Assembly: GCA_964347145.1 (NCBI GenBank)
Contig: CAYFXU010000001.1
Span: 1-54,602 of the forward strand
Source of the DNA: an uncultured Candidatus Bathyarchaeia archaeon
GTDB taxonomy: Archaea > Thermoproteota > Bathyarchaeia > Bathyarchaeales > Bathyarchaeaceae
Reading direction: 5' to 3'
Length of the DNA stretch: 54,602 nucleotides
In this document: one piece after another, positions 1 through 54,602 of the stretch
Position numbering within the stretch: the stretch's first letter is position 1
Layout of the letters: each line of letters opens with the position of its first letter
Made by a program: the position numbers and the translations under genes
Notes under the pieces: model-generated
The model's database searches: none
Told to the model about the DNA's origin: nothing
What the model saw: only the letters and a program-made list of their open reading frames with translations

Positions 1-113
1 CAGCCCTAAAAGCTTTAGCAACCTTCGCTTCCTATTCTGAAATGTGCGCGAGCATTCGTTAAGAAGAAAGTGGGGAGGTGTCTCAGATCTATCCTTGTGC
101 AGAGTTAGAGGAG

Positions 114-1322
114 TCAGTATTCTTCTCTTTCTATGACCGTTGCTACTCCTTGGCCTCCACCAATGCAGGCGGTTGCTACTCCATAGCGAGCATCCTCTAG
201 ATTCAGTATTCGCGCAAGAGTTCCGGCAAGTCTTGCTCCAGTTGCTCCAAGGGGATGGCCAATGGCAGTTGCTCCACCCTTGACGTTGACTTTTTCCAGA
301 TCAATACCCAAGTCTTTTGCGCACCAAAGAGTCACGATGCAAAACGCTTCGTTGATTTCCCAGTAATCAATGTCCTTGACTTCTAGCCCAGCACGTCTAA
401 GGGCTTTCCGACAGGCTGGAACAGGCCCCTTACCCATGACTGCTGGGGGAACCGCTGCCCAACCCAGTGCTTTGATAGTTGCCAGCGGAGCTAAACCTAA
501 TTTTTTGGCTTTCTCTTTGGAACAAAGTAGTATGCATGAGGCTCCAGCGTTCAATGGCGAAGAATTTCCCGCTGTTATCACACCACCTTCTTTGAAGGCT
601 GGTGGCAGGCTTTGAATCTTTTCGAGTGATGTGGTAGGTCTTACGCTGAGGTCCCGGTCAATCATTTCTTTTGATCCATCGGAAAGAGTGATTTCGATAG
701 GCAGGATTTCGTCTTTGAAGAAGCCCTCTTCTTGCGCCTTCGTCGCCAATTGATGGCTTCTCAGAGCCCACTTGTCCATGTCTTCCTTTGTTATCCCGAA
801 TTTTTCAGCTCCTTCTTTGAAGAGCCTCTCAGCCGTAAGTCCCATGACAAAGCCCGTTTCCATTTCATACTTCTTGTATTCGTCCTCGGTGGCCAAATCC
901 AACGGTGGGCTGATCCATTGGTTCTCGACCCCCATCGGGACGCGGGTCAAATGTTCCATCCCGCAGGAGATTGTGAGATCTCCGTGACCCGTCATAATCT
1001 CCATGGCCCCCACATGCATAGCAGTCATTGAAGATCCACATTGCTTATCAACAAAGCAGGCTGGAACATAGTCTGGCAGGTGAGCCAGAAGTACAACTGA
1101 CCGGCCTCCGTAGGTCCATTGTTCCCATACACCGAAGGCACTTGACACCTGAACTTCGCCAATATCGCGAGGATCAATTTTGTTTCTTTCCACAATCTCC
1201 TTTACCAGCATAGCAGTGATATGGTCGGCCCTCAAACTGTTTAACTTGTCTCGTTCGGGTTGTGCAGGTCTAGAACGAGAAAAGGGCGATCGCAGATAAT
1301 CAGCTATCACAACTTCTTTCAC
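114..1322 (-). CDS. Thiolase-family acetyl-CoA C-acyltransferase
   Basis: 402-aa ORF with thiolase hallmarks: active-site Cys context DKQCGSSM, NEAF (WEINEAFC), GHPLGATGARL and C-terminal CIGGGQG. Confidence 0.9.
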   Translation of the reverse strand: MKEVVIADYLRSPFSRSRPAQPERDKLNSLRADHITAMLVKEIVERNKIDPRDIGEVQVSSAFGVWEQWTYGGRSVVLLAHLPDYVPACFVDKQCGSSMTAMHVGAMEIMTGHGDLTISCGMEHLTRVPMGVENQWISPPLDLATEDEYKKYEMETGFVMGLTAERLFKEGAEKFGITKEDMDKWALRSHQLATKAQEEGFFKDEILPIEITLSDGSKEMIDRDLSVRPTTSLEKIQSLPPAFKEGGVITAGNSSPLNAGASCILLCSKEKAKKLGLAPLATIKALGWAAVPPAVMGKGPVPACRKALRRAGLEVKDIDYWEINEAFCIVTLWCAKDLGIDLEKVNVKGGATAIGHPLGATGARLAGTLARILNLEDARYGVATACIGGGQGVATVIEREEY

Positions 1323-1487
1323 CGAGTTTTCCTCCTTTTCGCCATCGCATAGATGGAGTTATCCTTTGTTTTAAAAGCGACTATTAAATTTAACTCCATT
1401 TCAACAAGGATAGGAAGATTTTGTCGTTTGGAACCGTTGCAAAAATTAAATAAGAAATTGAAAGCAAAATTGATGTGTGTTTTGGCA

Positions 1488-1925
1488 ATGGAAAGTAATA
1501 AAGAAAAGACACAACTATTTTCCAAGTTTTCCAAAGTTGATCAAATTGGAATTGTCGTAAAAGATATGGAGGCAACAATGAATTTCTACGAAAAAATGTT
1601 CGGAATAGAGCCCTTTCCAACAGTAGAATCCGCCGTAGATTCTGCCAAACTAAGGATTGGTTCGTTCCAGTTAGGTGAGGTGCAAATAGAATTGATTCAG
1701 GTCCTAGAGGGAGAAACTATTCATTCCAAGTTTCTCGAAAAAAGGGGCGAGGGCCTTCACCATCTGGGTTTCTTTGTCGAAGACATAGAAAAAGAGTTGG
1801 CCAGAATAAAAAAAGAGGGAATCGAAGTTTTGGAGAGAGGCACAGTTCTTGGAGTGGTCAAATTTGCATACTTGGACACGAAGAAGGTTCTAGGCGTCGT
1901 TCTAGAATTGATTCAATTAGACTAG
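1488..1925 (+). CDS. VOC/glyoxalase-family protein, methylmalonyl-CoA epimerase-like
   Basis: The conserved part starts at KVDQIGIVVKDMEATMNFYEKMFG and includes GEGLHHLGFFVEDIE. The first about 45 codons of track ORF 1353..1925 look non-coding (low complexity), so I moved the start to ATG 1488. The start is uncertain. Confidence 0.75.
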   Translation: MESNKEKTQLFSKFSKVDQIGIVVKDMEATMNFYEKMFGIEPFPTVESAVDSAKLRIGSFQLGEVQIELIQVLEGETIHSKFLEKRGEGLHHLGFFVEDIEKELARIKKEGIEVLERGTVLGVVKFAYLDTKKVLGVVLELIQLD

Positions 1926-1951
1926 CAAGAGCGACCGCACCACATTAAGCG

Positions 1952-1975
1952 AGGAGGGGGCTTCTTACCCCTCCT
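1952..1975 (+). terminator. Perfect 8-bp hairpin just downstream of the VOC gene stop
   Basis: AGGAGGGG (1952-1959) pairs with CCCCTCCT (1968-1975) across an 8-nt loop. No oligo-T tract follows, so a terminator role is only a possibility. Confidence 0.3.
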
Positions 1976-2168
1976 TGTAAATGAACGTGATCTGAAAATT
2001 GTGCCATCTCAAAGTGATGTAACAACCAGAAAAAGAGGAACGGGAAGATGGTGAAAGAAACCCCGCTGGATGTCCAAGAGTAGGAGGACAAGACATTAAA
2101 AGAAAAGTCTCTCCTTTTTTACCCGACAATGTCGCATAGCAAAATAACCAGTTGAAAAGGGTGACAGG

Positions 2169-2684
2169 ATGGAGGAGAAAAAGGGGTTATTAGACTCCAT
2201 AACAATCGAGGAGAGGGAAAAGATTCTTCTGCGAAACTGGATGTCACACGACGGCCACTGGTTCAGACACGTCGCGGAAGAGTTCGGACCTGAGGTAGCC
2301 AACAAGCTCAACATGCGTACCTGCAGTTCCATAGGAAGAACAGACTGGTTTCGCTTGGTAAAGGCTTTGGGGATAGACAAGGTGGAAGGCCTAGAGCAAT
2401 TCTTGGAAATCTTCAAAGCAGCGTGGCAGCTGTATGCGCCTCCCAATATTACCATCGACATGACTATTAAAGATAACCAGATAACGGCTCAAGTGAAAAA
2501 GTGCTTTGCCTATGATGGCGTGAAAGGCTTGGGAATGGAGGGAATTTATGACTGCGGAATCTTCAGGCGAATCCGCTCCTGGTTAGATGCCGCCGAGGTA
2601 AAATACGAATTAGAACCACCAATCGGAAAATGCCTGAAAGCACAAGGTAAAGAGTGTAGAAGAACGATACTCCTCCACATCTAA
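2169..2684 (+). CDS. Conserved hypothetical cytosolic protein, family not confidently recognised
   Basis: 171-aa ORF with coding-like composition, no TM segments, and motif NWMSHDGHWF. No family assignment is possible by eye. Confidence 0.55.
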   Translation: MEEKKGLLDSITIEEREKILLRNWMSHDGHWFRHVAEEFGPEVANKLNMRTCSSIGRTDWFRLVKALGIDKVEGLEQFLEIFKAAWQLYAPPNITIDMTIKDNQITAQVKKCFAYDGVKGLGMEGIYDCGIFRRIRSWLDAAEVKYELEPPIGKCLKAQGKECRRTILLHI

Positions 2685-2821
2685 GAGTGCAAGCACAGGG
2701 AAGCTGGCTAGAAATCTTTGCGAACCAAAAAAAGGGAGAAATCGTATTCTAACATGGGAAGAGACCGGCAAAAAGCCTATTATCAACAAGCAGGCGCTTA
2801 CTATACGCTGGTGAATCTTGA

Positions 2822-3274
2822 ATGAATCGAAAAGCCGTCTATGTGGAAAAAGGTGCGACACTTTTCGGGCAAGGATACAATTGCGCCCAAAGCGTTCTGC
2901 TCGCGATGCAAGACTTCTGGAACGAAAAGAGAGCTCTAGAACCGAAGATTGCCTCAGCTTTTGGCGGTGGTATCGGAAGAAGAGGTTCTTTGTGTGGAGC
3001 AGTGACCGGCGGAGTTATCGCAATTGGCCAAAGGTATGGAAGTAACAAACCATCTCATGAGGAAAGAGAAAGAGCCTATTCCTTGGCACTAAAGTTTTAC
3101 GATAAATTCCAGGAGGAACACGGCAGCGTTCTCTGTCGAGACCTTATCGAATACGACCTAACCGACCCAAAAGAGCTAAAGAAAGCATGGGATTCAAACG
3201 TTTTCGTTTCCAAATGTATTCACTTTGTGGAAAAGGCTGTCGAAATCTTGATAGACCTATCTGAAAGCCCATAA
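2822..3274 (+). CDS. C_GCAxxG_C_C family redox-active protein
   Basis: Family motifs GYNCAQSVL, FGGGIGRRGSLCGAVTGG and a late Cys (VSKCIHF). Length of 150 aa is typical. Confidence 0.85.
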   Translation: MNRKAVYVEKGATLFGQGYNCAQSVLLAMQDFWNEKRALEPKIASAFGGGIGRRGSLCGAVTGGVIAIGQRYGSNKPSHEERERAYSLALKFYDKFQEEHGSVLCRDLIEYDLTDPKELKKAWDSNVFVSKCIHFVEKAVEILIDLSESP

Positions 3275-3429
3275 GTTCAAACATATTCTCGGAAGATTTT
3301 TCATAGTAAACTGTCTTCAAGAGGCATCTGCGCAGATACCAGCGCGCGCCCGCGCGTACTTCCGAACCAGTGCCAATTTTCTGCTAAAGAATATAAACAA
3401 TTGCAAACACTTCTGGAAAGGGGATTTAC

Positions 3430-5208
3430 ATGGCTCGTTTGACTGGCGGTGAGATTCTGAAACGTTATCTCGTTCAAGAAAACGTGCGTTACGTCTTCGG
3501 CATACCCGGAGACCAACTGTATCCAATTCTGGACGCAATCTACAAAGATGAACGCATCGACTTTATCACAACACGTCACGAGGCCGCAGCTGCCCATGCG
3601 GCAGACGCCTGGGCACGGGTGACTGGAGAACCAGGGGTATGCCTCGGAACTGTGGGTCCAGGAGCCGCAAACCTGATTGGAGGAGTTTACCCTGCATTTG
3701 CAGACAGCATTCCCATGATAGTGATCACGGCACAGAATCAGGCGTGGCGTTGCTATCCGGACCATGGTTCTATGCAAGGCCTAGATCAACTTTCCCTTTT
3801 CAAGGCTGTTACGAAATGGAACGCCTTTGTTTCTCATTGGCATCGCATCCCAGAACTCATCCAACAAGCTTTTCGTATATCCAAGTCGGGAAAACCTGGT
3901 CCAGTTCACCTTGACTTTCCTTCAGATGTTTTGTTTCAAACGGAAGAGGAAAAGGATGTCAAAGTTGTTCCTCCGTTGAGTTATAGAGCCACAGAGCCCC
4001 CTGTCGGGGACCTTTCAGCGGTGGATCAAGCCGCCATGATGCTGGTGAAGGCTAGGTTGCCCCTCATTCATGCCGGTGGCGGAGTTCTGAGATCAGGGGC
4101 TTCCAAGGAGCTCATTGAACTTGCCGAATATTTGCAAGTACCCGTAACAACTTCCATGAGCGGTAGAGGCGCTATTCCAGAAGATCACCCGCTCTGTCTC
4201 ATTCCATCCAGTCCGGGAACAGGAGCCCTTGTCGCTCAAGTTGAGGCAGACGTCGTGCTCCTAGTGGGCGGTCGACTTGGAGACATAGAAATGTGGGGGC
4301 AACCAACCTTGGCTTGGGGCGACCCTTCCCGGCAGAAATTTATACAAATAGACATTTCCGGAGACATGATTGGGCTCAACCGTCGGGTTGATGTTGGAAT
4401 CGTTGGAGACGCAAAATCGACTCTCCGTGTCCTCTTGGAAAACATCAAGAGATATGTTACCCGAAGAAAAGAAAACAAGTCCCTCCACGATTATAAGCAG
4501 GTTGAGAAAATGTGGCTCGAAGGGTTCAAGGAATTATCTCAGACGAACAGCGCGCCGATTCATCCTCTGCGACTAATCAGGGAAGTGAGAGAATTCTTTC
4601 CTAGAGACTCCATCACAGTGGTTGACGGAGGCAACACCGCTGTCTGGTGCTTCTATCTCAATAGGATCTTTGAACCAAACACTTACCTGAGCTGTGCATC
4701 GGGAGATTCGGGTCATCTAGGCGCTGGTATCCCATACACAATCGGGGCTAAGCTGGCGGCCCCATCGAAACAAGTTTACTGCATCAGCGGAGACGGATCC
4801 TTCGGCTTCAACATTCAAGAATTAGAGACAGCGAGTCGCCTGAAACTGCCAGTCATATTTGTAGTAGCCAACGACCTAGGATGGGGAATGATAAAATCCG
4901 GGCAGACCATGGCCTACTCGAAAAGATACATTGGAGTTGACCTGAGTGACATTCGATACGACAAGGTTGCTCAAGCCATGAACTGCTATGGTGAAAGAGT
5001 GGTGGAACCCTTCGAGATTAAACCCGCCCTGCAAAGGGCGGTTGATTCTCTAGGACCTGCTGTGCTGGACGTGGAAATCGACAGAGAAGTGATACCTCCA
5101 GATTTTGAGATTTTGGCTGCTATATGGCTGGAAGGCTGTGAACTTCCTGAAGCTGAAGAAGCGAAGAGGGGCCCAAGGGAAAAAGCTCGCGTGGTAGCTG
5201 CAAGCTAG
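3430..5208 (+). CDS. Thiamine-diphosphate-dependent enzyme (acetolactate synthase large subunit / 2-hydroxyacyl-CoA lyase-like)
   Basis: 592 aa. N-terminal TPP pyrimidine-binding region (FGIPGDQL, TRHEAAAAHAADAWARVTG, GPGAANL) and C-terminal TPP motif (ISGDGSFGFN...VANDLGWGM). Confidence 0.9.
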   Translation: MARLTGGEILKRYLVQENVRYVFGIPGDQLYPILDAIYKDERIDFITTRHEAAAAHAADAWARVTGEPGVCLGTVGPGAANLIGGVYPAFADSIPMIVITAQNQAWRCYPDHGSMQGLDQLSLFKAVTKWNAFVSHWHRIPELIQQAFRISKSGKPGPVHLDFPSDVLFQTEEEKDVKVVPPLSYRATEPPVGDLSAVDQAAMMLVKARLPLIHAGGGVLRSGASKELIELAEYLQVPVTTSMSGRGAIPEDHPLCLIPSSPGTGALVAQVEADVVLLVGGRLGDIEMWGQPTLAWGDPSRQKFIQIDISGDMIGLNRRVDVGIVGDAKSTLRVLLENIKRYVTRRKENKSLHDYKQVEKMWLEGFKELSQTNSAPIHPLRLIREVREFFPRDSITVVDGGNTAVWCFYLNRIFEPNTYLSCASGDSGHLGAGIPYTIGAKLAAPSKQVYCISGDGSFGFNIQELETASRLKLPVIFVVANDLGWGMIKSGQTMAYSKRYIGVDLSDIRYDKVAQAMNCYGERVVEPFEIKPALQRAVDSLGPAVLDVEIDREVIPPDFEILAAIWLEGCELPEAEEAKRGPREKARVVAAS

Positions 5209-5226
5209 AATATGTTCCCAATCTGT

Positions 5227-6390
5227 CTAGAAATCTACAGCTCGACCTTCAAAGGCATGGATGAACAACTTCAAGAGCTCTTCGTTGCTTGGAACCCTTG
5301 GATTAACGAAGGTGCAGGTGGACATCTCAGCCTTCTTCACTAGCTCCTCTAACTTATTCTCGTAGTCTTCTCGGCTTATTCCCATCTCTTTTATTGATGT
5401 AGGCATGTCGATATTTTTCATGAGAGTCCTAATTGCAGAAATAAGTTTTGCGATGGCCTCTTCCGTCGACTCCGCTTCGATACCAATCGCTTTAGAGATT
5501 TCAGCATATCTTTCTGCGGCTTCTTTGATGCCGAATTCGATGGAATAGGGTAGGAAAACTCCAGTGGCTAGGCCATGGGGAAGTTCGAAGACGGCTCCAA
5601 GGGCGTGTCCCAAGCTGTGGGCGACTCCAACTTGAGAGTTGCTGTAGGCTAGGCCTGCTATGGTAGCCGCATTGTGCATCTTTTCCTTTGCTTCTTGATC
5701 GTTCTTGTTTTCGTAGGCTCTTGGAAGATACGTAAAGATGAGTTGGGCGGCTTTGATTGCAAGAGCGTCGGAGAAGTCGTTTCTCCATCGAGAAACGTAG
5801 GATTCTATTGCGTTGGTGAGAGCATCTATGGCTGTGTTCGCTGCAAGTTCCTTTGGCATTTCCGCTGGAAACTTTGGGTCGACTATGGATATGTCGGGAT
5901 AAAATTCTCTGGAGGCCAACTCCATTTTGAAGTGTTCCTTCGTGTCTGTGATTACCGAGACCCAGCTGGCCTCCGAACCGGTTCCACTTGTAGTTGGGAT
6001 ACAGATTAACTTCGCCTTTTTTCTTAATCCCAGTTCGACCGTTGGAGATATGTCCGCTAGGTTGACGTCCGGTCTCGCGTAAAGCGCCCACATGGCCTTA
6101 GCCGCGTCCATGCAGCTACCTCCGCCCAAGCCTATGATCCAGTCAGGGGCGAATTCAATGAGCAGTTTGGAGCCTTCCTGAATATTCTCAATTGAGGGCT
6201 CTGGTCTAACGCCGTCAAAAACCCCTACGTGCAACCCAGCCTCTTTCAAATACTTTGAGACCACGGCAATGAAACCCAGCCGTCGAATTACCTTGTCCGT
6301 AACGATGAAAGCTTTTTTTCCCTCTAAGTCCTTCAGAACTTCCAAGGCGCCTTCCCCGAATGCAATTCTTGGACTCTGAAACCACCACAT
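5227..6390 (-). CDS. Iron-containing (type III) alcohol dehydrogenase
   Basis: 387 aa with GLGGGSCMDAAKAMW, IPTTSGTGSE and a His cluster (HSLGHALG). Confidence 0.9.
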   Translation of the reverse strand: MWWFQSPRIAFGEGALEVLKDLEGKKAFIVTDKVIRRLGFIAVVSKYLKEAGLHVGVFDGVRPEPSIENIQEGSKLLIEFAPDWIIGLGGGSCMDAAKAMWALYARPDVNLADISPTVELGLRKKAKLICIPTTSGTGSEASWVSVITDTKEHFKMELASREFYPDISIVDPKFPAEMPKELAANTAIDALTNAIESYVSRWRNDFSDALAIKAAQLIFTYLPRAYENKNDQEAKEKMHNAATIAGLAYSNSQVGVAHSLGHALGAVFELPHGLATGVFLPYSIEFGIKEAAERYAEISKAIGIEAESTEEAIAKLISAIRTLMKNIDMPTSIKEMGISREDYENKLEELVKKAEMSTCTFVNPRVPSNEELLKLFIHAFEGRAVDF

Positions 6391-6529
6391 AGCGAATCAC
6401 ATAAGATTGTACGAAGACTTGTTATATACTAAGAGGAAAAAAATCGCGCCTCCCTCAATAAGATTCCCTCTCGTCAAACACTGCGAAAAATCTATAGTCT
6501 GCCAAATCCACTAACGCTTAGGTGGATCC

Positions 6530-7177
6530 ATGGACAAAATCCATATCCTCAATTTCTTTGAACCACAATTAGAAACCCCCATCTTTGTAGAAGGACTTCC
6601 CGGATTTGGAAACGTGGGAAAAATTGCGGCACAGTCCCTCATCGAGTCTACCAAAGCCAAAGTTTTCGCAGAATTGTACTCACCTTCTTTCCCAGACTAC
6701 GTAATTGTGGACGCAGATGGAACATGTCGTCCACCCCACTATGAATTCCACACAGCCTCAACAAAAAAGAATCAGTACATCATCCTGACAGGAGATTCAC
6801 AACCCTCGCTGGAGGACCTATTAGCTCACTACCATCTGTGCGACCAAATCTTAGATTTTGCGGAGAAATACGGATGCAAATTCATAGTTACAATAGGTGG
6901 CGTACCAATACCCAGCTCGGGAGGCGAAATTTACGTAGCCGCAACCTCTGAAAAACTTGCTTTGGAAACCGTGGATAAAGATTCCCTTATCTATGGCAAG
7001 GGGAGGATCATGGGCGCAACAGGTCTATTGTTGGGACTCGCAAAAAAGCGAGGGTGGGAAGGCATATGCTTGTTGGGCGCAACACCGGGAATCAGATCCG
7101 ACAGGAAAGCCGCTCTCTCTGTTTTCAAGTTTCTAATTAAGACTCTAGGAGAGGATGCGAAAGAAACTCTGAGATAA
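6530..7177 (+). CDS. PAC2-family proteasome assembly chaperone-like protein
   Basis: 215 aa. N-terminal FVEGLPGFGNVGKIA is typical of archaeal PAC2 / ATP-grasp-like chaperones. Confidence 0.8.
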   Translation: MDKIHILNFFEPQLETPIFVEGLPGFGNVGKIAAQSLIESTKAKVFAELYSPSFPDYVIVDADGTCRPPHYEFHTASTKKNQYIILTGDSQPSLEDLLAHYHLCDQILDFAEKYGCKFIVTIGGVPIPSSGGEIYVAATSEKLALETVDKDSLIYGKGRIMGATGLLLGLAKKRGWEGICLLGATPGIRSDRKAALSVFKFLIKTLGEDAKETLR

Positions 7178-7250
7178 TGGAGCGAAAGCGTTAAGAGAGA
7201 AACGTAACGTATTCATCTGCAAAATCTGGGTTACGCTTGAAGGGATAATC

Positions 7251-7484
7251 ATGACGTTCCTTCGATCGATAAAGAAGGGGCAAAAAAGGTTTGCAAAGGC
7301 GTTGTTAATGCTGTTTGCAGCCTTCCTAATCTTCGGAGGACCCACATACCTCATCTACATCCTTGACAAATTGGATCTTCCTAGACTCGTCATACTCCCT
7401 ATCGGTCTAGTCGCCTTCGTAGCAGGTCTTATTCTCTTTACGTATTTATCAAAAGAGGATACAAAGACTGAAACTTCTAGCTAA
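7251..7484 (+). CDS. Small two-TM membrane protein (hypothetical)
   Basis: 77 aa with two hydrophobic helices (ALLMLFAAFLIFGG, VILPIGLVAFVAGLILF) and a purine-rich stretch upstream of the ATG. Confidence 0.45.
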   Translation: MTFLRSIKKGQKRFAKALLMLFAAFLIFGGPTYLIYILDKLDLPRLVILPIGLVAFVAGLILFTYLSKEDTKTETSS

Positions 7485-7696
7485 GGATCCTCCCTTTCCT
7501 TCATGAAATCTCGCGCGCGCACTGAACTCAAACCTTTCCCGCGTCATTTGGTTGGTTAATTGGAAGACCAGCCTTACTTTTTCCCGCGCGCGCTCTTGGC
7601 TTACTGTATAATTTACTGGCGCGGAGACCTACGAGTTCAAAATCGTTTGGGAGTCTGTGCGTACCATCCATAGTATTTTTATGATCGTAGTAATAG

Positions 7697-7766
7697 AAAT
7701 TGATAGCAAAATGTATAAATAGTATTATTTCTTTCATAGAAAACTCTGATAAGCTTCACCCAAGTG
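7697..7766 (+). promoter_or_regulatory. Conserved promoter/leader element, copy 1 (upstream of plus-strand hdr operon)
   Basis: 64/70 nt identical to the reverse complement of 21030..21099. Contains TATAAAT at 7714-7720. Confidence 0.8.
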
Positions 7767-7797
7767 TTGTTCGGGCTTTGAAAGAGGTAAGGTTTAT

Positions 7798-8250
7798 TTG
7801 AATGAAATAAATGAGGATCAGAAAACCGATGATTTCTATCTTTGTTACCAGTGTGGAACTTGTAGTGGGGGGTGCCCGGTCACTAGGCTTATACCTGAAT
7901 ACAATGTAAGAAAGATACTCAAACACAGAAAGGAAAACAGGACAGATGTTAACAACAGATTTCTCTGGTACTGCTTGACTTGCTATATATGTTACGAACG
8001 ATGTCCTCAAGATGTCAAGCCAATTGAGGTCATACACTCAATTACGAATTTTATGTCAAAAAATGGATTTGCTCCTTCATCTTTGAAGGAAGGCAATAAA
8101 AAAATTCTGGCCGTAGGTCGTAGCAGTGACATCACCAAATTTACTGAACAAAAAAGAAGGAGGTTAGGGCTGCCAGATTTGAAAAAAGATGTTTCAAAGG
8201 ACTTCAAGGAAATCGCTAAAATAACAGGATTGATGGAGTTGGTCCAATGA
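7798..8250 (+). CDS. hdrC: HdrC-like 2x[4Fe-4S] ferredoxin subunit
   Basis: CYQCGTCSGGCP and CLTCYICYERCP motifs. TTG start. 4-nt overlap with the following hdrB. Confidence 0.85.
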   Translation: MNEINEDQKTDDFYLCYQCGTCSGGCPVTRLIPEYNVRKILKHRKENRTDVNNRFLWYCLTCYICYERCPQDVKPIEVIHSITNFMSKNGFAPSSLKEGNKKILAVGRSSDITKFTEQKRRRLGLPDLKKDVSKDFKEIAKITGLMELVQ

Positions 8251-9122
8251 ACCTTGCCTTTTTTCTAGGGTGCAATATTCCAACCCAAGTTTACAATTAT
8301 GAGGCTTCTGTCAGGAAAATTTCCGAAGCTTTCAAGATCAAACTCGTAGACGTCCCGGATTTCGGTTGTTGTGGCGAACTTACTGAAGCCATGGATCATT
8401 ATACATCCCTCGTCTTCTCTGCGAGGAATATCGCCTTGGCAGAGAAGGAAGGTCTAGATCTCTTAACATTATGTAACGGCTGTTTCTCTTCGTTGAGTAA
8501 GGCAATTCTCGCGCTAAGGGATTCTCACCGAAGAAGTGAAGTCAACGAAACTCTGAAAAAAATAGGCCTGTCCTACCAGGGAAAATCAAAGGTGTTTCAC
8601 TTTCATCAACTGATGTACGACATTGTTGGCCCTTCAAAGATCAAGGAAAAATTAGTCTTGGACTTTAATGGCGTCTCCGTATCCTGTCACAATGGCTGCC
8701 ACATCCTCAGACCAAGCGATGTTCTCAGGTTCGATGATCCTGAAAATCCGAGAAAGCTTGAAGAACTTGTAGCATTAACTGGAGCCCAAATTGTTAAGCC
8801 CGTGGGTAACGAACAGTGTTGCGGATCGGTTCTGTCACTTTGTGATTTGGATGCTGCCCAATCATTGGCAATAGAATCTATTGAAAGAAAAGGTGAAGTC
8901 GATGCGATAGTAGTGGGGTGCCCATTTTGTTTCAAACAATTCGATATGGGGCAAGTTGTCGCCAGAAAGAAATTCAATAAGGAATTGAACATTCCGGTAC
9001 TCTTCTACGCCGAACTTTTGGGGTTGGCTCTTGGTTTTGAAGCAAAGGATCTTGGGCTTGACGCTGTCCATAAGATACGAACGGAAGAGTTCTTGAAAAA
9101 GTCAGGGGTTTCCAATGGCTAG
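8247..9122 (+). CDS. hdrB: HdrB-like CCG-domain subunit
   Basis: Two CCG motifs (DFGCCGE, EQCCGSV) plus conserved Cys pairs (CNGC, CPFC). 291 aa. Confidence 0.9.
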   Translation: MNLAFFLGCNIPTQVYNYEASVRKISEAFKIKLVDVPDFGCCGELTEAMDHYTSLVFSARNIALAEKEGLDLLTLCNGCFSSLSKAILALRDSHRRSEVNETLKKIGLSYQGKSKVFHFHQLMYDIVGPSKIKEKLVLDFNGVSVSCHNGCHILRPSDVLRFDDPENPRKLEELVALTGAQIVKPVGNEQCCGSVLSLCDLDAAQSLAIESIERKGEVDAIVVGCPFCFKQFDMGQVVARKKFNKELNIPVLFYAELLGLALGFEAKDLGLDAVHKIRTEEFLKKSGVSNG

Positions 9123-10143
9123 CGTGTTGGTAGTCGGCGGCGGCATCGCTGGAATGCACTGTTCGCTAGACTTGGCCAATATGGGCCATCGCGTTTATTT
9201 GATGGAAAAGGAAGGAGAAATAGGAGGCAATCTGAAGAATCTCTATGAAGTCTTTCCCACAAATGAGAAAGCAGAAAAGTTTCTCAGTAACTTCAAAGAA
9301 AAGGCAAAAACACAAAAGAACATATCAGTCCTAACGAACTCAACTCTCACTGCGTTTGAAGAAAAGATCGATGCTTTCAAAGTTACAATTAATAACTCCG
9401 GAAAGAGTGACACCTTCAATGTCGATGCAGTAGTTCTTGCAACGGGCTTCGTCCCCTATGACCCAAGCGAAAAGACAGAATACGGATACAATAGGTACAA
9501 GGATGTTGTGACTTCAATAGACTTAGAAAGAATGATGAAAGAAGGAAAGTTGGTAAGACGGTCGAACTCTGAGATACCAAGATCTGTAACATTTGTTCAA
9601 TGCGTTGGATTTAGAGACGCCAAGGCATATAGATACTGTTCCAATTTCTGTTGCACGTCAACTGTGAAGAATGCACTAATTATCAAAAGAGAATATCCCG
9701 CCGTAGACGTAAGTGTCATGTACATGGATATCAGAACCCCATACATCTATGAGAATCTATACTTGGATGCTAGAAACATCGGCGTGAAGTTTGTCAGGGG
9801 CAGACCCGCTGAGATTTTTGAAAAGTCCAACAAATTGGTTCTCAATTTCGAGGACACTTTAACCGGTGACACGCGCAGTATCGAATCTGAGTTGGTTGTT
9901 CTTTCCATTGGGGGAATTCCCACTCCAGAAACAAAGGAGCTAAGTCAAATGATGAAGGCATCATTGAGTGATACGGGATTTTTCAAGGTTCACAATGAAC
10001 CTTCCGGAACGAATGCAAATCGAATTTTTGTTGCTGGAGCCGCGTGTGGTCCAAAGGATATCGATTATTCTCTGTCACAGGCAGGTGCTGTCGCGGCTCA
10101 AATAAACAAACTTTGGGGGGGAAAACATGTTGCTGGTAAATAA
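9115..10143 (+). CDS. hdrA: Short HdrA-like FAD/[4Fe-4S] flavoprotein (thioredoxin-reductase-fold core only)
   Basis: VLVVGGGIAGMHCSLDLA Rossmann motif; QCVGFRD...YCSNFCC cluster motif; GAACGPKDI. Lacks the HdrA N-domain, both ferredoxin domains and the TFPTNDCxxC motif (has VFPTNEKAEKF instead). Confidence 0.85.
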   Translation: MASVLVVGGGIAGMHCSLDLANMGHRVYLMEKEGEIGGNLKNLYEVFPTNEKAEKFLSNFKEKAKTQKNISVLTNSTLTAFEEKIDAFKVTINNSGKSDTFNVDAVVLATGFVPYDPSEKTEYGYNRYKDVVTSIDLERMMKEGKLVRRSNSEIPRSVTFVQCVGFRDAKAYRYCSNFCCTSTVKNALIIKREYPAVDVSVMYMDIRTPYIYENLYLDARNIGVKFVRGRPAEIFEKSNKLVLNFEDTLTGDTRSIESELVVLSIGGIPTPETKELSQMMKASLSDTGFFKVHNEPSGTNANRIFVAGAACGPKDIDYSLSQAGAVAAQINKLWGGKHVAGK

Positions 10144-11197
10144 ATGTTACCAATGTGGGTTATGTACTGGAATTTGCCCAAAAAGGCGGATTTCCACTTA
10201 TTCACCTCGCTTCAGGATTAACAAGTTTTTGCTGCAGAATGAGAGAAAGGTCTCGTGGGAATGTCTTACCTGCGGACTGTGTTCACAGTATTGCCCACAA
10301 GAAGTTGACTATCTCGACTTCGTTCGAGACCTGAGGAAGCAAGAAGTTGATGAAGAGGCGATTGCTCATGAATCAATCTTTTCTTTGATCTGTGAAATCA
10401 TGGCTAAATACCCCGCTGCTCAAGGGGTGCCTACGGACTTCAAAGGCGAGACAGATCAAAACAGTGACGTTGCATATTTCCCGGGCTGTCTCGACTTTTT
10501 TGACTGTTTCTTGGATGTGGGCGTAGATTTTCATGAGATTGGCGAGTCAAGCGTAAGGCTGCTGAATCGGATCGGCATCAAACCCAGAATTCTTTCCCTA
10601 AAATGTTGTGGACACGACGCACTTTGGCAGGGCTCCAGCGCTACCTTCAACGTCCTGAGGAAGTATAACGAAAACAAAATGAAGAACAGTGGCATCAAAA
10701 CTCTCGTCACTTCTTGTGCAGAATGTTTTAGAACATTTTCGAAAGATTACGAACTTGATATAGAGGTAATGCACATCTCCCAAATACTTGAGAAGAATAG
10801 GGATAAATTGGGTATTGAAACTAATGGCACTATAGTTACGTATCACGATCCGTGTAGACTTGGCAGACACATGGATGTATACGATGCGCCAAGAAACGTG
10901 CTGTCGAATGTGAAAGGCCTCACACTTAAAGAGCTTGATTATGCGAGGGAAGATGCCCAATGCTGTGGCGTATCTGCATGGGTTTCATGCAACCAAGAGG
11001 CCAAGTTTCTAGTGGTGGAAAAACTGGAAAGAGCGATGGATACAAATTCAAAAATCCTGGTCACGGCATGCCCTAAGTGTTGTGCACATTTGAATTGTGT
11101 AAAGAATGAGAAGCCGCCGATGAAAGATTTTAGAGTGGATGTTGAAGATCTAACGGTTTTCTTGTCAAAATTGATTGACAAAGGTGAGCACAGATGA
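10127..11197 (+). CDS. HdrD/GlpC-like fusion of an HdrC-type ferredoxin and an HdrB-type CCG domain
   Basis: CYQCGLCTGICP and CLTCGLCSQYCP are followed by CCG motifs (KCCGHD, QCCGVS). Confidence 0.85.
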   Translation: MLLVNKCYQCGLCTGICPKRRISTYSPRFRINKFLLQNERKVSWECLTCGLCSQYCPQEVDYLDFVRDLRKQEVDEEAIAHESIFSLICEIMAKYPAAQGVPTDFKGETDQNSDVAYFPGCLDFFDCFLDVGVDFHEIGESSVRLLNRIGIKPRILSLKCCGHDALWQGSSATFNVLRKYNENKMKNSGIKTLVTSCAECFRTFSKDYELDIEVMHISQILEKNRDKLGIETNGTIVTYHDPCRLGRHMDVYDAPRNVLSNVKGLTLKELDYAREDAQCCGVSAWVSCNQEAKFLVVEKLERAMDTNSKILVTACPKCCAHLNCVKNEKPPMKDFRVDVEDLTVFLSKLIDKGEHR

Positions 11198-11631
11198 CTG
11201 TGAGCGAATTTGAACCGAGAATTGTGGTCTTCGCGTGTAATTGGTGTTCTTACGCGGGAGCGGATTTAGCGGGAGTTAGTAGAATTCAATATCCTCCGAC
11301 GGTAAGGATAATACGGGTGATGTGCTCAAGTAGAGTTGATCCAGCCTTCATTTTGAAGGCTTTTCTCAGAGGGGCAGACGGAGTTCTAGTTGCGGGCTGC
11401 CATCTTGGTGACTGCCATTATATTGAGGGCAACTACAATACCGAAAAGAGGATAAAGGAAACGATGAAAGCCCTAGCATACGTGGGGTTTGAAATCAAAA
11501 GACTGAGATTGGAATGGATATCTGCTTCTGAAGGACCGAAGTTTGCGAGCGTAATCAGAGAATTCACAGTCGAGGTGAAAGAGTTGGGACCTAACCCTAT
11601 GCGGATAAAGGGAGATAATATGAATGGGTAG
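11194..11631 (+). CDS. mvhD: MvhD-type (methyl-viologen-reducing hydrogenase delta) [2Fe-2S] subunit
   Basis: FACNWCSYAGADLAG ... RVMCSSRVD ... GADGVLVAGCHLGDCHY. Confidence 0.9.
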   Translation: MTVSEFEPRIVVFACNWCSYAGADLAGVSRIQYPPTVRIIRVMCSSRVDPAFILKAFLRGADGVLVAGCHLGDCHYIEGNYNTEKRIKETMKALAYVGFEIKRLRLEWISASEGPKFASVIREFTVEVKELGPNPMRIKGDNMNG

Positions 11632-12646
11632 CGTATTGGTGGTTGGTTCTGGGGTTGCCGGTATCCAAGCTTCACTTGACCTCGCAGATTTTGGTTACCG
11701 TGTTTTTCTGGTCGAGAGAGAGCACGAACTTGGAGGAAACCTTAGGAACCTGAGTGACCTCTTCTCGACGGGTGAGAAATCATCTGATTTGCTTTCGAGT
11801 CTCCTAGGCAAGATTGAGAAAAAGAAGAACATAATGGTCATGAAAAACTCTGAAGTTTTAGATATTACGGGAGAATTTCCAGAATTCGAAGTTAAAGTGA
11901 AGAGTTCAAATGAAGAAAATAATTTCATTGTGAATGCTATAATCTTAGCCACTGGATTCAAGCCCTATGATCCCTCACCCCTAAAGCAGTATGGGTATGG
12001 CGAATACCGCGATGTGATAACCTCTTTGGAGCTAGAAGAAATGCTCAAGAAGGGAAGACTTGCGAGACCTTCAGATTCGATGAAACCAAATCGCATATCC
12101 ATAATCCAGTGTGTCGGCTCGAGGGATAGCAACACAAATGCATACTGCTCCTCTTTTTGTTGCATGTATGCCATCAAGTTCGCACAGCAAATCAAGAAAA
12201 TGCATCCAGACGCTGTGATAACCATATTGTATATGGATATAAGAACTCCCTATGAAAGCGAGTTTGACTTTAGTAATGCTAGATTGTTGGGCATTCGGTT
12301 TCTAAGAGGAAGACCCGCCAGAGTTAGGAAAGGAATAGATTCTCTTGTGGTTCAGGTCGAAGATACATTGGAGAATGATTTGGTCTTCCTCGAATCTGAC
12401 ATTGTGGTGCTATCTATAGGGGGAGTTCCTGATCCAGCGACTGCTTTTTTCAAGGACAAGTTAAATCTTGAGTTATCAGATTCAGGCTTTTTCCATGTAG
12501 TGGAAAGACCGGTTAGCACGAACGTAAAAGCTGTTTTTGTTGCCGGTGCCGCAAGCGGGCCAAAAGACATCGCGTACTCGATGGCGCAGGGTAGCTGTGC
12601 AGCCGCTAAGGTTGACATAATAATGAAATCCCCAGAGATCACGTAA
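11624..12646 (+). CDS. hdrA: Second short HdrA-like FAD/[4Fe-4S] flavoprotein
   Basis: VLVVGSGVAGIQASLDLA; QCVGSRD...YCSSFCC; GAASGPKDI. DLFSTGEKSSDL replaces the TFPTNDC motif. Paralog of 9115..10143. Confidence 0.85.
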   Translation: MGSVLVVGSGVAGIQASLDLADFGYRVFLVEREHELGGNLRNLSDLFSTGEKSSDLLSSLLGKIEKKKNIMVMKNSEVLDITGEFPEFEVKVKSSNEENNFIVNAIILATGFKPYDPSPLKQYGYGEYRDVITSLELEEMLKKGRLARPSDSMKPNRISIIQCVGSRDSNTNAYCSSFCCMYAIKFAQQIKKMHPDAVITILYMDIRTPYESEFDFSNARLLGIRFLRGRPARVRKGIDSLVVQVEDTLENDLVFLESDIVVLSIGGVPDPATAFFKDKLNLELSDSGFFHVVERPVSTNVKAVFVAGAASGPKDIAYSMAQGSCAAAKVDIIMKSPEIT

Positions 12647-12665
12647 ACCTGATTTGGGATACTGC

Positions 12666-15600
12666 CTATACAAGCGTTTTTGATTCTACCACGATTGGTG
12701 TACTGAGTAAGTCCTTTGGCTCTTGAGGTTTTGTTATGGCCGCTTCAAGGCTTGCCTCAATTTGCTGTTTTGAAAAGTGTTGATGAGTTATTGCTCCGAC
12801 GGGGCATGCTACGGCACATGATCCACAACCCTTGCACGTAATGGGGTTTATATAGGCCTTCCTTGTTTGAAACTTAACCTTCTCTAGGATCATTTCCTCT
12901 GGCTGAAGTTCTATTGCTTTAAAAGGGCATACTTCGACACAAGTACCACAGCCCTTACATTTTTCTTCGTTAACCACGCTTATGGCGCCTTCAGATTCTA
13001 TGTGATCCTTCGATAATATCGTGCAGGCATGTGAAGCTGCTGCGCTCGCTTGAGCTATGCTCTCATATATCATCTTTGGCGAATGGGCGGTTCCGCAAAC
13101 GAATACTCCGTCGGTTGCAAAGTCAACAGGCCTAAGTTTCACGTGAGCCTCCAAAAAGAAGCCGTTAGCATCGAGAGGAACCTTGAACATCTTGCTTAGT
13201 TTTTCATAATCATCTCCCGGAACTATTGCGCTACTTAGAACTATGAGGTCTGGCCTCAATCTGAGATTCAGATTGAACATCGGATCGTACATTTCGACTG
13301 TCAGATTTTTTGGATTGACTGATGGTTTGTTTTCATTTGTGTACCTCAGGAAGACCACTCCGAGGTCTCTCGCTTCTCTATACAATGCTTCCCACAGTCC
13401 ATATGCGCGTATGTCCCGGTAGAGTATGTAGACTTCCGTATCTGGGTTTAACTTCTTAATTCTGATAGCGTTCTTTATTGCTTCTGTACAACAAACTCTG
13501 GAACAGTATGCTCTGTTTTCGTCCCTAGAACCCACACATTGGATCATGACGACAGTCTTTACACCCTTCTTTTCATCCCACATCCATTTTCCAGTTATCA
13601 TGGGCTCCAATATTTTTTGAGTAATAATTTTGTTACTCTTTCCAAAGTGGAAGAGGCCTTTGGGTTCTAGCATCTCCGCCCCAACTGCAATTACGGCGGC
13701 TCCAAAATTTGCTTCTGAAACTTTTCCTTCTGTGTTGATTTTGGCCCTAAAGTTTCCGACAAAACCGTTGACTTCGATGACTTCTGAATTCTTGAATACT
13801 GTGATTTTCGGGTTGTTTTCAACCTTATCTATTATCTCTTCCAGGATTTCGATTGTCTTACTCCCATCTTGTATCTCTTCTATGCTTCGCATAAATCCGC
13901 CAAGTCGATCTCGCTTTTCTACAAGATAGACTTCAAAGCCCTGATCTGCAATGTCCAAGCTCGCTGTCATCCCTGAAATGCCGCCACCGATTACGAGAGC
14001 GTTCTTCTTTACAGGAATTAACTCAGTTTGAAGAGGCTGTAGAAATCTGGCCCTTGCGACAGCCATTCTGAGAAGGTCCTTTGCTTTTTCTGTCGCACCC
14101 TTCTTGTCTCTCATGTGAACCCATGAACATTGCTCCCTGATGTTGCAGAATTCAAAAAGGTATTGGTTCAAACTGGCTTCTCTGCAGGTGTTTCTGAATA
14201 TAGATTCATGAGTTCTCGGCGTGCAGGACGCTACTATGACTCTGTTCAGATCTTTCTCTTTAATGACTTCCTTTATTTTTTGTTGAGTGTCCTGAGAACA
14301 CGTATACAGATTTCTCTCGGCATGAACCACATACGGTAATCCTTTCACGTATTCGACCACTTGGGGAACATCTACAATTCCTCCGATGTTTATGCCGCAG
14401 TGACAGATAAAGACGCCAATTCTAGGTTCTTCTCGAATAGATTTCTCTTTTGGATACTCCTTCTTTGTAATGAGCTGATTCCTCACAGACGATAGAAGCA
14501 CACCTGCCTTTGCTGCTGCTGCGCTCGCCTGTGCTACTGAGTCAGGAATATCCTTGGGTCCTTGAGATGCCCCACAAACATATATTCCTTGAAGGTTAGT
14601 TTCTACGGGACTTGTTAGTTTGGTGTTAACGTATCCGAAATCGTTTAGTTTCAGGTCTATAATTTCCTTAAGCGAGAGCAAAGTGCTGGGTGGTGTTAAT
14701 CCTACAGAGAGGACGACCAGATCTAGGTCCATGCTCTTAAGTTCGTTGGTGACAGGGTCCTCGTAAAAAACTGTTAGGCCCCCTTTGTCTTTGTTGGGAG
14801 ACACTGCTGGAACCTCGCATCTTATGTATTTGATTCCATACTCTGTTGTTGCTCTCTCAGTGAATTCTTCGAATCCTTTTCCAAAAGCGCGCAAGTCTAT
14901 GTAGAAGATTGTTATATCTAGTTCTGGGTCGTGTTCTTTTGCGACTATGGCCTCTTTTGTGGCGTACATGCAGCAGACGGCGGAACACAGTTCCCTACCT
15001 ATGCTGGGGTTCCTCGATCCAACACACTGAATAAACCCGATTTTTCTAGGTCTTCTTCCGTCTGAAGGACGAAGGACAACACCTCCGTAGGGGCCACTGG
15101 CACTTAGAATTCTTTCAAACTCGGCACTTGTGATCACGTTTTGGTAGCGGTATCCATATTCTTTCATGGTCAATGGGTCAAAAAGTTCTGCACCAGTAGC
15201 AAGAATGACTGCTCCAACATTTAGTTCGGTTGGACTGGTCTTCTGGTTGTAGTCTATCGCTTTTCTCTTGCAATTCTTCTCACAAAGTCCGCATCCGATA
15301 CATGCGTTTCTATCGATGGAGTAAACCAGAGGAACTGCTTGGGGGTACATCACCGAGATAGCGCTCTTTTTGTTGAGGTTTCTGTTGAAAGCATCGAGAG
15401 CCCTAACTGGGCACGCTCTTGCGCAGTCTCCACAGCCATTACATTTTTCCGGGTCGACATATCTCGGTTTTTTCAGCAGTTTTACCTTAAAATCTCCTGC
15501 AATGCCACTGAAATCAACGATTTCAGCGTTACCTATTATTTCTATGTTCGGGTGTCTGTATGTGTTAACAAGTTTTGGGGACAAGATGCACATGGCACAG

Positions 15601-15755
15601 TCGTTTGTTGGAAATGTCTTGTCCAGTTGAGGCATTGTTCCTCCTATACTCGGGTTTTTGTCGATAAGGTAAACTTTGAAACCTGAGTCTGCGAGGTCCA
15701 AGGATGCTTGAATCCCGGCTATTCCCCCACCAACGACAAGAACAGAACCTTTCAT
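12666..15755 (-). CDS. hdrA: Double-module HdrA (TrxR-like module with inserted ferredoxin + HdrA N-domain + second TrxR-like module + C-terminal ferredoxin)
   Basis: 1029 aa. Two Rossmann motifs (VVGGGIAGIQASLD; VIGGGISGMTASLD), TFPTNDCAMCIL, two CVGSR...CC motifs, N-domain motif VFICHCGINIGG...CSWVH located mid-protein, and four CxxCxxCxxxCP-type motifs. Confidence 0.9.
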   Translation of the reverse strand: MKGSVLVVGGGIAGIQASLDLADSGFKVYLIDKNPSIGGTMPQLDKTFPTNDCAMCILSPKLVNTYRHPNIEIIGNAEIVDFSGIAGDFKVKLLKKPRYVDPEKCNGCGDCARACPVRALDAFNRNLNKKSAISVMYPQAVPLVYSIDRNACIGCGLCEKNCKRKAIDYNQKTSPTELNVGAVILATGAELFDPLTMKEYGYRYQNVITSAEFERILSASGPYGGVVLRPSDGRRPRKIGFIQCVGSRNPSIGRELCSAVCCMYATKEAIVAKEHDPELDITIFYIDLRAFGKGFEEFTERATTEYGIKYIRCEVPAVSPNKDKGGLTVFYEDPVTNELKSMDLDLVVLSVGLTPPSTLLSLKEIIDLKLNDFGYVNTKLTSPVETNLQGIYVCGASQGPKDIPDSVAQASAAAAKAGVLLSSVRNQLITKKEYPKEKSIREEPRIGVFICHCGINIGGIVDVPQVVEYVKGLPYVVHAERNLYTCSQDTQQKIKEVIKEKDLNRVIVASCTPRTHESIFRNTCREASLNQYLFEFCNIREQCSWVHMRDKKGATEKAKDLLRMAVARARFLQPLQTELIPVKKNALVIGGGISGMTASLDIADQGFEVYLVEKRDRLGGFMRSIEEIQDGSKTIEILEEIIDKVENNPKITVFKNSEVIEVNGFVGNFRAKINTEGKVSEANFGAAVIAVGAEMLEPKGLFHFGKSNKIITQKILEPMITGKWMWDEKKGVKTVVMIQCVGSRDENRAYCSRVCCTEAIKNAIRIKKLNPDTEVYILYRDIRAYGLWEALYREARDLGVVFLRYTNENKPSVNPKNLTVEMYDPMFNLNLRLRPDLIVLSSAIVPGDDYEKLSKMFKVPLDANGFFLEAHVKLRPVDFATDGVFVCGTAHSPKMIYESIAQASAAASHACTILSKDHIESEGAISVVNEEKCKGCGTCVEVCPFKAIELQPEEMILEKVKFQTRKAYINPITCKGCGSCAVACPVGAITHQHFSKQQIEASLEAAITKPQEPKDLLSTPIVVESKTLV
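13084..13133. repeat. 50-nt tract identical to 16878..16927 (paralog gene-conversion candidate)
   Basis: Base-by-base comparison shows tgggcggttccgcaaacgaatactccgtcggttgcaaagtcaacaggcct in both hdrA giants. The flanking bases differ. Confidence 0.9.
14916..14993. repeat. 78-nt tract identical to 18695..18772 (paralog gene-conversion candidate)
   Basis: Base-by-base comparison: the tract runs from atctagttctgggtcg to ggaacacagttc and is identical in both hdrA giants, including all synonymous sites. The immediately flanking bases differ. Confidence 0.9.
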
Positions 15756-15764
15756 GTCAATAAT

Positions 15765-16550
15765 TCACCCTATTAGTTGAAAAATGGGATAATCATCCTT
15801 GAAGCCAACTATATTGACGGATCCTTCATTTTTCAGTTGCATCAAGCAGTCGAAGACTTCTTTTCCTTCAATTCCGAGTTTTTCTGAGAGATCGGCAACT
15901 GAAAGCGGCGTATCCTTGATCAAGCTCAGAACTAGAGATTTCAGATATTTTGTTTCGACAACCTCCCCGACTATCCTTGTCAAGTGATCTGGATCGAGTT
16001 TCTCGCCATACACATTTCCTTCATCTCGGAGTACTTTCTCTTTACCTATCATCCACCTCACCGTGAAGTCTAGAAACTCGTTTTCAGCAGCAACTATCTT
16101 ATCCATGGTGGGAACACCGTCTATGATTTCCTTGGAAATAGGCCCGAGTTTCTTCAGTTCCTCAGTGAACTCGGTGATAGTGTCCGCAAAAAGCTTTCCT
16201 TCTGATGCAGAAATCCATTTGTATTCAAATCGTTGTACAGGAATCTTGCTTCTTTCAATAACCCTCGCGACATGTTTCATCTTCTGCTGCGCCTCCATGT
16301 TACCCGTTATATAGTGACAATCCCCGGGATGACACCCAGCCACCAAGACACCATCGGCTCCTTCGCGAAAGGCCTCAAAAATTAGGAATGGGTCAACCCT
16401 TCCGCTGCACATAACCTTGATTATCCTTATGCTCGTTGGATACTGATACCTCGAGACCCCGGCAAAGTCCGCTCCTGCGTAAGAACACCAGTTACATAAG
16501 AATGCAATTATCAATGGTTCAAAATCTTTTTCATCACTCTCTTCTTTCAT
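15765..16550 (-). CDS. mvhD: MvhD-type subunit with about 120-aa C-terminal extension ending in a winged-helix-like segment
   Basis: FLCNWCSYAGADFAG ... KVMCSGRVD ... GADGVLVAGCHPGDCHY, followed by the extension ...PLSVADLSEKLGIEGKEVFDCLMQLKNEGSV. Confidence 0.9.
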   Translation of the reverse strand: MKEESDEKDFEPLIIAFLCNWCSYAGADFAGVSRYQYPTSIRIIKVMCSGRVDPFLIFEAFREGADGVLVAGCHPGDCHYITGNMEAQQKMKHVARVIERSKIPVQRFEYKWISASEGKLFADTITEFTEELKKLGPISKEIIDGVPTMDKIVAAENEFLDFTVRWMIGKEKVLRDEGNVYGEKLDPDHLTRIVGEVVETKYLKSLVLSLIKDTPLSVADLSEKLGIEGKEVFDCLMQLKNEGSVNIVGFKDDYPIFQLIG

Positions 16551-19500
16551 GAGACCACCTTTGCCGCCCTGATCTGTGATATGATTTGTTGGTCAGTGAA
16601 ATGTGTTACACTGATGGCTTTTTCGGGGCATGACGCGGCACAAACACCGCATCCTTTGCATGCTGCCAAAATGACTTCTGCTTTTCCATCTTCACCAATT
16701 TCGACAGCATTAAATGGGCACAAGAATACGCAAAGTTCACAGCCTACGCATTTTTCTTTATCAGTTACGCGACTTATGATCACTTCACTTTCGATATAAT
16801 CCTTTGAGAGAATTGTTGTAGCTCTTGACGCCGCTGCACTCGCCTGCGCTATGCTCTCGTATATCATCTTTGGATAGTGGGCGGTTCCGCAAACGAATAC
16901 TCCGTCGGTTGCAAAGTCAACAGGCCTGAGCTTCACGTGAGCCTCCAAGAAGAAGCCGTTGGGATCCAAAGGTACCTTAAATAGCCTGCTGATTTTTTCG
17001 TAATCCTTGCGTGGAGTAATTGCACTGCTCAGCACCACGTAATCGGGGTGGAGCACCAACTTTTCCTGCAAAAGCAGCTCATCAACTATGACGGATAGGT
17101 TTTCAGGGTCTACAACTGGTCTATGTTCATCTGTATACCTAACAAAAACTACGCCCATGCTTCTTGCTGTGTTGTAGATGGTCTCCCAGATTCCATAGGC
17201 CCTAACATCTTTGTACAGTATGTACACGTCCGTTTCTGGGCTCATCTTCTTAATGTTTATCGCATTCTTTATCGCTTCACTGCAACACACTCTGGAACAG
17301 TAGGTTCTGCCTTCACTTTCCCTGGAACCAACGCACTGGATCATGACAACGGTCTTTGCGTTGAAACCTTTCTCAAGCATCTGCTCCAAGTCTTTTTGAG
17401 TGATTATACTCCCGTTTTCTCCATAATTGTAGTATCCCGTAGGTTGAAGTACATCGGCTCCGACAGCAATAATGGCGGTTCCGAATTCGATTTCTTTAGA
17501 GCCTTTAGGAGTGGTTATTGAGGCCTTGAAGTTCCCAACATGACCGGCTACTGCCTCCACTTCTGATTCAAAAAACATTTTTATGCGCGGATGGTTCTTC
17601 ACTTTTTGAATACTTTCTCTAAGGATCTCAAATGTCTTGGTTCCATCTTGGATTTGCCATATGTTCTTGACGAACCCTCCCAGTGCCGCACTCTTTTCAA
17701 CCAGGTAAACCTCGAACCCTTGATTCGCTATGTCTAGGCTTGCAGTCATTCCAGATATGCCTCCGCCCAACACCAACGCCTTCTGAGTAACAGGGATCAT
17801 TCGTCTTTGGAGGGGCCTCAACAGTCTTGCCTTGGCAACCGCCATCTCTATTAGATTTTGAGCCTTCTCTGTAGCCCTCTCCTTTTGATTCATGTGTACC
17901 CAAGAGCACTGTTCGCGGATGTTACAGAACTCGAAAAGATATGGGTTTAAACCGGCTTCCTTCACTGTGTTTTGGAAGAGAGGTTCATGAGTTCTGGGAG
18001 TGCACGATGCAACTACGATTCTGTTCAATTCCTTTTGTTCTATGACTTCCTTTATTCTTTCCAGTGTATCTTGTGAGCACGTGTAGAGGTTTTCTTCACA
18101 ATGAATAACGTTCTGCAGTGTGCTAACGTATCTAACCACTTCGGGCACATTTACAACTCCTCCAATGTTAATGCCGCAGTTACAAACAAAGACGCCTATC
18201 TTGGGCTCTTCCTTTATCTGGCGTTCTTTTGGAAATTCCTTTTCGGTGGTTAACCTGTTTCTAGCTGATGGAAACAGAGCCTTTGCCTTTGCAGCAGCTC
18301 CACATGCTTGAGCTACACAATCCGGTATATCTTTCGGACCTTGAGCTGTCCCACAAACATATACGCCTTCGATGTTGGTCTCCATTGGCTTGTCAAGCCT
18401 TGTTTTTACATAACCGTATTGATTCAATTCTAGGTCCAACATCTCGGCAAGCTTTTTGAGCGATTTTGGAGGCCTTAGCCCGACTGACAGGACCACGAGA
18501 TCGAGGTCTACGGTCTTGAATTCGTTGTCTTTGGGATCTTCATAGTAGATCTTGAGCAGATCACTGTTTATGTGTCCTTTCACCTCAACATCTTTACATC
18601 TGACGTACTTGATATTGTATTCATCCTCAGCTCTTTTTGTAAACTCTTCAAACCCTTTCCCATAAGCCCTCAGGTCTATGAAAAATATGTACACATCTAG
18701 TTCTGGGTCGTGTTCTTTTGCGACTATGGCCTCTTTTGTGGCGTACATGCAGCAGACGGCGGAACACAGTTCTCTGCCTATGCTGCGGTCTCTCGACCCA
18801 ACACATTGGATAAACCCGATCTTCTTTGGTTTTGATCCATCTGAAGGCCTGATTATTGATCCCTTTGTAGGTCCACTTGCGCTCAGAAACCTCTCAAACT
18901 CGGTTGATGTGACTACATTCTCATGCTTATAATTCAGCATGGTTTCGGGTGTTGGATCATATGCTTCTGCGCCAGTGGAAACGATTATGCTTCCAACCCT
19001 TAATCTAACTCTTTCGTCTTTTTGAGTGAAGTTCACAGCTTTGGCTTCGCACACTTTCTCACATATTTGACAAACATCTTTGGTAAAATAAAGACAATTT
19101 TCCTTGTCGATCAAGGCGACGAGTGGAACTGCTTGGGGGAAAGGAACTCTTATGCACTTTGTCAGGCCGATGTTCTCGTTCATTGCGTCTGAAATCTTTA
19201 CAGGACATTTAGAAGAACATGTCCCACATCCAGTACACCTTTCCTTGTCCACAAACCTCGTTTTCTTAAGCAATTCGATTTCAAAATCCCCTGCCTTCCC
19301 AGTAACAGAAAGCAATTCGCAGTATGTGAGTAACTCTATGTTTGGATGACGCGAAACCTCAGCCAACTTGGGAGCCAGAATGCAGATCGCACAATCGTTC
19401 GTTGGAAATGTTTTATCGAGTTGGAGCATCCTTCCCCCGATGGTGGGTCTATCCTCAACAAGGTACACCTTAAAACCTGACTCTGCGAGTTCGAGAGCTG

Positions 19501-19573
19501 CATATATTCCTGATATCCCCCCGCCGATTACAGCTACAGCACCCACAGGCTGCACGAGTGTCACCAATCTCAA
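16547..19573 (-). CDS. hdrA: Double-module HdrA, paralog of 12666..15755
   Basis: 1008 aa with the same architecture: VIGGGISGIYAALE, TFPTNDCAICIL, VFVCNCGINIGG...CSWVH, VLGGGISGMTASLD and a C-terminal CVGCELCVFLCP / CKGCGVCAASCP. TTG start; 4-nt overlap with mvhD. Confidence 0.9.
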   Translation of the reverse strand: MRLVTLVQPVGAVAVIGGGISGIYAALELAESGFKVYLVEDRPTIGGRMLQLDKTFPTNDCAICILAPKLAEVSRHPNIELLTYCELLSVTGKAGDFEIELLKKTRFVDKERCTGCGTCSSKCPVKISDAMNENIGLTKCIRVPFPQAVPLVALIDKENCLYFTKDVCQICEKVCEAKAVNFTQKDERVRLRVGSIIVSTGAEAYDPTPETMLNYKHENVVTSTEFERFLSASGPTKGSIIRPSDGSKPKKIGFIQCVGSRDRSIGRELCSAVCCMYATKEAIVAKEHDPELDVYIFFIDLRAYGKGFEEFTKRAEDEYNIKYVRCKDVEVKGHINSDLLKIYYEDPKDNEFKTVDLDLVVLSVGLRPPKSLKKLAEMLDLELNQYGYVKTRLDKPMETNIEGVYVCGTAQGPKDIPDCVAQACGAAAKAKALFPSARNRLTTEKEFPKERQIKEEPKIGVFVCNCGINIGGVVNVPEVVRYVSTLQNVIHCEENLYTCSQDTLERIKEVIEQKELNRIVVASCTPRTHEPLFQNTVKEAGLNPYLFEFCNIREQCSWVHMNQKERATEKAQNLIEMAVAKARLLRPLQRRMIPVTQKALVLGGGISGMTASLDIANQGFEVYLVEKSAALGGFVKNIWQIQDGTKTFEILRESIQKVKNHPRIKMFFESEVEAVAGHVGNFKASITTPKGSKEIEFGTAIIAVGADVLQPTGYYNYGENGSIITQKDLEQMLEKGFNAKTVVMIQCVGSRESEGRTYCSRVCCSEAIKNAINIKKMSPETDVYILYKDVRAYGIWETIYNTARSMGVVFVRYTDEHRPVVDPENLSVIVDELLLQEKLVLHPDYVVLSSAITPRKDYEKISRLFKVPLDPNGFFLEAHVKLRPVDFATDGVFVCGTAHYPKMIYESIAQASAAASRATTILSKDYIESEVIISRVTDKEKCVGCELCVFLCPFNAVEIGEDGKAEVILAACKGCGVCAASCPEKAISVTHFTDQQIISQIRAAKVVS
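16878..16927. repeat. Second copy of the 50-nt identical tract (see 13084..13133)
   Basis: Identical string by direct comparison. Confidence 0.9.
18695..18772. repeat. Second copy of the 78-nt identical tract (see 14916..14993)
   Basis: Identical string by direct comparison. Encodes ELCSAVCCMYATKEAIVAKEHDPELD in both proteins. Confidence 0.9.
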
Positions 19574-19574
19574 T

Positions 19575-20441
19575 CTACTTGACGAAGTCGATTACGGGTT
19601 TCGCGGAAATCATGTTTTTGTGAAGACCAAGTTCCTTTGGAGGAATCCCGAATGAGAGCCCAATAAGTTGCGTGAAATAAAGAATGGGAATCTCACGTTT
19701 GCTATCTATTTTCGCCATGACTTTGTGTTGTAAGGTCTCAAGGGCCATATGGCAAAGCGGGCACGTAACAGTGATGCACTGTGCCTCACGTTCCTTCGCC
19801 TCGGCGATGATCTCTTTTGTCAATTCGAAAGGCGTTTTCTGATCTGTCATTAGCAAACCTCCGCCGCAACATTTTGTTTTGCCAAAGAACTCTAGGGGTT
19901 CTCCACCTAAGTTTAAAACGAGTCTGTCAAGTAGCTCCGGGTCGTCTGGATCATCAAAATTGAGGATTTTGGATGGTCTAACTATCAGGCAACCGTAGTA
20001 GGAAACAGTTTTTAACTCTTTAAGCGGTTTTTGTACGCGTTCTTTTATCTTCTGCAGGCCTATGTCACTCAAAAACAAATCTAGAAGATGCTTTATTTCT
20101 AACTCACGAAAATTGTAGTTTAAGAGTTGATTTATCCTTCTCCTCAATTCTCCATTTTGAGAGAGCCTCCACTGGACTTTGACAAGATTATTTAAACATG
20201 CATTGCATGTCACTACCAGCTTATCTGATTCTTCCGACGCAATCTTCAAATTTCTGGCCGGCAAAGCCAACGAGAGCAGGGGATTCAGTGAACTAACTTC
20301 TAGTGCACCGCAACAATTCCAGTCTTCAATTTCTACGAGTTCTATGTCGAGCCTCTCGCAAACGGCGTTTGCAGATAGTTGGTATTCTTTTGCAGAAGAT
20401 TCAAGTGAACATCCTGGGTAATAAGAAATTCTCACCTTCAC
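19575..20441 (-). CDS. hdrB: HdrB CCG-domain subunit
   Basis: DWNCCGALE and KTKCCGGGL CCG motifs. 288 aa. 4-nt overlap with hdrC. Confidence 0.9.
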   Translation of the reverse strand: MKVRISYYPGCSLESSAKEYQLSANAVCERLDIELVEIEDWNCCGALEVSSLNPLLSLALPARNLKIASEESDKLVVTCNACLNNLVKVQWRLSQNGELRRRINQLLNYNFRELEIKHLLDLFLSDIGLQKIKERVQKPLKELKTVSYYGCLIVRPSKILNFDDPDDPELLDRLVLNLGGEPLEFFGKTKCCGGGLLMTDQKTPFELTKEIIAEAKEREAQCITVTCPLCHMALETLQHKVMAKIDSKREIPILYFTQLIGLSFGIPPKELGLHKNMISAKPVIDFVK

Positions 20442-21022
20442 ATCACCTGAGTCTCTTTGAATAGCTTGTCTATCTCCTTGAGGTCTTTGACTTTTTTCGG
20501 AAACAGGCTTAGTTTTCTCTTGCGAACCATCTTTAATCCCAGTGGAAAATACGACAGCATGAACTTCAGGTCTTTCCTTTTCAGTATATATTTCGTCATC
20601 AGCCCAGTCTCGAATACTCTTCCGTAGTGTCTTATGCTGTCTGCGAAGGTTGAATCAAACAAGAACGTTGGGCCTTTGATCTCGATGTTTCCTTTTTCCA
20701 GTTCTCTTATTGCAAGAATCTTTAGTGCTTCAACAACCTCAGCAAACTTCACATTTTGAGGACACCGTTCATAGCAGGTGTGACAGTGTACGCACTTCCA
20801 TATGGTTTCACTGGAAAGTAGTTCTTTCTTCATCCCGTATAGAATCATTCTGATTATCTTTCTTGGGTTGTAATCATTGTCGATTCTCCTTACGGGGCAT
20901 GAAACTGCACAAATGCCACAGTGAAAACATTGCTTCACGTTCTCACCACCTGGTTGGCTAGAAACTTCATATTTGAAATTCGGATCGAGATCACCAAAAT
21001 CAACTGTCTGTTTCTTTTCCAT
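20438..21022 (-). CDS. hdrC: HdrC 2x[4Fe-4S] subunit
   Basis: CFHCGICAVSCP and CVHCHTCYERCP. ATG start 8 nt downstream of the conserved promoter/leader element. Confidence 0.9.
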   Translation of the reverse strand: MEKKQTVDFGDLDPNFKYEVSSQPGGENVKQCFHCGICAVSCPVRRIDNDYNPRKIIRMILYGMKKELLSSETIWKCVHCHTCYERCPQNVKFAEVVEALKILAIRELEKGNIEIKGPTFLFDSTFADSIRHYGRVFETGLMTKYILKRKDLKFMLSYFPLGLKMVRKRKLSLFPKKVKDLKEIDKLFKETQVM

Positions 21023-21029
21023 TCCAAGC

Positions 21030-21099
21030 CACTTTGATGAAGCTTATTAGAGGTTTCTATGAAATAAATAATACTATTTATACATTTTGCTGTCAATTT
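21030..21099 (-). promoter_or_regulatory. Conserved promoter/leader element, copy 2 (upstream of minus-strand hdr operon)
   Basis: Its reverse complement is 64/70 nt identical to 7697..7766 and contains TATAAAT. Confidence 0.8.
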
Positions 21100-21238
21100 T
21101 TATGATGAAAACCATAAATATTCGTGCCCAACAATGGTCACAATAAGCGCCGCGCGTGCTTCCGTTTGATTTCATAGAGAAAGAGAGCATATATAATTGA
21201 AAACGCGGATTCCCTATTGGGCGCACGAAGAACAGTAG

Positions 21239-21898
21239 GTGAGAGATGATTTGGCTTCTTTGGGGAAGGTTGTGTGCTTGGTCTCCGGTGGAATAGATTC
21301 CCCTGTTGCTGCTTGGCTGCTCATCAAGAAAGGTTGTGTTCCCATATTCATTTATTATGACAATTATCCCTTCACTGGTGAAACCACTAAGCAACGGGCA
21401 TTGGATACAATAAAGAAGCTGAAGGAATATTCACGTGAGCAGAGGCTGAAGGTTTATGTAATTCCTCATGGTCCTGACTTGGTAGACATCTTGAGAAATA
21501 CCCCTAGGAAATTGACATGTGTTCTTTGTCGAAGGATGATGTACCGACTAGCTGAGAAGGTCGCAACAGTAGAGGGAGCCAATGCTGTAGTAACAGGAGA
21601 AATAATTGGCGAACACGCTAGTCAAACATTGAGAAACATACGTGTGGAAAACACCGCCGTGACAGACACCTGTGTTTTGAGACCCCTGGTGGCCATGGAC
21701 AAACTGGACGTAGAGCGTTTGGCCAGGAAGATTGGAACCTTTGAACTGTCGACGAGACCGGGTCTTTGCTGCAGTGCCACTCCTAAGTCACCTAGAACTC
21801 GTGCGTCTCTGGAAGAGGTCTTTGATGCTGAAGAGAAACTTGACGTGAAGAAAATGATTGAACGGGGCATGAAGAATGCCGAAATCCTTGAAGCTTGA
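21239..21898 (+). CDS. thiI: Stand-alone ThiI-like PP-loop ATP-pyrophosphatase / sulfurtransferase domain
   Basis: PP-loop motif CLVSGGIDSPVAAW; CVLC pair; C-terminal LCCSATP. Only 217 bp lie upstream, so no THUMP/NFLD domain can be encoded. Confidence 0.75.
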   Translation: MRDDLASLGKVVCLVSGGIDSPVAAWLLIKKGCVPIFIYYDNYPFTGETTKQRALDTIKKLKEYSREQRLKVYVIPHGPDLVDILRNTPRKLTCVLCRRMMYRLAEKVATVEGANAVVTGEIIGEHASQTLRNIRVENTAVTDTCVLRPLVAMDKLDVERLARKIGTFELSTRPGLCCSATPKSPRTRASLEEVFDAEEKLDVKKMIERGMKNAEILEA

Positions 21899-21926
21899 TT
21901 TTCCTATGTGTCCATGTACATGGCTT

Positions 21927-22271
21927 TCATTTGGCCTCAGCCTCTGAGGCTATTCTTAGGACATCTTCTGCTACTGCTTCGGCTTCGCTTTTGTTGAGAA
22001 CTCTTTTGATCAGAATTCTTCCGTCCTTGGAGAATGTTATTTCAGCTTCTTTGCAACTTTTTATGATTATGATGTGGGGGGTGTAAACGAGCAGTTCATA
22101 TTCCCTTGCTGCCTCAAATAGTTGCTTCAGCCGGTACATGTCGAAATAGTTTTTTCGTCGAAGTTTCACTTCGTACGCAGCTTTGTCTGAACAAAGCTTG
22201 ACGAAAAACGGTGTTACATCCTTATTTGCCTTCCACATTAAGATCCCGAAGTGCACGATGTTTGTCTTCAA
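21927..22271 (-). CDS. Hypothetical protein
   Basis: 114-aa ORF, last gene of the apparent menA-FeS-hyp minus-strand unit. No family recognised by eye. Confidence 0.5.
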   Translation of the reverse strand: MKTNIVHFGILMWKANKDVTPFFVKLCSDKAAYEVKLRRKNYFDMYRLKQLFEAAREYELLVYTPHIIIIKSCKEAEITFSKDGRILIKRVLNKSEAEAVAEDVLRIASEAEAK

Positions 22272-22277
22272 AGAAAG

Positions 22278-23264
22278 TTAAGACGTTTCTGAGATTAATT
22301 TCGTTGCCTCCGAGGGACATGTCGTGGTGCAAAGGCCACATCCATAACAGTTTTCTTTGATAACGAAACTTTTTCCGTTATCAAGTTTCCTCGCGTTGAA
22401 GATGCATCTTTTTATGCATGTGCCACAACCATCACATGTGTCTAAATCAACTTTTGCTGTCAATCCCGATTTTGCTATGTGATGTTTAACGCCGTAGTGC
22501 ATGAGCGTTCTTAGATATACACAGCAACACGGACAACAACTGCAGATGTCGAAGGCTTCACCTCTAAGCCAATCGGTGTAAAGGACCTGATGCACAAGGC
22601 CGTGTTCGTTCGCTAGATGCAAGACTCGCTTTGCTTCTTCAAGAGAGATATTTTCTGCAACTCCTCGTTCTACAAGTTCGTCGGAGAATTCGTCTAGTCC
22701 CAGACATGTTCGAATGTGTTGGTGACAGTTCTTATATGCCACTCGACACTCGCAGTCACGAAGCGAGAATGAACTCGCATTTTCTAGAACGTTAATAGCC
22801 GTCTCATAGGGCAGGATGATCGTAACCGGTTCCAGAACAGCCTGAGGAACAGGGAACACTTTTCCTTCAGGAAAAGGGTTGGTTCTTCCCCGTTTTACAT
22901 GTTCTTCTAAGTGGTAGTTTGCTAGAGCAACGACATATTTGCCTAAAACGTTTCCTCTGCCCTCAGAAATATACCTATCAACTATCCTCTCGAATGATTT
23001 TGTCGAATAATGTGCTTTTCCGTTTGTTCTCTTCTTGAGGAAACCTCTGATAAATAAACTGTGAACCTTTGATTCTGTTGAATTGCTTGATAAATTCGAT
23101 AATCTGGATAGTTCATCAATCGACTGCTCTCTTTCTGAGAGTCTAAGGAGTAGTTCAACCTCATCTTGTTTTACTATTAATGGAAGTACATCCGCAAACA
23201 TAGGTGGCGTCTTAAGAGCTTTGGCCAATTGTCTATAGTCAACAAGACACATGTAATTCACCAT
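22278..23264 (-). CDS. Cys-rich Fe-S protein with N-terminal winged-helix-like region and C-terminal 2x[4Fe-4S] ferredoxin domain
   Basis: CDGCGTCIKRC and CYGCGLCTTTCP motifs, plus an unusual CSCCPCCC cluster and CECRVAYKNC. Confidence 0.7.
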   Translation of the reverse strand: MVNYMCLVDYRQLAKALKTPPMFADVLPLIVKQDEVELLLRLSEREQSIDELSRLSNLSSNSTESKVHSLFIRGFLKKRTNGKAHYSTKSFERIVDRYISEGRGNVLGKYVVALANYHLEEHVKRGRTNPFPEGKVFPVPQAVLEPVTIILPYETAINVLENASSFSLRDCECRVAYKNCHQHIRTCLGLDEFSDELVERGVAENISLEEAKRVLHLANEHGLVHQVLYTDWLRGEAFDICSCCPCCCVYLRTLMHYGVKHHIAKSGLTAKVDLDTCDGCGTCIKRCIFNARKLDNGKSFVIKENCYGCGLCTTTCPSEATKLISETS

Positions 23265-23327
23265 TCATGTACGAATTCTTCTCGAAGACTGGCGTGCGCG
23301 CGCGCTCTTTTTTGCACCTGCAATTTC

Positions 23328-24284
23328 TCATAAGCCCGCCATGTAGCCACTGACAACGTATGCTATGCACAACAGTAGACCCGTGAACAGGTGCACGAGA
23401 ACCGTACCAGCATTCGCCGGAATAAGCTTTCGCGGATCTCCATAATTTCTCCTGGCCACATACACTGCTCTTATGGCCAGTGGAGCCGTTAGAAATGAAA
23501 GTAAAGTGAGCACCGGCATCAGCGACAAGGAGACCCCCAACAGTATTACAGCGTAGGTGAAAAACATGAGCAGGCCATAGACATCCGCAGCCCGTTTTCT
23601 TCCAATTCTAGTTACCAAAGTCTTTTTTCCAGCCTTGGCGTCTGCGTAATAATCTGGAATTTCGTTTATCCAGAGCACTTCGAGAATCAATATTCCTAGA
23701 GGAATTGATGCAACTATTGGTTCTAAAGCTATAATTTGTGTTTGCACATAATAGCTTCCTGCGACTGTGAGTGGTCCGCAGTTAAGACCTACAATGAACT
23801 CGCCAATCCCACGTGGGGCCAACTGAGTCGTATAGAAATATCCTGAAAAGACTCCTGTAAGGCCGAGAACGACAATAACCCACCCTCGAGTCACAGCAAG
23901 GATTACTCCAATAAGGCCAGCGAAAATGAAGGAAATTAGAGAAGCGATGTACACTTTTCTGGGATTTAGGATACCTCTAGGAAGTAAGCCACTTCCGCCA
24001 CTGAATGGTGAACTAAAATCGGTGTCGACGAAATCGCATCCACTCTTGTAGTCAAAATAATCATTTGCAAGATTTGTTCCAGCATTTACACACACCGCGC
24101 CTATCAAACTCAAGACGAAATACGTCAGGTTAAAAGTTCTGAACGAAAACCAAGCTACTGCGGTGCCGAGGATCACTGGAATCAAAACGGCTGTAAAAAA
24201 GGGTGCTCTCAACTCCTTAATCCATACCAGAAAGGTTGCTGTCTTGGTTTGAGTTTTCCCTGACAGTTTTCGTCCCTCTAACAT
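23328..24284 (-). CDS. menA: UbiA-superfamily prenyltransferase, MenA-like (1,4-dihydroxy-2-naphthoate polyprenyltransferase type)
   Basis: 318 aa, polytopic. First Asp-rich motif NLANDYFDYKSG and second motif NEIPDYYADAKAGKKTLVTRIG are characteristic of the MenA subgroup. Confidence 0.75.
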   Translation of the reverse strand: MLEGRKLSGKTQTKTATFLVWIKELRAPFFTAVLIPVILGTAVAWFSFRTFNLTYFVLSLIGAVCVNAGTNLANDYFDYKSGCDFVDTDFSSPFSGGSGLLPRGILNPRKVYIASLISFIFAGLIGVILAVTRGWVIVVLGLTGVFSGYFYTTQLAPRGIGEFIVGLNCGPLTVAGSYYVQTQIIALEPIVASIPLGILILEVLWINEIPDYYADAKAGKKTLVTRIGRKRAADVYGLLMFFTYAVILLGVSLSLMPVLTLLSFLTAPLAIRAVYVARRNYGDPRKLIPANAGTVLVHLFTGLLLCIAYVVSGYMAGL

Positions 24285-24320
24285 GACACCTTTTTGATCT
24301 ATTGTGGTGAATCAAAACAT

Positions 24321-24343
24321 ATTAAATGTTATTAAATGTTATT
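24321..24343. repeat. Tandem 10-mer ATTAAATGTT x2.3 in the menA/PKD-gene divergent spacer
   Basis: attaaatgtt attaaatgtt att. On the minus strand this duplicates a TTTAAT TATA-like box 40-55 nt upstream of the menA ATG. Confidence 0.6.
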
Positions 24344-24632
24344 GCAAAAAAGCTTTCTACCAAGAATTAGACACTGACGGTTCTTTTCCATTTGCGTGTA
24401 TTGGCTCATACGTGCACGCAATAAAAAGTTGCGGCATGACCAGCACGAGATCTCGTTTCTTCTTTCCACCCCACTGCGGATGCAAAAGAGAAAGAACAGC
24501 TGCTGAGAAAAAAACAAATAGCTGCGCCAGAAGATTGAATAGATGATACTTCTATAACTTAACCTCACAAGATTTAATATATAAAATGGACCTCTAGGAT
24601 TTTAGAATGGAAGAGGTCAGGAGATTAGCAAT

Positions 24633-26525
24633 TTGAAGAAGTCCCGACTTTTGAATTTTCTCCTAATCGCATTGGCATTGTGTATGGGAATTGCCGCAGT
24701 GTTATACATGAAAACTCCGTCAGTAATAGCATGGCCAGATTTTGCCCAAGCCTGTAGCAGCTGTCATGATCTCGACGTTGGTGTCACAACCACTGCGAGT
24801 GTGTCAGAGTTGAGTTTGATGCCAGGTGAAACATCCCAAGCCTTTACAATAACGGTGAATGGAGCCGGATATCATCAAGGCCTCACTGGTTCTGCCCTTC
24901 GACTGCCTTTTGGCTGGACTGGTTCGGAAGATTATGCGTTTGGCAATTCAACAGAAACTGACGGAGAATGGTATTGGACGGAGACTCGCGAAGATCCAGA
25001 TCATATTGAAATGTTCACCGCCACAATAACGGTGCCTACCGATGCCACCGAGGGTGACTATACCATCGATGTGTGGGGAGCCGGAGACAACGTTGATGGC
25101 AATAAAGCGTCGGATTCGACGACGATCACAGTGACAGTCATCGTTGTTTCACCCCCTGTTGCTTCCTTCACTTTTTCACCTGAGTCTCCGATTGTGGATG
25201 AAGAAGTGACTTTCAACGCTTCTACTAGCCATGATGCTGACGGTACCATTGTAAGTTATGATTGGGATTTTGGTGATGGAACTACTGGTTCTGGAGTAAC
25301 TGTTGCTCATACATACACGGCTGACGGCAGCTACAGTGTTACATTAACCGTTACCGACAACGATGACCTATCAGACAGTGCTACTCAAGAAGTCACCGTG
25401 TCTACTCTCCAGCTTCAGCCTCCCGTTGCTTCCTTTACATTTGAACCTCAAACTCCAGTTGTGAATGAGACGGTGACATTCAACGCTACAGACAGCCATG
25501 ATCCAGATGGAACCATAATCAGCTACGATTGGGACTTCGGCGATGGCACAATCCTCAGCGAAATCAACCCAGTCGCAGCGCATGATTACGCAGTGGAAGG
25601 ATCATATCTCGTGAAACTCACCGTCGTGGATAATGATGCGCTGAACGACACAGACACAGCTTCTATAACTGTTTCATCGGCAATAGAACACGACATAAAG
25701 ATCACAAACGTCACAGCATTTCCGACAGAGGTAACGATTGGCGATTCATTGTCCATTAACGTCGATCTTGAAAATGAAGGCGATATGTCCGAGACCTTCA
25801 ACGTAACCTCATACTACGACACCACAGTGATCGAAACCAAAACCGTTACAGACTTGGCCTCACACAGCGAAGTAAGATTAAACTTCACATGGAATACTCT
25901 AGGAGTCTCTGAGGGAAACTACACAATAAAGGCCGTGGCAAGCACTGTTTCCGGGGAGACAGATACCGATGACAACTCATATATCGACGGCACAGTCAGC
26001 GTTACTTTCGCCCTAATTGGCAAGGCATCTGTGGATCTTGACCCGGATACGTTAAACCTTAAGAGCCATGGCAGATGGGTAAGTTGTTACATAGAGCTTC
26101 CTGAAGGCTATGATGTGGATGATGTTGACCGAGCAACGATACTGTTGAATGGAACCATTCCAGTTGATCCGTTCTGGGTTGATAAGCCCCTTGAATCTGT
26201 CGTTGGAGACCACGATAGTGACACAATTCTTGACTTGATGGTTAAGTTCAATAGAATGTCGGTAAGTGACTATCTTCTTGATCATAACGTAGCGTTTGGA
26301 AACGTGACTCTGACATTAACAATGCAACTCTACGATGGTACACCATTCGAAGGCAGCGACACAATCAAAGTGTTGCCGAAAGCAAGCCGAGTCTCTCTCA
26401 AAGGAGCGAAATCCTATGGACTTGTCCCTAACCCACTGATGTTCCTCTTTGCTGTAACCGTTCCAGTCGTTTTTGATAGAGCGAAGACAGTCAGGAAGAA
26501 TGTTTTCGCGGCGCGTCCATCATAG
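24633..26525 (+). CDS. Surface protein: signal/anchor, monohaem CxxCH + beta-sandwich module, 2x PKD, CARDB-like, Ig-like domain, C-terminal hydrophobic anchor
   Basis: N-terminal TM LLNFLLIALALCMGIAAVLYM; haem motif CSSCH. Two PKD repeats (VSYDWDFGDGT...YSVTLTVTDND; ISYDWDFGDGT...YLVKLTVVDND). CARDB-like INVDLENEGDMSETFNV. C-terminal PLMFLFAVTVPVVF. TTG start. Confidence 0.85.
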   Translation: MKKSRLLNFLLIALALCMGIAAVLYMKTPSVIAWPDFAQACSSCHDLDVGVTTTASVSELSLMPGETSQAFTITVNGAGYHQGLTGSALRLPFGWTGSEDYAFGNSTETDGEWYWTETREDPDHIEMFTATITVPTDATEGDYTIDVWGAGDNVDGNKASDSTTITVTVIVVSPPVASFTFSPESPIVDEEVTFNASTSHDADGTIVSYDWDFGDGTTGSGVTVAHTYTADGSYSVTLTVTDNDDLSDSATQEVTVSTLQLQPPVASFTFEPQTPVVNETVTFNATDSHDPDGTIISYDWDFGDGTILSEINPVAAHDYAVEGSYLVKLTVVDNDALNDTDTASITVSSAIEHDIKITNVTAFPTEVTIGDSLSINVDLENEGDMSETFNVTSYYDTTVIETKTVTDLASHSEVRLNFTWNTLGVSEGNYTIKAVASTVSGETDTDDNSYIDGTVSVTFALIGKASVDLDPDTLNLKSHGRWVSCYIELPEGYDVDDVDRATILLNGTIPVDPFWVDKPLESVVGDHDSDTILDLMVKFNRMSVSDYLLDHNVAFGNVTLTLTMQLYDGTPFEGSDTIKVLPKASRVSLKGAKSYGLVPNPLMFLFAVTVPVVFDRAKTVRKNVFAARPS

Positions 26526-26548
26526 AATTTCGTGTGCATGCGCCAAAG

Positions 26549-27220
26549 CTATACGCTTTTGCCGTAGTTTCCAGCGAGAGCAATAAAGTCGTCGTAGTCA
26601 ACGTCGCCGTCGGCGTCGAAGTCCGTGGCCTGAACAAAGGCTGGATCTCCGCTGCTAGATCCGTAGGCTCCAGCCAAAACTATAAAGTCGTCGTAGTCAA
26701 CATCTCGGTCGCCATCGCAATCACCAGGAACGCTCACAACTATAGTCAAAGAAGCCGTGTTCCAGAGGTCGTCCTGATCTTTTCTCCCATCACCATCACC
26801 TGAGAAGCCAGCAACATGCATAGTCACACTTCCATAAGTTGAAGGCGATGTCCAATCAAATGACCAGCTTATTTGCGACATTCCAGCGACGGTTTGTACG
26901 ATTTCTGTTTCCAGCAATTGAGTATTTGTTGAATCCGTAACGGCAAGCGTACCGTTGGTAATTGAAACATCCAAACCGTTAGCTGCTAGTGGCCCACCAC
27001 TCACAGTGACAGTGTAAGCATACGTCGTATCAGGTACTACAATAGTTCGCCCAGAGATTGTAACTCCTACGCTTGGGCTGAAATTTGAAGAGTGGCAGGT
27101 GCATCCGACCGTGGAGTACCCTGAGATTCCATCGCTCTTGGCTAGAATCGTAGTGGAAACTGCCATAAAAGATACAAAGAGAATAACAAATGCCGAAATT
27201 AAAGCTTCAAGTTTATTCAT
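26549..27220 (-). CDS. Secreted monohaem CxxCH + beta-sandwich module fused to a C-terminal double dockerin-like repeat
   Basis: Signal peptide ALISAFVILFVSFMAVS; haem motif GCTCHS. Two Ca-binding-type repeats: DCDGDRDVDYDDFIVLAGAYG and DADGDVDYDDFIALAGNYG. Confidence 0.8.
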   Translation of the reverse strand: MNKLEALISAFVILFVSFMAVSTTILAKSDGISGYSTVGCTCHSSNFSPSVGVTISGRTIVVPDTTYAYTVTVSGGPLAANGLDVSITNGTLAVTDSTNTQLLETEIVQTVAGMSQISWSFDWTSPSTYGSVTMHVAGFSGDGDGRKDQDDLWNTASLTIVVSVPGDCDGDRDVDYDDFIVLAGAYGSSSGDPAFVQATDFDADGDVDYDDFIALAGNYGKSV

Positions 27221-27456
27221 TTTTCTCCCTCAGCAAATTAGTATGATTGTTATGACACTTATAAACATTAAGCTTGTCCCTTTCTAGGCACGCATGTGTG
27301 CAGCCGTTTTTCTTGCCAGTTGGTTTGGCTTGTCTATCAAGCTTTTGTGGGTACTTTGAAGATTTTGGGATCTTCGTTCTTCTATTCTTTTCAGTTTCAT
27401 TCTTTGCAAGAACGAGAATTTCAAGACCGCCGATAGAACTAGTTAGACGGAGTCAC

Positions 27457-28143
27457 CTACTCTTCTAACACAAATTTGAAAGTCAAATTCGCCACGGCTA
27501 CAACAGAAAGCAGAAAGGCAAGGAGTAATCTTAATTCCGACATTACGTCTACTGAAGCGGCACTGTTTATGATTTTGACGGTCGCCAGAACCGACGGAAT
27601 AAGCACGGGGACGCAAACGGGAAAAAGTATAAAGGATAGAAGGAGCGTTTTTCCCTCTGAAAACATAACGAGACCGGAAACAAAGGAACCAGCTATTGAC
27701 AGATCAGTAACCCCGAGTATTAAGATAAGCAGAAAATCCAAAAGTCCTCCAGGGATCTTGAGATTCAAGAATACAAAAGAGAAGGGAAGCATCACTCCTT
27801 CCACAAGGAGAAGTAGCACCATAGCGTAGAGGATCTTTCCAAAAAGTATTGATGCCGGTGAGCATGGGAGGGTTTTGAGGCCTCCAAGAGTTCCTCGATC
27901 CATCTCTCTAGTGAAAGACGTCGTGAAGGTTAAAACGCTGGCGAAGAAAAGGATTATCCACAAAGCTGCTGAAGTCACCTCTGGACTAGCAGTTATGGCA
28001 CCACCCCAAGCAAAACTGCAAATGAGAATTGAACTCACTGAAAAGGTTAGAATAGATAGGATTTCATAGGCTCTCTTGAACTCCACCGCAAGATCTTTTG
28101 CAGCTATTCTAAAAGCCGCTGAGAAAAAACCCATGAGTGTCAC
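27457..28143 (-). CDS. ccmB: Haem exporter permease CcmB
   Basis: 228 aa with 6 hydrophobic helices. GTG start forms a GTGA overlap with the ccmA stop. Sits in the expected ccmAB position. Confidence 0.85.
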   Translation of the reverse strand: MTLMGFFSAAFRIAAKDLAVEFKRAYEILSILTFSVSSILICSFAWGGAITASPEVTSAALWIILFFASVLTFTTSFTREMDRGTLGGLKTLPCSPASILFGKILYAMVLLLLVEGVMLPFSFVFLNLKIPGGLLDFLLILILGVTDLSIAGSFVSGLVMFSEGKTLLLSFILFPVCVPVLIPSVLATVKIINSAASVDVMSELRLLLAFLLSVVAVANLTFKFVLEE

Positions 28144-28781
28144 CTGAAAAAGGTGTCTTGAACCAGTTTTCCTTTTTCAAGAAAAAGGCTCCTTTTGCAG
28201 AGTTGTTTTGCCCATTCAACTGAGTGGGATGACACTAACAGAGTTTTTCCTTTTAGAGTCTTGAGGTAACTCACTAAAAAGTTTCGGGTTTCTTCATCCA
28301 ATCCAGCGAAAAGTTCGTCAAGCAAAATTAGGTCTGGGTTATGAATTAATGCCCTGGCTATGTCTGCCCTTTTCCTCAAACCATACGACAATTGCTTCAC
28401 GGGAACCTTGCGCCAACTCTTCAAATTTAAGAAGTCAATTAATTCCGGGTCGTCTTGGTCCACAGAGAAAAGCCTTCCGTAAAACCGCAAATTTTCTTCG
28501 ACACTGAGTTCGTCATAGAGAAAACTTTCGTGAGCCACGAAGCCTATTCGCTTTCTCACAATCTCACCGTCCTTAAAGGCATTCCGCCCGTGAATCTTTA
28601 CTACGCCAGATGATGGAAGAACGTGCGTAGCTAGGATCCTCATCAACGTTGACTTTCCCGCTCCGTTAGGACCCAAGACAGCTACGGATTCGCCTTCATC
28701 GATTTCAATTGTGAACGGCTTCAGGGCCCATATATAACCGTACTTTTTTGAGACATTGAGAATTTCAACAGCGACAGTTAT
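28140..28781 (-). CDS. ccmA: ABC ATPase CcmA; the start is probably a non-canonical AUA
   Basis: Walker A GPNGAGKST, signature LSYGLRKR, Walker B LILLDE. The track ORF starts inside Walker A at a TTG. The in-frame upstream sequence ITVAVEILNVSKKYGYIWALKPFTIEIDEGESVAV is the conserved ABC N-terminus. It contains no ATG/GTG/TTG. GGAGG-N8-ATA is present at 28794..28779. Confidence 0.8.
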   Translation of the reverse strand: MTVAVEILNVSKKYGYIWALKPFTIEIDEGESVAVLGPNGAGKSTLMRILATHVLPSSGVVKIHGRNAFKDGEIVRKRIGFVAHESFLYDELSVEENLRFYGRLFSVDQDDPELIDFLNLKSWRKVPVKQLSYGLRKRADIARALIHNPDLILLDELFAGLDEETRNFLVSYLKTLKGKTLLVSSHSVEWAKQLCKRSLFLEKGKLVQDTFFR

Positions 28782-28813
28782 TGTCCCGTCCTCCTCGTCT
28801 ATGTGATTCGACT

Positions 28814-29296
28814 TTATTCATGCTTTCTTTTCAAGGTCATGGACACAACTGTGCCGACAATCGCTCCAGTTCCCAACAGGATGGCTGCCATAAACATGGG
28901 GTCGCCAAGCAACGATTTTCCTTCTCCCTCGTATTTGGAAGGGCATTTAACAAGCATATCGTATCCCTCAATGGTGCCTCGAGAAACGAGTTTTCCAATT
29001 ACAACGACCTGTTCGGCTTCTTGGAAGTTATCAGGCGGGCTTCCCGTGTAATTCACTTTGATCGCAGATTCTTCGTCAATGAGGTTGAAAACCATAGAGC
29101 GGTTTTTGCGGGAGACGGATCCGTTGGAAATTGTCCCCAACACTTGGATGTCTTCGTTGAGGTAAGTCGAGCTGTTTCTCACCACCTGAGACACCGTCAA
29201 GTAGGGGTTGATGTATGAAGAAAAGGCGTCGTATGCCAGTACACCACTGAGAACGATAAGAACGATGACGATGATGTAGGTGTACTTGATCTTGAT
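28814..29296 (-). CDS. ccmE: Haem chaperone CcmE, archaeal Cys variant; the start is probably a non-canonical AUC
   Basis: OB-fold region with CPSKY (28931..28945) in place of HxxxY. The required N-terminal TM anchor YTYIIVIVLIVLSGVLAY is in frame upstream of the track start. No canonical start codon precedes it. GGAGG-N8-ATC is present at 29309..29294. Confidence 0.8.
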   Translation of the reverse strand: MKIKYTYIIVIVLIVLSGVLAYDAFSSYINPYLTVSQVVRNSSTYLNEDIQVLGTISNGSVSRKNRSMVFNLIDEESAIKVNYTGSPPDNFQEAEQVVVIGKLVSRGTIEGYDMLVKCPSKYEGEGKSLLGDPMFMAAILLGTGAIVGTVVSMTLKRKHE

Positions 29297-29297
29297 C

Positions 29298-29426
29298 TCA
29301 AGTGCCTCCTTTTTCCAGGTCCACCAACCTTTTCCTGAGGTCAGAGAGTCGTCTGGTGAGCCAGATAGAAACGATTAAAATGGATCCCCAATAGATTGCT
29401 GAGACAAGGAAAAGCTCAAACTCCAA
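29298..29426 (-). CDS. ccmD: CcmD-like small membrane protein (not in ORF track)
   Basis: 42 codons, translated by hand: MEFELFLVSAIYWGSILIVSIWLTRRLSDLRKRLVDLEKGGT. One TM followed by a basic tail. TTG start preceded by GGAGG-N8. Lies exactly between ccmC and ccmE. Confidence 0.6.
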   Translation of the reverse strand: MEFELFLVSAIYWGSILIVSIWLTRRLSDLRKRLVDLEKGGT

Positions 29427-29430
29427 CCTT

Positions 29431-30111
29431 TCACCCTCCTCTTTCGTAGGCTAAGACATCAACTCGTTTTTGAAGAGACCGAACATCATGAGTCATCCTT
29501 AACAGATATATGTAAACGAGAGAACTCGCGATGAGATTTAAAAGTAGTGTTTCCATCATCGGCGGAGTTATTGAAAGGTCCAGGCTCAATCCTCCAGTTA
29601 CAGGAAGAGGATGAAGCGACTGCCAAAGTCTAATGGACAAATAGCTCAGTGGAATCGTGGAGAAGGCAAGAACATTATATACTGCACTAGTTAACGCCCG
29701 CTTTTCAACGTTTCCGATAGAGAGTCGCAGGGAAACATAGCCCATGTAGGCTATCCACAAGATAAGCGTGGTTGTCTCCCGCGGATCCCAATTCCAGTAC
29801 ACTCCCCAAGCAACGTTTGCCCAAATGGAACCCGTTATCAACGCCACGACTCCGTACAAAAGCCCCAAAATGGCTGAAACTTCCGCCAAACTGTCATATG
29901 CGATTTTTCTTTTGACCAAAAACAATATGCTTGCCAGCAATGAAACGCCCAGTGTGAGATAACAGACCCAAGCGGCGGGTGTGTGAATGTAGAAGATTCG
30001 ATAAAGATCTCCCATAGTCTTCTCTGGAGGAGCAGCAACAAAAGCAGCGTAACTCGCAATAATGTTTACGACCACGGTAATAGAAAGGTAAATATAATCC
30101 CGGATTATCAT
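29431..30111 (-). CDS. ccmC: Haem lyase/exporter subunit CcmC
   Basis: Trp-rich WWD motif WGVYWNWDPRETTTLILW. 226 aa, polytopic. Confidence 0.9.
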   Translation of the reverse strand: MIIRDYIYLSITVVVNIIASYAAFVAAPPEKTMGDLYRIFYIHTPAAWVCYLTLGVSLLASILFLVKRKIAYDSLAEVSAILGLLYGVVALITGSIWANVAWGVYWNWDPRETTTLILWIAYMGYVSLRLSIGNVEKRALTSAVYNVLAFSTIPLSYLSIRLWQSLHPLPVTGGLSLDLSITPPMMETLLLNLIASSLVYIYLLRMTHDVRSLQKRVDVLAYERGG

Positions 30112-30214
30112 TAACCTCTCCTCGCTTCACAGAAATATTCCAATCATAACTATAAAAAGTTTAAAAACAACTTGACGGATTGCAAGGCAACTCGATCGTT
30201 TGAGGGAAACCAGG

Positions 30215-32176
30215 ATGGAAACCGAAGAACTGTTCCTAGTCTTCGCTTGCCTTCTACTATTCTTCGACTTGATTCAATCGTCAAAGGTCAAGCCCCGTGA
30301 GAGGAAGAAACTTGAATACGGATTCTATGCGTCAATTCTAGCATGTGGGCTTATCGTCGCCTCGTATTTAATGCTTTTGCAGGCCTTCTTGAAGGACGAT
30401 TTTACATTAAGAGTAGTCTACTCGTATAGTTCGTCGAGCTTGCCGACCTCCTTCAAGGTTTATGCCACGTGGGCTGGCATGAGCGGTTCAATGCTCTTCT
30501 TGACGTTTCTTATGACCATCGTATACTTTGCCTACAGGTTCAAGACGTATGAGGAAAGCGGTTCTTTTCGATTAATCGCCTACAGGATACTGGATTTCAT
30601 TCTCATCTTTTTCTTGCTCCTCACCTTGATAAACAGTCCGTTTGAACGATTTCAGGGAGCGCCAATGGATGGCCAGGGTCTTAATCCCTTGTTGCAAACC
30701 TTCTGGATGTTTATCCATCCACCTGTAGTATTCTCGGGTTACGTCCTTGTCACTCTTGCATTTGCTCTGGTTCTGGCGAGAATGAAGACTGGAGAAAAAG
30801 TGGAAGGTACGTTGCTAAAGCTTTCTCTCCAAGGAGCGTGGTTGCTCTTGACTCTTGGAAACGCCATTGGAGGTTTGTGGGCTTATGAGGTGTTGGGTTG
30901 GGGCGGATACTGGGCTTGGGACCCAGTTGAAACCGCGTCGCTATTGCCGTGGTTGGCTCTCACGGCGTATTTTCACCTTGGTCCAGTCTCCAAAAAGGGT
31001 AAAAGCCTAGCGGGTGAATTCATGATTCTTTTAACTTTTGCAACTGTGATTTTCACCACTGCTTTGACTCGAGGCGGGTTGGCCGTGTCGGTTCACGCGT
31101 TCGGAGCCTCGCCCCTTGGACCGGCTCTCCTTCTTCTGACTCTCGTCATGATTGTCTATTTCTTCTATTTAAAGAGAGGAATAGAGAAGCCGCTATTTTC
31201 TTTAGAGGTTGAAAAATCTTCCCTTTACTCGGTGTCTTTTTTCGCAGGGTATTGGTCTTTAATCTTTGTTTTCCTCATTTGTTTCTGGGGGGTAGCCTTC
31301 CCAGTTATTGGGGGAATCTTTCTGGAAAATCCTATGGCCACTGGCATGGACTTCTATAACAACTGGAATTTTCCCTTTGTATTGGTCTTTGTTGCAGCGT
31401 TGGTTGGCTGCAGCATGTACGAGAGAATAGGTTTCAAGGAGTTTGCGATACTACTGGCCGGTGCGTTGGGCGCCGGCGCCGTATTAGTTCAGATGCAGTG
31501 GCCAACACCCCATATATTGGCGAATCTAGGGATTCCACTTTTGATTGTTTCGCTGTTTGCTGTAGTATACCGGCTTGTTCAGGTTCTTGGGAGGAAGAAA
31601 AGATCTCTTCGTCTGTTCGGGAGAAGTCTTCTCCACTTTGCGATCATAATCACGTTGATAGGTGTCTTCTTCAGCTCCACCGCCAAGCTTGTAAGCGGCG
31701 ATCTTCCGGCGAAACCAAACACCACCATAGAAACGTTAGGGCTAACAATAGAGTTGAAGAACTTCACCGTTCACAACGGCACTGGAAACGTTCACTCCAT
31801 GGATTTCGGACGGTGCATCCCAGAACATTCAGCGTTGAAAATGGATGTCACAATTAAACAGGCAGGAAACATCTACCATGGAGCTCTGTGGATTCGCTAT
31901 TACCCCGTTTATGGAATCGTATCTGGACCGTCGATAATTGGCACTTCGACAGGAGATATATACATTCGCATGCATCACACAGAATCAATGTATAACTCGC
32001 TGGTGCAAGCTCTTGGTGGTGAGAAAGTTCTTCCTGAGGATTTGGTGGTCAGCGTGGAGAGGATTCCCATGGTTCATCTTGTTTGGGCCGGAGTAACACT
32101 GCTTAGCATCGGGATGGCTATGCCATTGATTAAGGAGATCGTGAGACCGATGCCCAAAAAAGCTAGCAGTGATTGA
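30215..32176 (+). CDS. ccmF: Cytochrome c haem lyase CcmF
   Basis: WWD motif GGLWAYEVLGWGGYWAWDPVETASLLPW. About 650 aa, polytopic. I prefer ATG 30215 (GAGGGA 7 nt upstream) over the track TTG at 30200. Confidence 0.9.
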   Translation: METEELFLVFACLLLFFDLIQSSKVKPRERKKLEYGFYASILACGLIVASYLMLLQAFLKDDFTLRVVYSYSSSSLPTSFKVYATWAGMSGSMLFLTFLMTIVYFAYRFKTYEESGSFRLIAYRILDFILIFFLLLTLINSPFERFQGAPMDGQGLNPLLQTFWMFIHPPVVFSGYVLVTLAFALVLARMKTGEKVEGTLLKLSLQGAWLLLTLGNAIGGLWAYEVLGWGGYWAWDPVETASLLPWLALTAYFHLGPVSKKGKSLAGEFMILLTFATVIFTTALTRGGLAVSVHAFGASPLGPALLLLTLVMIVYFFYLKRGIEKPLFSLEVEKSSLYSVSFFAGYWSLIFVFLICFWGVAFPVIGGIFLENPMATGMDFYNNWNFPFVLVFVAALVGCSMYERIGFKEFAILLAGALGAGAVLVQMQWPTPHILANLGIPLLIVSLFAVVYRLVQVLGRKKRSLRLFGRSLLHFAIIITLIGVFFSSTAKLVSGDLPAKPNTTIETLGLTIELKNFTVHNGTGNVHSMDFGRCIPEHSALKMDVTIKQAGNIYHGALWIRYYPVYGIVSGPSIIGTSTGDIYIRMHHTESMYNSLVQALGGEKVLPEDLVVSVERIPMVHLVWAGVTLLSIGMAMPLIKEIVRPMPKKASSD

Positions 32177-32225
32177 AAGTCACTAATGCTTCTACATTAG
32201 ATGCGGTCGTCCTGTCGAAAAACAA

Positions 32226-32239
32226 ATGATTATTATCAT
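32226..32239. promoter_or_regulatory. Inverted repeat ATGAT-TATT-ATCAT, 8 nt upstream of a TTTAAATA box (32248-32255) of the octahaem cytochrome gene
   Basis: Read directly from the sequence. The geometry (IR, then TATA, then about 59 nt to the ATG) matches the site upstream of hdrA-mvhD. Confidence 0.4.
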
Positions 32240-32306
32240 AAGTAAGATTTAAATATCCTGAATTAGAATAAACGTTATTCTCTAGGGCAGGCTGAGGGGA
32301 GATCAG

Positions 32307-33809
32307 ATGAAAAAAGGCAAGAAGACGCAGTTATTTCTATTCATGATCGTAATTCTTGTAGGAATGTCACTATCGTTCTCAAGGTACAAGACATCCGCCG
32401 TCAATGGAGGTTCCGAATACGTAGGTGCTGAATCGTGCGCGGCATGCCACCCCAACGTTTATGAAGGTTGGAATCAGACCAACCACGCCTATGCGGTTAG
32501 GCTCATCCAAAACGCATCAGGTAACTTCTATAGTGTTGGCTCAACCAGTAATAGAGCAGGGACGCCCAGTCGAGTATATAATGAAACACGTTTTAGGGAT
32601 TCATGCCGCAACTGCCATGTTACTGGGGGAAATGATTTTGATCCATTGGGAGCAGCCAATCAGTCATGGCCTGAGATGACCACTGACCCAGAGAAATTCC
32701 TGAACATACAATGCGAAGTGTGTCACGGACCGCATCAGGAAGGACATTCAAGTCCGGATGTCCAAATGGTTCTCGATTACTCTGCAACGCTTTGTGAACT
32801 ATGTCATGTCCCCGGATCTTCCCACGACAATTCCTATTGGCAGAGTGCACATGCCCAGAGCTTAACTGATCTTCTAGATTCAGGTCATGCAGCTGACTAT
32901 TGCCTTAGCTGTATGACAGCTCAAGGTTCTCTAGGAAAGGACATATCTCTAAACACCACGAATCTGGAGAGTGTTTCATGTGTCACTTGTCATGACCCCC
33001 ACAGTCATACATATGACGCTCAACTTAGATACGAAGAATCAACAGAACTGTGTGGTCAGTGTCACTCTCAGGCTGAAGTCTTCGAAAACAGTGCACACTC
33101 TATGGCAGGATTGGAATGTACAAGCTGTCATGGCCAGGGTACACATTTTGGCCACGGTGCTGTAAGCCCCATGATTAATCACACTTGGGGGGTATACGGA
33201 ATGTACTATCCCTATAACCAAACAACCGCTGAAGAACCAATTGTATGCTCAACATGTCACACTCAATCCTGGGCTACGTCGCAACTAGGGGTAATTCAGG
33301 GGTTGACAACAGAACTCGTAACCAACGTTACTCAGGCCATCGACAACGCGAAGGCTACTCTCACTATTGCAAACCAAACAAGCGGAGTGAACCAAACAGA
33401 AATCAATCAATTACTGGCCATGGTTGAAGTGGCGGAGGACCACATCCACGACGTGGAAAGAGATAGCAGCGAAGGTTTCCACAATCCAGAACAAACCTTC
33501 GCAATTCTGAGCGCAGCGGCACACCTAGCAAGTGAAGCAGAATCTACGGCGCTAGAAGCCAGAGCCGCCGCTTTAGCCAGCGAAGCAACAACACTTGGAA
33601 CTCAAGTTTCGAGTCTTCAAAACCAAGTCACATCACTTCAAAATCAAACATCCACGCTTCAATCGGATATCGAAGGTTTGGAAGAAAAAATCGGTGGCCT
33701 GGAATCAGCGGCAGAAACAGTTCCTTATCTATACGGAGGATTGGGCCTAGCCATAGGCTTCATCGTCGGAGCGGCAATCGTATTCCTTGTTCGACGAGGG
33801 AAACCATAA
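32307..33809 (+). CDS. Membrane-anchored octahaem cytochrome c
   Basis: Eight CxxCH motifs (CAACH, CRNCH, CEVCH, CELCH, CVTCH, CGQCH, CTSCH, CSTCH) plus one CLSCM. N-terminal signal/TM. C-terminal heptad-like region (LQNQVTSLQNQTSTLQSDIEGLEEKIGGLE). TM anchor GLGLAIGFIVGAAIVFLV followed by RRGKP. Confidence 0.9.
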   Translation: MKKGKKTQLFLFMIVILVGMSLSFSRYKTSAVNGGSEYVGAESCAACHPNVYEGWNQTNHAYAVRLIQNASGNFYSVGSTSNRAGTPSRVYNETRFRDSCRNCHVTGGNDFDPLGAANQSWPEMTTDPEKFLNIQCEVCHGPHQEGHSSPDVQMVLDYSATLCELCHVPGSSHDNSYWQSAHAQSLTDLLDSGHAADYCLSCMTAQGSLGKDISLNTTNLESVSCVTCHDPHSHTYDAQLRYEESTELCGQCHSQAEVFENSAHSMAGLECTSCHGQGTHFGHGAVSPMINHTWGVYGMYYPYNQTTAEEPIVCSTCHTQSWATSQLGVIQGLTTELVTNVTQAIDNAKATLTIANQTSGVNQTEINQLLAMVEVAEDHIHDVERDSSEGFHNPEQTFAILSAAAHLASEAESTALEARAAALASEATTLGTQVSSLQNQVTSLQNQTSTLQSDIEGLEEKIGGLESAAETVPYLYGGLGLAIGFIVGAAIVFLVRRGKP

Positions 33810-33877
33810 AAGTTATAGTCCTTTCTCCCCTTCCTATTTTCAAAGAATTGAAACAGTGCGTGCGGTGAAAGACTGAG

Positions 33878-34714
33878 ATGGTCACCAAAAAGGGGTTAAT
33901 CATTCTCGGAATCCTCTTAGCACTTAGCTTCTCACTGACTCTAACCGCGTCTCTCTATGCAACGCCGCAGTTCGGGGAGGATTGTCTATCTTGTCATACG
34001 GGAGGCGGAATATCAGTCACCTCAAATGTTACTGACACTGTGGAAGTTAACGCTTCAAGGTCGTTCGGAGTGCAGGTTGACGCGGAGGGGGACTCGCAAG
34101 AACTCACTGTGATATGGTCAGATGTTGCCAACAATCCCATCTTCGCTTTCACACCGTCCAAGGTCATTGACAACGACCTCAACGACAACGATCCAACGGT
34201 AAGCAAGGTGAGGAGCATTTTTAACATCATTGCACCAGCAGTTCAGGGAGAATATACGGTACAGGTTTTCGCGGCAGGTGGCGGAGGAAAAGGTGGGACA
34301 CTTACCTTTCAGGTGACCGTTACAACTGAAGAACCTGGCATCGAAAACCTGTTGCCTAATGCATATTTTCTTCACACTAGGCGTGGCATGACAATAGAAT
34401 TCGTAGATCGATCTTGGGATGCGGATGGCAACATTACCTCTTGGCTTTGGGACTTCGGAGACAACACCAATTCAACAGAGCAAAACCCAACCCACACATT
34501 CACAGAAATTGGCACATACACTGTAACGCTCACCGTTACCGACGACAAAGAAGGCAGCGACATTCAATCTCAAACATTTCGAGTTCCTTCGAAAGAAGAA
34601 CTCTTCCGGCTCTGGACATTACAAGTCGCTATCGGATCCTTAATGATAATCTTAACTTTGCTTTTTGCCATTGGGATAGCCAGCGCTCGCTTCAAGAGAG
34701 GGAAGCAAAGTTGA
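33878..34714 (+). CDS. Monohaem CxxCH + beta-sandwich module, PKD domain, C-terminal TM anchor
   Basis: Signal peptide LIILGILLALSFSL; haem motif CLSCH; PKD repeat ITSWLWDFGDNT...YTVTLTVTDDKEG; TM anchor LQVAIGSLMIILTLLFAIGIA. Confidence 0.85.
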   Translation: MVTKKGLIILGILLALSFSLTLTASLYATPQFGEDCLSCHTGGGISVTSNVTDTVEVNASRSFGVQVDAEGDSQELTVIWSDVANNPIFAFTPSKVIDNDLNDNDPTVSKVRSIFNIIAPAVQGEYTVQVFAAGGGGKGGTLTFQVTVTTEEPGIENLLPNAYFLHTRRGMTIEFVDRSWDADGNITSWLWDFGDNTNSTEQNPTHTFTEIGTYTVTLTVTDDKEGSDIQSQTFRVPSKEELFRLWTLQVAIGSLMIILTLLFAIGIASARFKRGKQS

Positions 34715-34777
34715 ATAAGACTAGAAGAGTGAATCTAAAGGAAGTCATGTTCATTGTGACTATTGGAGGGTGTAAAA

Positions 34778-35422
34778 GTGGTTGATCTCGGAGCCCTACA
34801 CTCTATGCTAATAGAAATGCACGGAGGAATGCTCACACTGGCAGCTGTCAGCACTCTTGCAATGGTTGTAGCCCGACTTCACCGAAGGTTAAGAAGAACC
34901 AGCAAATGGTACGGCGTTTTTTGGCCTTTAGATTCGTTGATCGAGAAATTAGCCCGATACACAGAACCGACAGCCTATGTGGCGGCAATAGGCGGAGTTG
35001 TCGGCCTTGTGGTGTCTGCAATCGTTGGTTTTTATGTCTGGCCTACTGAAACTCTCATGAACTCTTCTCTGGGATTAACCAAAGTCATGTTCTCCATTTT
35101 CGCCACAGAACTTTGGATCCTCTTCGTTGTAATTAGATCAAAATATAGCGAAGACTTGTGGAAAAATGGTGCATTAGCGACCGTATACGTGTTCGCAGGA
35201 TTTGCTGGGTTCTTTTTCACGGTTCTAACAGGAAGCTTTGGGGGGCACATGGCAGGTAAAGGAAGTGTCCTTGATCCGGTTTATGAGCTTCTTAACGTAG
35301 ATCCAGAAGCTTTTTGGGTCATTGGGTTTGACATGGTGCCCGTGCTAATCGCCGTTGCCTTCATTGAGATAGTCATCTTTTTCGCTCTCTTCCTACGTTT
35401 TCGATCGCGAGCGAGAGCTTGA
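34778..35422 (+). CDS. Five-TM membrane protein, DUF2231-like
   Basis: GTG start preceded by GGAGG-N8. His-containing first helix region (ALHSMLIEMHGGML) and GSFGGHMAGKG loop resemble DUF2231 proteins. The assignment is by eye only. Confidence 0.6.
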   Translation: MVDLGALHSMLIEMHGGMLTLAAVSTLAMVVARLHRRLRRTSKWYGVFWPLDSLIEKLARYTEPTAYVAAIGGVVGLVVSAIVGFYVWPTETLMNSSLGLTKVMFSIFATELWILFVVIRSKYSEDLWKNGALATVYVFAGFAGFFFTVLTGSFGGHMAGKGSVLDPVYELLNVDPEAFWVIGFDMVPVLIAVAFIEIVIFFALFLRFRSRARA

Positions 35423-35901
35423 AAAACCCGTGGTGCCTGAACTTGACGGGGATTTTTGGAACGCGAGCTTCAATCTATTCGGATCTAGGCTTGGTTCTAG
35501 AGATATTGACCACGTTGCTCTTCACAATCGGGTATTTCTATGAAAAGAGAAAAGGAAGACATTGCGTCGTAATGGGCGCTGCTGTGACAACAAACATTGT
35601 TTTTGTGATCAGCTACATGGTGAGTAGGTTGGTCAAGGAGGAGGTCCCCTCTCCGCCGTCACAGTTCGCTACTCTCTATCGAGGGGTCGTCGTCCCCCAT
35701 GGGATCCTTTCGGTTTTAGTCCTTGTCCTAGCGATTTCTCAGGCTTTCCTTGCATATCAATGGCGGAAAAAGAAGAATGATGTCGTTGCGTTAGGGAAAA
35801 GAAGGCCCACCCACAGAAAACTTGGTCTCACAACTCTTATTTTGTGGTACATCAGCTTCCTGAGCGGAACAATCGTATACGCGATACTATATGTCTTGTA
35901 G
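35419..35901 (+). CDS. DUF420-like four-TM membrane protein
   Basis: C-terminal HRKLGLTTLILWYISFLSGTIVYAILYV resembles the DUF420 signature. Start overlaps the upstream stop (CTTGA). Confidence 0.55.
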   Translation: MKNPWCLNLTGIFGTRASIYSDLGLVLEILTTLLFTIGYFYEKRKGRHCVVMGAAVTTNIVFVISYMVSRLVKEEVPSPPSQFATLYRGVVVPHGILSVLVLVLAISQAFLAYQWRKKKNDVVALGKRRPTHRKLGLTTLILWYISFLSGTIVYAILYVL

Positions 35902-35946
35902 AGGACGTGTCGCACCACGCAATGGTTGCGCATGCATTTGTTTTCA

Positions 35947-36672
35947 TTAGGGCGCGCGCGTGTTCCATTCGCATCTGTGTTCACAATAGGAGTCGCCATG
36001 TCCTTTACATGTCAATCGAGTTATTTTCACTTTCCCACCAATAGCATTGGAGACTCCTTCATGGAACGCCTCATGGAGTATATCACACATCATTTCTGGC
36101 ATTTTGACAGCAAGTTCAAGAAATAAGCAGTTGTGTACGCGATACACAGCAAGATTTTTTTCGATCTCCACAATCTCTGGCTCTGCCCCGTTTTCTTCTA
36201 GATATCCTTTGATGAAGAGATTTGCAAAAGCTTCAGGAGACCACTCTTTCACGGCATGTCTGGATTCGATTTCCTTTACCACGCTTTCACCCATGTTGTT
36301 TCCAACTCTTTTCAAAAGTCTGCCAGCTCTTTTTGATCCAATCAATAATTGAAGGGTTCTTATCATAACGTCGGATAGAGTTAGATAACGGCGTTTCGGA
36401 TACCCCACAATCGTCGGCCTTTCGGCGATCCTGTAATAGACTTTTGGTCTTCCCACAGTTCCACTTTTTTCTTGGTAACTTTCAATGAACCCTGAATCTT
36501 CCAAAGACTGCAAGTGGTGTCGTATGGTGATTGGCTTAAGATTCACTGACTCTGCAATTTCATCGACACTCAAAGGCTTTTTGTGCAGTAGCTTCAGGAT
36601 ATCAAGTCTCGAAACACTTGACAACGCTTCGTAAGCCTTTCTTTCCTTCAAGCCGTTCACTTCATTTTCCAT
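35947..36672 (-). CDS. ArsR-family wHTH regulator with C-terminal V4R-like sensor domain
   Basis: N-terminal SRLDILKLLHKKPLSVDEIAESVNLKPITIRHHLQSLEDSGFI. C-terminal Cys-containing domain (RLTCKGHGDSYCEH) is typical of V4R / methanogen-output-type domains. Confidence 0.75.
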   Translation of the reverse strand: MENEVNGLKERKAYEALSSVSRLDILKLLHKKPLSVDEIAESVNLKPITIRHHLQSLEDSGFIESYQEKSGTVGRPKVYYRIAERPTIVGYPKRRYLTLSDVMIRTLQLLIGSKRAGRLLKRVGNNMGESVVKEIESRHAVKEWSPEAFANLFIKGYLEENGAEPEIVEIEKNLAVYRVHNCLFLELAVKMPEMMCDILHEAFHEGVSNAIGGKVKITRLTCKGHGDSYCEHRCEWNTRAP

Positions 36673-36689
36673 GTTGGAATATTAGATAA

Positions 36690-36845
36690 TCAAAATCGTC
36701 ATATATATTCTTTATTATTTTCATCTAAATTCTATCAGTCTTATTTATCATATTTATTATTATTATCATACAATCTTATCGTTGCCATCGATTAATGTTC
36801 CCCATCCGTATCATTTAGTATTTATCGTTATTTGTGTCATATACT
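36690..36845. promoter_or_regulatory. AT-rich spacer with about 9 iterated T(T)ATC(A/G)T-type boxes upstream of the ArsR/V4R regulator gene
   Basis: Examples: cgtcat 36696, tatcag 36733, ttatcat 36754, ttatcat 36770, ttatcgt 36776, tatcat 36809, ttatcgt 36822, gtcata 36836. Confidence 0.35.
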
Positions 36846-36931
36846 TGACAAATTTTTGCCTATTTTACGCGCGTTGCGAAAGATGATTCGATCGCCCACC
36901 AACGCCTTTTGGCAATCTATGTTCACGTTCT

Positions 36932-37954
36932 TCAACCGTTTGACTTCTGCGCAGACACTCCATTTAGTCTGAGGGTTTTTGCCATTTGAGCAAGATGCGA
37001 CTTGAATTTGGTGTCTTTGAGGGGCTGAATATCAACGATTGATTTGTCAACGTATTTGTTTATTTTCTTTCTGCAATAACCAAGAGAGTCATTGGTTTTT
37101 AGCTTCTCCAAAATCATGTTTAGGGCACTCTTCTTAGAAGTCTTGTTTTTACTTGACAAGATTTGAAGGTTCTGGAGAAGCCTTTCTCTTTCGTCCAAGC
37201 TGACTGACCTAAAAAGATGGATCAGGGGAAGGCTAATTCGGCGTTTTCTAAGATCTTTTGGAATGCCATCTCTCAAAGAGGTTATGTCTGAAAGGTCATC
37301 GCTTAGTTGGTAAGCCATTCCGAAATGTTCTCCAAAATTTGCCAGGCAACTAACTTCAAGGTCAGAGCCACCTCCTGCTATGGCTCCACAAATAGTTGCA
37401 GCTTGAAATAGTGAGGCAGACTTCTTTCTTATTTTCTCTAGATATTCCTTTTCAGACATCTCAGTCGATTTTATTGACACATCCATGTATTCGCCATCAC
37501 AAAGCGCTAGACCAGTTTCTGATGCGATTTTCAGTATTTCTTTACCATAATCGGCTGTCAAGAGAATTGCGAGGGATATCATGGCGTCTCCGACTAGAAT
37601 GGCCTCATTTACAGACCATTTTTCATGAACCGAAGGGACATCGCGTCTAAACTTGTCTTGGTCTAGAATGTCGTCGTGGACAAGAGTTGCGGTGTGTAAT
37701 AGTTCAACGGCTAGAGCCAACGGCATGACGTCTTCTCGGTTTCCTCCAACGCTTTCGGCACTGAGTATGACCATTAAAGGCCTTAATCTCTTTCCATGGG
37801 ATAGCAAGGCATAACCTATTTTCTCATAAAGTCGCAGGTCGGAAATTCTTGAAATAAGGCTTGAAAGTTCAGATTCTACTGAATGTCTCGTGCTTTCTAT
37901 GTACGACTGAAACTTCTTTTCATACGGTGCAACAAAGGCCCTAGTGACTGGCAT
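36932..37954 (-). CDS. trans-Polyprenyl diphosphate synthase (chain length not assignable)
   Basis: First Asp-rich motif LVHDDILDQD and second motif DDLSD. 340 aa. Confidence 0.9.
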   Translation of the reverse strand: MPVTRAFVAPYEKKFQSYIESTRHSVESELSSLISRISDLRLYEKIGYALLSHGKRLRPLMVILSAESVGGNREDVMPLALAVELLHTATLVHDDILDQDKFRRDVPSVHEKWSVNEAILVGDAMISLAILLTADYGKEILKIASETGLALCDGEYMDVSIKSTEMSEKEYLEKIRKKSASLFQAATICGAIAGGGSDLEVSCLANFGEHFGMAYQLSDDLSDITSLRDGIPKDLRKRRISLPLIHLFRSVSLDERERLLQNLQILSSKNKTSKKSALNMILEKLKTNDSLGYCRKKINKYVDKSIVDIQPLKDTKFKSHLAQMAKTLRLNGVSAQKSNG

Positions 37955-38169
37955 TTCAGTGTCCTTCGAAGGAGCGGAGTAATGTAAAGGCCTTCACGTG
38001 ACTATAAATGTTTTTGTTCAATTGATAAGTATAATAATAACCTTTAGCTCTGTCTTTCTCCAGAATCTTCGACAATTCTGAACTATATGGTCCAGTAATT
38101 TCACTAACAGTTGCTAAAGGTCAGACTCGCTTATCTCGCTGGGAGAGGCTTGAAAACAAGGCGCTGAAC

Positions 38170-38418
38170 TTAACTCAATTTTGAGTGGGTCTTTGCTGCT
38201 ACCAGGGTAGCGGTATCCGTTATGCCGGGGGTCTTTCTTACTACATTGAATACGAAATCGTCTAGTTCTTCCATAGTCTTGAATTGCGCTTCGATGCATA
38301 TATCAAAGGTCCCATAGGTAAGGCTTGCTCTCTTTACTTGACTGGCGTTTTTGAATGAGTCAAGAACGTCTATCTCGTTCCCCGTTTCTACTTTTCCTAA
38401 AATGTAGACAAAAACCAA
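38170..38418 (-). CDS. Stand-alone Lrp/AsnC-type ligand-binding (RAM) domain protein
   Basis: VFVYILGKVETGNE...SLTYGTFDICIEAQFKTMEELDDFV...PGITDTATLV. I prefer TTG 38418 (purine-rich AAGAGGGA upstream) over track start 38484, which would overlap the upstream gene. Confidence 0.65.
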   Translation of the reverse strand: MVFVYILGKVETGNEIDVLDSFKNASQVKRASLTYGTFDICIEAQFKTMEELDDFVFNVVRKTPGITDTATLVAAKTHSKLS

Positions 38419-38434
38419 GCCTAGTCCCTCTTGG

Positions 38435-38752
38435 CTACGAGCTTGTGCGCGCGACCTCGAGGGGGTTGCATTCGTGATATTCAATGCCTTCTCTTTCGCA
38501 AATTTCTATGATTTTGGAATACATCTTTAGGTCCATGTCTTCTATAAGCTGTTTTTTCGGTCCTTGTATTTCGACAGCGACTCCTATTGGATAATAGCCG
38601 CAACATGCCACTGCGTCTTTGTAAACATTTATCACATAGTCCTCTGGCATTTTCTCTTCTTCCAAGAAAGTTTTGATCTCCTCGACAAATCTATTGAGGT
38701 CTTCATTCTTCACTCCGATCAGGTGACATTCCCTGTGACTTATTAAGGCCAT
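38435..38752 (-). CDS. Hypothetical protein
   Basis: 105-aa ORF with its own TATAAATA box and GGAG upstream. No family recognised. Confidence 0.5.
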   Translation of the reverse strand: MALISHRECHLIGVKNEDLNRFVEEIKTFLEEEKMPEDYVINVYKDAVACCGYYPIGVAVEIQGPKKQLIEDMDLKMYSKIIEICEREGIEYHECNPLEVARTSS

Positions 38753-38842
38753 TTACGCACATCTCCAAATTAATTATTCGCGAAAGGTCTTATTTATAGT
38801 TTTATATTTGTGATAAAAATCAATTAAATCCGTCATCTGAAA

Positions 38843-39961
38843 TCATTTGTGCAAACGAGCATGCCTTGAGCCACGCTTAGCTTTTCTCGCAGACAGCACC
38901 CGCTTTCCTCGATTTCTCTTTCTCTCAGCCATCCTCTCGATTTTTTCCTGCGCTCCTTTTTGTTCGGTTTCCTCGAGGTATCCTTGACCAATAGCTTGGT
39001 TTATCAACCTTTGAGCGGCGCGATTCCGTACCAGTAAGGTGGTGTAACCGTCAGCGGAGCCGAGTCCGCCTACTGAGATGTCTGCGGCATAGTTTGAGAA
39101 GTCTGTGCATGCAAGGCATGCTGAACGTACAATGGGATCGAGATCATCCAAATCGATGTGTACAATCCTTCCATCTTTCAACCTTGCGATGAAATCATCT
39201 TTCAAGTTGATTTTTTCAACTTGATCTAGATTTGCTCGAATTTTGCTTCCAAGGTATTTCCTTCCATCATTGTGCATGAGAAAGTTCTCGAAGCAGAAAA
39301 GGCCTATAGTAAATCGCACCATATGGCTTGGAACGATTCGGAGTAGTTGCATCTTTCGAATCGTCAGTATTTGGCATGGAGTGCCTACGACCGCAAGCTT
39401 CGTCAAATCCAACAGATTTATTCCTCTGATGGCGCTGAAGATGGGTGCATAAGTTGTTAGGTCTCCTAGATCCCTAACACTTCTGGACTGTGCCAGACTG
39501 GATCCAGCGCACTCAAGCAAGTCCTCGAAGGTCGTCGCGATCATGGGTTCATTGTTCCATAGGCCTTCCTTCCTGGAGAGGACGGCGCCATCGATTTTTT
39601 TCCTATCTAACAGAAATTTTAGAAGTCCTGTCACTGCTCCGCCGTCACAGCAAACATCGGCGATTTCCTTATTGGTGGTTCGGAGGCTTCGAACTGCGAT
39701 ATATGAGCCTATGGGTTCCTTAAACCCGAACCTCGTCTCTATTGCTTTGTTCAAATCCGGAGTTCTCGGGCAGATCAAGTAACATATTCCGTCTTCAAGG
39801 CACTTCTTTTCATCGCAATATACAGGCTTGTCCTTCTCGATTGCCAAGACATTAAGCTCGTTGGCGGTGCAGAAACTTACACATCCATAGCACGCCGCAC
39901 ATATGCCGGTTTCAATAATCTCTCTATCGAGTGCACGGAATGAAAGTCTTTCTTCAATCAT
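38843..39961 (-). CDS. FrhB/FdhB/FpoF-family coenzyme F420-interacting Fe-S flavoprotein subunit
   Basis: N-terminal CAACYGCVSFC ... CYLICP. Family motifs CCDGGAVTGLL, VVGTPCQI, CLACTDFSNYAADISVGGLG. Starts immediately after the hdrB stop. Confidence 0.85.
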   Translation of the reverse strand: MIEERLSFRALDREIIETGICAACYGCVSFCTANELNVLAIEKDKPVYCDEKKCLEDGICYLICPRTPDLNKAIETRFGFKEPIGSYIAVRSLRTTNKEIADVCCDGGAVTGLLKFLLDRKKIDGAVLSRKEGLWNNEPMIATTFEDLLECAGSSLAQSRSVRDLGDLTTYAPIFSAIRGINLLDLTKLAVVGTPCQILTIRKMQLLRIVPSHMVRFTIGLFCFENFLMHNDGRKYLGSKIRANLDQVEKINLKDDFIARLKDGRIVHIDLDDLDPIVRSACLACTDFSNYAADISVGGLGSADGYTTLLVRNRAAQRLINQAIGQGYLEETEQKGAQEKIERMAERKRNRGKRVLSARKAKRGSRHARLHK

Positions 39962-40849
39962 CTAGGTAACCCTCTCTGCATATTTCGGAAGGGTTCTCTT
40001 GGGAGAGACACAGTTTTTGTTGAGTCCTAGTTCTATTTGTTCTATGCCAAAAGCTAGCCCGATCAGTTGAGTGAAATGAAGTATGGGAAGGTCCATTCTT
40101 ATGTCAAATCTCGACTCGATATCCCTCTGTTTTGCGTCGAGGTTGAAGTGACACAGGGGACATGCGGTTATCATACAGTTGGCTCCAGCATCCTTAGCAT
40201 TAAGCAGAATATTCTTCGACATTTCTAGCATGACCTTTTCGTTAGTCACGCCTAGGGAGGCTCCACAACATCGGACTTTACCGTAGTATTCAACATTGGT
40301 AGCTCCGAGAGTCTCGACTAGCTCATCCAAACTCGTTGGGTGCTCAGGATCGTCAAAATTGGTCAAGTCTGGTGGTCTTACCAAGAAACAACCATAGTAT
40401 GACGCGACGTTCAGTGTGGTCAGCGGATTCTTAACCTTCGCACTTACTTTCTCGAGGCCGACGTCTGATAGAAGAACTTCAAGAAAATGCCTTACCTTGA
40501 CGCCGCCATTGTAGTTGAGACCAGCACTGCTGAGAGCCTTTTCGACTTTATTTTTCAGTCCAGAATCTTCTTGAAGGAGTTTGTTGGTTCGAGATAAGGT
40601 ATAGTAGCAGGCGCTGCATAGAGTTACGATGTCCATTTCCATCTTTTCTGCTAAAGACAAGTTTCGGGCGGCGAGAGCCACAGAATAGAGTGGTTTGTAG
40701 GAGTAGATTGCATCGATGGCTCCGCAACAGTTCCAATCAGGTATTTCAACCAGCTCTATATCCAGAACTTTGCTTATGGCTTTGCATGAGTCTCCGTACT
40801 CTTTGGAAGACGAGTCCACTGCACAACCAGGATAGAAGGCGTAATCCAT
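39962..40849 (-). CDS. hdrB: HdrB CCG-domain subunit
   Basis: DWNCCGAID and KVRCCGASL. The start forms a TAATG overlap with the hdrC stop. Confidence 0.9.
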   Translation of the reverse strand: MDYAFYPGCAVDSSSKEYGDSCKAISKVLDIELVEIPDWNCCGAIDAIYSYKPLYSVALAARNLSLAEKMEMDIVTLCSACYYTLSRTNKLLQEDSGLKNKVEKALSSAGLNYNGGVKVRHFLEVLLSDVGLEKVSAKVKNPLTTLNVASYYGCFLVRPPDLTNFDDPEHPTSLDELVETLGATNVEYYGKVRCCGASLGVTNEKVMLEMSKNILLNAKDAGANCMITACPLCHFNLDAKQRDIESRFDIRMDLPILHFTQLIGLAFGIEQIELGLNKNCVSPKRTLPKYAERVT

Positions 40850-41424
40850 TAGGATTCCTCCTCGCTGGTCTTTTCAAGTATGTTGGAAAGGTCGGTGCCT
40901 TGTTCAATCTTCGGTGCTCGTATCTGCAATTTTCCCTTTTTCAAAAGTCTCCATCCGAGACCTGCAAAGTGAAAAAGACTTCGAAGATCAGATTTCTTCA
41001 GGATTCTGGTGAGAAGCTCAGGCTCATGCATTCTTCCGTATTTGTTCACTATTTCAAAGAAAGATATGTGAAACTTGGGCTTTACTCCTTTTCTATCTAC
41101 AAAACTCTCTCGTATGGCCAAGTTTCTCAAAGACATCATAAGGGTAGTGATGTTTATGGCTCTTGGGCAACGGGCGTAACAGGCATAACAGGACGAGCAA
41201 ATCCAGATGGTTGAACTTGACAAGACCTTCTCCCTCATGCCCAAGTGCATCATTTTTATGATTTGCATGGGCGAATACTCCATGGCAAACCTTGTCGGGC
41301 ACGAGCCAGCGCACAAACCACACTGGATGCAGTCAAGTATGTTTTCTCCCCCAGGCATCTTCAAGAGTTCTTTTACAAAGGAGGATCTGCTCCTCTTGGA
41401 TGTTAACGACGCAACGAGTTTCAT
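40849..41424 (-). CDS. hdrC: HdrC 2x[4Fe-4S] subunit
   Basis: CIQCGLCAGSCP and CSSCYACYARCP. I prefer the start MKLVAS (41424): it gives the same 31-aa spacing to the first Cys as the 20438 paralog and does not overlap hdrA. Alternative ATGs lie at 41457, 41469 and 41505. Confidence 0.8.
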   Translation of the reverse strand: MKLVASLTSKRSRSSFVKELLKMPGGENILDCIQCGLCAGSCPTRFAMEYSPMQIIKMMHLGMREKVLSSSTIWICSSCYACYARCPRAINITTLMMSLRNLAIRESFVDRKGVKPKFHISFFEIVNKYGRMHEPELLTRILKKSDLRSLFHFAGLGWRLLKKGKLQIRAPKIEQGTDLSNILEKTSEEES

Positions 41425-41437
41425 TCCTTCACCATTT

Positions 41438-43843
41438 TTATCTTTTTGATGTTGCATATTGTGTTGCATATTGTTCACCCGATAGATATTTCCTAAGTTC
41501 TTCACGTTTCTCTTGGCTCACTGGACCGATTTTCGAAATCCGCTCCACAAACGCGTCGAAAAGACTCATTATTTTCTCATACTGTGGAATGGTCGTAGTG
41601 GTTGACTGTAATCTAAGGGACTTGATCCCGAATTTGCCTAGGTCCTTTTTCAATTGAATAACACGGTTTCTCAGCTGATCCTCTCTTAGCAGACTGTCGT
41701 CTCCCTCAATGAGAATTATGCCGTCTGCCCCTGATGCGAAGGCGTGTAGCAAATGTTTTATGCCTAAACGACCTGTGCTCGGCACCCCAACCGTCCTAAC
41801 TTCCGGAGAATAGCTACGTCTGCTCTGTCCGCCCAAGTCGCCAGATGCATAGGCGGTCATTTTTTCAAGGAACGCAATTATCTTGGGTGATGTCTCTCCC
41901 TCTTTACTGACTCCTTGGATGTTAGCAATCAGTTGGGTTTCAGTGCAGTGCTTAAGGTCGATGGCTTCTTTGGGGCATAGAGGAACGCATATTCCACACC
42001 CTACACAGGATATGGAATCGATTACCACTTCCTTTTTTCCTTTCTTAATAGCTTTGGTCGGACAGTGATCAACACATATTCCGCAGAGGTCGCATCTTCC
42101 GGGAACAAGATAGGCCACTTCCGGGGAAACGGATATTTCTCCCTTTCCGAGAAACGTCGCAACTTTCGATGCCGTCGCCAACGATTCCATTGTAGTCTCT
42201 CTCACGTCCTTCGGACCTTGGGCACACCCTGCTATGTAAATTCCTTCTCTCTTTGTTTCCACCCCTCTGAGCTTGTGGTGTATCTCCAAGAAGAAATCGT
42301 CAGGTCCCAAATCAATTCCGAGCATCTCGGCCAGTTCCTTGGTTCCTGTATTAGGAATGAGAGCGGGACTGAGCACAACCAAATCAAAGGCCTCCTCAAT
42401 CTGCTCTCCCAGAATAGTATCCTCCGCCTTCACGATAACACTGTTACCGTTTGGTATGACCTCTGCTGCCCGGCCTCTAATAAATGTGGCAAGGTGCTCT
42501 CTAGCCTTGGCGTAGAACTCCTCGTAGCCTTTGCCGTGGGCCCTTACGTCGGTATAGAAAATCCAAGGCTCTGCCCCCGGGACCGACTTGTCCAGTAACA
42601 AGGCGTGTTTTATGGCGTTCATGCAGCCTATTTTGCAGCAGTAGCCACATCCGTTGGCAGCGGTTGATCTGCTTCCCACACAAAGGATGAAAGCCACTTT
42701 CTTGGGGACTTCTCCAGTGGAAGGCTTGTGGAGACCTTGCAACATGAGCCTTTCAAACTGGAGACTTGTTATAATATCCGGATGAAAACCGAATCCGTAC
42801 TGCCCAAAAAGCTTGGGATCTATCAGTTTATAACCGGTGCAGGCTATAATAGCCCCCACATTCAAGTCTACGATCTCTTCTTCTTGAGTAAAATCTATGG
42901 CCTCACCCTTACAGAATCTTTCACAGATTCGGCAAACGCCTCGAGTAAGGAACAAGCAATAATCTTTGTCAATCGTATACGCATTGGGAATAGCTTGCTT
43001 AAAGGGTATGTAAATAGCCTTCTCTTGGACTAGATTTTCCTCAAAGCTGCTTGGCTTCTTAACTGGACACTTTCTAACGCACTCTCCGCAGGCAGTGCAT
43101 TTCTCAAGGTCCACATACCTTGGTTTCATTCTGATCTTCACCTCATAGTTTCCGGGGGAGCCTTTGACAGCAATGGGTTCAGCGTTGGTGAAGATTTTGA
43201 TTTTTGGATGTTGTGATACTGACACCATCTTTGGCGTCAAAATGCACGCCGAACAGTCGAAAGTTGGGAAAGTCTTGCTGAGTTGGGCCATGTGTCCTCC
43301 TATGCTAGGGTTTTTCTCAACCATGTACACTTGATATCCGTTTTCTGCCAACTCAAGAGCAGAGTAGATACCTGCGATGCCTCCTCCGATAACGAGGACT
43401 TTTTTTGTCACTTTCAGGCTCTTGGGCGTTAAGGGCTCCAAGTAACCTACCCGTTCGACGGCGCCACGGAGAAGCGCTATAGCCTTACTTGTCGCCTTTT
43501 CCTTATCGTCGTGAACCCAACTACAATGTTCTCTGATGTTAACCATTTCCAAGAGGTAGGGATTGATTCCCCCAGAATTTACCGCCTGTCTGAAGGTGTC
43601 CAGATGCATCCTCGGAGAGCAGGAAGCCACGACCACTCGATTCAATCTATGTTCATTTATCGCTTTTTTGATAATTTCCTGTCCAGGGTTGCTGCAAAGA
43701 TACTCGAAAGTGTCAGCGACTTTTACTTTTTTAAGGGCACCTATGACTTCCTTGACGTGATCAACGTCTACAGTGTCGCTGATGTTCCCTCCACAATGGC
43801 AGATGAACACGCCGATCCGTGTTTCCTGTGGCATTTCCCACAC
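41438..43843 (-). CDS. hdrA: Canonical-architecture HdrA fused to a C-terminal, cysteine-less MvhD-like domain
   Basis: VFICHCGGNISD...CSWVH; VIGGGIAGIYSALE; TFPTFDCSACIL; two ferredoxin inserts. The C-terminal segment IAFLEKMTAYASGDLGG...GADGIILIEGDDSLL aligns to the MvhD motifs but contains no Cys. GTG start with AAGGAGGT upstream. Confidence 0.9.
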   Translation of the reverse strand: MWEMPQETRIGVFICHCGGNISDTVDVDHVKEVIGALKKVKVADTFEYLCSNPGQEIIKKAINEHRLNRVVVASCSPRMHLDTFRQAVNSGGINPYLLEMVNIREHCSWVHDDKEKATSKAIALLRGAVERVGYLEPLTPKSLKVTKKVLVIGGGIAGIYSALELAENGYQVYMVEKNPSIGGHMAQLSKTFPTFDCSACILTPKMVSVSQHPKIKIFTNAEPIAVKGSPGNYEVKIRMKPRYVDLEKCTACGECVRKCPVKKPSSFEENLVQEKAIYIPFKQAIPNAYTIDKDYCLFLTRGVCRICERFCKGEAIDFTQEEEIVDLNVGAIIACTGYKLIDPKLFGQYGFGFHPDIITSLQFERLMLQGLHKPSTGEVPKKVAFILCVGSRSTAANGCGYCCKIGCMNAIKHALLLDKSVPGAEPWIFYTDVRAHGKGYEEFYAKAREHLATFIRGRAAEVIPNGNSVIVKAEDTILGEQIEEAFDLVVLSPALIPNTGTKELAEMLGIDLGPDDFFLEIHHKLRGVETKREGIYIAGCAQGPKDVRETTMESLATASKVATFLGKGEISVSPEVAYLVPGRCDLCGICVDHCPTKAIKKGKKEVVIDSISCVGCGICVPLCPKEAIDLKHCTETQLIANIQGVSKEGETSPKIIAFLEKMTAYASGDLGGQSRRSYSPEVRTVGVPSTGRLGIKHLLHAFASGADGIILIEGDDSLLREDQLRNRVIQLKKDLGKFGIKSLRLQSTTTTIPQYEKIMSLFDAFVERISKIGPVSQEKREELRKYLSGEQYATQYATSKR
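41451..41474. repeat. Perfect 12-nt tandem duplication (GTTGCATATTGT x2) in the hdrA 3' end
   Basis: Read directly from the sequence. It produces QYATQYAT in HdrA (and MQHNMQHN in the overlapping frame). Confidence 0.9.
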
Positions 43844-43922
43844 GCAACCTCCTTAGGATGTGATCCGCAAAGGTTTTGAGAAGATTAAATGGCACATAAG
43901 TTGTTTAAAAACGTTATCTTAA

Positions 43923-43940
43923 TTATCATTATTATGATAA
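43923..43940. promoter_or_regulatory. Inverted repeat TTATCAT-TATT-ATGATAA, 11 nt upstream (gene orientation) of the TTTTTAAA box (43904-43911) of the hdrA-mvhD operon
   Basis: Read directly from the sequence. 7-nt perfect arms with a 4-nt spacer. Confidence 0.4.
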
Positions 43941-44152
43941 GAAATACTCTTTATGCCTGCGGACGTTGCTGTACCCTTAGCGCGAGGCATTATTCAATCA
44001 GAGCAATTTAACCCAATGACGGGGACGCCGGAGAAAGTGGAACCTGCAAACGCGCGTACAATTGTGGTTATAGTAAAGTTTTAAACGAAGTTACATTGTT
44101 ATACTGTTGGGTAATTTCAGGGCAACCAGAGTCTTGAATTTGCCCACGGAGT

Positions 44153-44271
44153 AGCGGGGTGGGGTAGCCAGGTGAACCCGCTGGGCTCATAGGCTAGCAG
44201 ACTGAGAGACCCAGAGATCGGTTGTTCAAAAGGAGGCGTAGAACCTCCTGAAAATCAACCCCCCGCTACCA
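44153..44271 (+). tRNA. Initiator tRNA-Met (CAT) with two introns and encoded CCA
   Basis: Folded by hand. Acceptor AGCGGGG/CCCCGCT (A1:U72). D stem GGGT/ACCC. Anticodon stem CTGGG/CCCAG (three G:C pairs) with loop CTCATA+A. 17-nt intron at 44192-44208 (position 37/38). T stem GGTTG/CAACC encloses 31 nt, implying a 24-nt T-loop intron with hairpin AGGAGG/CCTCCT. Discriminator A, then CCA. Confidence 0.85.
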
Positions 44272-44685
44272 TCATCGTCGTTGACTAGCTCGTAGGTAGT
44301 ATGTAACAAGGCTTTTCCCCACCAATTTTCCCTTTTCGTCTCTCACTTCCACATCACTCAAAGAAATTGTCTTGCCCACGTGTACAATTCTAGCCTCGGC
44401 GATTAGGCAACCTGACTTCACTGGCGTCAAGAAATTTATTTTCATTTCAACAGTTACAGGAACGGTCTCCAAACCAGATGAACCTAGTGTTGCCCAGGCT
44501 GCGGCAGAATCGGCAAGGCTTGCTATGGCTCCTCCATGAACTGTCTTCAAAAACTGAAGGTGTTTCTCCTCCACGCTCATGGTCAAACGAGCATAACCAT
44601 CCTTTACTTCCTCGATTCTAATATTCAAAAGCGTGTAGTAGGGGCAAGTCTCTCCACGTTTTATCAAATCCATTAGGCTAGGCAC
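44272..44685 (-). CDS. PaaI-type hotdog-fold thioesterase
   Basis: VHGGAIASLADSAAAWA motif. 137 aa. The stop abuts the tRNA 3' end. Confidence 0.85.
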   Translation of the reverse strand: MPSLMDLIKRGETCPYYTLLNIRIEEVKDGYARLTMSVEEKHLQFLKTVHGGAIASLADSAAAWATLGSSGLETVPVTVEMKINFLTPVKSGCLIAEARIVHVGKTISLSDVEVRDEKGKLVGKSLVTYYLRASQRR

Positions 44686-44916
44686 AGCTTACACTCCTAG
44701 AAATGTCAGGTAAGTATCCGTCTCAAATATAAAGTCTTTACAAGTGTCTCTCCTGTTGGCCTACCGCGTTCGCGCGGAAAGGAGATTTGTGAGAATGGTG
44801 AAGGAAGGGTCAAAGAGTTGAGATCCCTCTTTGGAAGCCCGTCCCAGTCACGACGGTGCTTCAGGAACTATGGGTAAAGATAAAATTTGTAACAGCGCTT
44901 CATATGTCTAGGAGAG

Positions 44917-46113
44917 ATGACAGATATGGTTTCGAAAGGTAAAGGTTTTTCAACAAGAGCCGTTCACGCCGGGGAGAAGCGGGATCCCTCTACCGGGGCT
45001 GTTGTCACGCCCATCTATGAGACTTCCGTATTTGCTTTTTCCGCTACCAAAGAACTGATAGATGTTATGAGCGAGAAAACGGAAGGGTACACATACACGA
45101 GATACGGTAATCCCACCGTTAGAGCTGTTGAAAGGAAGATGGCGGAGCTTGAAGGCGCAGAAGATGTAGCGGTCTTTTCGTCGGGTATGGCATCTATAAC
45201 CACCACCATTTTTACTTTGGTTTCTTCTGGGGACCACGTTGTTTCCACCAGAGACCTATATGGAGGAACTCTGACATTTTTCAAAGAGGTTTTACCGAAG
45301 TTTGGTGTAGAAGTGAGCTTAGTGGAGGCTACGGACTTCGACGAAATTAACTCAGCAATTCGAAAGAATACGAGGGTTATTTACGCTGAAACGCCCACGA
45401 ACCCTACTTTGAAGCTTGTAGACGTTTCGAGAATTGCAGAACTTGGAAGGAAGAAGGGATTAACTGTTGTGGTGGACAGCACCTTCGCTTCCCCATACAA
45501 TCTAAAGCCCATACAGCTGGGTGTCGACATTGTCGTTCACAGTGCGACAAAATATTTGGGGGGGCATAACGACGTTACCGCGGGAGTGGTGGGCGGCCCC
45601 GAAAGTTTTGTTCAGAAACTGAAGGAGATGCGCAGACATTTTGGGGGAACACTTGATCCGCTCGCTGCCTGGTTGTTGTTGCGGGGGTTGAAGACGCTTG
45701 GTTTGCGAATGGAAAGGCATAACTTCAACGGTATGCTGGTAGCGAAATATCTTGAGGCGCATCCTAAAGTGAAGAGGGTGTATTATCCAGGTCTACCAAG
45801 CCATCCTCAGCATTCGATTGCTCAGCGGCAGATGAAGGGTTTCGGTGGAGTTGTGAGCTTTGAGATCGATGGAGACTTTGAAGCCACAATGAAGTTCGTG
45901 GATAACCTTAAGCTGTGTTTCATAGCCGCCAGTCTAGGAGGAGCCGAAACCTTAGCCACCCAACCTGTCACCTGTTCTCACTATTTTGTTAGTGCGGAGG
46001 ATCGGAAGAAGGCGGGGATAAAGGATCAACTGGTGCGGTTGGCCGTGGGAATAGAAGACTCAGAAGACATCATTGCTGACTTAGAACAAGCCTTTGATTC
46101 AATTGCCACCTAA
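44917..46113 (+). CDS. Cys/Met-metabolism PLP enzyme (cystathionine gamma-synthase / methionine gamma-lyase family)
   Basis: PLP-Lys context HSATKYLGGHNDVTAG; N-terminal TRAVHAG; 398 aa. Confidence 0.9.
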   Translation: MTDMVSKGKGFSTRAVHAGEKRDPSTGAVVTPIYETSVFAFSATKELIDVMSEKTEGYTYTRYGNPTVRAVERKMAELEGAEDVAVFSSGMASITTTIFTLVSSGDHVVSTRDLYGGTLTFFKEVLPKFGVEVSLVEATDFDEINSAIRKNTRVIYAETPTNPTLKLVDVSRIAELGRKKGLTVVVDSTFASPYNLKPIQLGVDIVVHSATKYLGGHNDVTAGVVGGPESFVQKLKEMRRHFGGTLDPLAAWLLLRGLKTLGLRMERHNFNGMLVAKYLEAHPKVKRVYYPGLPSHPQHSIAQRQMKGFGGVVSFEIDGDFEATMKFVDNLKLCFIAASLGGAETLATQPVTCSHYFVSAEDRKKAGIKDQLVRLAVGIEDSEDIIADLEQAFDSIAT

Positions 46114-46167
46114 CTTCTAGATCCAAGTGTCCCCTTCCCTGGCGCCTTCTCCTTCAAACAAAACCAT

Positions 46168-46671
46168 CTAGTACACTGTGATGCTTCGGGTTCCAGGCAG
46201 TTTCCTTATCTCACTGATTAATTCTGGAGGGATTTCTCCCTCGATGATTAGAGTTAGTCTAGGATTTGCACTTAGGCTGGGATCTTCTGCCAGAGCCTGC
46301 CTTATACTCAGTCCTCTCTCTGACACTTTCTTCGTGACATTGGCTATGATGCCTGTTTGGCGAGCGTCTTCGGGAACAAAAACGATTACTCCAAGGTTAA
46401 ACTCGCGAGCTACTTCCTGCAGAGAGCACACTTGTCTAAGATTCATGTAGATTCTTTTCAGTTCAGGTTTCGAAAGGATCGTTTGAACGGCGCTGTCGAC
46501 GGCTCTGCGTTCCACTCCAACCTCCTTCGCAATTTGGGTGTGAGGCATCTCTATTTCGCCGCTTACGACTTTGCCGTCTTCTCTAATTTGGAAGCCTCTT
46601 TCGAAGAGAAGTTTTGCAACCTTTAGTTGTGCTGGTAAGTCTTTGAAGTATCTTTCAATTTGACTCCACAT
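46168..46671 (-). CDS. ACT-domain regulator of amino-acid metabolism (COG2150-like)
   Basis: 167 aa. N-terminal HTH-like region (IAKEVGVERRAVDSAV) and C-terminal ACT-like fold (VIVFVPEDARQTGIIANVTKKVSERGLSI). Divergent from trpB2. Confidence 0.65.
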   Translation of the reverse strand: MWSQIERYFKDLPAQLKVAKLLFERGFQIREDGKVVSGEIEMPHTQIAKEVGVERRAVDSAVQTILSKPELKRIYMNLRQVCSLQEVAREFNLGVIVFVPEDARQTGIIANVTKKVSERGLSIRQALAEDPSLSANPRLTLIIEGEIPPELISEIRKLPGTRSITVY

Positions 46672-46767
46672 GCCTGCCCCTCAAGGTAGAGGATTGTTCG
46701 ACAAAGCTTATATATGTGCTTTAAGGTATAAATGTTACCGTTAAGACAGAAAACGAAGTGAAGCCAC

Positions 46768-48159
46768 ATGGCATCCAAAAAAATAATGCTGGACGAGGAA
46801 GAAATTCCCAAGCAATGGTACTGCATCTTGCCAGATCTTCCAAAACCGTTGCCGCCCATGATACACCCAGAAACAAAAGAACCCGTAAAACTCCCCCCTC
46901 CCTTGTTTCCCAGCGAGTGCCTGAAACAAGAGTACAGCGATGAACGCTGGATAGACATACCCGAAGAAGTGCGGGAAGTATACCGATTGTGGAGACCAAC
47001 ACCGCTCTACAGAGCAAACAATCTTGAGAAAACGTTGATGACGCCCGCAAAAATCTACTACAAATACGAAGGCGTAAGTCCTCCTGGAAGCCACAAGCCA
47101 AATACCGCTGTTGCCCAAGCCTACTACGCAAAGAAGGATGGCATGGCAAGGCTGGCGACGGAAACTGGAGCGGGACAGTGGGGCTCTGCGCTGGCCTTCG
47201 GTTGCCTGCTTTTTGGACTAAAATCTACAGTCTACATGGTTAAGGCGAGCTATCACCAAAAACCTTACAGAAGAGTTATGATGGAAACCTGGGGAGCAGA
47301 AGTCCATGCAAGCCCAACAGACAGAACAAAAAGCGGCAAGGCCATATTGGAAGCAGATCCGAAGAGTCCAGGAAGCCTCGGAATAGCCATCAGCGAGGCT
47401 GTGGAAGACGCACTTACTCATGAAGAGGCTAAATATTCTATTGGAAGCGTTGTCAACCACGTTCTTCTACACCAAACCGTCATCGGCCAAGAAGCTCAGA
47501 GACAATTGGAACTCGTGGATGATTATCCAGATTTGATTGTAGGGTGCATAGGTGGAGGAAGCAGCTTTTCAGGATTGTACTGGCCCTTCTACCACGACAA
47601 GGTTTCAGGTAAAACTCCGAAGGAAGCAGAATTCATGGCTGTGGAATCAACGGCTTGCCCAAAAGTCACAAGGGGCTACTACACATATGACCACGGAGAC
47701 ACCGCCCGAATAATTCCATTGGTCAAGATGCATACGCTTGGTCACATGTTTGTACCTCCACCCATCCATGCCGGTGGCCTACGCTATCACGGGATGGCCC
47801 CAACCCTATGTCTACTGAACAAAGAAGGAATCGTGAAGACAAGGGCGTACAATCAGATTCAAACCTTCGAAGCAGCAACATTGTTCGCCAAAACTGAAGG
47901 CATTTTACCAGCCCCTGAACCTGCTCACGCTATAAAGGCCGTGGTGGACGAGGCTATTAAATGCAAGGAAACAGGCGAGGAGAAAACAATCTTGTTCTTG
48001 CTGTGCGGACACGGTCACTTTGATATGCAAGCCTACGACGACTACAATAGTGGCAAGCTACCTCCATATGAGTATCCTAAAGAAAAAGTGGATGAATCCA
48101 TGAGAAAGCTTAAGAAGCTCTATCCTTGGCTGGACGGCGAACTCAGGAATTTCGAATGA
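46768..48159 (+). CDS. trpB: TrpB2-type tryptophan synthase beta-like PLP enzyme
   Basis: [11 protein letters not shown]...[25 protein letters not shown]; GGGSSFSG. The 463-aa length is typical of TrpB2. Confidence 0.9.
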
Positions 48160-48235
48160 CGTAGCACGGTGAGCCCCAAACTTCCTATACTGTTTTTCAA
48201 AAAATAAGTAAAGAGAAAGGGAAGATAATACCCAG

Positions 48236-49069
48236 CTATTTCCCTTTCCACTTAGGCGGCCTTCTCTCCATGAAGGACATTATGCCCTCTTGGAAATCCT
48301 CTGTTTGGACGAGGGCGGCCACCGCTTCCTGCTCAAGTTCCAGTCCTGATTTAAGGTCGGCATCTATTCCTTTGTTCATTACTTTCTTGATACGCTTAAT
48401 TGCCAAGGGAGCCTTGCTTGCGATTTTCTTGGCGAACTGCATTGTGGTCTCTTCCAGCTTATCCATCGGCACAACAACATCTGCCAGACCTATCAGTTCT
48501 GCTTCCCTCGCACTTATCCTGTCGCCGGTAAAGATTATCCTCTTTGCTTGGCTCAGGCCTACTCGTCTGGGCAGCCGTTGCGTTCCTCCCCAACCCGGAA
48601 GAAAGCCCCTGTCTATTTCTGGTTGCCCAAACTCGGAATTTTCTGAAGCGAATATGAGGTCGCATACCATTGCCAGTTCGTTACCGCCGCCGAGGGCGTA
48701 ACCGTTCACCATGGCAATTACAGGTTTCTCGAAATCTTGGATATACTCCATTATGTCCACCGATGGACCTGCTCCTGGACCTCCGGCAGTAGCTTCGGTC
48801 AAATCCCAGCCTACAGAGAAGCTGTATTTTATCTCCTTTTTTCCTTCTTTTTCTTTGATTCTAGGTGCCCCTGTTATTACGACGGCCCCTATTCTGTCGT
48901 CTTTCCGTATGTTTTCAAATGCATTGTACAAGTCAATCCTCAAGGCGGTGTTTATGGCGTTCAATCGGTTCGGGCGATTAAGAGTAATCTTGGCGACATT
49001 CTCTATTTTCTCGAGATTTAGGTTTTCAAAACTCAGATTTATCACCTCTTTTCTGTTACATCCAGCCAT
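48236..49069 (-). CDS. Enoyl-CoA hydratase/isomerase (crotonase) family
   Basis: Crotonase fold motifs: AVVITGA..., AMVNGYALGGGNELAMVCD, PEIDRGFLPGWGGTQRLPR. Confidence 0.9.
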   Translation of the reverse strand: MAGCNRKEVINLSFENLNLEKIENVAKITLNRPNRLNAINTALRIDLYNAFENIRKDDRIGAVVITGAPRIKEKEGKKEIKYSFSVGWDLTEATAGGPGAGPSVDIMEYIQDFEKPVIAMVNGYALGGGNELAMVCDLIFASENSEFGQPEIDRGFLPGWGGTQRLPRRVGLSQAKRIIFTGDRISAREAELIGLADVVVPMDKLEETTMQFAKKIASKAPLAIKRIKKVMNKGIDADLKSGLELEQEAVAALVQTEDFQEGIMSFMERRPPKWKGK

Positions 49070-49103
49070 GGATGCAGCTTCTTAAACTTTCTCATGAATC
49101 CAA

Positions 49104-49904
49104 CTATTTTCCTTCGAATTTCGGGGTTCTTTTCTCGAACATGGCGGAGACGCCTTCTATTATGTCTTCGGACTTTGCGCAGGCTAGACCGCCTTCGGTC
49201 ATCATTTTGTTTCCTTCTCTCATGGTGATCTCGAAGGCTTTGGCCATTATTCTTTTCGCCAGCCTAACTGCTATGGGAGCCTTGGTGGCTAGTGTTCCAG
49301 CCGTCCACATTGCCGTCGACCTCAACTCGTCTGGAGGAACCACCTTGTTGACAAGTCCTATCCTGTAGGCCTCCTTGGCGTCGATCCTTTGAGCCGTCAG
49401 AATCATTTCGGCTGCGTAAGCTCTTCCAACGACCCTTGGAAGTCTAACAACGCCACCCCAAGCTGATATTAGGCCGATGTTTGTTTCTGTGAGTGCAAAA
49501 CGACCGTCTTCACCGGCGATTCGTATGTCGCATGCCAGAGCAAGCTCCAATCCCCCGGCTAGACAGTACCCATGAATGGCCGCTACAACGGGCTTGTCAA
49601 ACTCCTCGATCTTGTCGAAGACCTTTTGCCCAAACTCGATTCTTTCCTTCATGACCGCTTCGTCACCGGTGGGCCCCGAGAGGTCGGCTCCGCTGCTGAA
49701 AGCTCTGCCAGCCCCCATGATTACAACCGCCCTGATCTTGTTGTCTTTCCTTATCTCCTCGAGTACGCTGTTGAGTTCCTGCAAGATTTCCAGGTTTAAG
49801 GCGTTTAAAACGTCGGGTCTGTTCAACGTGATGACTGCTATGTTCTCTTCTTCTGGAGTTGCGAAGCTGGCTTCCTTAGTGTAGGTTATAAACTTATATC
49901 CCAC
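49104..49904 (-). CDS. Enoyl-CoA hydratase/isomerase (crotonase) family
   Basis: AVVIMGAGRAFSSGADL, AAIHGYCLAGGLELALACD, TETNIGLISAWGGVVRLPR. Confidence 0.9.
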   Translation of the reverse strand: MGYKFITYTKEASFATPEEENIAVITLNRPDVLNALNLEILQELNSVLEEIRKDNKIRAVVIMGAGRAFSSGADLSGPTGDEAVMKERIEFGQKVFDKIEEFDKPVVAAIHGYCLAGGLELALACDIRIAGEDGRFALTETNIGLISAWGGVVRLPRVVGRAYAAEMILTAQRIDAKEAYRIGLVNKVVPPDELRSTAMWTAGTLATKAPIAVRLAKRIMAKAFEITMREGNKMMTEGGLACAKSEDIIEGVSAMFEKRTPKFEGK

Positions 49905-49931
49905 GATAGTTTCACCTCCTTTTGGCTATTT

Positions 49932-50798
49932 CTAGTATTCATAAAATCCTTTTCTGGTTTTCAGGCCAAGTCGACCCTCCTTAACCATCTTTTCCAGCAT
50001 TTTGGAGGGTTGGAAACGCTTCCTAATGTATTCTGCATCCATTTCCGCAACAGTGGATTTACTTGAGTGGTAGACAACATCCAATCCCACGAAGTCGGCG
50101 AGTTTCAGTGGTCCCATAGGCCAATTAAGACCTGAAACCACAGCCTTGTCAATATCCTCAGCTGAAGCTATTCCTTCCTCAAAGAGGTAGATTGCTTCGC
50201 CCATGGCTGCGCCAAGTATTCTGTTAACAATAAACCCACGAATGTCCTTCTTCACCTGCACCGGTTCCTTGTCTAAGGAGATCGCAAAGTCTGTGACGGT
50301 TTTCGTGTTTTCTTCAGCTGTCTTTTCCCCCCAAATCACCTCTACGAGTTTCATGGTGTAGGCTGGGTTGAAGAAATGTAAGCCCAAAACCTTTTCGGGT
50401 CGTTTGGTCGCTTCTCCCATCTCGGTTATGCTCAACGTTGATGTGTTTGAAGCTAATATGGTGCGAGGCGGAGAAGCTTCGTCCAATTCCTTGAACACTC
50501 TTTTCTTCAAGTCCAAGTCTTCGAAGACTGCTTCAATGACGAGGTCTACGTCTTTCACAGCTTCAGCGATGTCCGTAGTGCTTTTGATTCTCTTCATGGT
50601 TTCCTCAGCTTGCTTGGGAGTCATCTTTCCTCTGTCCACACCGGTTGCTACGAGGGTTCTAATTTTTTCCATTCCGCGTTTGATCAAGTCTTCATTCATG
50701 TCCCTTATGGAAACTTCGTAGCCCTTGGTTGCGCAGAGGTAAGCTATGCCTGTCCCCATGGCGCCGGCGCCGATGACGGCTACCTTTTTTATTTCCAT
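49932..50798 (-). CDS. 3-Hydroxyacyl-CoA (3-hydroxybutyryl-CoA) dehydrogenase
   Basis: VAVIGAGAMGTGIA Rossmann motif; SNTSTLSITE; HFFNPAYTMKLVEV; 288 aa. Confidence 0.9.
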   Translation of the reverse strand: MEIKKVAVIGAGAMGTGIAYLCATKGYEVSIRDMNEDLIKRGMEKIRTLVATGVDRGKMTPKQAEETMKRIKSTTDIAEAVKDVDLVIEAVFEDLDLKKRVFKELDEASPPRTILASNTSTLSITEMGEATKRPEKVLGLHFFNPAYTMKLVEVIWGEKTAEENTKTVTDFAISLDKEPVQVKKDIRGFIVNRILGAAMGEAIYLFEEGIASAEDIDKAVVSGLNWPMGPLKLADFVGLDVVYHSSKSTVAEMDAEYIRKRFQPSKMLEKMVKEGRLGLKTRKGFYEY

Positions 50799-50804
50799 TA
50801 CCTT

Positions 50805-51167
50805 TCAAGCCTCCAGAAAAACAGTAGTAATGAGCTTACCTAGTATAAATCCTTCGTGTCCGGCTCCCATCAGAAGAATGTCCCAGCTTTTCATGGCTTC
50901 CCCTACGCTTCTTTTGCCGGTGAACACGTCTGAAAGGACTTGCGAGGAACCTCTGAAGGTGAGATCTGGACTGGGATATTCTCCATCATAGACCTTCATC
51001 CTTTGATCCGTGACCACCAAATAGAATCGCTCCGTCTCCGTTTCGAGCTGAATGATCTTGCCAAGGTAGGGTCCAGTCCATTCTTTCATAATCTTTTTTC
51101 CCTCCTTGCTGCTATTGGCCTTCTTCGCGATCTCTTCGAAAATATTCTTTGGGCTCGTTTCGCTCAT
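50805..51167 (-). CDS. SCP2 sterol/lipid-carrier domain protein
   Basis: 120 aa. The pattern ...LTFRGSSQVLSDVFTGKRSVGEAMKSWDILLMG is typical of the SCP2 fold. Confidence 0.7.
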   Translation of the reverse strand: MSETSPKNIFEEIAKKANSSKEGKKIMKEWTGPYLGKIIQLETETERFYLVVTDQRMKVYDGEYPSPDLTFRGSSQVLSDVFTGKRSVGEAMKSWDILLMGAGHEGFILGKLITTVFLEA

Positions 51168-51445
51168 TTGGATTCAACTCGTTCGATCCAACTCTTCAAG
51201 GCTACTAGAGCGGCCTTTTCAACGTTGGATGCTGAAATGTCGCCGAACTTCTTTGTCACAGCGTCCAAAAATTTTTGATAGAGATCGTTGTCCAACATCA
51301 GGTATACTCTGCCTTTTCTGTTCTGTACCAGAGACTGGGCGAAGTATTTGGCAATCTTGAAGGATTCGTGTTCTATGTCCTCTAGACTTAGCGTAGGAAA
51401 GCCGAGCCATTCTCCGCTTGGAGCCTTTCTGACTTTTGCTGACAT
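51164..51445 (-). CDS. Hypothetical protein
   Basis: 93-aa ORF in the operon, with a 4-nt overlap with the SCP2 gene. Confidence 0.5.
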   Translation of the reverse strand: MSAKVRKAPSGEWLGFPTLSLEDIEHESFKIAKYFAQSLVQNRKGRVYLMLDNDLYQKFLDAVTKKFGDISASNVEKAALVALKSWIERVESK

Positions 51446-51451
51446 GTCATT

Positions 51452-51709
51452 TCACCTTGACTTGACTCCAATTTTCGTCAAGTCTTCTCCTTTCAGTTTG
51501 GCAATTCCGGTGAAGAAGGGCCACTGGACCACAAACCTTAGACCTCCCTCTTCTTTCCATCTTCCGACGTAGATGCGTCCGCCTTCTACTTTGGCAAACT
51601 CGGAAAGAATGATTTCGCACGTCTTTTCTAAGGGAAGGTTGCAGTCGCTGGCTATTTCACTCAATTTTTCGTTGACCTCAGTTTTCAATTCTATGTTCAT
51701 CTCTATCAT
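51452..51709 (-). CDS. Hypothetical protein
   Basis: Start set to ATG 51709, which forms an ATGA overlap with the nitroreductase stop. The track start 51748 would overlap by 43 nt. Confidence 0.5.
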   Translation of the reverse strand: MIEMNIELKTEVNEKLSEIASDCNLPLEKTCEIILSEFAKVEGGRIYVGRWKEEGGLRFVVQWPFFTGIAKLKGEDLTKIGVKSR

Positions 51710-52395
51710 CTCTTTCTGAAGGCCAATCTTGTGTAAGGGTTTCCCCATCTTTCACTGTACATCACCCCTTCGAGGGGGAACCTTGAAGGTCCCAGCATTC
51801 TTTTCTCTTTTGGGACTCCGATGCATATGGTTCCTATAGGGATCCAGCTTCTTGGGATCCCAAGTCTCTCGCAGAGCAATTCTGAATGTCTTGGGTCTGT
51901 GGTGGCGAGTGCCGTCCAACCAACGCCGTATCCCATTGAATGGGCGACAAGCCACATCTGGAGCATACCCATTGATACGCATACAGAACCCATGAGGTGA
52001 AGTGGGTATGATTGATAAGCGTCTGTAAAGGTTTCAGAGGCGCAGCCGATTATGAGGGTGTCAGCATCCTTTGGATAGGTGAATAGGCTACCGTCTCGCA
52101 GGTCTTCGAATTCTCTCGGTCTTATGTTGTCAGGAAGATACCAGATTCTACCCTGCGTCATCTCGTATGGTTGTGCGCCGAAAACTCCGCGGGCTGCTTC
52201 TCTACAGATTTCTGCAATGAAGTCCTTCGTTCCTTGGTCGTCTCTAATAACCACATATCGCCACATCTGCAAGTTTTCAGGCGACGGTGCATACCTTGCT
52301 GCGTCTAGGATCTTTTCTATGTCCTCGTCTGGAATCCGTTCGCCAGTAAATTCTCTGATGCTTCTTCTGGTTTTTATTGCGTCTAATAACTCCAT
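51706..52395 (-). CDS. Nitroreductase-family flavoprotein
   Basis: N-terminal AIKTRRSIREFTGERIPDEDIEKILDAARYAPSPENLQMWRYVVI. Confidence 0.85.
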   Translation of the reverse strand: MELLDAIKTRRSIREFTGERIPDEDIEKILDAARYAPSPENLQMWRYVVIRDDQGTKDFIAEICREAARGVFGAQPYEMTQGRIWYLPDNIRPREFEDLRDGSLFTYPKDADTLIIGCASETFTDAYQSYPLHLMGSVCVSMGMLQMWLVAHSMGYGVGWTALATTDPRHSELLCERLGIPRSWIPIGTICIGVPKEKRMLGPSRFPLEGVMYSERWGNPYTRLAFRKR

Positions 52396-52507
52396 ATCGT
52401 ATCACCGTGCTTGTTTAAAGGTTGTCAGCGCTTCTTAATAAGCAGTGAAGAAAAAGGCAGAGAAAAAAAGGACAAATTTTTTAGGTTTTGTGTCCAAATA
52501 TTAGGTA

Positions 52508-53410
52508 GTGAATGAATTGGACGATCTCGATGTTTCCATTCTGAAGATGTTGACAAACAACAGTCGAATGTCAGATCACAGCATAGCCAAAAAGCTTCAT
52601 GTTACCACGAACACGGTGAAGAACAGAGTAAGAAACCTAAAGGATGAAGGGGTGCTGCTGGGATTCGAAACCCACTTAAGCGCGGCTTTTTTCAACGCCA
52701 CCCACTGCTGGCTAGGCGCACAGCTATACGGCAATGAACCAGAAGAAGAGGTTGTTCGGGAACTAGGCAAGATCGACAAAGTGAGCTTCATCATGCCCAC
52801 CACAGAAAAGTTGATGCTAATAGCCATGGACTTTTTCAACTCGACCGATCTGGACAACACGATACAACAAATGAGCAGGATAAAAGAGATCACAGGAATC
52901 AACACACTTATCTACTCGTCACAGCATTTCCATAAGAAAATCGATGTTTCACCACTAGACTGGAAGATTATCAGATCCATCAGGTTCAACAGCAGAAAAA
53001 GCCCGAGCGAAATTGCCAAGGAATGCGGGGTATCAACGAGAACGGTCAACAGAAGACTGAGAAGATTTCACGATGGTGGAGTCATCCGTCACACAATAGC
53101 TTTTGACCCAATGGCGTCCAAGGGCACGATAGTCTACGGAATCAGTGCGGAGTATGACGTGAGATTTCCGCGAGAAAAGATTGTGGGATCAATCATCAAT
53201 AGCGTAAAGAGTCTTTTCAACCATTTCGTCATTGTCAACTCACCGACTCTGTTGCTCATATTTTTTGGAAAAAGGTTCAGCGACATCCACGACAACGAAA
53301 ACTCCATAAAAGCTGTGGATGGAGTCAGGTCGCTAAAGACATATTTTTGCACAAAAGTCTACTATTTCATGGACTGGAGAGACGAACTGATTGCGAAAAA
53401 CACAGAGTGA
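52508..53410 (+). CDS. Transcription regulator with two Lrp/AsnC-type wHTH domains
   Basis: LDDLDVSILKMLTNNSRMSDHSIAKKLHVTTNTVKNRVRNLKDEGVL and LDWKIIRSIRFNSRKSPSEIAKECGVSTRTVNRRLRRFHDGGVI. Confidence 0.75.
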   Translation: MNELDDLDVSILKMLTNNSRMSDHSIAKKLHVTTNTVKNRVRNLKDEGVLLGFETHLSAAFFNATHCWLGAQLYGNEPEEEVVRELGKIDKVSFIMPTTEKLMLIAMDFFNSTDLDNTIQQMSRIKEITGINTLIYSSQHFHKKIDVSPLDWKIIRSIRFNSRKSPSEIAKECGVSTRTVNRRLRRFHDGGVIRHTIAFDPMASKGTIVYGISAEYDVRFPREKIVGSIINSVKSLFNHFVIVNSPTLLLIFFGKRFSDIHDNENSIKAVDGVRSLKTYFCTKVYYFMDWRDELIAKNTE

Positions 53411-53523
53411 CTCTACATTTTTTCTAGGCTTCAGTGGAGGACAAAAAATTCATAGTCTCGTAGCTTCCCAATAGGCTCCTAGAGTGATATGGAACCCTAT
53501 GGTTGAAATCTGCGCGTGAAAAA

Positions 53524-54602
53524 CGTGTATGAAAACGTAAAATTTGGTTATCAACTGCCTCCTCATACGCCGGATTTGATATTTGACATTGCTCTCTACC
53601 TTGAAGAAAAGAGGTTTGACTCGGTTTTCATGGCTGACCACCTTGTGGGCATTGCTGTTAGAAGATTTGACTTCCTTGACGCTTGGTCTATTTTAAGTGC
53701 CCTGGCCGTCAAAACCAAACGCTTGAAACTGGGATCCTGTGTAACGGATCCTCATAGGAAACATCCAGCTGTTCTGGCGCAAACCGTCATGACTGTTGAT
53801 CATTTGTCCAACGGTAGAGCCGTTCTAGGAATTGGGGCTGGGGAAGCCATGAATCTGGATCCCTACGGTATCAAATGGGACAATCCCGTTTCTCGGATGT
53901 ATGAAGCCGTCAAGGCTGTCAAGGCGTGTTGGACCCAGCCTGTTGTGAATTTTGAAGGAGAATTTTATCAATTTAGAAATGCGTTGGTGGAACCGAAACC
54001 TGTTCAGAAGCCACATCCGCCAATATGGATCGCCGGAAACTCCCCTAGAACCATGAAGATGACAGCTGAGATTGCGGACGGATGGATTCCTATGGCTCCT
54101 CCGCTCACGCCAGACAGGTATAAACAGAGTCTTGGAAAAATATTGCAGTGGGCTGAGGAGTCTGGAAGAGAACCCGAATCTATAGAACCGGCTCTTTTCA
54201 CCTACGTCGTGGTGGCCAAGGATCGTGACGCTGCTCGAGAAACAATCGAGTTGCCGGCAATGGCGACCATCGCCACATGGTTTAGCGCCGTCCAACACTT
54301 GAAATTGAAAGGTACCATTCCAGAGGAATTTCAGTTACACAATTTCATTTCAAACCAAGAGAATATGGCTCAACTCCTAGGACATGCAATGGATGTTGTG
54401 CCATCGGAGGCCATAGACGAATTCTTTGTGTACGGTTCCCCTGACGACTGCATAGAGGGAATTGAAAGATATTTGAAGGCAGGGGTTAAGCATTTCATTG
54501 TAGCTATGTTTGTCCGACTGAAAAACATGAAAGAAACTCTTCAGTTGTATGCAGAAAAAGTTGTTCCCTACTTTAAGGAAGAGAAGAGCAAGATCGATCT
54601 TT
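53524..54602 (+). CDS. Luciferase-like (LLM) flavin/F420-dependent oxidoreductase; runs off the 3' end of the window (not in ORF track)
   Basis: Hand translation from GTG 53524: VYENVKFGYQLPPH...FDSVFMADHL...GRAVLGIGAGEAMNLDPYGI...HPPIWIAGNSPRTMKMTAEIADGWIP. The frame stays open to 54602. An alternative TTG start lies at 53503. Confidence 0.85.

Follow-up and report, generated by a model that had tools for sequence, protein, structure and literature searches.

Probable near-cognate initiation at AUC and AUA in the adjacent ccmE and ccmA genes of a Bathyarchaeia archaeon

Where does translation of ccmE and ccmA begin in a cytochrome c maturation locus in which neither reading frame offers a canonical start codon ahead of its conserved N-terminal segment? 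The question is raised by a contig (CAYFXU010000001.1) of an uncultured Candidatus Bathyarchaeia archaeon, a metagenome-assembled genome (MAG; GCA_964347145.1) of 224 contigs with 5.7% contamination. Positions 1-54,602 were analyzed, and this whole stretch of 54,602 nucleotides is referred to as the window. All genes discussed below for the ccm row lie on the minus strand.

The co-directional row ccmC-D-E-A-B is headed by ccmC (29431..30111), which starts with ATG and matches Pfam PF01578 (Cytochrom_C_asm, E 2e-31). It is followed by a ccmD-like gene of 42 codons (29298..29426; stop TGA 29300-29298); its product gave no match in the Pfam search, and its position and its layout of one transmembrane (TM) segment plus a basic tail are kept at orthologous loci. 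The next gene, ccmE (28814..29296, 160 codons; PF03100, E 2e-22), encodes an N-terminal TM anchor, an OB fold, a CPSKY haem site and a C-terminal TM segment. The N-terminal hydrophobic helix is conserved among relatives, and alignment A1 shows no variation at C118, S120 and Y122, so that the CxxxY haem-binding motif is present. The ABC ATPase gene ccmA (28140..28781, 213 codons; PF00005, E 1e-28) overlaps the GTG-started ccmB (27457..28143; PF03379, E 5.5e-20) by 4 nt, GTGA, and ccmF is divergent from these five genes. On the basis of Pfam and gene order, the CcmA ATPase and its membrane partners CcmB and CcmC are thus encoded in one cluster.

In the ccmE frame, the upstream stop TAA (29377-29375) is followed by an open stretch from 29374, and the first canonical codon is the TTG at 29198..29200 (ORF 28814..29200), located after the TM anchor. 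The proposed start is ATC (29294..29296). A Shine-Dalgarno GGAGG (29305..29309) precedes it by 8 nt (spacer CACTTGAG) and lies inside the ccmD coding sequence, the 3' end of which reads GGA GGC ACT TGA, then G, then ATC AAG ATC AAG TAC. The ccmD stop and the ccmE ATC are therefore 1 nt apart, and the G-rich motif before the start is kept in all clade members. Because a second ATC occurs at codon 3, only homology and spacing identify the exact start codon.

The ccmA frame presents the same arrangement. Its upstream stop TGA (28820-28818) is followed by an open stretch from 28817, without ATG, GTG or TTG until the TTG at 28674..28676 (ORF 28140..28676), directly before Walker A (GPNGAGKST). The proposed start, ATA (28779..28781), again lies 8 nt behind GGAGG (28790..28794; spacer ACGGGACA), at a distance of 32 nt from the ccmE stop. 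Among relatives, this intergenic spacer carries indels of 1, 2, 6 and 14 nt, with stops at varying distances, and therefore nothing upstream of the ccmA ATA is coding; amid this variation, the motif RGGRGGAC-NNN-ACA-ATH before ccmA is kept. At three related loci (L009, L092 and L093), the ccmA ATH is preceded, at a distance of 10-14 codons, by an in-frame ATG, TTG or GTG that could serve ccmA there instead.

These features agree with the first-pass annotation, which had proposed initiation at AUC and AUA. Direct reading of the minus strand confirmed, for all coordinates, the lack of ATG, GTG and TTG between the in-frame stops and the N-termini, as well as GGAGG-N8 before ATC and ATA. The same spacing, also claimed for the TTG of ccmD (29439-29424) and the GTG of a DUF2231-like gene, was found in both places, with the GTG at 34778.

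Two off-frame canonical codons that had gone unmentioned there lie close upstream of the proposed starts. A TTG (29299..29301) overlaps the ccmD TGA; locus L093, whose ccmD ends in TAA (GTTAAGATT), does not have it. An ATG (28819..28821) overlaps the end of ccmE (ATGAATAA) and begins an ORF of 18 codons that is in frame -1 with respect to ccmA. The former is weighed below as part of a frameshift explanation, the latter as a frameshift or uORF candidate.

GGAGG occurs about 4300 times in the genome (both strands, 4.28 Mb in all), so that the chance of finding one 7-8 nt before a given codon is about 0.2%. Behind GGAGG, canonical starts show a genome-wide spacing peak at 7-8 nt, and both GGAGG motifs considered here, at 8 nt, fall inside this preferred range. 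Their presence ahead of both AUH codons exceeds chance expectation. Across the genome, the share of ATH codons preceded by a Shine-Dalgarno motif in start-less leaders is 2.1% for ATA, 1.9% for ATC and 2.6% for ATT (mean 2.0%), the highest value in the same test being that of ACG (5.8%). This lack of enrichment at ATH indicates that AUH starts are rare exceptions and no general rule in the genome.

The comparison of about 50 related loci, obtained by alignment-based scans, addresses whether the AUH codons are conserved or replaced in orthologues; a search with a single CcmE protein as query had yielded no loci. The loci stem from independent assemblies, comprising several metagenomes and MAGs. 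For ccmE, ATC is found in the window and at L090, L091, L092 and L095, and ATT at L009, L089, L093 and L129. ATY is thus present throughout the clade of the window (n = 9), with ATC and ATT interchanging at 69-85% identity. A second clade (n = 5; L013, L105, L106, L012 and L104) also has ATC; the two ccmE-ATY clades sit in a polytomy of the tree. In about 20 other loci the column is ATG or GTG. For ccmA, ATH occurs in eight loci, as ATA (window, L009, L089, L091, L093, L014), ATC (L092) or ATT (L096); ATG is found at L090, L013, L012, L015, L098 and L106, and TTG at L010, L011, L094, L097, L100 and L101. In the tree, L090, with ATG, is nested within the ATA clade. The codons of the window hence fall, for both genes, in the column where other lineages have ATG, GTG or TTG, while its own clade keeps AUH, which supports initiation at these positions.

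The stretches between the proposed starts and the first canonical codons vary mainly at third codon positions: the variable sites at positions 1/2/3 number 9/7/27 in ccmE and 14/10/28 in ccmA, and synonymous changes equal or outnumber non-synonymous ones in every comparison. This pattern indicates that both stretches are translated, and upstream of the ccmE ATY the sequence is that of ccmD, in a different frame. Residue 24 of CcmE aligns with residue 29 of E. coli CcmE (8ce8_E), the lengths being 160 and 159 aa; for CcmA, the alignments pair residue 4 with NosF (7o0y_B) residue 3 and residue 7 with 4yer_A residue 8. The earlier view that both proteins need these N-terminal segments is borne out by this bias and by the match to solved homologues, and the upstream residues are conserved in the orthologues.

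From these comparisons we conclude, with a probability of roughly 0.8, that ccmE and ccmA are intact and functional genes with near-cognate initiation at AUC and AUA. The AUH starts are most likely a conserved habit of the lineage. The ordinary initiator Met-tRNA would pair with the AU of AUH and accept the mismatch at the third base, in which case both proteins would begin with Met, and the GGAGG 8 nt upstream would set the AUH codon into the P site. For ccmE, terminating ribosomes from ccmD probably reinitiate, because the ccmD stop lies merely 1 nt upstream; for ccmA, the gap of 32 nt makes initiation through its own Shine-Dalgarno motif probable, and ccmB may in turn be coupled to ccmA through the GTGA overlap. 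In Haloferax, a distance of +1 nt is in the working range of such coupling, and distances of at least 22 nt abolish it (PMC10666635; PMC6728339). With such weak start codons, CcmE and the CcmAB ATPase would probably be made in lower or tuned amounts. A finding that speaks against initiation at AUH is that the aIF1 of Sulfolobus discriminates against AUU in vitro (PMC4705826).

Recoding could also account for the missing starts, through a +1 frameshift or readthrough producing a CcmD-CcmE fusion, or through a frameshift from the ORF of ATG 28821 into ccmA. We consider it improbable. GGAGG followed by NNT TGA G at the end of ccmD is arranged similarly to the RF2 +1 frameshift site, and ATG 28821 and the ccmE stop overlap in the manner of a typical -8 arrangement, both of which would speak for it. 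However, the last ccmD codon ahead of the stop differs between loci (ACT, AGT, AAT or GTT), so that no slippery codon is conserved. The frame relation is not fixed either: one clade has TGA-N-ATY and the second TGA-ATC, where TGA stands directly in frame with ATC, so that readthrough would be needed and a frameshift would not do. In relatives with ATG or GTG the genes are separate and overlap by ATGA or GTGA, and the frame of the upstream ATG relative to ccmA shifts among relatives through the 1-14 nt indels. On this comparison of relatives, a uORF, a TTG-plus-frameshift arrangement and a CcmD-CcmE fusion were all rejected.

It is highly unlikely that the proteins are truncated forms begun at the internal TTG codons, which would give an anchorless CcmE and a CcmA starting from Walker A. 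These TTGs are the first canonical codons and the choice of gene finders, and the Pfam CcmE domain begins only at about residue 31. Against this stand the 32 (ccmE) and 35 (ccmA) upstream codons that are conserved as protein, the latter including the aromatic loop VSKKYG, and the solved homologues, which require these N-terminal parts. The TTG at 29200 is moreover an ordinary leucine codon: it encodes Leu33 in the conserved motif NPYL, and L009, L092 and L129 have CTA or CTT in its place; neither TTG has a preceding Shine-Dalgarno motif, and, judging from CcmE topology, an anchorless OB domain would remain cytoplasmic.

Near-cognate initiation by the ordinary machinery is also preferred over non-standard decoding, either through RNA editing back to AUG or through a dedicated initiator tRNA for AUH or ACG. 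The use of several different near-cognate codons in the lineage might be taken to favour this possibility, to which we attach very little weight, since three different third bases would demand different edits and the sole unspliced tRNA-Ile(GAU) (C187) is without an initiator-like stem. We know of no archaeal precedent for either process. A typical initiator tRNA (A1-U72, GGG/CCC anticodon stem) was not found in the MAG with aragorn, run with and without introns, anticodon-stem patterns or Rfam RF00005, a result that carries no information because the recovered tRNA set is incomplete (29-36 genes).

Equally doubtful is the view that the genes are decaying, start loss being an early step in the pseudogenisation of a patchy and possibly transferred cluster. 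The ccm genes are indeed patchy, since at the level of the family they occur in only 5 of 60 genomes and at that of the order in 8 of 401, but the frames are intact, purifying selection in the clade is strong, with ATH retained at about 70% identity, and several c-type cytochrome genes adjoin the cluster. Least credible is an assembly or sequencing error, whereby the true codon is ATG or an indel hides TTG 29301 or ATG 28821: despite the contamination and fragmentation of the MAG, the proximity of these off-frame codons and the singleton ATA of panE in this genome, the ATY and ATA codons of ccmE and ccmA recur in at least eight independent clade assemblies, which excludes a window-specific error, with identical reading frames, zero indels from the Shine-Dalgarno motif into the coding region and no off-frame TTG in L093, evidence stronger than, and superseding, the original argument that a pattern shared by two genes is unlikely to be random.

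Near-cognate codons also appear elsewhere in the lineage, as indicated by the start columns of other genes. ACG occupies that of hflX in 27 of 30 family genomes, that of tfb in 23 of 30 and that of cdvA in 6 genomes, and the lineage thus appears to use ACG to start these three genes. For panE, this genome has ATA where orthologues have ATG or TTG, and a PIN-domain gene possibly starts with CUG. Further start-less genes were sought by a coding-potential scan. Among its candidates, that at 20615 in the window proved HdrB-like with a fitting GTG start, an AAG candidate (C23) has a fitting ATG, and others, including C17 and C104, run into N-masked stretches; these hits were discarded as false.

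Taken together, the evidence leans towards a wider reading, according to which this Bathyarchaeia family would tolerate and stably keep near-cognate codons led by Shine-Dalgarno motifs where conserved genes, some of them essential, have no other start: ACG for the principal tfb, for hflX and, in several genera, for cdvA, and AUH for ccmE, ccmA and panE. The long-held AUH columns, together with the ACG columns of tfb, hflX and cdvA in the family, point to near-cognate initiation as a normal, selected means of setting expression in the lineage. If the family-wide reading is true, the check on the start codon (aIF1, aIF2 or the initiator tRNA) would be relaxed or differently tuned, ACG would count among the regular start codons of archaea, and such genes would be systematically truncated by gene callers. 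For the locus itself, standard gene finders miss AUH starts, and annotation accordingly shortens CcmE, which loses its anchor, and CcmA, which loses 35 residues. Such truncated calls could cause the ccm system to be judged defective, and the potential of these sediment archaea for cytochrome-based electron transfer along with it. The ccmE and ccmA leaders also provide concrete, testable sequences with which to study how strictly start codons are selected in an initiation system akin to the eukaryotic one.

With respect to known systems, the putative AUH starts of ccmE and ccmA are a new case of a kind already known, near-cognate initiation. NCBI translation table 11 includes ATT, ATC and ATA as alternative initiation codons, ACG not being among its starts, and the E. 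coli genes infC (IF3) and pcnB start with AUU. Like these two, ccmE and ccmA would have a third-position near-cognate of AUG behind a Shine-Dalgarno motif, read by the normal initiator tRNA, with lowered expression expected. They differ in the archaeal host, which initiates with aIF1, aIF1A and aIF2, and in that the trait extends over two adjacent genes and is kept throughout a clade. Unlike infC, they give no sign that ccm products regulate their own start; to our knowledge, CcmE and CcmA have no role in translation, and autoregulation of the infC type is therefore not expected.

In eukaryotes, near-cognate initiation occurs at CUG, ACG, AUA, AUC and AUU, and eIF1 sets its stringency. With eukaryotes and Haloferax the lineage shares homologous factors (aIF1/eIF1, aIF2/eIF2) and the same set of codons (AUH, and ACG in tfb, hflX and cdvA). 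In contrast to the eukaryotic mode, the start would be placed by a Shine-Dalgarno motif and coupling, without scanning. Ribosome profiling of Haloferax volcanii gave near-cognate candidate initiation sites, which were set aside as possible false positives (PMC7261190). Unlike such sites and those of eukaryotes, which are alternative or upstream ORF starts, the codons described here would be the sole starts of main conserved proteins. Since reviews list AUG, GUG and UUG only as archaeal starts (PMC7531240), the probable AUH starts of ccmE and ccmA contrast with what archaea have hitherto been taken to use.

The spacing of 1 nt between ccmD and ccmE and the GTGA overlap of ccmA and ccmB resemble archaeal termination-reinitiation (Huber et al. 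2019, PMC6728339; PMC10666635), in which such coupled arrangements are typical for subunits of one complex. The published restart codons are, however, ATG, GTG or TTG, and the 32 nt gap before ccmA exceeds the Haloferax coupling distance. In its gene content (ccmC, D, E, A, B and a divergent ccmF) and in the CPSKY motif of CcmE, the cluster corresponds to system I of the archaeal/Desulfovibrio type. In that type of cytochrome c maturation, CxxxY replaces HxxxY in CcmE and CcmH is missing. The proteins are thus alike, and the peculiarity of the present cluster lies only in the putative starts of two genes.

Direct reading of the sequence confirms every coordinate that the first-pass annotation gave for ccmE and ccmA, which lie on the minus strand within the co-directional row ccmC-ccmD-ccmE-ccmA-ccmB. 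In this row, ccmC (30111-29431) is followed by a ccmD-like gene of 42 codons (29426-29298) ahead of ccmE, and ccmB (28143-27457) stands last; ccmF, on the plus strand, is divergent. From 29374 on, no stop interrupts the ccmE frame, and its first canonical codon (TTG, 29200-29198) lies beyond the TM helix; the ccmA frame is open from 28817, and its first canonical codon (TTG, 28676-28674) abuts Walker A. The ccmD gene ends with GGA GGC ACT TGA, and one base further on the sequence reads ATC AAG ATC AAG TAC, corresponding to (I)KIKYTYIIVIVLIVLSGVLAYDAF. GGAGG at 29309-29305 precedes this ATC by 8 nt, GGAGG at 28794-28790 precedes the ccmA ATA (28781-28779) by the same distance, and the GGAGG-N8 arrangement is also found, as claimed, ahead of the ccmD TTG and of the GTG at 34778. 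Canonical starts behind GGAGG in the window's genome, a MAG of 2.14 Mb in 224 contigs, favour a spacing of 7-8 nt. Taking into account that GGAGG occurs only about once per kb of strand in this genome, two chance placements at such a spacing are very unlikely.

Initiation of ccmE at AUC and of ccmA at AUA is comparatively well supported, all of the support being comparative. About 50 ccm loci were collected by whole-genome searches of the family and order, from species-representative genomes and from metagenome contigs, and their junctions were aligned. This alignment, proposed as a check in the first-pass annotation, places the window's ATC and ATA in the column occupied elsewhere by canonical starts. 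For ccmE, about 20 loci have ATG in this column, one (L101) has GTG, and all other members of the window's clade have ATC or ATT (L009, L089-L093, L095, L129; 69-85% protein identity). ATC is also present in a second, well-supported clade (L013, L105, L106, L012, L104), directly after the ccmD TGA; its L012/L104 sub-branch has an additional GTG two codons past the ATC, overlapping the ccmD stop. For ccmA, most loci carry ATG or TTG, while ATA is found in L009, L089, L091, L093 and L014, ATC in L092 and ATT in L096; L090, nested within the ATA clade in the tree, has ATG. The number of independent origins is uncertain, with a polytomy in the tree. The ccmA of L005/L014 (CP070679.1, Bathyarchaeota bin695, a single contig) is broken after Walker A by an N-run followed by unrelated sequence, so that it was compared at its start only (GGAGG-GCAGGA-ATA-ATC).

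Translation from further upstream would offer a different explanation. Upstream of the ccmE ATY lies ccmD, in a different frame, and a +1 frameshift or readthrough could yield a ccmD-ccmE fusion. Such a fusion is unlikely, because the codon ahead of the ccmD stop is not constant (ACT, AGT, AAT or GTT), the ATY follows the stop after 1 nt in one clade and immediately (0 nt) in the other, and relatives with ATG or GTG have the usual ATGA or GTGA overlaps. The TTG at 29301, which is off frame, is a mere by-product of the ccmD TGA, since L093 has TAA at that place. Between the ccmE stop and the ccmA ATH, the spacer varies among close relatives by indels of 1, 2, 6 and 14 nt, with stops at varying distances, and despite these indels the block RGGRGGAC-NNN-ACA-ATH keeps a constant length; by this comparison, no sequence upstream of the ATH codes in a constant frame. 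An in-frame ATG, TTG or GTG lies 10-14 codons upstream of it in L009, L092 and L093; none is present in the window, L089, L091, L014 or L096.

The claim that both proteins need their upstream N-terminal segments is sustained by the pattern of variation and by the fit to solved homologues. Within the clade, most of the variation in the 32 ccmE and 35 ccmA codons ahead of the first canonical start falls at third positions (variable columns at codon positions 1/2/3: 9/7/27 for ccmE and 14/10/28 for ccmA), and each comparison with the window gives at least as many synonymous as non-synonymous differences. With the proposed CcmA N-terminus, residue 4 aligns with residue 3 of NosF (7o0y_B) and residue 7 with residue 8 of 4yer_A. 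CcmE is of the archaeal type, with the haem site CPSKY and a second TM helix at the C-terminus; in the alignment its residue 24 is paired with residue 29 of E. coli CcmE (8ce8_E), the two proteins measuring 160 and 159 residues. Starts at the internal TTG codons would cost CcmE its anchor and CcmA the strands with the VSKKYG aromatic loop, and the ccmE TTG is a plain Leu codon, CTA or CTT in relatives. A private error of the window's MAG is excluded by the near-cognate codons in the independent assemblies of relatives, which are stronger evidence than the earlier argument from two adjacent genes and indicate that the near-cognate start trait is evolutionarily stable.

Of 60 family genomes, 5 have the ccm cluster itself (27457-32176), as do 8 of the 401 sampled across the order, a patchy distribution suggesting that cytochrome c maturation was gained by transfer or repeatedly lost in these archaea.

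In whole-genome scans, both Shine-Dalgarno-anchored and based on dicodon coding potential, ccmE and ccmA rank among the top start-less genes. Genome-wide, ATH codons show no enrichment of an upstream Shine-Dalgarno, and AUH starts are not general in this genome. The ccm AUH starts rather seem to be one face of a lineage-level tolerance of near-cognate starts, to which hflX, tfb, cdvA, panE, a PIN-domain gene and metRS point, the further genes having been compared across 60 family genomes. All are read on the minus strand of other contigs of the window's genome, and the Pfam domains of the hflX, tfb, cdvA and panE products begin upstream of any canonical start. For hflX (contig C6, ACG first base 9903; L162, orthologues L163-L191), no canonical start precedes the GTP-bdg_N domain; of 30 family genomes, 27 have ACG in the column and the other three ATG, the ACG lies 10 nt behind GGAGG, and in five genomes a stop stands one codon upstream of it. 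The main tfb gene, for transcription factor B (C110, ACG first base 5678; L237, orthologues L238-L266), has ACG in 23, ATG in two and GTG in two of 30 family genomes, with an in-frame TAA one codon upstream in the window's genome. The cell division gene cdvA (C72, ACG first base 1307; L132, orthologues L133-L161) shows ACG in six genomes of six genera and GTG or ATG elsewhere in the family, all behind GGAGGTGA (one with AGAGGTGA); the ACG form is GGAGGTGA-NNNN-ACG, and TAA lies ahead in most, including three of the relatives. ACG is absent from the start codons of NCBI table 11.

For the ketopantoate reductase gene panE/apbA (C12, ATA first base 9455; L192, orthologues L193-L206), ATA is confined to the window's genome, all orthologues having ATG or TTG, and no canonical start occurs until 91 codons downstream, beyond the GxGxxG motif. 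As a singleton, this ATA may be an error; the GGAGG found here, versus GGAAG plus ATG in the nearest relative, may compensate by providing a stronger ribosome-binding site. The PIN-domain gene (C154) may start at a CTG (first base 2028) 6 nt behind GAGGTGA; PIN_6 (profile 1-87) begins at residue 6 after it, and a canonical start is first met 40 codons further on. In most of the family, the methionyl-tRNA synthetase gene metRS (C20, about 6873; L207, orthologues L208-L236) lacks any ATG, GTG or TTG ahead of the HIGH motif. Behind a conserved TGGAGGTG, position +3 nt holds ATT or GTT, and position +6 nt holds GCG, GCA or ACG, or in three genomes ATG or GTG.

Two further genes were observed. On the plus strand of C6, the signal peptide of a large secreted or anchored protein (right-handed beta-helix, PKD-like repeats) is encoded ahead of any canonical start, and the candidates for its start are an ACG (first base 2134) or AAG behind GGAGG. 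In the window, a start-less leader of 58 codons before an HdrB-like gene (20400-20654, minus strand) was picked out by the coding-potential scan; this is a false positive, since a GTG at codon 71/73 (VKVRISYYPGCS) agrees with the N-terminus of the family.

Mechanistically, the ordinary initiator Met-tRNA would pair with AUH despite the third-base mismatch, the Shine-Dalgarno duplex setting the position; a search of the window's MAG did not recover the initiator tRNA. ccmE probably benefits from reinitiation after termination at the ccmD stop, which lies 1 nt upstream, whereas ccmA, 32 nt past the ccmE stop, would have to use its own Shine-Dalgarno, and ccmB would be coupled to ccmA through GTGA. 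In Haloferax, a native +1 nt gene pair is coupled, and coupling is abolished at distances of at least 22 nt (PMC10666635; PMC6728339). The weak start codons might lower or tune CcmE and CcmAB output, a speculative purpose.

Among known systems, NCBI table 11 includes ATT, ATC and ATA as rare starts, and E. coli pcnB starts at AUU. E. coli infC does so as well (PMC4705826). For archaea, reviews give AUG, GUG and UUG only (PMC7531240), Sulfolobus aIF1 rejects AUU in vitro (PMC4705826), and near-cognate initiation sites in Haloferax ribosome profiling were left out of consideration as potentially false positive (PMC7261190). On ACG as an archaeal start codon, a full-text literature search returned nothing relevant. 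The near-cognate start is a known type of feature, archaea are a domain in which it is not experimentally established, and the case proposed here is new.
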